64,000 nt of DNA from assembly GCF_009914755.1 (NCBI RefSeq), contig NC_060939.1. One strand, written 5' to 3'. This document shows, one piece after another, positions 1 through 64,000 of this stretch. The translations under genes were made by a program, and so were the position numbers. The notes under the pieces are model-generated. The model saw nothing but the letters and a program-made list of their open reading frames with translations. It had not been told where the DNA came from and did not search any database. The DNA is from the human T2T-CHM13v2.0 reference genome, Homo sapiens. Every line of letters starts with the position of its first letter. The stretch's first letter is position 1.

Positions 1-1187
1 AGGGCTGAAATGGTTATCTGCAAAGTAAGACGAAAGCTGAAGGCAGAATGCTTCTGCTTCCACCTAGAGTTTCCTGCTGTGGGTACTGCATGTACTTGGG
101 CTTGTAGTGAGGTGGGAGATGGGGAAAGTGCTGAGTCTTGTTTCTGAGTTCCGTGATGTTGCTCTGGTGTGAGGGAGGAAAGTGCTGGACTAGGCAGGGG
201 GTGGACATTCTAGCCTTGGTATTCCCACTCTCTGGTCCTTGCTGTCCCACCTGCAAAACATGGACTCTGAACTAAATGAGTGGCTCCTAAACGTCTATCC
301 CAGGATCAGTGTCTACCCGTGATGAAGGATTCATAAGTCATCAGGAAAATGGGAAAAACTGTTTTTTAGTACCCTTCCTATATTGATGATTAGTTTCATT
401 CCTGTGGTTGAAATTGTACTTGTTCTTGAACTTGTTCTGTAAGGCCTATTCTTGCCTACAGCTCACGCATTCCATGTACTAAGTAGTTTTGCCCAAATAT
501 CAGATAGGTGTTTTGGTTTAAAAAAATGCCTTAAAAAATGTTCTTACTGAAACCCGGATAGTCAATTCCCTTGCTGGTTGTGGTTATTCACCTCTTTCTT
601 TGTGGATAACTACCTCTGTGATTGAAGAGGAAAGGCACTTGATTTTAGAGTTTTTAGGCATCAGTTGCCCCTCCTTTTGTTTTTGTTCGAGAGAGAAACA
701 TGCATTGGCACCGGCACTGATAAGAATCACCTGGTGCCATCCTATTAAGGATGTGCAGCTGGAGGCTTGGTGCTCCAGACCCCGTTTCTCTGCTGCTCAT
801 CTGCCTTGAAAAGATGGAGGGTGGTAGGCAGGAGAACTGGGGTGTTCTAGAAGAATGAATTGAGAGCTGACCCAGTGTAAATGAGGCCCGCACCACGGAG
901 GTTTCTTCTAAGGAACAGCCTTTGGGAGTTTGCTTTTAAACGCCCTTCTCTCTGCTGACTCCTGAGTCCTGCTCTCTGGGTGGGGCCAGAGGTGGAAATT
1001 ATTCATGGTGGAGCCATTCCTTAAAATACTCATTTTCATGTCTTTGATGAGCTATTTGAAAGGTAAGTTGAATGCATTACTTTTTTTTTTTTTACACCTT
1101 ATATCTTCATAGTTTAGTTTCTAAAGTTATGACTTGGTTTTAGGAATTTTCAGAATCACTGCTAGGGTATAAAAATCTCCAGTTGTT

Positions 1188-1494
<307 letters not shown>

Positions 1495-1499
1495 TTAAA

Positions 1500-1590
1500 C
1501 AATTTTATAGTTGATACATAATGTACCTAGTTTCAGAATACATGTGATAATTTAATACATTCATGTAATTTATAAAGACCACATCAGTGA
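1500..1590 (-). mobile_element. Short L1MA-type 3' end fragment
   Basis: ttgatacataatgtac...tacatgtgataatttaatacattcat resembles the antisense 3' terminus of L1MA. Confidence 0.5.
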
Positions 1591-2599
1591 AAATTTCCAG
1601 AATTTGTTTTTGATGGGTACAAATAACTGAGCTGTAATGACTGAGGCATTGTGAGTCGATGAAATAGAGCTTTGGAGCTGATTCTGTAAAACCTCACCTC
1701 CACAATGATACTGTCTAAACCATCGAAGCCACAATTAATTCTCTGACCTCAGGCAGCTGACCCAGGTCACCAGGAGAATGAGCAACTGCTGTTCCCAGGC
1801 AACCACTTTGATGGTGCAGGGCAGGTGGAGCAATAGGGATACACAAATCCATGCTTTATTAGCTATGCAGATTTCACTGAAAGTCAGTGGGAGAAACCTT
1901 TGTAGGTCTGTCTGCAGCCTTCTCAAGCTCTCTCAATAATATAGTCTCTACCTGTTGTATATGGAATGCCAATTCCTCTTTTCATAACTTCAGTCTTTCC
2001 TATGGCACAAATCCCTTCTGAACTTCTTACTATGTCTTTCCCCAAGTGGAGCTACCTAGGCCTCTGCTAATACTATTTATTGCATTTGCAGTTTCTTGTG
2101 AGATTTTATTAAAATGAGCTGTTCCCAGGGTAACCAGGAATGGTAAGTTCGCTGGGCTGAACCCTGGTCCAAACAGATCCAATTCAAACTGGTTTATTGT
2201 TTTGCCTTAGGTTTTTGGCTTGCAGGAATACAAAACATTCTTCAGTTCTGCCAGTCTCTTTCCCCATTTGTCTGTCTATAAAAATTCATCAATGTGCACT
2301 TATTTTCTAAATATATTAACTTCATTTTAATGCTATTAACAAACCTTAGTATTTTGCGTATGTGTGTGTGTGCATAATAGATACCACTTCGCACTTCCTC
2401 ACATTTACACTTGTCTTTCCAAACATATATCCCTGTATAAAAGGAATTTCTAGGGTGTCTATTTTGGACTTCACTTCTTTTTCCCACATGGTACGCCTTG
2501 TTACTAAGATAAAATTCTAACAAAAAAACCTTTATTATGATATTTGTATTAAACTATGTTTAAAAATTGGTTGCTTCAATCCCTTTTCCTGAAGAGTAA

Positions 2600-3131
<532 letters not shown>

Positions 3132-3355
3132 TGATCTAGGAAAAGAGTCTCTGGCCAAATCCAATTTTTTCTTACAAATCTCAGTGGGCTTCAGAGAAAG
3201 GGGAATGCTGAGTCAGACAATATGCTATCCCTAATGTTCCCGAACCTCCCTGTAACCAGATCTTGCTGGCTCAGACCACCCAGTTTGTAACCCATGAGAC
3301 CTTGCACAGCATTCTCTCCCAGATGGAGCTTCTGCAATTTTTCAGAATGGCTTAA

Positions 3356-3760
<405 letters not shown>

Positions 3761-6700
3761 TCTTCTACCTTTTAAATAACCTTTCTGATTTTGTCTTTAT
3801 AATCCAGTGATTGAAAAAGAAGCTTCAGTATGGGGCTATTAGAATTTGAACTGAGAATCACTGCTGTAACACTACATTGGAAACTCGCTGTAATGTAACC
3901 TAAATGTACATTACAATGACCATTTCACACAACATGTCACCAATTCCTGTTTTAGTATCATCTTAAATTCGCATCTCTTTAAAATACCCAATGTGTTCCA
4001 AAATACAGTCGTCGTTTTCTCTTGGATACTGAGATCCTCCTTGCCTGGTCCAAGGGAATGCATGTTAACCTCTGCAGCATCATGGCTGATATCTTTGCGC
4101 AAACCCCTGCTTTCTTGCAGCAACAAAGTGACCCAGGCTCATCTTAATTTTTCTACCCCAGGACATGACATTGTATAACTCTTTAATATCTCTGGTTCTG
4201 TTTCAGAGAGAATATTAAAGATCAAACTCTGGCTCTAGGGATATATATTTATTACCCCCACTATGACCCATCACAGGCCAAGTCCAATTGGCCTGAGATT
4301 GGAGGAGATATTAGTATGATACCAGAAAAGAGGTTAAATCACCTTGATGACAGCATGATTTAATAATAGAATGAGACTTTATTATTTTTATGAGGAACAT
4401 GGCACTTATGGAACACCTACTGTATGTTCTTTCCATTCTCTGGTTTCATGGCACAATTTTCTAGGGTTTCTAAATCTTCTTTTGATTCTTCAAGTTGCAT
4501 AAACAGCTGTGGATGCATATTGATGACTGGACAATGATAGAGTTTCCAGTGATTTATATAGCCTGCCTTGGCTCAAGTCAGTCAGTTAATCTGTCTGTTT
4601 CTCTGGCACTTCCTCTCACTGTGGGCCATCACAAACTGCTTCTCTTAGATAACATGCTTCCTTCTTCAGGCTTCTGAAGATCATTCCCAGTCAGCAGTGG
4701 TCTGTCTCAGTGGAAAGAGCAGAAATCAGCAGCAACATTCTTTTCGGTGCCAAGTTGTCACATTACATTAATGGTAACCACCAAACTTGCTGCAAATGGA
4801 TTGAATTATTATTTTTTTTCTTCACTGGAGGAGGCAAACATCAACACAACTGATACTAATTTTATTAATTTTGTGGAGTTGTTTTTTTTCAAATTGTGAA
4901 CCATACTTGGTGTTTTTGAGCTGGCCGCTCCCCCTCCTCTCGCAGGAGCTCTGCAGGTGCTACTTTTAATACGCCTTCTTTCTTTGCTGCAAAGCCTGCC
5001 ACAGTGTCTTGCAGCTCAAGGGAAGTCAGGTTTTACTGTCAGCCCCAGTCGGTTATCCTCCCATTGTCAGTGTGATAAATTTGCTCCCCGCACAATGGGA
5101 GAAAATAGATCAGATGGTGCTCGCTCTGTCCGGGTCCCAGCTTCCATTCATAGATCAGCAAAGGAGTTTTTTTGTTTAACTTTTATTTTTCCAGTTGTCA
5201 GAAAAGCTAGTGGATGAGAAGAATGCTTGGACCTAAGCTAGCCTCTGAAAGGTGGGCTTTGGAAAGCAGCCATGCGAAAAGCACTGTCCAAGCATTAGAC
5301 AACTCAAAACAACTCTGAGACACACTAGTCCTGCAGATACAGAGAGAAAGGTAGAATGCAATTCTAAGAATGCAGAATGAATGCTGAGGCGTACCCTTAA
5401 GTTCTGGGGGTCTGCAAAGCACAGAAACCGGAGTGAGAACATAAGATCAGAGCTGACTAATTCCAGAGGGAGGTGACCAAGTAGTAAGGGAAGCAATAGT
5501 GCAAGTCCCTTTCCCCAGTCTGCTTTGTGCTTTGCCATTAACTGCATCTTTTCCCAGGCCCTGCAGCATCCACACCAGTGGGGAGGGAGGTCTAGAATGC
5601 ATGGGGGGCAGTTCAGGAAGTGTCCAGCTGACCTTTGATGTGGTAAAGACAGGTGGATCTGGGGTTGACAATGGTGGGCTGGAAACTCTTCTTCTGAGAA
5701 GCTTATCTACAGTCTTCACCACACATAGATTTTGTAGTAGGGATTTGTGTCTTTCTATCTATCATATATATAGAAGCAAAGCTGAGAGAGAAGCAGAGAG
5801 AGTCAAACATTAGTCCTAAAGTTAGCAAAGGCAAGCAATCATGTTTGTTCTTTGCTTCTTTGGAGTTCCGGAGAAATATTAAAAGGAAAGTCAATCACTG
5901 GTCCAAAAGGATGCTTCCGAGAACACAGAAGTGCTTGCCGACTGCATGCATCATACATGAAGGGTCCTATGTGGCTAAGTCCTGGAGGGGTGACTGTCAA
6001 GCCTGACTGTGCATTTGAATTACCTGGGAGCTCAGACCTCACCATAGGCCCACCAAATTGGAATCTTATGAAAATGACCCAGCTTTTATGTTGTTTTTTT
6101 TTTTTCTTCTTTTGTATTCATTTTTAAATCTCCACTAGTTATTCCGGTCTATAGCTGGGATTGAGGGCCACTTTTCTAGAATGAAATCATGAGAGGTTCA
6201 GAAGAATGATGTCATTGCCTTCAGAACAGCCCCTGGTCCGTGGACAGGTGCTAAGTATTAGGAGCATCCGTTCTGTCTATCCCCAGGCCCACATACACAG
6301 GACCCTGGAGAATCAGCCTCTCCACCCAAGGCTACTTCATATACTTCAAGAAAAAGGCAAGATCGCTGTTTGTTTTGCTGGGTAATATAAACTTGGCCCC
6401 ATGCTCATTATGTGGATATAGAGAGAACAAGAAGAATCGATCTCCAACTAGGAAAATCATAGTTGAGACCAGTACAAAAAAGATAGAGAGATTTAAAAAA
6501 ATAAAGGTTGGTTGTTACAGGACATCCAAGGGGGAAAAAACCCCATGTAAGTTGAAGAACTGCAGGAAAGGGGGAGGAGGATCAGATAACAAAATAGAAT
6601 CCAGTTGACCTTCTGCTTTATAGCTTGTGTGGGTAAAGGTGTTACACACAGTAGTAGTCAGCAGGGTTTTATGATAAAAAACTTACTCCTATTTTGTTAT

Positions 6701-8439
6701 CTATAAATCCTCAGGATGAACAGTGAGTTTTTTTATAGAGAAACAGTAGATTAGAAACAGTGTTCAAATTTTCACGTCAAGGTAATCGGACTTTTTGAAT
6801 GTTAGACTCTTTGTTGGAAATACTCATTATGCTACATTTGGTGAATGGAAATAATTGGGCAGAGCTCTTAATATTGACCCTTTGTGGTCACTGGTCCACT
6901 GTTTCATCTGAAGCCTGATGAGGAGGAGGAGTATGGGTGGTTCAAATAGAAACCAGAGCAGTGACTAGAAAACAAATTTGGCTGACAGGCTCCTTTTATG
7001 CAAAGAATAAATTTGGCAACATCAGATTCTTAAATCTATTAGCTACAGGAGAAGGTGGTGGGAATAATTCGGAAAAAAAAAATTGCCTCACCTCTTTCCA
7101 AAGCATACTTGTCATCAATCTAAATGTCATTAATACGCTGACAAATATCTGGCGATTTGCTCTTTTAAAAGACACCATAATAAGAAACATGTGTTAGGGT
7201 TGCCATTTTGGTCACTGTTCTCTCCATGGCATCTGTGTTCAAAGAAAAGCACAGATGTATACAGGATGACCCTGCCCAATTTGGAGGCATACCAGTGACC
7301 ACCTTTTCCCCCTCAATGGAAAATGCTCATCTGTCTGTTTGAGAAGCAGTGTTTGAAAAGTATCAGGACTAGTGGGAAACTCAGTCATTTAATTTGTTCC
7401 CCAACCATTATGGATTGGGACAAAAGGGGAGGAAAATGGTTGCAGAAATCTACATCGATTCTCATAGGGCAAAGGCTCTTATTTTTAAAGTCTTGGAAGG
7501 CAGGAGGTTCCCCAGTTGTCTTCAGTTGCACATTTGGAGTTTAAGTCTGCACCATCCAGGGGATCTTCCTACGGCTTTAGGTGCCCACAGGAAAGAATCA
7601 ACTCTAGGTTACCATAGCATCTCGTTTGCAGTCTCCAACCCATCTGAGCCATCTCGCAGATTATACCTATTCCATGTGCTAAACTTGTGCAAAGCAGAAT
7701 CTAAGTTGGTGTTTTCCTGAAAGAGACTACTTTACTGGGGTACAGGTTCTTGCTGCAAATGATGCCTGTGACTGAGAATTTACACCTTCTCAAATTAGGC
7801 TCTGGCCTTTCATCCTTTTGTTCTGAAATACTTCCATGTGGCAGTGAAACTAATGACATGAACAAAAAGGAGATTGCGCCACCTTCTCATCCAGGAAAAA
7901 TAATTCTAGGCACTTCCAAGAGAGAGGGTTAGCTGGATTCAGTAAATTATAAACCATGGGAATGGTAAATTTGACATTCAGTAGTGGGCGGAGGGGGATG
8001 GATTGTTTGATTTTGCCTCTGTTTTCCTTGCTTAGTGGCAAAGTTTATGTATTTAAAAAATCAAAGGAGTGCCTTTCTGTGCACTGCTTTTCAAGTATTC
8101 TTCTCTTTTGTCCTGTGATATGAGGAGACAGGAAGAAGGCAGTACTGTGGGTGTCGAAGGTGGGGCTCCCTGGAGTCAAGGTCACTCTACAAGAGCACAG
8201 CAGCAGACAGAGTGACTGCCATAGGTCCTTCTGCCACCAGATGCAGCCAACTTTCTTTTCTGGGGTAAGGGCTGTCCTATTGTGCATTGCAGCCTTTGAC
8301 ATTTGGTCCTGTCTTTTTAGTAAGGCAACTGCTAGCTGACCAAGTAAGACTGCCATGATCACTGAATTTGGGGGAAGTAGTACTTTCAGATGCTGTGCCT
8401 TCCTCCTGTTTTCTGAACTTCATTAAGATTCTATTTGAT

Positions 8440-8760
<321 letters not shown>

Positions 8761-9493
8761 TCAGTTTTCACTTTTCTCTCAAGATGCCCATGAAAGATGC
8801 CAGGGGTGTCGCCCCCTTTCAAGCATGTTTCTGTGAAGGACCTGTACTGCTCTGGCTGAGTTGGTCCAGGCCCACTTGGAAGATTTCTTAGGGGGGAAAA
8901 ACCTCTTCACAAAGTTCCCTGAAGTCAATGGCTCAGGCACCTCTGACTCTCGGCTTTAGATTCGTATTAATTACCCCATTATGAGTTGAAAATCAAGGTG
9001 TCAAAAGAACGATACCTTATGCTGTATAGTGCTTTATACTCCAAGGTTGAGAGCCACAGGAGGTAGAGAGAATCTTTGTTCAGCTCAGGAGAAGGAGGGT
9101 TTGGCAATTAGCCAGTTGAGGATTTAACTATCTGATCCAAAAAAGGTGGTGAAGAAACAAGTTAAGTGTCCCACACTGGGCTCTTTGGGGTTTCATACCA
9201 GTTTCAGGGAGTTAGGATGGCTACCTGTACTTAGCGAGCTCCTGTTGCCTCATTCTCTGGCTGTGACTCCTCATCACAGGCCATACTCATCTGTGCATGT
9301 GCCCCTCCTACCCCTGGGCTGTACTTTCTAATTCCCAGTCTACTACCACAAAATCCTTCATTAACTATTAATATCATTAAAGAAGAAAAAAATATCCGTG
9401 TTACCAGATGTTTACAATTCAAGGCCTGTTTGGAAAATGCCCCATCAGTTCCTTTGGTGTCATTTGAGCTGGAGAGGTGTTGTCTAGCCCTAT

Positions 9494-10019
9494 TGAGAGG
9501 TGAAGCCAGCTGGGCTTCTGGGTGGGATGGGGACTTGGAGAAATTTTATGTCTGCCTAAAGGATTGTAAATGCACCAATCAGCACTCTGTGTCTAGCTAA
9601 AGGATTGTAAACACACCAATCAGCACTCTGTAAAATGGACCAATCAGCACTCTGTAAAATGGACCTATCAGCAGGATGTGGGCAGGGCCAAATAAGGGAA
9701 TAAAAGCTGGCCACCCGAGCCAGCAGCGGCAACCTGCTGGTGTCCCCTTCCACGCAGTGGAAGCTTTGGTCTTTTGCTTTTCACGGTAAATCTTGCTGCT
9801 GCTCACTCTTTGGGTCCACACTACCTTTATGAGCTGTAACACTCACTGCGAGGGTCTGAAGCTTCATTCCTGAAGTCAGCGAGACCACCAACCCACCGGA
9901 AGGAGCAAACTCTGGACACCCCACCTTCAGGAGCTGTAGCACTCACCGCAAGGTCTGCGGCTTCATTCTTGAAGTCAGTGAGACCAAGAACCCACCAGAA
10001 GGAACCAGTTCCGGACACA
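9494..10019 (+). mobile_element. ERV9 solo LTR (LTR12 family, LTR12F-like), same orientation as RYR3
   Basis: Starts TGAGAGGTGAAGCCAGCTGG and ends CCGGACACA; 4-bp TSD CTAT (9490-9493, 10020-10023); tandem CCAATCAGC repeats; duplicated gagctgtaacactcac...gaagtcag units. Confidence 0.93.
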
Positions 10020-10699
10020 CTATCTGTCCACCCCTCCTGGAAGAGCAGTCTGCTTGAGTAGGATCTTTGGAGTTTGGCCAGCTAAGGGAGTGATCTGCTA
10101 GCCTATAGCAGTAGGGCAGGGTAGACCTAGAATCTAACAGCTGTGTGAGGCAGCCTTGAGAAGCAGGGAATGCACCAAGTCCCCAAAAACAAGAACGGGA
10201 TTTAAAGTGAAGAGGGACAGTCAGAGGAGCCACTGGGTTTGGGACCCAACTGCAACGAATCCCTGCAGCAGGAGATGTTTACTTTGGAGTCTGGAGCTGA
10301 GCCTGAGGGAGCTATGGGGAAGGGAGTCAGGTATCGTCAATAAAGGCTGCCTCTCTAGCGTTTCCGTGTAACACCAAGGGTAAAGAAAGACTCTGGAGTC
10401 AGTGTCTTAAAAGCAATGATGCTAGATATGTGTCCCCATCTGCCTTTCAGGTAGGTAAAGTCGTTTCCTGAGGATCCTGGCAAAGTAATCGTACCCACAA
10501 GCAACTGAAGGTACAGGGAATAGGCAAAATACTTTTAAAATGCTCGATTTCATTAAACACACGTACCATGTTGTTGCACTACCCCCCTACACACACATAC
10601 ACACACTATCCTTTTCCCCAAAATGCTGATATAGTAATAGTGTTAAAGAAAATTTAGAAAAGGAAAAATTCAGTGGTTCGGCAGCCAGCCAAATGGCTA

Positions 10700-12240
10700 T
10701 TTCATTTTCATAGGTTTCCTTATTCTTGCCTATATGTAATACTTGAAGGTATTTTGTTTTCTGCTTTTCCCACGGTGGCATATCACAAATGTTTTTCTGT
10801 GTTTCCACATAACCTCTGTAATTGCCTTCTTTAATAGGTAAAGCATAGAACATCCTCAAGAAGCCTCATAATTTACTAGGTAATATTTTTCTTTGGGACA
10901 GTTAGGTTCTTTCCAGGTTTTTTGTTTTGTTGCGCCTATTATAATGCTCTTATCACAGCTGGGTGCACACTTTTCTTTGCTTGTCTTGAATTGCTCCCAG
11001 AAGCAGAATCACTACAGAAAAGGTTATGGACTTCCTTATGGCCCTTTTCATATACTTCCATATTGCTTTGCAAAAGGGTTGTATTCCGTACCACCTTGCC
11101 TGGAATCTCATCAGCTAAATTGCAACTCTGATAGCATTAAGCTTTTTTTTCCCCACTTTTGCAAATTTTGCAGATGTAAAATGATATATCAAAGTTGCTT
11201 CAAGTGTCATTCCTTTCATTACTAGAAAAGATAGAATCTCTTCCATATGTTTGAATTTTCTTCTAATATGCGTCATTTATTCATATTCTTTGCCGACTTC
11301 TATGAGGCTTAGTTTTTTTCCCTACATTTCAACGAGATAGTAACCCTTTTGTCATAGTGTTACAAAGTCTTTCTGTAGTCTATTAAATGTTGGTGTTTCC
11401 ATTGTTCTGAATTTCAGTAATTTTGGTACAATCGTATCTGTCTTCTATTGCCTTTGAGTATATCTGATGCATCAAAGCATGGATAAATATTAGGTCTGTG
11501 AAGAATGTAGACTCTTCCGTTGCATGCTAGTTGTTTTAGAATTTAATTTTAAAATGAAATATTTAATTATGTTATCCATCTGTAACTTATCTTTTTATGT
11601 TTCCTGTGGATCTTACTGAAAGCTTTTCTCATTTGCCATCCGCATCTCACAGAGACTTGTGCTTAATAACCCCGCCTTTCTCCTGTTGTACTGAAATCTG
11701 CTTTGTCATATGCTACACTTTCATATAGTCAGACCTGTTTATGGACTGTCTGTATTGTGCCACACTTTTCTCTTTGAATCAGAGTATCAGAGTGAATTAA
11801 TGAACTTGGCTTCATAACATTTACTAAAACCTTGGTTCTTTTCAGAATAAAAAATCCTTACTGTTTATATTGCCAGATTAGTTTTGTAGCAATTTGTGAA
11901 ATTGCAAAATATCGCACTAGAATTGTAATTAAAACTGTATTAAATCTGTCAGTTAAATTTAGGGGAATAAGCAGTTACAAATATTAATGTTCTCATCCTG
12001 TAACAAAGTACACCTTTCCATTTCATCAAATCAAATCTTATTTTATACAATGAGGTTTTGTAGTTTGATTTTAAAGGTTGCCTTCACCTAAGCAGATTTC
12101 TAAAAATTTAACATTTTGTGGAAATCATGAGTAGAATCTTTCATTATGCTTTCTAACTGAATATACTGGGTGACTTGCTTTTGTTTATTTCTACTGTTAA
12201 GTATTATTGTTTTCTACTTATAAGGCATCATTACTATTTA
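10700..12240 (-). mobile_element. Old L1M(E) fragment, antisense, highly diverged
   Basis: T-rich sequence with antisense L1 3' region hallmarks (cagttaggttctttccagg, ttgctcccagaagcagaatcact, ccatattgctttgcaaaagggttgta). Boundaries approximate. Confidence 0.6.
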
Positions 12241-13019
12241 GTTGTCACTTGTATCAAAGGAAATGCAAACCTCCCAGGCAATGTAAAAGGGCTCTAGCCT
12301 GTTCAGGAAATATTGTTCTGTGAGCTTCCAGAAAGACTTCTTTCTTCTGTAGCCTAAAAGAGGGGAACTGAAGTGAGGTGTGAAAGGAAGAGAAAATTAA
12401 AGTGCACATCCATGCTTGGAAAATGACTTCATCCCCTACAAGACCTCCTAGGAATATAACCTTCCAAACAAACTCAGCAAGGAGCCTTCCTGAGGCCTTG
12501 GAAGATTTCTTATTGCCTGGGACTCCCAAAGTGGAATTTAGGGTTCGAGATGTTAAAGGAAGTTAGTTTGGAGCTCTAACAGTATTGAAACATTTGTGTG
12601 TGGCTGGATAGAAGCATAGTCCCCTCCCCTCCTTAGTTGCCGTATCTGGTTTATCTGACTGGGAAGAAATATCCTCTGGGAACTACTAGAAGAAACGTCA
12701 GTAATGGAAATTAATTCTGAAATTACGGGCACGAGGATTGAGTTAATGAGCTAGTGGAACATTTTTCCTCTGGACATGGCATCAGGGCCTTTTACCAGCA
12801 TTTCCCTGATCCACCCCCATCCTGCGAGATGGAACCAAATATTTTCCTTCTGCCAATGGTAATAGCCAAGGTCACTCGTGGCAGGGACAGGACTGCCATC
12901 CTGATAAATCTTCCCAGTCTTGAGGTCTGGACCTCCTTTGTGAGCAGACCCACACAATCTTCTATGTAGCATATCACACCTTTCCTGGAATGTTATTCCA
13001 GAATTAGTATCAAACAATG

Positions 13020-13160
13020 AAAAGAGTAGAATTTGTAGTTAGACCTAAGTTCAAATCCAAACACGTTGCTGACAAGCTCGTCATGGGAATGTTTATTAAA
13101 TTCTCTATGCCTTTTTTTTTTCCATCTGTAAGATGAAACCAAAACACCACCTCCCCTAAT
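13020..13160 (+). mobile_element. MIR fragment
   Basis: agacctaagttcaaatcc ... ccatctgtaagatg MIR core. Confidence 0.65.
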
Positions 13161-13603
13161 TACTTACTCATTCAGGAAATATTTAATGCATGCCTCCTAT
13201 GGTGCCGGGCACTGACATGGGCATGGCAGAGGATACAACATGGTCATGGAGCTTATATTCTAGGGGGAGAGAGAATAAATTCATATTAAAAATAATACCA
13301 CAGAAGATAATAAAGCAGAAAATGTGACAGAGTAAGGATGATTGTTCTTTTAGAAGACTTGACCAGAGAAGAATTCTCTCATAAGATGTTTGAGCACAGA
13401 ACTGAATAAAGGGTGGAAATTAACCATGAGAATATTGGAAGAGCATTTCAGACAGAGGGAAACGTGTGCAGAAGCTTTGTGGTGGGAGCATGCGTGTCTG
13501 AAAAACAGAGGAAAACCAGTATGATTGGAGCAGAGGATGTGATGGAGAGCGTGCTGCTGGCAGGTGAAGTTAGAGAGGTATGAGGGAACCAGGTCATACA
13601 GGG

Positions 13604-14146
<543 letters not shown>

Positions 14147-14589
14147 GCCTTAGAGGCCACAGTGAGGACTTTGTACTTGTATTTTAAGTATGGTGGGAAG
14201 CCATTGTGGGTTTTTGAGCAAGAAAGTAACATGATGTGATTGACAGTTTTTAAAGGATGTCTCTGGCTGCCGTGACTGAAAGGAGGAAGGGCAGAGCAGG
14301 GAGCACAGTTGGAAGGTCGGTGATTAACAAAACCCTGGTGAGACCTGGTGGCAATAGAATGGACTAGACTGGCAGGCGCAAGGTGCTGAGTAGTGGGATA
14401 CAGAGTATCTTTTGGAGGTGGCACCGAAAGATGCTTTGAACTAATGGGGGAGTATGAGAAGAAGAAAGGAGTGAAGGATGACACCAAGATTTCTGGTCTG
14501 CTCACCCCTCGTAATGCTTTCATGGAAACGGAATGAGACTATTTTTTTTTCTACTTCTGTGGCTTGACCGTCCCATTTCTTCCACCATT

Positions 14590-15000
14590 TTGCAGTCAGG
14601 GTTTCCTTTCTAAGGTACAATTTTGATTGTGACACTGTCCTTTCAAAAATCTACTCCAGTATCCTGTTAGCTGTGGAACAAAGTCCATCCACTGAGCCAG
14701 TCAGTCTGAGCCCTCCATAATCTGGCCACCCCTCACCTACATCCTGTGTCATGTCCTTTTACTCCTGTTCATCCACCCCACCACAAACCAGCGAATGGTC
14801 TGCAAGTCCCCATATGTGCTTTATTCTTTCCACTTCCAGACCTTTGCCCACATGTGCTCCTCTCTTACTATGGAGGTGTGTCAACAGTCCTACCAGAATG
14901 TTGTGGCCTACTTTTACAATAAGGTCATTGCATGATACCTCTTTATCCTCCTAGTCTATTTCAATACTCTCTGCCTTCACCTATTTTAATAGGTGTTTCC
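14590..15000 (+). mobile_element. L2 fragment, sense
   Basis: cctttctaaggtacaattttgattgtgacact ... aaagtcca ... gccctccataatctggcc resembles L2 consensus. Confidence 0.55.
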
Positions 15001-15061
15001 ATTTGTAACATCATTTTTATACACAAATCTCATCCCCCATCATCAAACTTCAGAAAAGGAG

Positions 15062-15205
15062 ACAGTATAGCACATAGTTAAGTGCCCTCACTTTTGTTAA
15101 ATCCTGACTGTGAACTTGGAACTTATATGACTTTGAGCAAGCTACTTAATCTCTGTAAACCTCAGTAGTGTGTGCCCAATGGTAGTAATCACCATGATGA
15201 TAATT
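15062..15205 (+). mobile_element. MIR fragment
   Basis: acagtatagcacatagttaag ... gactttgagcaagctacttaatctctgtaaacctcagt. Confidence 0.7.
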
Positions 15206-16736
15206 ATCAAAAGCTCTGTAGGAAAACCACTTTTGCCATTCTAGCACTTGAAGCTTGCTTGTTCCCTGAAAGCAATGGTTCTCAAAACATGACACCCCCC
15301 TCCCCCAGCTTTTGGGGATCAGTGACTCTTAATTCTTCTTATGATTAGAGAGTTGGTAGGGACAAAGAAGAGTTGGAGGAAGGTAGGAAGTATAAGCTGG
15401 TCAGTGGATCCGTTTGAGATGTAGGACTGTTTTGGGAGGACACACCCACAGTGTAAGCCATCAGGAGCCATCCATTAACTTGTAATAATATAAGTGGATA
15501 AGATCAATTTTTGGTAGATTGGCAAGATGTGAAAATTATTTGGTATGTCTAATTTTAACATTAGCTGTTGACACATTTATAAATACAGAAACTAAAGTTA
15601 GTGCAGATGATTTCAAGAAATTTTAAAATATTGTGAAGAGCATTGTAATTCCACACAGTATTAAAGCCTGGAGAACACTTAAATAATCTCTGTAGCTGTG
15701 GGAAAAAGCGCAGCCGCATTTATATTTAGTTACCGGCTTTTTTGGAACATGATACCACGTTTATCTTTTTTCTCTTCTTTAGGCTCATTATGTGACATGA
15801 AAAATCATCTTTTTGACAGAGTGATGCTATTAATCCAAATATAATTGAAATAAAATTACTCCAGGCTTTGTCCTCCACACTACCTGATTCCCTTTCCTCT
15901 GCATTGCTCATTGGTGTGGTTGCAGGTGGACACGGGAGAGGGGCAGAGCCTCAAACCAGTCCTTGGGCTGCCAGTCTGTAGCTCTGAATAAAATGGACTG
16001 CATAAGAGGTGTCCTTGAAGAAAAATGCTAGAATTATCTTCATAATTAATTTTTATCTCAAGCTTTAGATTCTCTTTCTGTGCATGTTTGGGGAGGGGAG
16101 GGCTTATGCTCAAATATTTTCTCCAAAAAGGGTGTGTGATCAAAAACTTGATTGCTGGTTAGCATGATGAAGAGATACTTAGGTGAGAGGTTGGAAATGT
16201 TGATGCCAAAAACTCCTAGAATTTTCTGTAGATTTCCATTTTCCATGCGACCTACTCACCTCTAACTATAATAAATTACAGTTTTGTCTCCTATCATGTA
16301 CCATTCAGTTCAGCATGGTGACGTGTGAATCAGATTCAGGGAAAGAATAAGAAACAGACACCAGTGGCTTTATGTCGGGCCATCTCTCCCTCTCATGCCT
16401 CCCTCTCCCACTGTTTGGGCAGCCACTGAGCAAATAGCCAAAGTGGAACTGCCTGGTGAGGCAGAGAAGATACCTAGATGGTCTCTCAACTGAAGGATCT
16501 ATTTCTGCATAACTGGTTACCCTTTTAAAGTCCTGGATTTCAGAGCCATCTCTCGTTGGTGAGATCTGTGTATAAAGGACCCATTTAAGGGAGTGGGCAG
16601 AAGGCATAAGTGCCTTGAAGGGAAAAGACTGCATGGCACAGAATGTGACCATGTGCCGCCTGCCACACTGCCTTTGTGTTGCTAGGCTATGGCTACATCA
16701 CATTTGTTTCTCTCTCTCACTCTGAACGCTTCTGAG

Positions 16737-16751
16737 AAGTTTCAAAGGAAG
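16737..16751 (+). CDS. RYR3: Candidate alternative 15-nt microexon of RYR3 (KFQRK), paralogous in position to the RYR2 KFMMK microexon
   Basis: tttgtttctctctctcactctgaacgcttctgag|AAG TTT CAA AGG AAG|gtaagc. Phase 0-0, 307 nt upstream of exon 4. The GAG acceptor is atypical, so use is unproven. Confidence 0.45.
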
Positions 16752-17058
16752 GTAAGCAGTACCTATGTCACTTACATGCTTCTCTGGTAGAACAGCTCTG
16801 GGTTTCTGCTGATCCTGGGCAGAGGCCATTTCTGGGAATAGATTTGGTCCCACACACCCTCTCCCAAGGATGTTGCATGGCTGTGGTCACACGTCTCTTT
16901 CTGCCCGTAGACCAGCCACTTGCTTCTGGAATGAATTCCTTAGGAGCTTTGCAATGGGTCTTTTCCTGGTAGTCTGTCTCCCAGAATTATTGTGTTGCTT
17001 GGCTCCCGGAGAAGCCACAACGGGCATGTGCTGACCTTATTCTTCCTCATTCCCACAG

Positions 17059-17133
17059 GCAGCACAAGGAGGTGGCCACAGGACCCTGTTATACGGCCAT
17101 GCAGTTCTCCTGAGGCACTCTTTCAGCGGAATG
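17059..17133 (+). CDS. RYR3: RYR3 coding exon (exon 4 by recalled numbering), 75 nt, phase 0-0: [25 protein letters not shown]
   Basis: Acceptor ttcttcctcattcccacag, donor ATG/gtaagc. The translation matches the RyR N-terminal domain A motif [12 protein letters not shown]. Confidence 0.97.
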
Positions 17134-17329
17134 GTAAGCAGCTCTGGTGCCCACTTTCATCATTCAAGGAGAAGGAAAAACTGAAGAGGGGGAAATACAG
17201 GAAGCCAGCAATAACAACGTAACAGCAGGAACAACTGGAACATAACTAATTTTAGCACGTTATCCTCTTGGCATTTCCTACATATGACCTACCTCAATTT
17301 GCAATAATTGCAATTGTGTTTTTTGTTTC

Positions 17330-17465
17330 ATCAATGTCTGATACCCCACCTCCAACTCCCTGAGGAAGAGGGCCATGTTTCTTTCTTATTTTGCTAGACC
17401 TATAACCCCACCAAATGCAGTGCTTTGATATACTAGATGCTCAATAAATATTTGTTGAATTGACA
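17330..17465 (+). mobile_element. L2 3' end
   Basis: tagatgctcaataaatatttgttgaattga, the canonical L2 terminus. Confidence 0.7.
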
Positions 17466-19299
17466 CATGATCAAATGGCTTATGGAGTAACAGAGCGCTT
17501 TAGTATACAAGGATAACCAGCATAGAAGAAAAACCAATCAAATGGAAATTTTGTGACAGTTCTCCTCCTTTACCTAGCTAAGAGAAATAGAATGGTACTC
17601 ACTGTTTTCAGTCCTGGAAGAACTTGCAGGTGGGATGCTAATCCAGAGCCAGGAGGAAGACAAGAGGCAAGGTAGTCACAGAAAGCTGCATGGCTATTAC
17701 TAATCAGGGATCTAGAACCAGAATCGACAGAAGGATGATGCCTCAATGTAACTTGAAAAAATTGCTACATTTTAAATATAATTTATTTATAATTTATAAA
17801 AAAATATAATTTTACAATATTTTAAAAGGCAGATATTGTAGTTTTGCAGGGAGTATTAAGGAGAATATTATTACTCAATCAACTATATGCCACTCCAATA
17901 GTGTATCATCCTCACTTTCTTTCGGTGTAAGAAAGGCTTGTCATTTTCCTCTAGCCCTAGTGGAAAACTGATACGTTAATTCAAGACTATTTCCACACAT
18001 TTATACCAGCAGCATGATGCAAAGTTCATCTCAAGGCTTGAACTATCAAACTGACAACAGGAGCAACAGCTGCCTGTTAAATAATTCATTTGCTGCAGCA
18101 TATATATATATATATTTTTTTTTCTGAGCACTGGTAAGAAGCTGACCTTTTCAGCCTGAACATTCGTCTGCTGTAGTCCTTCATGGCAAAAGACGAAAAA
18201 CAAAAATGTCCAAACGGAAGTGTATCCAAGTAGGAGATGGAGATGTTTTTGAGAGTAGGGAAACTTTGAACCCTGATAATATCTGGAATTGAGAAGGTGA
18301 TACTATCTTTCAGAATCTGGTGTTTATCTATAGGGTAAATAAAACTCCAACACTTGTCTTTACCTAAATGTAATAAACAGAACTTCAAAAGCATACTTCT
18401 TATGGCTTCAAAAACAAGCTAATATCATGGTAGTGACACAAAGACTTGCATTATTTACATTAAGTTTACCCCTCCTAAAAAAAAGTTCTACTCACAGTGA
18501 ACATATACTCTCTACTGGCTAGCTCCTTTTAAGTACAGCTCTGGGAATAAAGCCTATAAGATATGGCTTTCTACATTGCAATGATTTTCCATCTTCCTCT
18601 TGCAGAGAAGTAGAACTGTGGCTTAGAAAGCACATCCCAAGAGCTTACCTGCCTCTCAGTCTAATCCTAAGATGAGCAGCTATGCCCATCAGTGAAGGAG
18701 GCCATGGGATGCTTTATTAAGTTAGTTTAACAGTCATTTCTAAGTTTTACCTGCCCATGTATCTTTATAATAAGAAAAAGAACCATTATTTTGAGAAGTT
18801 TTAAAGCTCATAGAAAATTTGAAAAACCAAAAACAGAAGGTCATGGGACCTTCTGTCCCATGGTCATGGGAAGGTCATCCATGTCCCTCCACACTATCCA
18901 AAATCAACTTCTGTTTCATTTTTGTGTAATTCCTTTTAGTCTGGTTGCTACACATTTAAATTTTTGAGTACAGGTTAACTTATAATTGTACTATTTTATA
19001 TATTACTTTTTAGCTTCATGTATTGTAAATAATGTTCCAGGCTCTTACACATTCTTGATAAATACTCAATAACATAATATTATATAAAATAGCAGTATCA
19101 AAGGTTATCTAGCTTTATTATTATTGTTGGTCATTTATGTTCCATTTGTATTGTTCCTAATTTAAAAGTTTCTCAACATCTTTAAGGCATCTTTAATATT
19201 TCTAACTCATTTCTATAACATATAGTTCTATACATTTAACTACTGAGTCATCAGATAAGAGCATCTTTGAGGTTTTAAGTGTATTGTAAAAGTATTTTC

Positions 19300-19609
<310 letters not shown>

Positions 19610-19777
19610 GAAAGTATTGTATTAAGGCATTTACCAATTAACTTTCCAATGAACAAGATAAATAGAGCTGTCTTCACAGTAGCTCATTGTTGAACTTAAC
19701 TAGAAGCTAACTAGTGGTAAGATACCAAGACTCAATGGAAGAGTGTGACTTCACTAGTATTTGCTCTTCTTTCACAG

Positions 19778-19856
19778 TATCTAACATGCTTGACTACATC
19801 AAGATCCCAGACAGACAAACTTGCCTTTGATGTAGGTCTACGGGAACATGCCACAG
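19778..19856 (+). CDS. RYR3: RYR3 exon 5, 79 nt, phase 0-1: [26 protein letters not shown](G)
   Basis: Acceptor ttgctcttctttcacag, donor CAG/gtgagt. Carries the Ry[11 protein letters not shown] motif, in frame with the previous exon. Confidence 0.97.
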
Positions 19857-20585
19857 GTGAGTCAGCATTCCCAGATCTCTTGAGCTCAGTGGGGGTCTTG
19901 GGCTAAGGGGCTTTTGAGAAGGACCCTGAATGCGTTACTCATTTGGGATTCCAAACCAACCTGGTTAAGAAATAGGTCTGAAAAAAAATTGCAGAATAAT
20001 GAACTAGAGAAAGAATGTGTAATGGAAACACGGAAACTAAGAATGAAGGAGAACATAATGTTTTTACCACAGTCAGCCAGAATCTCAAAGAAAAACAAAT
20101 CTTTAACGTTGTTAGGTATTGAAAGTAAGTGAACAAATCATTTGTGATAAGAACCAATGATACTAAATGACTGCCAAAAAATAAAGGTGTCGTAATAAAG
20201 GCTTAAATAATGAAATATAGTGTCTAGATCAAAGGAGTAGTCCTATTTTGTTCTGCAATGAACAAGCTATGTCTAAAGTAGTGTTTTCCAAATGTTATTG
20301 ACATCTATAATCGTGATTTTGCCATTCCACTGTATCCTTTATAATATCATTTACTTTATGATTTTATTTAAATTTAATTACTTTTGTACTTAAAATTTTA
20401 CAGACAAAACTTATTGCCATAAGTATAAACTGTTTTTGCTTGCCATAAAAGTAAAATAATGAAAACCATGTCATTAAGTAATTGAAGAGATGTTGACAAA
20501 TATTATAACATGTTAATGATACACTAGTTCCAAATGTAAAACTTTATTTGAAAGCATCAGAAGGTTTAAAAGGGTAGTAAAAATG

Positions 20586-20903
<318 letters not shown>

Positions 20904-21169
20904 TCACTGTATTTGTCAGTGTCATTTAATTGCCTCCCACCAATGATATACATCATATACTTTGGGAACCAATGGATTATTATTATTTTTTTTTTAGTAT
21001 AGTCAAAAATATTGACAGTTAAAAGGTGGGTGCTGAAAATGCTGACCAGGATGACACAGGTTCTCACTGGAAACCAAAAATAAAGAACCGAGGACTAAGA
21101 TAATAATCTACAGATATTCAAAGTTGTAATATCAAACAAGATGCTGACTTGCTGGGGTTCTTCCAAAGA

Positions 21170-21380
21170 CCAACAGAGCAGTGGGTAGGAGTTGAAAGGA
21201 GGCACATTTCACATCAATTTTGAAAACTACTTCGGAACATCAGCAATTAATGAGCAGGAGAACAGCCGGCCTTGGGATATCGGGTGCTCCCTGTGGCTAA
21301 AAATATTCATGAACAATCTGACCATCCGTCAAGGGCATTACATGTGGAATTTCTGCTCCATTTAGAGGTTGGGCTAGGTA
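21170..21380 (+). mobile_element. CR1/L3 LINE 3' fragment
   Basis: gtgctccctgtggctaaaaatattcatg ... ggaatttctgc ... gaggttgggctag resembles the L3 3' end. Confidence 0.55.
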
Positions 21381-21640
21381 CCAAACAGGATTCTTTGTTG
21401 CAAACAAGAGAACTTGATTCAGGTTAACTCAGTAAGAATAAGAATTTACTAGAAGGATGTTTGTTAGAGCCTTCACTAAATCTGGAGCCTCAGGCTTGAA
21501 AATTGGGTAGGAACAGAGACCAAGGAAGAGAAAACAGGTTAGGGCACACTGCAGGAAAAGTCTAATTTGAATACAGTCTGTAATATGACATTCTCCCTTA
21601 AATAGGAAGAGGGTTCCAATGTTGGGTAGCCAAAGAAAGA
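21381..21640. mobile_element. MaLR (MLT1-type) LTR fragment
   Basis: caggattctttgttgcaaacaagagaact...aagaatttactagaagg is a typical MLT1 terminus. Confidence 0.5.
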
Positions 21641-23829
21641 CAAGAGCCTATGTTGTTATTCTAAAGCTAGGTCAGTTCATAATGGAAGGATCCAGGTTGC
21701 CTAATTTTATAGATCTAGAAAAAAAAATCCAGCATCCAAACCGTGTGTACTTGCTGTTTCCATGTCTTGCACAATGGTGTCCTGAGAGTGCCTGAGGGAA
21801 CCTCTTGCTCTTTTCTTCCTCTTCCTGTTTTTGTACCAAGCAAAAAAGTGGCCCCGCCTTTGCCCATTATGGCTTTTTTCCTAAAATAATATTAGATTTG
21901 AATTTGATTTAAAGTTTCTTTGTTTTCAGCCAAAGTGTTAGTCTTAAAATATAATTTCCTCTAAGGTGTTGTCGACCTTGCTGGAAATTACAAAGTGAGT
22001 GAAGTGCCACACTCTGAATATACACTTCTTTCTAAATATAGACCAACTGTCAATCCTGAAGAATATGATCAGAAAAGTCAAATATGGTCACTGTATTTAT
22101 ATCAGTAAAATAACTTGATACTTTTTGAGATTGGAAAGAAATTGAGAAACACCGCTTTTTAGTCAAGTGTTCAGAGAATTATTTTAATTGTTAGAGCCTT
22201 AAATAAAAATAAAGGGAAACAACAGCGGCAACATTACTCTTTTCATCAGTTTTTAAACTGATGAAATTCACACATCAGACTAGGTGTGAATTCTGTTGAC
22301 AGACAAGGCAAACACATAGAACTAACCCATATTCAAGCTGGCTGTTGAGAAGCTACCTGTGGCGGAAGACAGGGAGAGAAGGCTTGACTAGGTCTTCATG
22401 AAAACCTAGAGCCTAAACTAACTTACGTTTGTTTTGCATCTCTCACCCAAACTCATGTGATATTCTCCTTGAAGAAAGCTAGCTGGCGTTTGTGAGGGAC
22501 AAGGAGGATGCACCTCCAACTCAGATGAGGTTCAGCATTACCTGGAGATTCTCCTCACTGCAGGAGGAGGTTCACACGGAATCCAACAGAAGGGTCCCCT
22601 GTTCCTGTCTGGCTAGTTCTCTGAATGCACTTCTGGCTCAGAAACCCCTTCAGAGTTGTAAACAAGTAAACTGCCCAGTAGTGGAGTTGAAACTATAGGA
22701 GAATATGAGGAGAAAGTTTGGGGGCAGTTTCTTGAACAATTCTAGCATTTTTCCCCAACACATTGAATTGTACATTCTCACACTTAACACAGAATTGATG
22801 ATCATTTTATCCTTGATTTTGGGTAAAATTACTTATTCTGGTCTCCTTTTAAAGTTGTTTAATTGTTTTGTTTTTAGGATTTAGATATAGCTTTAGAATT
22901 TAGACTTAGGAGGAAAGAAATGTTTAAAGCATACCCACACTAAAAGTGTTATTTTGTATTTTACGGCTTTGGACTGGCCCATCCCACTGCTTCAGGGACA
23001 GCTCCATCCCTGGCTCCAGAGTGTGGGAGAGGGCAGGGAAGCAAAATACTCTTTCTGTGTGTTCCTCTTCAGGACCCCCTTCATCGTGGACACCCTTCGG
23101 TGGTCCTCAGAGAACATTAAGATGCATACAACATTTTCCCCTTCAAATGTAGAGCTCAACCTCTTTGTCATGTCATGTTTAGTTTAATTGAAGTAGTACT
23201 CACACATAGATTAAAGAGAGAAATAGTGCTCCTGAGCTTATTATAAACACCAGTCTCCTGCCCTCCCTCCTTTGGATGCTTGCCTCTCTGGGGCATCTAC
23301 TTTCAGCTCTTTTAGTATTGTTTACCACTTGTTTATAATATACATATTAAAACAATGCTTTTTAAAATTCTTTCTAGATTATGCATTAACTGTGGATGTC
23401 CTGATAAAAATTTTGCTTTTATTTCACTCTTCCCTGTCTTTTCTTCCACTCTTCCCATCCTTCCAATAGATTTTCATCTATTTTATTTAACTATCAAATC
23501 AATATTAACTACTTTTACTGCTATAACTGTAACTTTTATTTGCAAATGAGCCACATAATATATTCTGACCAGGTAATTTATTGTATTACTTTAGAGTTTT
23601 CCAATAGTTAATAACTGCCTTATTTGTTTGCTTAGTTTTTTTGTGACCCAATCATGTATTCATTTTCAAACTTTCCTATAGAAGTGAAAATCTGGTTAGA
23701 TTCGCTTGCATGATCTGTTCTCTCAGTTTCATCTTCTTAGAAACATCAGCCATCATCTAGGGAATTTCTGTTGCCTTGCCCTAGATTCCATGTTTATTAG
23801 ATCTGACAGGGTTGGTTTTTGTTTTCTGG

Positions 23830-25380
23830 TTTTTTAGTTTGTTTGTTTGTTTTTTGCCTTCTTGGTTTACCACCTCACTGTGGTGGAACACATTATCTAG
23901 TAACTTTTACAGAAAAGATGCATGTGGATTAAATTTTTGTCTGAAAATTTCCTAATTACAGCTTCACAAGTCATACACACTTTACTGTAATTCTATATTG
24001 GAAATATTTTTTTCCTCAGCTTCCTGAAGGCTTTCTACTAGCCAGTGGTCTGACTGTTGAGAAGTCTACATTCTGATTTCTTATCCTTTGTGTGTGACTT
24101 GCTTTTATTTTCTGAAAGCAGCTAAGAGCGTCTCTTGTGCCTTGGTGTCTGAAATTCCACAGCGATGTGTCTTGGCGTGGCCTCTTTCTGTTCTGACATC
24201 TCACTGGAATGCACCTTAGAGTGGGTTTCTAATCTCTACTGTGTTAGGGACTCTGTAGGTTCTTTCAATCTGGAAATGCTCATTTTTCAGCTTTGAAAAA
24301 ACTTTAATAGTATTTCTTTGTTAATTTCCTCTCTCTTTTTCAGTTCTTGCTCTCTGGAATTCCTCTAGGTTGGTTTTTTGATAATTCTGTTTTTTGTCTT
24401 CCTTCCTTCTGGAAGAATTTTTCAGCTTTATCCCACCACCTTTTTCTTTTCTTTTCTTTTCTTTTTTTTTCCAGGATCAGTGAGTATTTTTCTTTTCCTT
24501 GGAAGGGATCCTTCATAGATACTAATATAGCTGTTTCATGAATGTCCTCTGAGATTATTAATTATAAGATTTTTTAAGTTTTCATTTGTTCTCTATAATC
24601 TTTGCTTTCTCCAAGTCTCTTCTCTTTTCACTTTGTTTCTGTGGTTCCTGTTAGAGACCTTCCTCGGTTGTCAGGTGGTCCTTGGTCTTCATTCATGTTC
24701 TCATCAAGGCAGTAAAAGCTGACTAGAAGCTGGCTGAGGCTTGTTGTCTGTTAAGCCTCACTTTTAGGTCATCTGGCAGAGACCTGAGCATTTCACTGGT
24801 GACCTAAAGCCACAGTATGTTTTATCTTAGCTAGTTTGGCTTCCCTAAAGAGTGATCCTCAAATTTGGGTGGAGGGAGGGAGGGAAAGGAGCTGGGGTTT
24901 TACTAATCAGGGTATAAAGTTTGAATTCTGTTTTCAGCAAGACTCTACTTCTTTGTTTGACAATGTCTGGTATTTCCAAAACCAGACCACCCTTGGTAGT
25001 TGGCTTTTCCATGGATTAAACTTCTAATCTTCTATAGCGTGGAGGAGGAGAGGTCTTCTGGCTGTTCAGGGCAGGGAAAGGAATCAGGGATTTGAATGTC
25101 CTTTTCAACCTTTCCACCAGTCCCGTTTTCAACCCATTTTCTGCCTTCGCAGGTAGCTGGTGCTTCCAAGTCCAGGGACTTTCTTGAGATTCTGCAGCAG
25201 GAATTGGCTTTTTATTGATGGTTTCTTCATCTCCATTTTCTTACTGAAAGACCTGGGTTTTCACTTTTTATTGGCTAAAAGCTTCCACCTGCTTTCCTTT
25301 TTCCAAAATGTCAATTTATCTTCTTTGCTATCAATTTCTCACTTATTGTCTGAGTCCTTGCAGATGTAAGCCTTTAAAAA
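23830..25380 (-). mobile_element. Old L1M fragment (ORF1/5' region), antisense
   Basis: Minus-strand ORF 24016-24204 resembles decayed L1 ORF1p (…RIRNQNVDFSTVRPLASRK, cf. IRLTSDFSTATLEARR). Boundaries approximate. Confidence 0.6.
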
Positions 25381-25726
25381 AACTTCCCTTAGGACAGGGG
25401 GAGACAAAGATGAAAGTGTGTAAGTGTGCAGTAGACCAATGACATAGATTCTTATTTATTTATTTATTCTTGGTGGTCTTGATTGGAGTCAATTCTCAAA
25501 ACAGAAATTTGAAAGACTATAAAAAGCATTTTTCCTATTTGCATTAAAAATACTCAGAGGCTGCTATAGTTTCCGGCCTCCAATACTCCTTTCCATACAC
25601 TGTTTTTCTGTCTCTAGGGAAAATGAAAATGACAGACATAGTCAAGAGCAGATGGGGGGCTGTCTGGAACGGTTAGAGACCAACAGAAGTTGAGGTCTGG
25701 AATGTGCACTTGTTGTGTGCACGTGA

Positions 25727-25942
<216 letters not shown>

Positions 25943-26048
25943 TAATATAAGAGTCTTCTGTTTTCAGAAATTTTTCCTTTAGGAATAGATGGCCATGAAG
26001 AACTGAGCCACAGCAGGTTGGATAGAATAAGATGCTTTTACATATATA

Positions 26049-26488
26049 GAGTTGACCCTTAAACAATGTAGGGGTTAGGGATGCTGACCCCCTGGCACAA
26101 TAAAAAATTAAAGTGTAACTTTCGACTCCTAAAAACTTAACTTTTGATAAGAAGTAGCCTACTTTTGATGGGAAACCTTACTGATAATGTGAATAGCCTG
26201 TTAAAGCATATTTTATATGATATATGTATTATATATTGCATTCTTACAATAAAGGAAGACAGAAAAAATGTTAAGGAAATCATAAGGAAGAGAAAGTATA
26301 TATACTGTCTATTAAGTAGAAGTAGATCATCCTAAAGATCTTCATCCTTGTCATCTTCACGTTGAACAGGAGGAAGAGAAGGAGAAGGAGGGGTTGATCT
26401 TGCTGTCTCAGGGGGAGTAGAGGTGGAAGAAAATCCATGTATATGCAGACCTGTGCAGTTCAAACCCGTGTTGTTCAATAGTCAACTG
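26049..26488 (-). mobile_element. Tigger2a-like (TcMar) DNA transposon
   Basis: Terminal inverted repeats gagttgacccttaaacaa / ttgttcaatagtcaactg; 440 bp; TA on the left flank. Confidence 0.85.
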
Positions 26489-27258
26489 CACTCGAGGGAT
26501 GATTAAATACTGTCTGCTGCCACGTGATCATGGTGTCCGGAACTAACCTGTTATTCTTTTAGATGATGGTGCTGCATCCAGCAAACTGTTAAAATGCCCC
26601 AAGCGCTATATGCACATTAACTCCCATTATTCTGAATTTATTACGTTGTTTAGCTCTTGTTTAGGGAAGAACAAGAAAGGATCGAATATAGGAAAATAAG
26701 TTTATGTTGGAGAAAGAAAGAAAATGTACAATGTTTCAGGACATGGGGTATCACAGAGAGTGGAAGTTGCCAGTGAGATTTTGCAGCTGGGGTTGGGTAA
26801 TAAAAAGCACCATTTGTGTCAGGCACTTGTCTGGGGGTGGGGATGCCTGAAGATGAGAGAAACGTCAGAGAAGCTTCTCACGGAGTCAACTGAAGTAAAA
26901 TCTGTGGGCAGATTTTACTTTGCCTAGGCCAAGTGTTGGGTAATTTTTCCCATTTGTGAGTTATCTTATCCTACAAAGAATGGACATTTTATGAGTTGGT
27001 GTTGAATCAGCTCCAGCTGAGGGGATGAAGTCAACACATGTCTGCCATCTCTGTAGCTGAATAATTCCTCACCCCAGAATAAAGTGTCCCACTTTGAAGC
27101 TGCTTCTAGATCAGGTGGAGAAATCTCCCACAGGCTGTATAGAAAGAACCAGATGACAGTAAGGCTGTTTAATTTAATCCTTGAAGTTCTAGGTGAGCTG
27201 TTTCTGTCGGCACTGGACTGGTGATTTAAAAGATGTCTCATTTCTGTTTCTGCTGCAG

Positions 27259-27358
27259 CATCTCTCAGTATCAAATGGTAACATACAAGTGGATGCCTCC
27301 TTTATGCAAACACTCTGGAATGTACATCCTACGTGCTCAGGAAGTAGCATCGAAGAAG
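27259..27358 (+). CDS. RYR3: RYR3 exon 7, 100 nt, phase 0-1: [33 protein letters not shown](G)
   Basis: Acceptor tttctgtttctgctgcag, donor AAG/gtgtgc. Frame is continuous; [10 protein letters not shown] motif present. Confidence 0.96.
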
Positions 27359-30089
27359 GTGTGCTTCTTTAAATGCATTTAGCCCTGAGCCTGCCTATCT
27401 CTCTTGAGCTGTATACATTGACATTTTCTGCTACTTCCCAGATCTCACCTGAATGTCTTGGTACACAGGTAGCCTGATTTTAGCTCACTTGAGTTTCTTT
27501 CTCTGAATTCAGTACAGATTATTTTCTATTCTAACTTCCAGTTACATGAGCATCCCTGAACTTTTTTTTTTAACCCCTTGGAGCCCACTATTGTTTTAGC
27601 ACTACGTGTATTCAGGACTTGGATATGCACCTTTGCTCTCTCCCTGAGTTTCCACATTTTTATTTTTGCTTACTAGTTGTAAGTATAAAGACCTCAGCAC
27701 CTTCAGTTTTAGAAGAGATTATTTGCCAAGAAGGTGACATGGTTTATATTTCTCCTTATGCATCTCTCCATGCAGGCGAAGCACTTACTCTATTATAAAA
27801 GTGTTTGGTCATTTGTTTTCACTTGTATTTATGGAAGGCCATTTTAACATAAGAGGTGAAATTATTTTTCCCTTGGAAATAAAGTCATCCAACGTTGTTC
27901 AATGTATTTTATTTCATAGAATCAGGTAAAAATCAATACACCTTTCAAGTTGTGTAATAAATGTACTGGCCTTACCTCACTCATAGGTAATACCACAGCT
28001 GAGAAGAATAATCAAATGTCAGTGACCTATGGGCTATTGTGTTACATTTTGGCACATTATAGCAAGATCAGAATTTTTAAAAATACTCATCACAGGCTTT
28101 AGCCCTATTAAAGTCTAGTACTTTCAAACTGGGAATGCCGGTCTATTCTATCATGTTTGAAAAAAGAAGGAAAACAGAGTTGTCAAGGTGATACCCCAGT
28201 TTCAGAATGCATGATAGCTAAACTGAAGACTCAGGAAAAGACAAATTCTTAACTCTTTTGGCAACAAGTGGAAGGCTTTAAAAGGTAGGATGTGTTTAGC
28301 CCTCTTCCTTTGTGCCAAAATTAACCCACCCTCCTGGGTCTATTGTCAGTCAATCCCTTTCTATTAAGAATCAAGAAGCTCTGGGTTTAAGTCTTTCTCA
28401 AGAAAGTTTTGGCTCAATCTTCTCCATGTTAAATTTTTTATTTTCACCGTAGGAATAAAATTATTTCCTGGTCCCAACAGAGGGCTTGTGGAAATTAATT
28501 AAGGAGTGTTTGCAAATCATGTCAAAAGGTCCTTATAGAAGTGTTGAGTGCCGTTGTAATATAGTCTGGATAACTCATCACTTGAGTCATCTTGCTCTGT
28601 AGAAAAATGTCCTTCCAGCATCCACTGGTGAGAAACCCACTTCAGCCCTTAAGAACGTAAGTGATCTTCATCATGATGCTGCTTTCCTGACTATGGCCCT
28701 GATAGATTTCAGTTAAGAAAAGTCATGATGCACCAGCACTTGGCAGTGTTCTCTGTGTGAGTAGGATATTGATGGAAGGAGCCCAAAAACCATAAAGGAT
28801 AAACTCCAAATAGGGCATGGCCTCTCCATCATGAGATGAACGAGAGCTTAATCAAGAGGTTGGTCATGGAGGGCTTTAATTTTCTAAATAAATTAGCTGT
28901 TAAGAATCCCCTATAATATATCATGAATCATTTTTAATGCAAAGGAGGTTATAACTCAGATTAGCAGTACAAAAAGATACAGGAAAATTGGAAGGAGACT
29001 TCTGAATATTTGAGGGAATTTTAGAAAAACTTGCCTTGTCTAGGTAAAAAAACTGAACTCATAACAGACTGTCACTGTACAAAATTCACTAATAATACCC
29101 TTTTCTCCTCTGGCATGATTGCTCATTCTTACTGTTTTAATCCAGCACCCAAAATAGTTTTAAGACAGCCCCTAAAGTGATCTAATTATGTGATTTTTTT
29201 TCCTTTAAAAATTCTGACACAGACATTGGGTATATTAAGTTCATATGTCTCCTGAGAACAGACTAACCTGGAGAATTTCTTAATTCAGAGGAATAACAAA
29301 TCCCATTTCTTGGAGCAAGGTAAAGCTCGGACTGGAGCCCCTCTCCTGCTACTATGTTCTTTGAATTAAGGTTCAGCATTTATTTGAAGACAAATGGGTC
29401 ATCATGTCTTTGAAGTTCATTGTTTCCTTTCCATCTCTGAACTCCATGACTATTGAGATTCTTTTCCTTATTCTGAAGGCTAAGTGTTTGTTGATGAAAG
29501 CGTCTACACTTGTTCACTCAGGGATGCTGGAGAGTAGTTCTGCTTTCCCTTTGTGCTGTAGGAGTAGCAACCAGATTTGATCTGTTTGTTAAATGTATTT
29601 GAATGTTGCCTTCTCCTAAAGGGTCTTAAGAATGGTCTGCTACCCCCTTCTCAGCACCTTTCTTTCCCATGACTGCAATCTGATTTGGATTTTTTTTACA
29701 AAGTGTACACAGTGAGATTGTGGATATTTATCCAGAAATTTGTTATTGGGTGTACTTACATCCTAAGCAACTGGACACTCCTAACATTAGCAACTTAATT
29801 TTCCTTTTGATTTTTAATGATATCAATTGGCACACTATTTTCACCTTACCTTTTGATGTTGGACTTGCTCACCTCTGAAGCCCTATTTAACTTTCAACAT
29901 TAGAATTGTTTTGACTTTCCTGTCTTTTCTGCCTGAGGCCTGCATTCATGGAATATGTAGTTATCAAAATGTGTCTCTCTCAGTATTTACCGTAACTGGC
30001 TCAGACCTGTGTGAATTTACCCTTTTTAAATATGCCATTCTCTTCATTAAACTTCCCATCATTCACAGTAGAATATAATTCTCTTACAG

Positions 30090-30183
30090 GATACCTACTT
30101 GGTGGGCATGTAGTACGTCTTTTCCATGGTCATGATGAATGTTTGACGATACCATCTACAGACCAGAATGATTCCCAGCACAG
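30090..30183 (+). CDS. RYR3: RYR3 exon 8, 94 nt, phase 1-2: (G)[30 protein letters not shown](R)
   Basis: Acceptor ttctcttacag, donor CAG/gtaagt. Start of the MIR-domain beta-trefoil ([11 protein letters not shown]). Confidence 0.97.
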
Positions 30184-33129
30184 GTAAGTCAGTAGCTGCA
30201 TTCTTCCACTAGCTGTTTCCAGTCTCAAATGACTCAAACTAAAGAGTTTACATTGTATTTAGCCATATATGAACTCTGTACATGTCAGTCCATTGACAAA
30301 CCTTCCTCCAGCCATGGGTTCCGGTTTGTAAAACAGGAATGGCAGTTCAGCTTGCTTACAGGAGGAGCTCTGTACACATGCTGTTCTTAGGCAGTTCTGT
30401 AATGCTTCCAGATCCCTTCATTTTCTTTGGCTCTGCACTTAAACAAATTATTCACCAGGCTCTTCAAAGACAGATCATCTCTATTTCCATTTCATGTGCT
30501 AAGTAAATAAGGTGGACTTCATTGATTTGGTTTTATGACTAAATAGCATTAGAGAAACTGATGTCCAGCTGGAGCTGGATTTAGCAGGGGGTAGTGCCAA
30601 GGGTGCATTTAGAGGGCGCTGTGCCAAGGACGATGTGTTCTTGTCCTTATACTTGACCCCTTCATGAATGCTTTTCAAAGTTTCAAAACCATGACATGGA
30701 GGATATGAATCCAAGTCTTAAACGCATACTAAAGAGTTTTTTTTGGGTATTCTATCATCAAAGGAACAGAACATAAAAAGCTTGGCCTTGTAACTATAGA
30801 AATCTGATATTTAAAAAAAAAATCAAACCTCAGATCCAAACTAGATTGAATTTGGGACAGCAGTGAGTCTGATCCGGTGATCATGTTTTCTTTTCCTTTT
30901 GTGTAATGCCTACAGGAACCTTGTCAACTGCATTTCTTTTGCTTCATTAGAAACGTGGGCTCACAAGTCTTCACATCTTGGAGAATATGTAGGTCAGGCT
31001 CCTGCCACAGGTCACACACTGGCTGATTTCAGATGCAAGCCTAGAAGCCAGAGCTGCTGACTCTCCATCAGGGACCATTTCCTAATTGATGTACTCAAGG
31101 ACCCCCGCAGAAGCAATGTGCTTGAATGTATTATTATGCACCTTAGAAAGCACCCATTGGCAATGTGTATCCCTTATAGTTCTGAGTCTCTTCCTACTTG
31201 CTATCTACTCTGAATACCCTTTCATAGGAACCAGATGTGACCCAGAAGGGTGCCTAGGACACATAAAGCACAGACCTATGTAAAGTGCTGTGCTTAATTC
31301 ACTTGTTGCCTCCCTGGCACTGGTCCGGCGGTTGATAGTTATCTCGATTAGGAAGTTAGGTCGACCTTATTTTCCTTAGAAGTAAGGATTCTCTACCCTG
31401 TCGTGTGATCCTGTTCACTTGTGATTTGCCTTTTATTCAATATTGAAACTATACAATAGCCCATTTACTGTCCCTTTGATATCATATCCTGCTGCATCAA
31501 GGGGAAGGTTTGCAGGTAGATGAATAACTAAGATTTTATGAGTTTTGCAGGGTTGTCTGTATCTAAGATGGAATACATCAGGGTTTTCCTAGTTCATTCT
31601 CTCTATTCCTGTTCTACTTTTAAGGATGGGAACTGGAAAAAATGAAGTATTTACCATGGGCATGCCCCCACCCACATGCACACACCTGTCATCAAAATTA
31701 GAGCCAAATTAGAAACAGCTGGACAGAAACTGCTACTTAGGTTAGTCATTTGGTGGGCATTTTGTTCAAGTGATTCAGCAAAATTCTGCTTACAAGGAAA
31801 GGCTCAGCAAGTGTTTGAAAGGAGGTGATGGGAAGAGTGAAGTAGATGGAGAGGGATTTTCACAATAGGCACACTGGAGCAGACATGCATGCCATCATTT
31901 AAATAAACATGAAGGTGACCTTTCTTTAGCCCAGGATTTCATAGGCTCTAATTTGTGTTTTGGAAAAAAAAATCATCAAAAAAAATAAGAAGGCTTATTT
32001 TATAAGGAAGCGTGAAGGGTTTGAGACTGGGGTAAGTGAGCAGCTATTCAGCACACTGGAACTTGAATCTTTGTGTCAACTAGTCTCAATCAAAACAGGA
32101 TGCCTTGGTGTTATTTGATGTCTAGGTGAAGTGAGTGATAAGCCTTGTCTTTGTCTTCTATTGTCAGGTAAACCCTCAGAAATGTCCAGCATGGCCAGGA
32201 GCGCCAAAATCTGGGGAGCATGATAGAATAGGAAACAGCACACTAAAAGACTCCAGCAGCCACTAAGGCATGCAGGTGTTCCATTGCAATGGTGCTGACT
32301 CTCCAGAAGAAATCGTTTTCAGTCCCTGTAAATCCTGAGAGCAGCCAGGCTATGTGGAAAGACTGTCTGACCCAGAGTGGAAACCCAAGATTAACAGTCT
32401 AACATTTTGAGCTCTGATCCTTGGCTTTGCCTCTGGCTTGTCAAACACCCTGGGATAAGTTACTTAACCTATTGAAGCTAAGGCTAAGCTGTCAGCCAAG
32501 CTTTCAAAAGCACCTCAGCTTGCCGCCCACTATACTCCTCTCCTTGGAATTGTTTTAGAGAACAAGAACAAGTTGTTTCAACCTCAGTAACCTTGTGAGA
32601 TTAAATGGAGCAAGCCGCCCAAATGTCACAGGTGGGAAGAACAAACCTTCACAAATCCTTCAGATGTCAGGGGTAGAGAATCTTCTAGTTCCAGCTCCAG
32701 CGCTGTTTCACCTGTGACCTGGGTGAGCCACTTCACCCTCTTCTCCTGAAGGGATCCTTTCAGCTTGCACTAGAGAAAGAGGAGCATAAATGAGAATCTT
32801 AGCAAATTTTCCTAAGTGGCTAGCAGGTTGGTGCAGTATCATTTCCGTTCTAGGCCTGGTACAGAGACACCTGGGGTGTAGGAACTCTAAAGCAACGTCA
32901 GATTTTCTTCCTAATATTTATTGGGCATTTCCCGATAACATGTACATTAGAGAAAGATTGAGAAATAGCCTCTGTAATCCCACCTTCCAGAGGTAACCAT
33001 TGTTGATGTAATGTTTCATTGATTGCTGTATGATTAATGTGTTCCTCTATGCATGTTTATAAACATTTATAAAAAACACTTTCTAAACATTTTAAAAAGT
33101 CCTTTAAATTTTCACAACATTGTTTTATA

Positions 33130-33245
33130 AGTACCCTTATTAGAAAGCAAACTGAGACACAGAGAGTTGAAGGGGCTTGCCCGAGATCACACAGCTACCA
33201 GATTCAAACCCAGGTCTGTCTTAACTTCCAAGCTCATATTTTGAA
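33130..33245 (-). mobile_element. MIR fragment
   Basis: aaactgagacacagagagttgaaggggcttgcccgagatcacacagcta. Confidence 0.75.
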
Positions 33246-33624
33246 TCGACTCATAATTATACTACTTCTCCAGAAAAAAAAAATAAGTATACATTTTCTT
33301 TTCACCACTATTGACTAACTCTTGTCTCTAACATCTAAATCAGGATTCCTCTTGGGTTTGACCACTTCAATTGTGATCCATACAAATTCTCTACGGTGGA
33401 GGTAGGATTTTAAGTTAGTGAATGTAAATGCAGTTAAATAATCAGTTTTGATCAGAGGTCGCAAGATTCTCAGAAAGTGGCTGGATTCAGTATACCAGGT
33501 AATCTGGGGACTGCTGTTCTTGAGACATGCTCTTAAACTGTGAATTTTGTATAATGTGGAGCAACCTGCCCCGATCACAGGTTATACAGAATTTATTTAA
33601 AATAAAACTTTAAAAACTGAGGCT

Positions 33625-34035
33625 TTGTTAATCACTGGAAAAACATCAGACAAATCCAAGTTGAGACACATTTCACAAAATACCCAACCGGTACTCCACA
33701 AAACTGTCAAAGTCATGAGAAACAAGGCAAGACTGAGAAAGCATAGCAGATCAGAGGAAACGGGAGACATGGCAGCTGAACGCAGTGTGGTATCCTGGAT
33801 TATATCCTGGAACTGGAAAAAAGTTTGCAGGAAAAATTAAGGTGAAATCCAAATAAAGTCTTGAGTTTAGCTAGTAATGACATACTCGTGTTGGTTTCTC
33901 AGTTTTGACAAACGTACCCTGGTAATGTAGGATGATAACATTGGGAGAAGCTGAGTGAGATCATACAGGAACTCTCTGGACTATCTTTAGTAACTGTTTG
34001 ATAAACCTAACATTTTTCTAAAATAAAAATTTTAT
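33625..34035 (+). mobile_element. L1MC/L1MD-type 3' end, sense
   Basis: aaaacatcagacaaatccaagttgagacacatt ... caggaactctctggactatc ... ctaaaataaaaa. Confidence 0.8.
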
Positions 34036-34597
34036 TTCAAAACACATTAAAAGATGATTCTTAACACGGGAAAGGAAGCAACAGTACAGTAATAAAATCA
34101 TGAACAGTGTAACAACTGAGCATAAAGCTTTGTTCCAACTGCCCTGGAATGATGGAAATGAGTTCACACTATGTCGAATAGGTGTTTTTAAAGTACAAAT
34201 ACATTTTTTAAAGATATAATAAAACTACATCAGGGAGCTTGACCTGAAGGAACTGGAGCATTCTGTGTCTGCCGTCATTGTGTAACTGGGCCATTGTGAC
34301 TCCTGATATAGAAATGGAGATGTTCTTGTTCCTGCCTTTCCCTTGTATACCTGATGATGCATAAATGCCCATGATATGGATATGGTGAGCAGTTCCCTCC
34401 CCTCTAGCTGCTTTGACCCTTTCTGAGAGAGAGAGACTGGGAAACTGTCTTCCCTCTTATTCTGGCTTTGCATTCTGCTGACTCCAAAAGGGCTTAGACA
34501 AGCTCAGTACCTGAACAGCCTCTGCAGGGAGCTGTTCTTCACCCGGGTGCTGATCAGTGTCATGCAAGTAGGAGCTGATCTCCAACTCTGCTCACAG

Positions 34598-34672
34598 GAG
34601 GATATTCTACGAAGCTGGGGGAGCTGGGACTCGAGCCAGGTCTCTTTGGAGAGTGGAACCCCTTCGGATAAG
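34598..34672 (+). CDS. RYR3: RYR3 exon 9, 75 nt, phase 2-2: (R)RIFYEAGGAGTRARSLWRVEPLRI(S)
   Basis: Acceptor ctctgctcacag, donor AAG/gtaatg. RyR motif ARSLWRVEPLR. Confidence 0.97.
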
Positions 34673-36625
34673 GTAATGGAGGGCCTGGGAATGCCCTTTT
34701 CAAGATTACTTTCTTTTTCAGTACAGGCCGTTCTCTTAAATATTTCATTCATTCCACATCATCTGGCAAACTCCTTCAAGTCCTTTGTCTAGAGCTAAGT
34801 TCTGATATTTCTGTGACTTTGTTTTTAAAGAACACACACACACACAATCTCCAAAGCCACTGTGTTGACTCTGAGGCTGGCAGGCTTTTCTGCCCTTGCA
34901 GTAGCTGACTATAAAAGGAAAGCTCAGACAAGGCCACTGAAAGCCATCCAAGTTCTCCCATTTGTTTTCTTAAACAGGTTCTCTGGAACCCAGATAAGTC
35001 TTCCGTCTCCTCTCAGTAGCTTTGTTGGCTCCAGTGGACAGTTAGCTTTAAATGGCACACAGACAGGTGGTCGCGATTGCATAAGATAAGGAAGATGTAA
35101 ACTTCACTGGAAATGTAGGTGTGAAGAAAAAGGTACTTACTAGAACTTTTCAGAGACAGTTTTGTCCCTTGGTGGAAGGAACAGGAGGCTGAGACTTTCC
35201 AGCCACAAGCTTTGAATAACCTCAGGTGGTCGGTTAACTTCAAACTACTGAAGGGGGATCACTTTCAATGCAGGACCTTTACTGGGCTGAGAGGATTTGC
35301 AAGTTAGGCTAGAGCTAAACTGCTTGGAATGAGAGAGGAGGGTTAAGCATCGCCCTCTGATTTTCCTTCTCTGCCTTTCCCTCTAGTTCTTTCTGCTCAG
35401 TCTCCCCCCGAAAATATGTTCAAAATAAGTCTCTCTCACGCAGGGTATATGCCCCCCAAGGGCTCCTGAAGATAATCCATTGGCAATCAGAAGGGAATGT
35501 TAGGAATTCTCTTACACCATACACACATATGCACACGTTTTTTTTCTGATAAATTGGCGGCTGATGGTTTAAGGAACACCGGTTTTAAGGAGCGTGCACT
35601 TACTAACTGGCTTGAGTCATTTACATCCTCTTTCCAAACCCATTAAAAATCTGAGAGTAACATACTCTTGTTCTCAGGACATTAGGCCTTAGTTCTTTCT
35701 TAATGGACTTTTTAAGAGGTCAAAATAAGTATGTATGCGTACTTCTGGTTATGATTGCTTGCTCATTTCCCCAGAGACCTAAACATGAAGAATTCAAGCC
35801 TTTTATCAATGCGATTTGGATTTATTGATGCTTCAAAAAGTTGGACAAAGTGGAGAGTGGTTTCAAAATTTCACACATCTCTCTTAAACCTTATATTCTT
35901 AAGAGATAAGTATTTTGCATATGAGCAAATATTTTAAAAAGATAAATTTTGAGTTAGATTATTCAGTGGATAATTTCTCCCATAACACTTACCATAACTT
36001 TTGCTGAGTGCTGATCTTTTGATGAAGGACCATGAAGAGGACAGTATTCAATATGAGTTCTCACTTGCCTTAATCCTTTTATCCTGCTTTACTTATTTTC
36101 CATAGAATTTATCCTTTTAACATAATTCATTGTTGACTTATTATGCTTGTTTGTTGTCTCTCTTTGTCTGGCAAGTGTAAGCTGTGCAGGTATTTTTACT
36201 ATTTCCCTTGAAGATAGGACTCTTTGTGGTAGTAATACGTTTTAGTTCAGATGGCAGGTTTGGAAAGGCTTTCCCAGAAACAAGTTTCCATTCAAAGACA
36301 AGCTTCCCATTGATTTGTGGTTATTTGCATCAAGAACTTTCAGTGGAGTAAAGGAAAAATTGGAAACCTGGGACTTCCAGTTGTATGAAGCCACTGACCT
36401 GCCTTCAAGATCATTCCTTGTTGATGTCATCAAGAAAGAGCACTATGCTGGGTTGTAGGCAGACATGAAATCCTACAGCAAGCCAGGAGCCTGGTGCGTT
36501 TTCCCTTAAGGATGGACACCAGAAGGGTTATAAGTCTGCTAGCATGTGTAAGAAAGCATAGGATAAATACTGAAAAGGACTTATTTTTGTATAAATGCAA
36601 TTTCTTGTCTGTTTCATCTGCCCAG

Positions 36626-36782
36626 CTGGAGTGGCAGTAACATCAGATGGGGCCAGGCTTTCCGACTCCGGCATCTCACCACAGGCCACTACCTGGCCTT
36701 GACAGAAGACCAAGGCCTTATACTGCAAGACCGGGCAAAGTCAGACACCAAGTCCACAGCTTTCTCTTTCCGGGCATCAAAG
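36626..36782 (+). CDS. RYR3: RYR3 exon 10, 157 nt, phase 2-0: (S)WSGSNIRWGQAFRLRHLTTGHYLALTEDQGLILQDRAKSDTKSTAFSFRASK
   Basis: Acceptor gtttcatctgcccag, donor AAG/gtaagg. MIR motif FRLRHLTTGHYL; overlaps ORF-track 36699-36905. Confidence 0.97.
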
Positions 36783-37153
36783 GTAAGGTGTGATAAAGTG
36801 GACTTTGACCCTGTTCTAAAAGTGAAAACTCAGAAACCTCCAGGCAGAACTATAACTGGAAAAGAAAGTAGGCTGGAACAAAGTGAAATTGGAAATTTGC
36901 CCTAAGATAGATAAACACTTTCTTCTTTTATCTTTTGAATTGAGTTCATGGAGGAATATGTACCTTGGATGAAGGTTGAAGTCTTGAGCAAAAGGAGAGT
37001 GTGGAAAGTCCTGGAAAGTGCAAGGAGCATAGGAATGGACAGTGTTGCTCAAAGGCTAACGGAAACTATTGTTGTTGTTTAATGCATTCTGAGTTGTCTT
37101 TGATAAATTCCAAGTTATATTCTTCACTCCTTTAAAGCAATAGTAACATGGAG

Positions 37154-37258
37154 GCATGAGTTTCAGAGCTACATTTGTTTAAATAAAAAGGTAATTTGTT
37201 AAACAAAAAAAGATTTAAATGTAAAAAGCATGAGTTTCAGTGCTATATTTGTTTAAAT
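37154..37258. repeat. 31-bp direct repeat pair separated by a 43-bp A-rich spacer
   Basis: gcatgagtttcag(a/t)gcta(c/t)atttgtttaaat at 37154-37184 and 37228-37258. Confidence 0.85.
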
Positions 37259-40200
37259 TTTTTTAATGATGCAGAGAAGACATTCTGGACATAACGTTAT
37301 CTTGCAGTTATTAATATCTATATGATAAAATTTACTAGTACCTTCCTCGTTCTTTTCCTTAACTATCCCTACTCCCCACATCTCTTAGTTTTCTCCCATC
37401 CATCCCAAACCTTCATTAAGGATGGATCCTCTGGTAGTTAGGTTAACCTCGAATTAATTGCTTTACCATTTGATGTGTATGTAGACAACTATTCTTTTTT
37501 AGAAACTGCCGCCTTTAAGGTTCAGCCAAGCTTCTACTCTGTCTAACTCAGTGCTGGATCTAGCTGAACGGTCAGAATTGCATGCTGAGCTAACTTCTGA
37601 CAGACAGTTGGATGGTCTGTCACTTTATGAGTGTTCTGGAAACATCATCCAAGCATGAGAAGGGCTCTGCACAGATGCTTGCACAGTTAGCAGGAAGTCT
37701 GCACTTCCTAAGAGTATAGCTCAATATCTCCTTTGGGAGCGTCACCTTTAGTTTCATTCTTTGCTCTTTTCCAGAATTAAATCTTGATATGTGTTCTCAC
37801 CATGACTTCACTCAAGGGTTGTTGAGGATTCTGTTCATCTAGGACTAGGTGTGAGGCTGACAGCTGAATTTTCTGTGGGGCATCTCTGCTTCCTAATGCA
37901 CCTGAAGAAGATAGTCAGCACTGTCCCCTTCTTTGGTGCAGGGGTTCGGAGTCTGTTTTCTCCCTCATTTTGTGCTCCTGTGGTCTTTTTAGGCAGAGAA
38001 ACTCTTTGGCATGTAGTTTTTTCTCTTTAATATTGCCCTATATCAGAATTGGGCTTTTTTCATATCTTTATTTCAAATATTAAAAGACATGAGCTTCCTG
38101 TTCACATCTTCCTAACCGTCTCTCAAATGTCATCTTCCTTCTGCTTCTCTTCCAATGGCTATTGACTCTGATTTCATTCTGGTTTTCTGGGCATATCTTC
38201 CTCACTTTGCTATCATTTTTTTTTAGATTCCCAGCACAAGAGGGATTCTTTAAATTCAAATTTATATCTATTTAGTGAATATTTTTGCCTCCAGGAAGTG
38301 ATTTAGAGCAGTGCAACTTTCTGAAAGATTCAGTGAAACAAAGCAACAGGAAAGTCATAAGAACAGAGACTGGGACATGGAGTGGGAGCTGAAGGTGGGC
38401 GGCAGTAGAAGAGGGAGGTGGAAAATAAGAAATGACTCATTGTGGCTAATGACCAAGCAAGTGTTTTCCTAAGAATGCCAGTTTGGCCCTTTCCTTATTT
38501 GAGCCTTCTACCCCCTTTCTCCTTGACCCACTCGGGATATGCTGCCAGGGTTAGAGCAATGACCTCGAGGTCTTTACCATTTCAAAAAGGGGCTTTTCTT
38601 CCAGCACAGGATCAGGCGGCCTTCCAGGCAGCTGGCAGGATCCTGTTCCAAGGGGACTCTTCCATTATATTCCGTTCTTGGCTCAGCCTTGTGGAGCATG
38701 GGTCAGCACTGTGCTGTGGTCTCTGGGGGAAGCAAGGAAAGCTCAGAGCCCCATAGAGACCTTGTAACACTCCTTCCACTTGGCATCACTTCTGGCCTCT
38801 GAATACATTTCCCTTCAAAGGGTCCATTGCTCATCTCCCCAAGTTCCTCCATTTCCACGTATGGAGAAGCAAGCAGCGCATGGCTGGAAAGTCGTCATGG
38901 TACCACGGGGGCCATCGGCATAGCAGAGCTGGGGGCAAAAGTCACCCATGAGTCACATTGTCCTGTGCACTTGGCAATGTGGTTACATTTCACTGGAGTC
39001 ACTATGCTAGAGATTTTAAATAAGTCTCCATGCGGTAGTATTCAACCTAGCTACCTTCATTTCAATTTGAAAGGAACTGAAATTAAAATGGCTTAGGCTC
39101 TATGGCAGGCCAAGATATGGCTGTGTTCCCACTGGATGTCAGGGTTTCTTTGGGACGTTGTGTGGGCAGGGCTTTGGCACCTTAGACTGTGAAGCTGCAC
39201 AATAAGGAAGAGCATGTGGAGAACACATAACTGTCATACACCATCCAAATAACTGTGGGGGAAGGGCGGTAGAAAGGCCCTGATTTTCCTGGGCTTCCAT
39301 GTGCCTGCTTAGTAAGCATATTCTTGCCTTGCTTGGCACGGGCTTTCCTTAAATGCATTCTCTGTGCTTCCCCTCCCTGGGCGCTAGTGACAATACCCAG
39401 CAGAAAGAGGTTTGGGGCTCTGTTTCTCAACAATGTAAGGGCACTGAATCATCTCGCCAGCCCTTGCCTGCTACAGGTGTTATGTGACAGAGCAGGTGGC
39501 AAATGGTAGCCTGAGATAGCGGTTCAGGATCTGTGTGGTGGCATAGGAGTTGGGAAGGCTGAGGGAGTGGTGGAGACAGTCATCTGTTTTCTATGGGACT
39601 GGGGCAGAGGGCGAGGAAGCAGGGTATTCATCTGATCCTCTCCATATGTTGGAGAATCTGAAAAAGGAGAAAAAGAGGCTCTTGGGAAGAGCACTGCTGG
39701 GGCTTTAGTCATGTGTTTTGGGAGGACACTGGGTGTGCTGGGCCGTGAGTCATTTGGTAATGACGAGCTTCCCAGTCCCCATTTTCTGTCAGGTTGCATT
39801 AGCTTGTGACAGTTATGACTACTAAATTAGGGGCCACTGGACAGCTGCAGGTGCGTGCTAACATCCTTAGCAGCCTGCCATTAGCAGGAAGATGGCAGGT
39901 GCCCCAGTGCATCTTGTATGTGCATAAGATGGAGGTGTGATTGAGCCTTGCTGAAAGGTGACCAAGTCCAAGAACCAACCAGCTGCAGTTATTGGCCGGG
40001 CCTGGCTCAAATGGAATCAGACTGAAGACTTTGAGCAGGCTATACAAATCACATAGAATAAGGAGCAGGATGTGATCTTGATCAAGGTCCTCCTTCCCCC
40101 AACTTCAGCAGCTGATGCAACTCAAATTGGAGGGCTAGGATGTAGTATTACTTCCAAAATACAGCATCCCAGCCTTATCCCTTTGATCTGAGAGTGGTGT

Positions 40201-40319
40201 TGTGTAAGACAAAGCCTGGCTTCAAAGTTAGCCTAGATCGGGCCTTGATTCTCATCTGCTCTCTGTGAGACCTGGAACACAATTCTTCATCAATTTGCAC
40301 CTCATTTGAAGTCTGTCAT

Positions 40320-40685
40320 AAAAGATCATTCAGACCTGACTGCTGCCTGCCCTTCCATTGCGTCTCTTGCCACTTGCCTGAGGTTGCCTTGAGCTCCGGC
40401 ATACTATTTATCAGTCTTGGAACATATTTGTTTTTTTCTAACCACCACCAAACTTGTGCCTGAACGCCTTTTGCCCCTCTGCACTCTACCACAGTGAGCG
40501 CCTTCTCATGCTTTCAGGCAAGTGTCAAGTGCTCTTTGTGAGAGGAAAACCTGCTCATGCATTATTAAGGCCATCACTTCCTTGACTGGGAGGCCCTGGA
40601 TGACAAGGACCACACATACCCCACCCTGCTTTATTTTTGCATCCCAGAACGTCTTGTAGTAAGTTTGAAAAATGCTTGCTGAAGG
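40320..40685 (+). mobile_element. L2 fragment
   Basis: Ends gactgggaggccctggatgacaaggacc ... aaaatgcttgctgaa, an L2 3'-like terminus. Confidence 0.55.
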
Positions 40686-40752
40686 GTTACATCAGTGTGG
40701 TTATACCTTGAAATAGAGTGAAATCCATTTCATTCTAACCTCCATTATCTTT

Positions 40753-41048
<296 letters not shown>

Positions 41049-41989
41049 AACCTCCATTATCTTTACAGAAACATCCTGCCATCCTTGTGTAATCATTTTG
41101 CTACTGTAATCTCTTCCCAGTACACACCCAATGAGAGAGATTCATTTTATTTTGAACATCTAAGTCAAATTTCTATGAACTTGATTTCACATCATTTTTC
41201 CATGGTCTTGACATTGCAAGGCCATTCCCACAAGGATTTCAGATAATGTGATTTAATATTTACTCCTGCACGGCAGTATTGTCTGTTTAGATGTCATGAC
41301 TCAATGTCAGTTTACAGCATTGAATTTTTTTCAGGGAAGGGTGAATTAATAATGTTAAAGCAGGCCATATATATAGCCGCTTTTTGTAAAGCCACTTTAG
41401 AAGTGCTTTAAATAGCCACTTTAAATGACTACACCATACATCTTGAATGATTGGGATAGATTCTCGAATGTTGCCTATTTCATAGTGTAAGGGTATAGAG
41501 CTATCACTGTTCCCAATTAGAGGAAATTTTTTCTCACAGTATAAAAACATTAAATTCAGTTTAGTAAACATTTGTGAAACATCTATGTGCTAAGCATGGT
41601 GTTCTTGGCCAAATGTGACTTCCCTGCCTACGTTTCACATGCCCTTTAACCTTTGCAGCCACAGCACCCCTAACCAAGGTGACAGCTGTGCTCATGGTGC
41701 ACCTGTCTCTGAAACTCTGGTGCAGAAACAGCGCTGTTTTTGCCAGTCCCCTTGCTTGCTCCGTTTTCTCACCAAGTTATCCACTGGGGAAAGGGAGGGT
41801 ATGGAGCAAAGGAGGGAAGGGGAAAGAGGAAAATACGGATAGTAAGATTCAAATGCCTAAAGACAACATCACTTACTGCAGCTTCATTTTAAATAAAATC
41901 TACAAAGGATTTTTAAACTTTAAGTTGATGTGCTTTCTCTAGTGTTTATTGTTCAAAGTGGACCAAATAGAGAGTCAGTCAAGGAAAAC

Positions 41990-42230
41990 CTTGGGCTTCG
42001 AAGTGGAAGAAGCCTGGGTTTGAACCCTGGCTCTGCCATATGCTGTTCATATGTTTTGTAAAAAATAGAGATTTAAAAAAAAGTGTGTCTTGAATGATAG
42101 CTGTGAAAATTAAATGAGACCAGGAAGATGACCTGGTAGTTTTCTTATCCATAAAATGGAAGTAGTGCTGCTTATCTCAAGGTGGTGGTGCAAGGGTTAA
42201 ATGAGAAATACGGAGAAAAGAGCCCAGTAC
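41990..42230 (+). mobile_element. MIR fragments
   Basis: gcctgggtttgaaccctggctctgcca; ttatccataaaatggaag ... ttaaatgaga. Confidence 0.65.
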
Positions 42231-43544
42231 AGTGACTTCTGCTGAAGAAATATGCCTTCCCCAATAAGGCAGATGAATCTGCTTCCCAGCATGTAGTAAA
42301 CAGAGGAAGGCGTTCCTCCTCTTCCCACACAAAGCTTGAGGCCAGCTAGACTCTTATCAATGTCCTGTAGTGTGTGGTTTTTAAGGGCAATACGAAGATC
42401 TCAAATTCTAGATGAGAAAGTCTTAAGGGGGCTGTATTGATATAGAAATAAACCCAAAGGTGATTCCTCAAGGTTTCTCCAGAGACACGTGGAAAATAGT
42501 GGGCTAACCAGGAGTTTCTTGAAGGCTCACCCCAGCATCCATGAATGGGCTCCACCTTCCCATATCTACTTTTCCTCTGAAACATTTCAGGGTGCCTACA
42601 GTCCTGTATTGTAAAAGGTACTTTCTTGTCATCTGTAAACACAGGTGGCTTAATTGTATTAAATAACACATTTCACTCTAATTAATAAGCATCAATTAGA
42701 AGCTACTCCATTCCACATATCATCCTAGATACTGATGGCGTAACTTACAACTCAACCATCTCCAGCCATGTTTCTTTTCAGCCCATCATTCACATTGATG
42801 CCAGAATGGTTATTCTAAGATGCAACTCTGTGTTTCAGTGGCTTTCCATTACTTACACGAGCTTTTCCCAAGAGGCATTCCAAACAATGATAATAGTGGG
42901 AGGAAATAAACAAAATGCTGCATTAGAGTTCAAAAGGTCATTTTGATGTTTTCATTGATGCTGATGTTTTGTTTTTACCACAGGACTAACAAGAGCTTAT
43001 ACGATCATGATATTCCCTTTGACTCTTAGAAGAAGATTCAGTATTTGTCCACAGTCATATTTTTCCCACACGAAGTCTGTTAACAATATGAGCTTGAGAA
43101 ACATGAACCTGTAGAATAGAGTTCAGAGTCCTTAATTTTTGCTCTCATCTCTTTCTGGATTCCAGCATTCTTCTTGCCGTGCGGTGCCCCTTTTACTAGA
43201 AAGCCAATCCCTTCCTCATTCCCCTTCACTCCTCTCTCCCCTGGCTGCACTCACATCAGGTAGAAATTCTTGTATAAAACCATCCCTAACTCCCCGGTAG
43301 AGTTGTTTTTTTTCCCCAAACTCCAATTGTACTCTGAATATAGACCATACCACCTTGCTGTGCTTGTTGATTTATATGTATAACTCAAAATTTGTATGAA
43401 CCTAAAGCCATTTTCTAATAGTAGTATATGTTTTCAACTTTTTCTTCATGTTAACCTTTAAGCAACTAAATTATTGGTACAATTAATTAGTTAACTGTGC
43501 TACTGGTAATGGTAACCATTCAGATATTCTGTTCAAGTGAATTA

Positions 43545-43725
43545 TACCTGGCTTTGGAATTGTACCTGATTTTGGATTATGTTCTATTACTTACAACTAT
43601 GTGGCTTTGAGCAAGTTGCTCAAACTCTGCAAGCCTCAGTGTTATCATCTATAAAGTAGGATAATACAAGCCATAGGGCCATTGAAAGATTTAGAGGAAA
43701 TGTAAAGTGTCATGTGTGATACATA
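43545..43725 (+). mobile_element. MIR fragment
   Basis: ctatgtggctttgagcaagttgctcaaactctgcaagcctcagtgttatcatctataaag. Confidence 0.75.
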
Positions 43726-43835
43726 CCACTTTGTGGGTCCCTGGTGAATTCGCGTGATGGCATTTTCATTGTAAAGTACTTAGCGCAATACCTAGTTTGA
43801 ACCAGACCGGGGCAACTATTGGTTCTAGTTTCTCT

Positions 43836-44139
<304 letters not shown>

Positions 44140-44163
44140 GGGTTCTAATTCCTTTCTTCATCC

Positions 44164-44277
44164 TTCCAGGAATATTAAACCAATCTTGGCAACTTGATCA
44201 TCTCCAGCCAAACATTTAATATTCCAGGAATATTAAACCAGTCGTAGCAATTTGATCATCTCAGCCAAATACTAATA
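44164..44277. repeat. Tandem duplication, ~58-bp unit x2 (diverged)
   Basis: ttccaggaatattaaacca…ttgatcatct(c)cagccaaa…taata repeated at 44164 and 44222. Confidence 0.9.
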
Positions 44278-44527
44278 TGACAATTATGACGTGGTCATGA
44301 GCATTTCCTTAATAAGCTGTCAGTGGAGGCAGAGGATAATGATTACTGCCCTTCAACACATAGTAGGCCAGATAACCTCTTCCTTCTTAGAATCAGCTTA
44401 TCATCTAACATAAACAAGGTTGATGCAGATAAACAGATACAGATTGAATGCCTGCAGAACAATAAAACAATAAATGATTTGCAACCAGTTTTAAGCATCG
44501 TATGAAATACAAAGAAATCCCAGTTTT

Positions 44528-45119
44528 TTTTCTGAGAACATTCTTTTTTTAATTTATTTGTTTTTTATTATACTTTAAGTTCTAGGGTACATGTGCACAA
44601 TGTGCAGGTTTGTTACATATGTATACACTTGCTATGTTGGTGTGCTGCACCCATTAACTAGTCATTTACATTAGGTATATCTCCTAATGCTATCCCTCCC
44701 CCATCCCCCCACCCCACAACAGGCCCCGGTGTGTGATGTTCCCCTTCCTGTGTCCAGGTGTTCTCATTGTTCAATTCCCACCTATGAGTGAGAACATGCG
44801 GTGTTTGGTTTTTTGTCCTTGCGATAGTTTGCTGAGAATGATGGTTTCCAGCTTCATCCATGTCCCTACAAAGGACATGAACTCATCATTTTTTATGGCT
44901 GCATAGTATTCCATGGTGTATATGTGCCACATTTTCTTAATCCAGTCTATCATTGTTGGACATTTGGGTTGGTTCCAAGTCTTTGCTATTGTGAGTAGTG
45001 ACGCAATAAACATACGTGTGCATGTGTCTTTATAGGAGGATGGTTTATATTCCTTTGGTATTGTGGAAGACAGTGTGGCGATTCCTCAGGGATCTAGAAC
45101 TAGAAATACCATTTGACCC
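44528..45119 (-). mobile_element. 5'-truncated, 5'-inverted L1PA (L1PA4/5-like) with short 3' transduction
   Basis: Antisense L1 3' UTR/ORF2 C-terminus to ~45060 (ORF-track 44771-45013), an inverted L1 piece at ~45060-45119, and a 15-bp TSD agaaatcccagtttt at 44513-44527 and 45120-45134. Confidence 0.93.
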
Positions 45120-45199
45120 AGAAATCCCAGTTTTACACCTTTGGCATTTTCAATCTGGCAGGGGGCAGCTAGTATACCAACAACAAGACATGTTTTTAA

Positions 45200-45712
45200 A
45201 ATGTAGATTTTATTATTCAGGTATGATGAAGCCAATAAATCAGGAGACAATCAGCATTGAAAAAGAACACTTGTTACTCACAGTTCCCAAGAGGAATGGA
45301 CACGCCATACCACACAGGGCCACATAGAGAAGTGCCATCCTCCAGGAGGCAGAGAGAGTGAGGGGAAGCTGGGGGAAAGCCTTTTCGTGGTTTCCATAGA
45401 AAGGGATGGGCTGGCTAGGCAGGATAAATGGGCATAGGGTTGTCTACTTTGAATAATTTCAGCAGGCTCTGGAGCATGGGAGTTGCTATTAGTTGTCTGG
45501 TACCGGCCCTGGGGAGATTAGTCTAGGGGAATGGGGGTCCAGAGGGTAAAGGAGGAGGTTGGCTTTATGCGCTTTGAGTTGGTTTGCATATAAAAGGTGA
45601 GTCTTGGGTTTGCATACCCAGATGAGTCCTTGACCATTTTAGGAATTGGCTAGCCCTGGAAAGGACAGTCCGTTCAGGGTCCACAAAACCATGAGATCAG
45701 AGAATGTGTACA
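45200..45712 (-). mobile_element. ERVL-type solo LTR (MER21/MER68/MER77 group)
   Basis: Shares segment order and sequence with the adjacent LTR (tactcacag.tcc, gccacat.g, ggaggcag, gtttccat, atttcagcaggctct). Ends approximate. Confidence 0.65.
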
Positions 45713-45761
45713 GGTATCCTCCAGCTTTGGCTAAGTAGAGAAGGCTTGATGGATGAGATGT

Positions 45762-46297
45762 TGTGCAATGTTCCTTTATGTGATCATCAGTCAGGTGCAG
45801 CCATGTGAGGAGACACAGGAGAGGCTTAGGAAAACAAAGTTTATTATACTCACAGGTCCTAGCAACAGGAGACGTGCCACACCATGCAGGGTCACATAGG
45901 AAAGCACCAGCTTTGGTCAGGAGGCAGACAAGGGGCAGAAGCAAGGTGACAGCCTACACTACCACTTTTGTTGGGGTTTCCATGGTTAAGGCAAGGCAAG
46001 GCTGGGGTAAACAGTTTGGGATTTGCTAGTTTGAGTGATTTCAGGGGGCTGTAAGCTATAGAGGTGGTCCTTATCTGCCTAGTACCTGGCCTTGGGAAGG
46101 CAGAGGAATATTGCCTCCTGGAATGTATGAGCCAGCTAGAGGAGGTCTGGCTGTGAATTGATTAGATTGCATATCAAAGGCATGCAGCTGAGCCCTTTGC
46201 TGCCTCTAACAAGAAGGGCAGTCTCTCTCCAGCCAGAAAGGTTTTAAAAATACTGAAATACTGTAATATACAGAAGATACGAAATATAAACAATACA
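45762..46297 (-). mobile_element. ERVL-type solo LTR (MER21/MER68/MER77 group)
   Basis: TG...CA ends with 5-bp TSD GATGT (45757-45761, 46298-46302); minus-strand AATAAA (tttatt at ~45840). Confidence 0.75.
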
Positions 46298-47839
46298 GAT
46301 GTAGAGATGCCAAGGTGAGGCTGGGGAATTCCAAACAGAAAGTGTAATGTCAGTAAAGGCCCAGAGAAGGGGAATATTTGGTAAATAAATAGAAGTACTC
46401 TTAGTCCAATTTTGTTAGAGCATTTGGGATATAAGAACTTTAGAGATAATAATTGTATTCCATAGGAACTTGGGAGTTATTGAAAGAGAATGATTGGATT
46501 AGCTCTATTTTTTAGAAAGTTTCCATTTCTAGCAGTAGGGTGACTGCAGCTGGGACCATATTCAAGTAAAAACAGAAGGGAGCATTAGTTCATACTCAAG
46601 TCAAAAGAAAATCACCAATGTGCTGTCAATAAAATCAAGCCTCTCTATCACCGAGCTCTTTAATTTCCTTTACTGATTCATCATTATTGTTTAGGGTTGC
46701 ATTGGGTTGTTTTTCATATGGATTTTGTCTCTAGATCTTTGTTTGTTGTTGCTGCTGTTCTATTACATTAGAAGTGCCCACTGCAGTGACTACCGTAGAA
46801 TTTGGAAGCCGATGCTGTTTTGTAAAAACAAAGACACAGAAACACTCCTTTCTATACAGAATAATGATTCATTTATTTCAGTAATTCCAGAAAAACAGAT
46901 CTTTGTATTTTTTTTTTTTTGCAAAGCCATGTTTAAATAAGTGAAAGGCAAGAAAGTAATGAAGTTACCGTATTCATTGATAGTTGGATAATATGAATTA
47001 TTTTAATCAGGAGCTATTAGAAATCAATGTAATTATTCATGTTTAACAGTTGTGGTGTGCATAATTTTTAAGCACTGCATTAGCTATGGTTAGAGAGCAG
47101 ATTAGAGATGAGAATTTTCGCATCTTTTCAGTCCTGTTACTGGCTTGAGTGTCTCTAGAGCTATGAATATTTCTGCAGTGAAAATCAAGTATCCATTGTT
47201 TTATAGAATAAATGCATTCTTGATGAATTGCCTATAAAGAAAATCTCATCTATCAAATACTATTTTCCTATTAGCTAATGTTATAAAATCAGAAATATGT
47301 TTTTCTGGAAATAATCTTTTTAAAAAAGAAAAATTCATACTTATCCTTGGATGTTATGTTGCTGCTTGAAAAAAATAAGTCATATTTAATAATCCAGCCA
47401 ATGTTTCAACACACACATTTAAAAGAAAAAGAAATTTCTTGTAAAGTACTAATATTGCTCCAAGTGATCCTTTAAATGCTGTGCGAAATAATTTTGTTTT
47501 TATGAAAGCTTGAAGGAAAATAAGAGTTGAAATGAAAAATAAATGTGAAAGAAAAATTACTCAGCTCTATACATTCTCTCAATATATGTCCATTAAGTAA
47601 TTGATAGGTGTTGAACTTTCTGTTATAAATCCAAAGTTAATTGAAATTTGGCCTGTGCCCTTGATTTTTTTCATAGCCTGACAAAAAGAAAATGTCGTAT
47701 AGACAAACACATTTTACATTATGATGTGCTAAGTGCCCAATAAAGCAATTAGACTGTGCTGGGGAAGAACAGCAGGAGAGACTAACTCTTCCTTTACAGA
47801 GGTAACCTCTGAGCAGGGTTTTGAAGGGTGAGTAGTAGT

Positions 47840-48070
47840 TTAGAGTAGGAGAAGAGTGCAGACTCTGGAGCTGGACTTCCTGGTTTAAATCCTGTCATTA
47901 CTTCCTGAATGATCTTGGGCAAATTTACCTCCTTCATTTTCTCATCTGTAAAATTGGAATGGCATTTGTAGCTACATCAGAGGCTACTATGGAGAGTTAA
48001 TCCACGTAAAGAACTTAGAACATTGTACTGAGCATGGTAATGACGCAATACATATGCTGCTATTTGTTCC
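47840..48070 (+). mobile_element. MIR
   Basis: gagtgcagactctggagctggacttcctggtttaaatcc ... gatcttgggcaaattt ... ctcatctgtaaaatt. Confidence 0.8.
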
Positions 48071-48091
48071 ACTATTAAGAATGAGAAGAAT

Positions 48092-48373
48092 GTGGGGGTC
48101 GAGGTGGGTGGATTGCTTGAGCCCGGGAGTTCAAGATCAGCCTGGGCAACATGGGGAAACCCTGTCTCTGCAAAACACAAAACAACAACAACAAAAATAC
48201 AAAAGATTAGCCAGGTGCAGTGGCCTGCACCTGGAGTCCTAGCTACTTGGGAGGGTAAGGTGGGAGGATCACTTGAGCCTGGGGGCAGAGGTTGCAGTGA
48301 GCCAAGATTGTACCACTGTCCTCCAGCCTGGGTGACAGAGTGAGACCCTGGGCTCAAAAAGAAAAAAAAAAAA
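48092..48373 (+). mobile_element. AluJ SINE, 5'-truncated
   Basis: gattgcttgagccc, ggaggatcacttgagcct, gagaccctg; A tail. Confidence 0.92.
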
Positions 48374-49291
48374 GAGAGAGAAATGTTTTTGCAAATAGGT
48401 AACAGCCGTTTTTTATTCTGTGAAAGTTCAAATTGCTGCCTGCTTAATGGCTTTTACAAATGAGCAATTTAATGCAAGATGTAGACAAGAAATGGAAATA
48501 GGGTATAACCATTCAGAATAGAACCACGGAGGCCCTGATTGATGAGGAGGGGAAGAAGTTACCATGCATCAGAGGTCTACCTCATGACACGCTATTGTGA
48601 CAGGTACTTCAGATTGTCACTGAGTTGTTACCTGGTGCACAGGAAGTCCCTTTTCCACACTGGAGAATAGGCAATGAAACAGTGACAACTGAAGAATGAA
48701 ACCGCTTGACTACAACACACCACTGAGGAGGCCCTAAGAGACTGATACACAAATTACTACATTAGCTTAAGCCACGGTATTAACCCCTGCGTATTCAAAG
48801 GGTCTCCTTTCTCTGCAGGTTTTTATAAGAAATTTTTACATGAAATCAATAGATATGATGAAAGCCTCTGAGTCAGTGCATTTGTGACAGATAACCATTA
48901 CAATTATGGAAGATGTCACTCGCTGGAAATAAGTTAATTGGCTAGTAACAGATTACTTATTAAGTTATACAAATCAGGATGAGGAAAGTAGAAAATATAG
49001 TGAAGAATTACACAAAATCAGAACAGAAGAGAGAGCTTACTAGGTGTCCCCTTTTCCCGTGGATTTAAATAATCACTGAAGTAACCAGAACTCGAAAGCC
49101 ATTGATTTTACAATTAACAAGCGATAAGGGAAACAAGTCTTTCTGAAATCCTGGCTTGGACAGGCACATCATGATTATTTTGGTAACCAGTTGCCTGGCT
49201 TACAGGTTCTTCATAGGTGATTCGTTTTGTATATTGAGCTTCTAATTTAATCAGCTATGCCTATGTTTGTTTCTTTTTGTGTATGAATTAG

Positions 49292-49465
49292 GAACTCAAG
49301 GAGAAATTAGACTCCAGTCACAAGCGAGACATAGAAGGCATGGGAGTTCCAGAAATCAAGTATGGAGATTCTGTCTGCTTTGTGCAGCATATAGCCAGTG
49401 GTCTGTGGGTGACCTACAAAGCACAAGACGCCAAAACTTCCCGCCTGGGACCTCTAAAAAGAAAG
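49292..49465 (+). CDS. RYR3: RYR3 exon 11, 174 nt, phase 0-0: [58 protein letters not shown]
   Basis: Acceptor ttctttttgtgtatgaattag, donor AAG/gtgaga. [13 protein letters not shown] motif; overlaps ORF-track 49340-49597. Confidence 0.97.
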
Positions 49466-50369
49466 GTGAGAGTCAGAATATCTGTCTACAATTGTTTTAC
49501 CCTGAGTTGGAAGCAACTAGGCAATAGAAGTGATTCTGAGAACCAGGTGGACATGATTGTGATTTACTTCTTACTATTCAGAAGAGTTATTTTGTGATAG
49601 ATTGTACACAGTTTCTCCAAAACTTCAGCCTAATTTGGATACTTTGACCCCATGTTCAATGGGGGAAAAAACAAATACACAGCAAATCTGTGAGGAAGAG
49701 GTGATGTATTTAATGTACTCTAAAGCCTGATCTAAATGACTTTTGGTGATGTGCTGTCTTGGGATTACCCACATCATTGCTGCCTTCATTTCAGTGGATA
49801 ATTGAGTTATTGTGCAGTTTTCATAATAGACTAAATAGATCTCTACAGAGAAAATGCAGATTGCATAATAACAAGCCCGCAGGAACCCAATGGCAGAAAG
49901 AAGGGATGTTGTGGAATGACACTGTATCCACAGAGTGTATCTTGATTTGAGTGGTGCGTCACAGCCTGCTCCAGCGAGAAAAACTAGCTTGGGTGCATGC
50001 AGCATCTATTTACCAGAAAGTCAATTGCCGTAACAGTGTTTCTTTTGGTGGGAACCAAATAATGGATGTCAAGGATGTGATGCTTTTATTCCTGAAATAC
50101 CCTTATAAAATATGGGTTTAAATAGTCAACTAGTCCCAGAATAAGGTGCTAGGAGGCACTGTGCTCTGTAGTTGAGGTATAGCAGCCTAAGGTAGTCATG
50201 ATGAAAAGTTTTCCAGAATGCAGGTTATGATAAGAAAGGATGTTGAGAATGAACATAAGGTAATATCTTATTACCTTAAGGCAACACAGACTAGGAAAAT
50301 ATCCAGAAAAGGGGAAATGAAATGATCAAGAGGGGATAGAAAATACAATAAATAAGAGACCACATAATC

Positions 50370-51065
50370 TGGCTTGTATGAGACCAACCCTTCTTCTGAA
50401 AACAACCGCAAAGGCTGGATACAGTACCTTCAAAAAAAATGGAAGGTTTCAACAACCAAGCCACCCAAAACATAAGCACAAAATATTGCACGTGGAACGT
50501 AAGTGCACTAAGGTGAGCCCACCTTGATCTTTGTTTTCTCCTTCAGCACATTTGCTGATTTGCAGAACTAGGGCGTGGGATCTTGCATTAGCTCAGTTGT
50601 GCTAAAGAGTCAGATTGGACATAGGTTCAGCCAAGGCTTCTGGGACTCGAGGTGCCAAGAGTCCAGAGTAGAGAGAACTGCAAAAACATGAGCCTAAAAT
50701 TCTACATGCCGTTTCCTCTAGAATCCTAAGCTGACCGTGGATGGGGTGTGAAGCCAAAATAGTAAAGCGAAACTGCTGTGATAATGAAGAGCAAAGCAGA
50801 GATGTTGACATTATGAGAGTACTAGGGATATACAAGTCAGGGTTCGGGGTATGACAAGTTGGAATTGCCCTGGAAAATACAGTAGGCTTTCCGTTGATCT
50901 TTAGAAGAGCTACACCCTGGGAATGAGGGCTGCACGCTGGGAATAAGAACAAATCAAAAATAAATGCCACAAACCCATCCTCTATTCTTACCAGCCTATC
51001 AGAAGAAACTTAAATCCTCTATAGAGTGCAGTAATACCATCTAGAGCCTCTACAGTTTTTCAAAC
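50370..51065 (+). mobile_element. Old L1M 5' region remnant
   Basis: accaacccttcttctgaaaacaac...gctggata and gaagaaacttaaatcctct...ccatctagagcctctacagtttttca resemble old L1 5' regions. Confidence 0.45.
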
Positions 51066-52152
51066 CTACTAAGGCAATGGTAGCATTTAAAGAAAGTGGA
51101 ATTTGTGGATCTTGGCTGTAACTCTGGGTGGGCAGGAACACACTCCAAGGACTCTGTAAATGTGGAGAGATCTCATTTTGCATTGTTGACTTACTGTGCC
51201 TGGCCATGCCTTCTCTTCTAGGACCATAGCCCGCAGATTCATTTAACTGTTAGAATGTATGTGTGAATTTGGGAGGTGCTTTTATAAACTCTCTCCAGCT
51301 GGTGTGATGGTGCTCAGCCCTTGACTGGGCTACACTGCTTCATTTCCTAAGAAGCATGTTAAGTGCCCTCTCTAAAAATACAAAGGATGTCTAAATCTGT
51401 TATGTTTTATGAAATGAACAAAACAGTAATCAAGAAAAACCAATCGAGCACAAACAGAATGAAACACCTGATGAGTACCCACTTTAAAGCACCCTCTTTC
51501 CTATTCCCATCTTAGGCTTCTTGTCCCTGCTCTTCAGTTGTAAGATTTCTCGGAGAGAAGGAAGGACCTTGGGAACTGGGCTGCTGAGATCAGTAGGGTT
51601 CATAACAACATTCTAACAACTGCATTTCCCCCAGCCAGTTTTAAATGTGTTATCTGAACAAGCAAAACCTAAGAATTTCGGTCTTTAAGGACCAGAAATC
51701 TGGGACCCAGGCCAAAGTAAACATAGTGGCAATGTATTGCTAAACCCAAATGCAACATTGCTAACCAGTTGCTCAGATGTTCTCACAAAGTAATATTTTC
51801 TAACAGTTAGTGATTCCAATGGTAACAGTATCCTTTGCTGATGCTTACACTGCAGTATATAGATGGGATGCAAAGTCTTGTTTCAAAAATGAACAAGCCG
51901 GTATTCTATTTCATCATATCAGGAAGTACCTTCAAAATAGTAAAAAGGAAGAGATGTTTCACATGGAAAGGAAAGTAAGTTGTTTCTTTATGCTAAAAAT
52001 GAGAGAGACCAACAATCTTTATTCTATAGATATTTTCTAGAGCCACATGTTTTGTCTATGTTGACATGTAGACTTCCAGGATCTACACTTTGTCTCTCTT
52101 TGCTTGCTTCCATCAAGAGGAAACCATGCCAGTGAACTTGGATCAGGATTTG

Positions 52153-52206
52153 ACCTTGACTTGAACCAGGATCAAACTAACCTTGACTTGAACCAGGATC
52201 AAACTA
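52153..52206. repeat. Perfect 27-bp tandem duplication
   Basis: accttgacttgaaccaggatcaaacta x2, no mismatches. Confidence 0.95.
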
Positions 52207-52374
52207 CCTCACTTAACATCTTCACATACTTGATCATTTTAAGGGAAAAAGCCCCTGACCTCCACACAAAAAGCTGGTAGTCCCAAAAAAATTGTGTCAT
52301 GATATCCTTAGTGACAAGTAGATACTCTTAGCTTCCAGACAACTGATCCAAGATCAGTACTATACTGCCTCTGA

Positions 52375-52590
52375 TAACAAACACTCATTGAGCACCTATT
52401 AGATTCTAGGTGCCATGCCAATTCCCTACATGTAAATCATTGAATCTTCCAACCCTCTAAGATAAGTCTATTTGCAGATGGTGAAATCCAAAGCAAATGG
52501 GGTTAACTAACTTGCCCAAGGTCACACAGCTGGTAAGTGGCATAGCAGGACTAGACAAAGGTTTGCTGATATCAGAGCCCATGCTTTCAA
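52375..52590 (-). mobile_element. MIR
   Basis: taacttgcccaaggtcacacagctggtaagtggc. Confidence 0.8.
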
Positions 52591-53133
52591 ATTTACTCTC
52601 TAGCCTCCAAGAGAAGCCAGCTACCACCTTGAGCTGCTTTCCCCAGCCCTGCAATTAACTAACTCAGTGTAGTTGGCCTTCAGTTGAGAAACCAAGCCTA
52701 ATCCCAGTACAGAATTTTGCTTTAAATTGTCTGTCTTTTTCTTCAATTCATCTCTGGAGGAAAAGGCTTTGAACACAGTGACTTTTCCCATTTCCAAGGG
52801 TAAGATTCTATGTTCATTTTAAGAGGAAAATCAATTATGAGGTATGTTATCGCCCTTTCAAATCTAGGCCTGAGGAATATGTGGTAACTCATACCATGGT
52901 GGCACATAAAGTTTCATTTTCATCAAAGCGCTGTGTCTAAGGAATGATTCACATGTCACTAATAGGGCGTATGGGTGCAATAGCTTCGCTAATGTCCCAT
53001 TCTCAAAATGGACCCAAGAGAGCTTATTTGGAGAAAGGAATAAGAGGGATGAGGGCAATACTGCGGGAAATGTTGACTGCCCATATGTGGAATAATTGTA
53101 ACCTAGAGCTCCCGTCCCTTGCCCTGTGGGTAG

Positions 53134-53255
53134 GTCATACTCCATCAGGAAGGCCACATGGATGATGGATTAACACTGCAGAGATGCCAGCGTGAGGAGT
53201 CCCAGGCTGCTCGGATCATCCGGAACACTACAGCCTTATTCAGCCAGTTTGTCAG
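53134..53255 (+). CDS. RYR3: RYR3 exon 12, 122 nt, phase 0-2: [40 protein letters not shown](S)
   Basis: Acceptor cccttgccctgtgggtag, donor CAG/gtatgt. HQEGHMDD motif; overlaps ORF-track 53158-53358. Confidence 0.97.
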
Positions 53256-54146
53256 GTATGTTAGCTCCTTTCCTCCTCTACCTAGTGAGTTTGACTCTGT
53301 GGCCTGCCAACACCACCACCCACCTCCTTTTGATACTGTGAATGTTTTCAGGAAATAATGATACACCAGCAAAGAGTTTTACCATCAAGAGCTTGAGACT
53401 GAAACATATTTCCTACATAGGCGAACTCCTACTAGCTTCACCCTTTGTTCAACAGATGCCCAAGCCCCATTAGTTACTCAGATTGGAGTGATGAATATCC
53501 AAGATCTTTGCATGAAAATTAAGTGAAAAGAGTTGGAGTGCATAGGTCCATTTTATGTTTGTGTGTAAAGAGAGAAAGAGCAAAGAGGAACTGATACACT
53601 CCCCCATGTGTTATGTAGAAAGGGTTTCTACAATCATTCAGAATTGCTGCTATGGTTTGGATCAAAGTAACTTCGCACTGGAAGCCTTGGGTTACCCAAC
53701 TGTGGCTGTGGCTTAAATGGGAAAATTAACGGAACTGTCTGCTTGGATCATAATCCCTCCAGTCTAAATAATGCTTCCAAAACAGAACTCTGTGAATTGT
53801 TTTCACCAATTACCATGAGAAACTGATTCTGTTGTGAACTGTGCAGTGTTCCAAGACCATTCTTCTCTTGTAGGAAAATCTCTCTAAAGCCAAGGGGTAT
53901 AAATTACATGTGTGAATTTGCATGAAATGGTAACTTTTTTTCAGATCTTGACTTCTCTTGCTGTTGAAGGACTGCAGTCCAAGGGATGTGTATTAGGAAA
54001 TAGAATAGGCTGCTGTTGCAGTTCAGAGTAAACTTGTACTTCTTGTTTAAGTAATAATATAAAGTAGGTAGGTGGTTTAGGGAAAATAGGTGGCCTAGCT
54101 ACTAGGGCTCAGGTTCCTTCCATCTTGCTGCTCTGACATCTCCCAC

Positions 54147-54506
54147 AGATTCTTAAAGTTCATCCCTGGACCAGAGCATCAGCATCACTTGCAAACTTGT
54201 TAAAAATGCAGATTCTCAGGTTTTACCTCAAACCCACTGAATCAGATACCCTCAGAATAAGATCCAGCAACTCATATTGTTATAGGCCCTCCAGGTAATG
54301 CTGATGCATGCTAAAATTTAAACTTGACAATAGAGATCTTAACCTTGGCCACATGCTAGATTTATCTGGGGAGGTTTTAATACCCTGATGCCCAGGCTAC
54401 ATCTTAAACCAATTGCATCAGAATCTGCAGATGTTGGATTCAAATGCCAGTATTTTATTGAAGCTCCCTAGGTGATTGTAACATCAACCTCAGTTGAGAA
54501 CTGCTG
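54147..54506. mobile_element. Two adjacent MER5-family MITEs (MER5A then MER5A1-like), apparently within an MLT1 remnant
   Basis: gcatcagcatcacttgcaaacttgttaaaaatgcagattctcagg ... ccctccaggtaatgctgatgcatgctaaaattt; the second unit ends ggtgattgtaacat..cagttgagaactgctg. Confidence 0.75.
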
Positions 54507-54534
54507 TCCTGGGATGTTTTTTCATTCACATGGC

Positions 54535-54810
54535 CAAAATGTCCAGAATAGATCAATCTATAGAGGAAAAAAGTAGAGGCAGAAGTGGAAAGAGTTACCT
54601 AGGGCTGGGGTGTCTTGGGGGAAAGGGAGAGTGACTGCTACTGTGTAAAGCTTTTTGGAGAGCTGATGAAAACATTCTGAAACTGATCATGACAAAGGTT
54701 GCACAACTCTGAATATTCCAAAAGCTAGTGAACCATTGAATTGTGCTCTTTAAATAGGTTACTGTATGATATGTGAACTGTATTTCAATAAAGTTGTTAT
54801 TTTAAAAAGT
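54535..54810 (+). mobile_element. L1MB-type 3' end, sense, with AATAAA
   Basis: gtccagaatagatcaatctatagag ... ggttgcacaactctgaatat ... tgtgaactgtatttcaataaagttg. Confidence 0.8.
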
Positions 54811-54919
54811 CAGTGGGAGTTATGTGCCTGACAATGGGAAAATTATTTTTAAACATCTTTATTGAGGTAGAATTTACATATTACAAAATTCATCCTTTTA
54901 AATGTACAGTTCCGTGAGA

Positions 54920-55193
<274 letters not shown>

Positions 55194-55476
55194 TAAGTTT
55201 TAATATATTTATTTGCAGAGCCTTACAACCATCACTGCAGTTCAGTTTTAGAACATTTCCATCACTCCAAAAATATCTCCTATGCTCATTGCAGTTTATT
55301 CTAGTTGCCACCCACAGCCCTAGGCAACCACTAATCTGCTTTCTGTCTCAATTTAATACATTAAATTAATAAATCATAAAATATGTTGTCTTTTGAATCT
55401 GGCCTTTTCACTTAGCATTATATTTTTGAAGTTTATTCATTTGTTTCCTCACCTTTTTATTGGTGAAGAGTATTCT

Positions 55477-55505
55477 TGTGTGTGTGTGTGCGTGTATGTG
55501 TGTGT
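55477..55505. repeat. Imperfect (TG)n microsatellite
   Basis: tgtgtgtgtgtgtgcgtgtatgtgtgtgt. Confidence 0.85.
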
Positions 55506-58500
55506 AGAGTGAAAGATCTATATAGATAGAGATGCACACATAACACACTTTACTCATTTAGTTGATGAACAGTTGATAGTTTCCATTTTGATTACTAAGA
55601 ACAATGTTTCTATGGATATTAGTGTAAAAGTTTTCAGATATGGTTTCCATTTCTCTTGGGTAAATACTTAGGAGTGAAATTGCTGAGTCACATATAAATT
55701 TGTATAACTTTTTGTTGTATTTTTATTGTGGTAAAATATACATCACATAAAACTTATCGTTTTAGCCATTTTTAGTTTCAGTGTCATCACTACTATCCAT
55801 CTCCACATGTTTTTATCATCCCAAACTGAAACTCTGTATTTATTAAACAAGAACTCCCTATTCTCCTGTCCCTCAGCCCCTTATAACTTCTACTTACTCT
55901 CTGCTTCTATGAGTTTATTCTCAGTACCTCATATAAGTGGAAGCACACAATATTTGTCCTTTTGTGTCTGGCTTATCTCACTTAGCAAAATATCTTCAAG
56001 GTTTGTCCATGTTGTAACATGTAACATTTCATTCCTTTTTAAGGTTGAATAATATTCCATTCTATATAAATACCATGTTTTGTTTATTCAATTGGGTATG
56101 TTTCACTTTTTAAGAAACTGAAAATCTGTTTTCCAAAGTGGATGTAACATTTTACATTTCTCTTAGAAATGTCTGAAGTTTCTGTTTTGTTACATCTTTT
56201 CCTACATTTGTTACTATCTGACTTTTTGATTGTAGCCATACTAGTAGCTATGAAGTAGTATTATCGTGGTGGTTTCAGTTTGAATTTCCAGAATGAATAA
56301 TGATACTGGACATTTTATCATGTGCTTATTAGCCATTCATGTATCTTCTTTGGTAAAATGTAATTAAGTATTTTGCCTTTTTAAGTTGGGTCATTTGTCT
56401 TAAAATTTGAGAGTTCTTTGTACCTTCTGATTACAATTTTTTTGCCATATTTATGACTTGCAAATATTTTCTCTTGGTCTTTGGCTTTTCTCATTTTTTT
56501 TAAATGGTGTCTTTTGAAGCACAAACGTTTTAATTTTTGATTAAGTTCAGTTTAACATATTTATGGATTCTGCTTTTGGTGTCATATCTAAGAACTCTTT
56601 ACCTTACTCAAAATCATCATGATTTTCTCCTCTGTGTTTTTCTAAAAGTTTCAAAATTTTAGCGTTTACATTTAGGTCCGTGATCTATTTTGAGTCTATT
56701 TCTGTGCATAGTATGAGGTAAAGGTTTAAATTAATATTTTTGCGTGTGGCCATATGGATATCAGATTTTCCCCTGCACAGTTTTCTGGAAAGACAATATT
56801 TCCCCATCAAGTTACCTTGGCACCTTTGTCAAAAGCCAAGTGATCATAAATATAAGAGTTCTTTCTGGACGCTTAGTTCTGTTCCATTGATCTATATGCC
56901 TGTCATTATTCCAAAATGACACTGTCTTAATTAATGTACCTTTATAGTAAGTATTGAAATCATGTACAGTGAATGCTCCAATTTTTTACTTCTTTGCAAA
57001 ATTTATTTTGGTGCTTCTGGGTCCTTTGTATTCCCATGTAAATTTTAGAGTGAGTTTATTAATTTTTGTCCAAAAAAAATTCTGCTGGAATTTTGATGGG
57101 TATTAAATTGAATCTAGAGATCAGTTTTGGAGGACTGTTATCCTCATTAAGTCTTCCAATCTTCAAACATAAAATGTCTATTTATTCTTTAATTATTTTC
57201 AGGAAGATATTGTGGTTTTTATTATATAAGTCTTGCACTTCTTTTATGAAATGTATTCCTATGTATTTGATTCTTTTTGGTGCTACTACAAATATTTTTT
57301 TGATTTCATTTCAGATTATTTTCTGGTATATAGAAATTAAGTTTTAAAAATACTGATCTTATGTCATTGACCTAATTGAAATTATTTATTAGTTCAGTGG
57401 GCTTTTTGGGGAGCAGGTGGATTCTTTAGAACTTTTTACATACAGGATTATGTCATCTGTGAATAAAAAGAGCTTTATTTTTTTCTTTCCAATAGGGATG
57501 CCCTTTATTTATTTTTCTTGCATTATTGCACTGGCTGGAACATCCACTACAATGTGGAATAAAAGTGATGTGAACAGACATTCTTGTCTTGTTCCTGATC
57601 TAAGGTGGGGGTGGGGACAGGGTGGGAAACACCAATTTTTCACCGTTAAGTGCGATATTGACTGTAGGGTTTTTGTAGATACCCTTTATCAGGTCGAGGA
57701 AGTTCCCTTCTATTCCTGGTTTGTTGAGAGCTTTTATCTTGAATGAGCATTAGATTTTTTCAAATGCTTTTTCTTGGTCTATCGATAAGATCATATAGTT
57801 TTGTCCTTTGTTAATATGGTTTATTACATTAACTGGTGGAGAATCGGGTATTGATGTTTCTGTTACTGTTGAATTGTCATCTTCTACTTCAATTCCATCA
57901 GTTTTTGCTTCACATATTTTGGTTTCTGTTGTTAGGTGCTTATATGTTTATAATAGATATATATTTCTGATAAATTTGCCCTTTTGTAATTTTAAACTAT
58001 TTTTCTTTTTTCTTTATGAACAGTTTTGTCTTAAGTCTACTTCATAGAGCCATTCCAGGTGTCTTGAATGTGCAGATTATGTTTTTTGTTTGTATGGCAT
58101 ATTGTCTTCAATCTTTGTACTTTTAACTTATTTGTGTCCTTGAATATAAAGTGTGTCCCTTGTAGACAACACATATTTGATTTTTTAAAATAGTCTGACA
58201 ATCTCTCCCTTTCATTGGTATGCTTCATCCATTTATATCTAATGTAATTATTTAGATAACTGGATTTATGTCTGCCACTTTGCTATTTATTTCTTATGTT
58301 TCTTTTGTTATTTTTTGGTCCTCTATTCCTCCCTTACTACCTTTTTTTGTGTTAAATAGATATTCTCTAGTGTAACATTTTAATTAATTTGGGTTTTTAA
58401 AAATACTTTTTTGAGGAGTTATTCTCTTAGTGGTTGCTCTAGGGAACTTAATATATATTTAACTTGAAATAATCCACTTCAAATTAATACTAACTTAACA

Positions 58501-59103
58501 AAGCAACTTTGCATTAACATTTTTCCATTCTTTGCCTACTCCTTTGTGATAATATTGCCACATATATTATATCTTCATAAGTTATAAGCTCAGCAACGCA
58601 GTTTTATAATTATTTTATGAAGTTGTTTTTTGAATAAATTACAGGAACATAAAAGAAAGATACATATTTTTATATTGTTTCTGGTATTTACCTGCATAGT
58701 TACCTTTACCAGTATTCTTTATTTCTTTGCATGGATTCCAGTTACTGTTTGGTGTCATTTTCTTTCAGCCTGAAGGACTTCCCTTAGTATTTCTTACAAG
58801 ACAAGCCTGTGACTATTTGCTGATGGACCTGTGTGTGTGGGCTGAATGACAGTTCGAGGTTCAGGCAGTTTAGAGTTCTATCCTGGATTTTGTTTTCTGC
58901 TTGTGCGGGAATGAATAGATAGCTAGGGTCCTCTCCAGTTTTTCCCGAGCATGTGTGTGGCCTTGCCCACTGCCTACTCTGCCCTGTTAGAGCTGTTTTG
59001 CCATGAGGCGGTGGGGGGAGGGAGATGGAAGCATCAACAGGCTGAAACACCATAGACTCCAACTGTTCTTCCTAAGGCTCATTAAATTAAAAAAAAAAAA
59101 AAC

Positions 59104-59106
<3 letters not shown>

Positions 59107-59145
<39 letters not shown>
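59107..59145. repeat. (AC)n microsatellite, ~19 units, preceded by a poly-A run
   Basis: Uninterrupted acacac tract directly upstream of an Alu. Confidence 0.95.
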
Positions 59146-59148
<3 letters not shown>

Positions 59149-59150
59149 TG

Positions 59151-59467
<317 letters not shown>

Positions 59468-60934
59468 AATACTTGATTTTTTGTATGCCTTTAGTCAATT
59501 TCCAGAGTCCAGAGATTGTTATTTTGAATGATTTTGCCCAATTTTTTTATTATTTTGTGTGAGAAAAGATTTACTGAGCTCTATTCAGCTGTTAAGTCCC
59601 ACCCTCAAGAGGGAAATTCTTGATTCTTCCAGGCACAGGATATTTTAGAAAAAAAGGACTAATGAAAAAATATCAATGCTGAGGGGGTGTGGGCTGCAAA
59701 AGTTACAGTATTTGGATTTTGTGATAGCTAGGAAGTGAAGGAGAAAAAAACATTTTGAAGTAGATTCTTCTTTCCCATCTCTTTTGAGAAACCAACTTTG
59801 TATGCTGTGTGCACACGGAAACCAGGAGGAGGGGTGGCCTTCTGGGAGCACATTAAGGCTAAGGGAATAGGGAAGGAACAAGAAAGAAAAATGAAGATGA
59901 AGAGGTTAAAATTTCATCATGCTATCTCATCATCCTCTGTAGAGTTGCTGGGAACTGTCCAGTAGAATGAACAGTGTGATCGATTAAGGAGTCTGAAAAA
60001 CTCTGCTGAGGAAAAGATACTGTCAGCTGTCCTCTAAGTTTAACCTTAGAAGAGAGACAACAAATAAATCATTATGTTACGATAAATATTCAGAATCACC
60101 TGGGACCTCACTTGAATTTAATAAAAGAATTCATTGGCAAAGGCCTAAGAATATAGTGGGACAGGCTATAGGGAGTTGAAGAAGGTGGGAAGGGATAGGT
60201 GATAATTGTAGTTGTTTCTGAGTTGAGGCTCTGACTTATCTCTATACATTGGGCTTTACTCTCTGAGGTTCTTCTAGGGTAGAATATGAATGCCATGATG
60301 CTTTCCAGAAGTAATGTCTGTTTTCACCATTGCTCCCCATGCCAAGCATGTGGTATGTCTTATTTTTTGAGGACAGAATGAATCTGCCTTAGTCTAGTGG
60401 AGGACTATAATATTCATGTTTCTTCAAGGGGCAAGATGAAGTAGTCCAGCAGTGAGAACCCAACAGACAGAAAATTAGACCTGAAGTACCCTGGCAATCA
60501 AAGAGTGCACCTTTCCTATTTTCCAGGTGCTACATGGAAGCATAAGAGGCTTAGCGGCAACCCAAATATCACACTGATAATGGCAGTGGCAAGGCTGAGA
60601 CCTGAGATTTCCAACTCCCTGTGTGGTGCATTTGCTGCCTCAGCGAGCTACAAAAATGTCTATAAACCTCTTGCTGTCATCTTTTCCTATCATGTAAAGA
60701 ATTATTCTTGACCACCCTCGGTGTTTCTAGTAAAATGAAAGTGTTTTTAAAACAAAAAGCAAAACGTAAGCCCTGGAACTGGACCAAAATATTGAGGAAA
60801 ATGTATTCATTCCTTCACTGAATTCAGAAGTGGGAAGTTCTATCAAATTGAGTTTCATACTGCCGAGCCTTCATCTCATGTACTCACGGCATTCTCTTCC
60901 CCACTATTTTTGTGTCTAATAATATCCCAGGTAG

Positions 60935-61035
60935 TCATTTGCAAACACTAACTGAGAACTTACAATGTGCCAGGCACTGCTAGGAGTTGAATACACACTG
61001 ATGTGCCTCCCTGCCTATAATAAGCTTACAGTCCC
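60935..61035 (-). mobile_element. L2 3' end fragment
   Basis: tcatttgcaaacactaactgagaacttacaatgtgccaggcactg. Confidence 0.7.
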
Positions 61036-61257
61036 CCATTATTCCTTCCCCATTGCATGCACTTGGCATTTTTAATACAAAATTGGAATGATCACCTCAC
61101 AGCCTGATTGCTTTCAGAACTTTTTGAGTCTTTGGGCCCCGATGAAAATCTTCCCTTAGCATGTATGCAGATTAATATTTAGCAGTTGGTGAATAAGCAA
61201 ATATACTGTAAATGCCTAGGAGAGCTCATTAGAAATTGGCCATCAAGAAGAAGCCGT

Positions 61258-64000
<2,743 letters not shown>

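What the first reader, a model, noticed from the sequence alone, without database searches (positions are those of the whole stretch)
16737..16751. Hidden 15-nt in-frame microexon (KFQRK) matching the RYR2 KFMMK microexon
Seen: a long CU-rich tract, ctctgaacgcttctgag|AAGTTTCAAAGGAAG|gtaagc, with a strong donor, phase 0-0, 307 nt before exon 4. Recalled: RYR2 has a 15-nt exon encoding KFMMK at exactly this junction, while canonical RYR3 joins ...GGEG directly to AAQGGG. Same length, phase, position and KFxxK pattern argue for a paralogous exon. The acceptor is a weak GAG with a tandem AAG (12-nt FQRK form, also in frame). The usual SRRM4 UGC position reads CGC (tgaacgc), so the exon may be rare, tissue-restricted or decaying in this lineage. 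Inclusion would add a basic 5-residue insert to an NTD-A loop. Standard aligners miss exons this short.
Basis: partly seen in the sequence, partly recalled or inferred. Interest (0 to 1): 0.8.

Follow-up and report, generated by a model that had tools for sequence, protein, structure and literature searches.

The report
Conserved relic-or-live RYR3 microexon
A 12- or 15-base stretch in a human RYR3 intron matches a tiny exon that fish and a songbird splice into the same calcium-channel gene and that the heart gene RYR2 also carries; it is tightly conserved in mammals, but nobody has shown that human cells use it.

Summary
AG|AAGTTTCAAAGGAAG|GTAAGC sits at 16737-16751, in phase 0-0, 307 nt before the RYR3 exon AAQGGG.

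The same genome has AG|KFMMK (15 nt)|GT 5.2 kb before the RYR2 TAQGGG exon, and a 21-nt exon (QVDVEKW) lies upstream of that. RYR3 has the matching 21-nt exon (LSDLSEW) 18.8 kb upstream of the candidate.

Annotated RyR3 proteins carry a 4-5-residue insert at exactly this junction: RFIRK, QFIRK, RLIRK, KLIKR/LIKR and RFAKK in eight fish species, and FIRK in 20 of 32 zebra finch records. Human (K)FQRK is the only consensus match in the 19-kb interval.

Antisense ORFs from seven unnamed mammalian records are 96% identical to human over acceptor, exon and donor. Identity falls to 42-70% in the flanks.

Evidence against current use:
- The acceptor is weak (GAG, or AAG for the 12-nt form).
- None of 25 mammalian RyR3 records shows the insert.
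- One murid-like ORF implies a 1-nt deletion in the exon.
- No RNA evidence could be reached.

Verdict: a true orthologue of an ancient RyR2/RyR3 microexon under selection in mammals. Human inclusion is plausible (about 0.6) but unproven.

The parts
16710..16733 (+). Pyrimidine-rich tract and likely branch-point region (ctctctctcactctgaacgcttct); it holds 'aacgc' where RYR2 has 'atgc'
   Evidence: One search gives the sequence. Pyrimidine fraction is 0.71 over -20..-4. In the antisense frame, 46 of 52 cells are identical to human across up to 7 mammalian ORFs. The V->I change in P0291, P0295 and P0297 corresponds to aaCgc -> aaTgc, so a UGC is present in those (inference from codons). The branch point at the A of 'ctcac', about 17 nt before the AG, is my reading of the sequence and was not tested.
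16734..16739 (+). Tandem acceptor GAG|AAG (NAGNAG type): the first AG gives the 15-nt exon, the second gives the 12-nt exon
   Evidence: The -3 base is G for the 15-nt form and A for the 12-nt form, whereas 9 of 9 annotated RYR3 exons in the window have C or T there. The RYR2 75-nt paralogous exon itself uses an AAG acceptor. The antisense residues L,L are unchanged in 7 of 7 ORFs, but the -3 base is a wobble base in both frames seen, so its state in other mammals is unknown.
16737..16751 (+). Candidate 15-nt cassette microexon AAG TTT CAA AGG AAG = KFQRK, phase 0-0
   Evidence: It is the only consensus match in the 19,115-nt interval. It is paralogous to RYR2 KFMMK and orthologous to the fish RyR3 RFIRK, QFIRK, RLIRK, KLIKR and RFAKK inserts. 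The antisense L-K-L-P-L is unchanged in 34 of 35 cells; the one change (P0293, P->S) equals AGG->AGA, which is synonymous Arg in the exon frame.
16740..16751 (+). Alternative 12-nt form TTT CAA AGG AAG = FQRK, via the AAG acceptor
   Evidence: Same length and position as FIRK in 20 of 32 zebra finch RyR3 isoform records and LIKR in Notothenia (P0093), against KLIKR in Gymnodraco (P0096).
16752..16757 (+). Donor site gtaagc (AAG|gtaagc matches the donor consensus at 8 of 9 positions)
   Evidence: The antisense Y,A residues are unchanged in 13 of 14 cells. The one change (P0293, A->T) equals gtaagc -> gtaagt.
16874..16879 (+). TGCATG (RBFOX-type motif) 123 nt downstream of the candidate donor
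   Evidence: The background is 0.16 per 400 nt of + strand. The antisense ORFs read either N/S-C-P or A-M-Q here, and both readings fit retained TGCAT (inference). Any function is untested.
16630..16635 (+). Second TGCATG, 107 nt upstream of the candidate
   Evidence: It lies outside the well-aligned part of the mammalian comparison. Significance unknown.
17059..17133 (+). RYR3 exon 4 ([25 protein letters not shown]), the downstream partner of the candidate
   Evidence: The hub annotation. Paralogous 75-nt exons lie in RYR2 (G000:C1:236780991-236781065) and RYR1 (C19).

Best explanation
The 15-mer is the human orthologue of an ancient cassette microexon of the RyR2/RyR3 lineage. It is the second of two adjacent microexons (21 nt, then 15 nt) that lie between the exon ending ...EG and the 75-nt exon beginning xAQGGG.

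Shown here:
- The same order (exon 3, 21 nt, 15 nt, 75-nt exon) occurs in human RYR2 and RYR3.
- RyR3 proteins of fish and zebra finch carry the insert.
- The human site and its splice signals are the conservation peak of this intron stretch in other mammals.

Inferred:
- In human the element still works as a low-inclusion or tissue-restricted (probably neuronal or muscle) cassette exon.
- It is most likely spliced through the AAG acceptor as a 12-nt FQRK insert, and less likely through GAG as 15-nt KFQRK.
- Intronic enhancers, such as the UGCAUG 123 nt downstream or SRRM3/4-type factors, would be needed to help define so short an exon.
- Inclusion adds four or five mostly basic residues to the loop that follows the SVRALQEMLANT helix of the N-terminal domain. 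This is the loop that both microexons lengthen in RyR2. The insert would so tune the N-terminal region of the channel.
For: 1. Paralogy in the same genome:
- RYR2 has cctacag|AAATTCATGATGAAG|gtaaga (KFMMK) 5.2 kb before its TAQGGG exon.
- RYR2 has ccacag|QVDVEKW (21 nt)|gtatgt 8.4 kb further up.
- RYR3 has ttgctag|LSDLSEW (21 nt)|gtatgt at window -2077..-2057.

2. Orthologous inserts at the RyR3 junction:
- PKGLDKW-RFIRK in Polyodon and SADHEKW-RFAKK in Thalassophryne.
- RLIRK in Paramormyrops and in Poecilia mexicana (a 71-member cluster), and RLIRR in Sinocyclocheilus.
- QFIRK in Carassius.
- KLIKR in Gymnodraco and LIKR in Notothenia.
- FIRK in 20 of 32 zebra finch records.

3. Rarity: it is the only consensus match in 19,115 nt. 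Shuffles gave a mean of 0.051 (15 nt) and 0.131 (12 nt), and 0 of 1000 for the strict form.

4. Conservation. Seven unnamed mammalian antisense ORFs (of 9 hits) were compared with human, counted as cells identical over cells aligned:
- 36 of 86 (42%) in 16650-16709.
- 46 of 52 (88%) in 16710-16733.
- 54 of 56 (96%) in 16734-16757.
- 69 of 98 (70%) in 16758-16799.
- 118 of 188 (63%) in 16800-16886.
The best four of 47 sliding 8-codon windows all cover the whole 15-mer. Exon 4 in the same frame scores 67 of 78 (86%). The two changes inside the block fit a synonymous Arg change and a better donor.

5. Splice sites: the donor matches at 8 of 9 positions. An AAG acceptor is used constitutively by the paralogous RYR2 75-nt exon.
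Against: - The acceptor is poor. The -3 base is G (15 nt) or A (12 nt), while 9 of 9 annotated exons in the window have C or T.
- Human has CGC where RYR2 and three of the seven mammalian ORFs have UGC.
- None of 25 mammalian RyR3 protein records seen at this junction carries a clean 4-5-residue insert, while 3 carry the 21-nt insert. The large Bos-led cluster (1117 members) shows only its representative, and only 120 of 1464 and 120 of 304 hits were listed.
- The solved RyR3 structure (9c1e/9c1f) has neither insert.
- P0003, an unnamed ORF whose tail is closest to the mouse record, reads MLLRSSKEGKQ over the site. The most economical reading is the human sequence with one T fewer, which gives 14 nt and breaks the frame (inference from a translation).
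- The middle residue is Q in human, against I, M, A or K elsewhere.
- No RNA-seq, EST or long-read evidence could be consulted.
- No paper describing the exon was found.
Confidence: 0.6

Rival explanations
1. Retired exon. The element descends from the ancestral microexon, but the human spliceosome no longer includes it because the acceptor has weakened to GAG/AAG and the UGC is lost. Its conservation in mammals would then reflect another role of the same bases. One such role is a decoy or pseudo-exon, or an intronic splicing element, that helps to process the 26.9-kb intron or to define exon 4. Alternatively the decay is slow and recent.
For: - The acceptor is weak compared with 9 of 9 annotated exons.
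- Human has CGC rather than UGC.
- None of 25 mammalian RyR3 records has the insert, while the 21-nt exon is seen in 3.
- One murid-like ORF implies a frame-breaking deletion although the rest of the block is kept. That pattern fits a constraint that is not on coding.
- The whole 300 nt before exon 4 is fairly well conserved, at 63-70% in an arbitrary frame.
Against: - The conservation peak coincides with acceptor, exon and donor rather than with a neighbouring motif.
- The frame is intact in 7 of 7 antisense ORFs.
- The only change inside the exon is synonymous in the exon frame.
- The donor stays near consensus.
- Microexons are often missed by annotation, so absence from protein records is weak evidence.
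Confidence: 0.3
2. Chance pseudo-exon: an AG...GT pair in a long intron that happens to encode K-F-x-x-K.
For: Ten AG-N12/15-GTRAG stop-free pseudo-microexons occur in the same 19-kb interval.
Against: - The expected count of the peptide pattern is 0.04 per window on both strands.
- It is 0.05-0.13 in the relevant interval, and 0 of 1000 for the strict form.
- The order relative to the 21-nt exon is the same as in RYR2.
- It matches the independent RyR3 consensus xFIRK of fish and finch.
- There is a sharp conservation peak in mammals.
Confidence: 0.03

Closest known systems
Human RYR2 15-nt exon encoding KFMMK (G000:C1:236775812-236775826), with the RYR2 21-nt exon QVDVEKW before it
   Same: Same place in the gene (after the 21-nt microexon and before the 75-nt xAQGGG exon), same length, same phase 0-0 and same K-F-x-x-K pattern. 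Both have a gtaag donor and a pyrimidine tract of similar look.
   Different: RYR2 has a CAG acceptor, a UGC at -11 and a pyrimidine fraction of 0.82. RYR3 has GAG/AAG, CGC and 0.71. The RYR2 residues are present in every solved RyR2 chain listed, whereas canonical RYR3 and the solved RyR3 lack the insert. Some RyR2 records skip the 21-nt exon (P0075, P0076, P0222) or both exons (P0238), so these too are cassette exons.
Zebra finch RYR3 isoforms with the 4-residue insert FIRK (20 of 32 NCBI records listed)
   Same: Same gene, same junction (...SEG|FIRK|AAQGGG), alternative (12 records lack it), and the same length as the human 12-nt FQRK form. Three of four residues are identical.
   Different: These are predicted models whose RNA support I could not see. 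Finch has I where human has Q.
Fish ryr3 15-nt insert (RFIRK, QFIRK, RLIRK, RLIRR, KLIKR/LIKR, RFAKK)
   Same: Same junction, 5 residues (4 in Notothenia), basic-aromatic/aliphatic-x-basic-basic. Two species show it together with the 21-nt insert, in the same order as in the human genome.
   Different: Only protein records were seen, most of them predicted. The first residue varies (R, Q, K), and L often replaces F.
RYR3 21-nt microexon LSDLSEW (window -2077..-2057, outside the window)
   Same: Same intron, same phase, and a cassette microexon absent from the selected transcript. It has a paralogue in RYR2 (QVDVEKW) and in fish and bird RyR1 ((A)VDLDKW).
   Different: It has transcript-level support in mammals: a mouse cDNA-derived record (P0028) and models in Ursus and Sciurus. 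It has a TAG acceptor with UGC at -6 and a TGCATG 35 nt downstream. The 15-nt candidate has no such mammalian support.
Neuronal SRRM3/SRRM4-dependent microexons (3-27 nt) as a class (recalled from the literature; listings seen)
   Same: Length, frame preservation, location in a surface loop of an ion channel, and strong conservation of the exon and of its upstream intron.
   Different: The defining UGC close to the acceptor is CGC in human. Neural inclusion and SRRM4 dependence were not testable here.

Membership tests
RyR2/RyR3 N-terminal 15-nt (12-nt) cassette microexon | Lies between the 21-nt microexon and the 75-nt exon that begins xAQGGG | tested here: met
   In RYR3 the 21-nt exon is at window -2077..-2057, the candidate at 16737-16751 and exon 4 at 17059. 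RYR2 has the same order at C1:236767419, 236775812 and 236780991.
RyR2/RyR3 N-terminal 15-nt (12-nt) cassette microexon | 15 or 12 nt, phase 0-0, no stop, flanked by AG and GT | tested here: met
   The acceptor is of the weak kind (G or A at -3).
RyR2/RyR3 N-terminal 15-nt (12-nt) cassette microexon | Peptide of the form [KRQ][FL]x[RKML][KR] | tested here: met
   KFQRK compares with RFIRK, QFIRK, FIRK, RLIRK, RLIRR, KLIKR, RFAKK, KFMMK and KFKLK. It is the only match in the 19,115-nt interval.
RyR2/RyR3 N-terminal 15-nt (12-nt) cassette microexon | Included in mature mRNA in at least some tissue | not testable with these tools
   No human RNA data were on hand. None of 25 mammalian RyR3 protein records shows it. 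Finch and fish records do, but these are mostly predicted models.
SRRM3/SRRM4-dependent neuronal microexon | UGC motif within about 20 nt upstream of the acceptor (feature recalled) | tested here: not met
   Human reads aaCGCttctgag. The codons imply TGC in P0291, P0295, P0297 and P0003. RYR2 15-nt has TGC at -11 and RYR3 21-nt has TGC at -6.
SRRM3/SRRM4-dependent neuronal microexon | Neural-specific, SRRM4-dependent inclusion | not testable with these tools
   No expression or perturbation data were reached. Supplements of four microexon papers held no RYR3 splicing entry, and some files were not searched.
SRRM3/SRRM4-dependent neuronal microexon | Exon and flanking intron highly conserved | tested here: met
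   54 of 56 cells are identical over acceptor, exon and donor, and 46 of 52 over the upstream 24 nt, against 42-70% in the flanks. The top four of 47 sliding windows all cover the whole 15-mer.
NAGNAG tandem acceptor | Two AGs three bases apart at the 3' splice site | tested here: met
   ctGAGAAG|TTT.
NAGNAG tandem acceptor | Both acceptors used, giving isoforms that differ by one residue | not testable with these tools
   Indirect only: KLIKR (Gymnodraco) against LIKR (Notothenia), and the 4-residue FIRK in finch.
RBFOX-enhanced exon | (U)GCAUG within a few hundred nt downstream (feature recalled) | tested here: met
   TGCATG lies at +123, against a background of 0.16 per 400 nt. There is also one at -107, which by the usual rule would act the other way.
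RBFOX-enhanced exon | Inclusion depends on RBFOX | not testable with these tools
   No data.

The most novel reading that the evidence does not exclude
Human RYR3 makes an undescribed isoform with a (K)FQRK insert in the N-terminal domain. This insert is half of a two-microexon module (21 nt plus 15 nt) that predates the RyR2/RyR3 split. RyR2 uses the module almost always and RyR3 only in particular cells. The module would be a conserved, splice-controlled dial on the length and charge of one N-terminal loop. In RyR2 that same flexible loop is reported to re-fold and rescue the exon-3 deletion. No solved RyR3 structure or functional study has yet looked at the long-loop form.
Probability: 0.45. 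Interest if true: 0.55.

Novelty: new member of a known kind. Interest (0 to 1): 0.42.

Why it matters
RyR3 is studied, expressed and solved (9c1e/9c1f) in a form that lacks both N-terminal microexons. Every solved RyR2 chain listed contains both. If human RYR3 includes the 12/15-nt exon in some cells, three things follow:
- The channel's N-terminal loop exists in up to four or more lengths that nobody has compared functionally.
- Variants in this 'deep intronic' block would need to be read as exonic or splice variants.
- RyR2 and RyR3 would differ less in their genes than in how a shared pair of microexons is regulated.

If the exon is not included, it is a clean example of a retired microexon that is still held under constraint.

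Tried and rejected
1. Orthologous DNA from other vertebrates. No vertebrate genome other than the window's own is held. Two scans of genome contigs with patterns built from the conserved block gave 0 hits and 1 hit. That hit, L011, is an ordinary bacterial coding region and a chance match, so it was rejected.

2. Earlier findings of this scan were not open.

3. Literature. Searches for RYR3+microexon (1 paper, irrelevant; passage read) and for KFQRK (an unrelated Plasmodium paper) led nowhere. So did LSDLSEW/KFMMK/QVDVEKW (0 papers) and ryanodine receptor+microexon (listing only). General microexon discovery (listing only), RyR3 splice variants (listing only) and Ryr3/Ryr2 with Srrm3/4 (listing only) also gave nothing. 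No paper describes a RYR3 exon 3/4 microexon. Subscription papers are not covered.

4. Supplements of five papers:
- PMC7821500: no Ryr2 or Ryr3.
- PMC7935315: expression rows only, files 13-18 not searched.
- PMC12626424: none.
- PMC9303857: a zebrafish expression row only, files 13-17 not searched.
- PMC12727881: none.
One paper asked for by a remembered id was not held.

5. Structure. AlphaFold2 of the Notothenia fragment P0093 with a 24-row alignment gave mean pLDDT 39.7. That is too poor to place the insert and it was not used.

6. An antisense protein-coding gene as the reason for the conservation was rejected. Human has stops at both ends of a 62-codon frame, conservation is a local peak rather than ORF-wide, and the long ORFs also read antisense through exon 4. 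They look like gene calls on eukaryotic DNA, and several have W where human has TGA.

7. P0001 (97% identical to human) starts just after the donor and says nothing about the exon.

8. The odd dog model P0213 (GENG-KFM-AAQGGG) and the owl and falcon models (NIKFLNMDS and others) could not be interpreted without their DNA.

Full report
THE OBSERVATION

The window reads gtttctctctctcactctgaacgcttctgag|AAGTTTCAAAGGAAG|gtaagcag, with the 15-mer at 16737-16751. Exon 4 of RYR3 (17059-17133) translates from its first base as [25 protein letters not shown]. The candidate lies 307 nt upstream, encodes KFQRK, and would keep the frame between two phase-0 junctions. A second AG three bases further on (gagAAG|TTT) would give a 12-nt FQRK form. 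All details in the finding are correct.

The pattern AG-K-F-x-x-K-GT occurs once in the window on both strands, against 0.04 expected.

THE RYR2 PARALLEL, CHECKED IN THE SAME GENOME

The window's genome can be searched.
- The 75-nt exon has paralogues in RYR2 (C1:236780991-236781065, ctctaaag|ACTGCTCAA...) and in RYR1.
- A pattern for AG-KFMMK-GT hits once in RYR2, 5.2 kb upstream of that exon: ccttatgcccctacag|AAATTCATGATGAAG|gtaagaca. There was one unrelated hit on chromosome 6.

It is incomplete, though. RyR2 proteins read ...KSEG-QVDVEKW-KFMMK-TAQGGG, and the first seven residues are a separate 21-nt exon 8.4 kb further up.

RYR3 has the matching 21-nt exon, ttttgctag|CTCAGTGATCTCTCGGAATGG|gtatgt (LSDLSEW), at G000:C15:31307923-31307943. 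That is window -2077..-2057. Exon 3 ends at window -9796. The canonical intron is therefore 26.9 kb and holds, in order, the 21-nt exon and the 15-nt candidate. RYR2 has the same layout.

WHAT RYR PROTEINS OF OTHER VERTEBRATES SHOW

Three protein searches gave 99 short fragments, 120 of 1464 full-length RyR3-like proteins and 120 of 304 short fragments. I read the junction in all of them.

- RyR3 with a 4-5-residue insert directly before xAQGGG:

| Species (record) | Insert |
|---|---|
| Polyodon (P0220) | PKGLDKW-RFIRK |
| Thalassophryne (P0085) | SADHEKW-RFAKK |
| Paramormyrops (P0046) | RLIRK |
| Poecilia mexicana (P0224, 71-member cluster) | RLIRK |
| Sinocyclocheilus (P0055) | RLIRR |
| Carassius (P0094) | QFIRK |
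| Gymnodraco (P0096) | KLIKR |
| Notothenia (P0093) | LIKR |
| Zebra finch (20 of 32 NCBI isoform records) | FIRK |

- RyR2: KFMMK in mammals and salmonids, and KFKLK in coelacanth. Some records carry only the 15-nt insert (P0075, P0076, P0222) or neither insert (P0238).
- The 21-nt insert alone: mouse (P0028, a cDNA-derived record), Ursus, Sciurus, Pleurodeles and several fish RyR3 records. It also appears as (A)VDLDKW in fish and bird RyR1.

The 21-nt exon is therefore older than the three paralogues. The 15-nt exon is seen in RyR2 and RyR3 only.

Human (K)FQRK fits the RyR3 pattern xFIRK at every position but the middle one.

None of 25 mammalian RyR3 records shows the short insert. The biggest mammalian cluster (1117 members) shows only its representative. 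The solved RyR3 (9c1e/9c1f) has neither insert, while all listed RyR2 chains have both.

IS THE HUMAN SITE THE ORTHOLOGUE OR A LOOK-ALIKE?

In the 19,115 nt between the 21-nt exon and exon 4, the only AG/GT-flanked 15-mer or 12-mer that fits the family consensus is this one. In 1000 dinucleotide shuffles the mean was 0.051 (15 nt) and 0.131 (12 nt), and 0 of 1000 for a stricter form with a GTRAG donor. Ten AG-N12/15-GTRAG stop-free segments exist in the interval, so bare splice-site pairs are common and the peptide match is what is rare.

CONSERVATION IN MAMMALS

No other vertebrate genome is held, so I used translated ORFs from unnamed contigs. The antisense frame across the site (window 16698-16886, 62 codons) happens to be in register with the exon's codons.

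A search of the representatives library found 9 hits. Seven of them (P0290-P0295, P0297; 75-92% identical) are the same antisense reading from other mammals, and three of these run on through exon 4.

Identity to human, counted as cells identical over cells aligned:

| Segment | Identical/aligned | Percent |
|---|---|---|
| 16650-16709 | 36/86 | 42% |
| 16710-16733 (pyrimidine tract and branch region) | 46/52 | 88% |
| 16734-16757 (acceptor, 15-mer, donor) | 54/56 | 96% |
| 16758-16799 | 69/98 | 70% |
| 16800-16886 | 118/188 | 63% |

- Of 47 sliding 8-codon windows, the best four all cover the whole 15-mer (95-98%).
- Exon 4 in the same frame gives 67/78, or 86%.
- The frame is unbroken in all seven ORFs.
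- The only two changes in the block, both in P0293, correspond to AGG->AGA (still Arg in the exon frame) and gtaagc->gtaagt (closer to the donor consensus). This assumes otherwise unchanged codons, which is an inference.
- A V->I change in three ORFs corresponds to aaCgc->aaTgc.

Limits:
- The first base of each exon codon and the -3 base of the acceptor are wobble bases in the frames available, so they are unknown in other species.
- The ORFs are unnamed, and some are close relatives of each other. By eye there are about four distinct lineages.

THE RODENT-LIKE EXCEPTION

P0003 is an unnamed forward-strand ORF whose intron-coded tail is nearly that of the mouse record P0028. It reads MLLRSSKEGKQSVPHLHAS... 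over the site. Human reads TLLRSFKGR* in one frame and EVSKEGKQ in the next.

The simplest fit is the human sequence with ATG for ACG and one T fewer in the TTT run. That gives a 14-nt segment, which would break the reading frame if spliced in. This rests on a translation and could also be an assembly error.

SPLICE SIGNALS

- The donor AAG|gtaagc matches the consensus at 8 of 9 positions.
- The acceptor is the weak point. The -3 base is G or A, while 9 of 9 annotated exons in the window have C or T. However, the RYR2 75-nt exon itself uses an AAG acceptor.
- The pyrimidine fraction upstream is 0.71 (RYR2 15-nt: 0.82).
- TGCATG lies 123 nt downstream and 107 nt upstream of the candidate.
- Both 21-nt paralogues have a TGCATG 35 and 44 nt downstream, against a background of 0.16 per 400 nt. 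That points to RBFOX-type control of this exon pair. The role of the motif is recalled knowledge and was not tested.

HOW IT MOST LIKELY WORKS

Shown: the element is the orthologue of a cassette microexon used in fish and finch RyR3 and in RyR2, and in mammals it is conserved together with its splice signals.

Inferred:
- In human it is still a cassette exon with low or cell-type-restricted inclusion.
- It probably uses the AAG acceptor to give a 12-nt FQRK insert, the same length as finch FIRK.
- It depends on intronic enhancers because it is so short.
- The insert lengthens the loop after the SVRALQEMLANT helix of the N-terminal domain and makes it more basic.

A review passage states that in RyR2 a flexible loop inserts into the beta-trefoil and rescues the exon-3 deletion (passage only, and the original paper was not read). 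That this loop is the one encoded by the two microexons is my inference. My own structure prediction was too poor to use (mean pLDDT 39.7).

RIVALS

- A retired exon kept for another reason, such as a decoy or splicing element, or slow decay. This fits the weak acceptor, the silent mammalian annotation and the rodent-like deletion (0.3).
- Chance is nearly excluded (0.03).

WHAT IS MISSING

- No RNA data could be consulted.
- The other 18 RefSeq RYR3 transcripts were not visible to me, so the exon may already be annotated.
- Seven full-text searches found no paper on it.
- Five sets of supplements held no RYR3 splicing entry, and some files were not searched.

VERDICT

Human usage is open. I file it as a new member of a known kind, a conserved ion-channel microexon, of moderate interest.

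Noticed in passing
G000:C15:31307923-31307943 = window -2077..-2057 (locus L008 about 1503-1523; L010): A 21-nt RYR3 microexon (LSDLSEW; ttttgctag|...|gtatgt, with UGC at -6 and TGCATG at +35) lies 2 kb before the window. It is not part of the junction used by the selected transcript. It is present in a mouse cDNA-derived record (P0028), in Ursus and Sciurus models, and as TSDLSRW in Pleurodeles.
   Followed up: partly
L009 (RYR2, C1:236767419-236767439) and L008: Both 21-nt paralogues (RYR2 QVDVEKW and RYR3 LSDLSEW) have a TGCATG 44 and 35 nt downstream of their gtatgt donors. The background is 0.16 per 400 nt. This suggests shared RBFOX-type control kept since the RyR2/RyR3 split.
   Followed up: partly
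Proteins P0229, P0235, P0237, P0240, P0262, P0278, P0284, P0286, P0288, P0289: Fish and bird RyR1 records carry a 6-7-residue (A)VDLDKW insert at the same junction, so the 21-nt microexon predates all three RyR paralogues. Human RYR1 has only about 1.1 kb between the two flanking exons, and no insert was seen in the mammalian RyR1 records.
   Followed up: partly
L002 about 1490-1500 (RYR2 75-nt exon): The constitutive RYR2 exon TAQGGG... uses an AAG acceptor (ctctaaag|ACT) behind a very strong pyrimidine tract (fraction 0.94).
   Followed up: no
Proteins P0213, P0217 (dog); P0105, P0128, P0130, P0135, P0139, P0143 (falcon, owl and flycatcher models): Several automatic RyR3 models have odd residues at this junction: GENG-KFM-AAQ, GEG-VKRSWSR-AAQ, NIKFLNMDS and others. 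Some start with V, as if reading into the intron.
   Followed up: no
Proteins P0001, P0003, P0290, P0291, P0297 against window 16765-17211: Unnamed contig ORFs read W where the human sequence has TGA, and they run for 150-255 codons through intron and antisense exon. They look like gene calls on mammalian DNA under a code that reads TGA as W. They are useful as a stand-in for orthologous DNA, but they are not real proteins.
   Followed up: partly
window 17088-17114 (exon 4): In the antisense comparison, three positions of exon 4 differ between human and all three other mammals that reach it. On the sense strand, human and the Papio record read GHAVLL where most other records read GHAILL.
   Followed up: no
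L011 (JAGBCG010000180.1:819-1640): A 22-base chance match to the candidate exon and donor inside an ordinary bacterial coding region of a MAG. It is not host DNA.
   Followed up: yes
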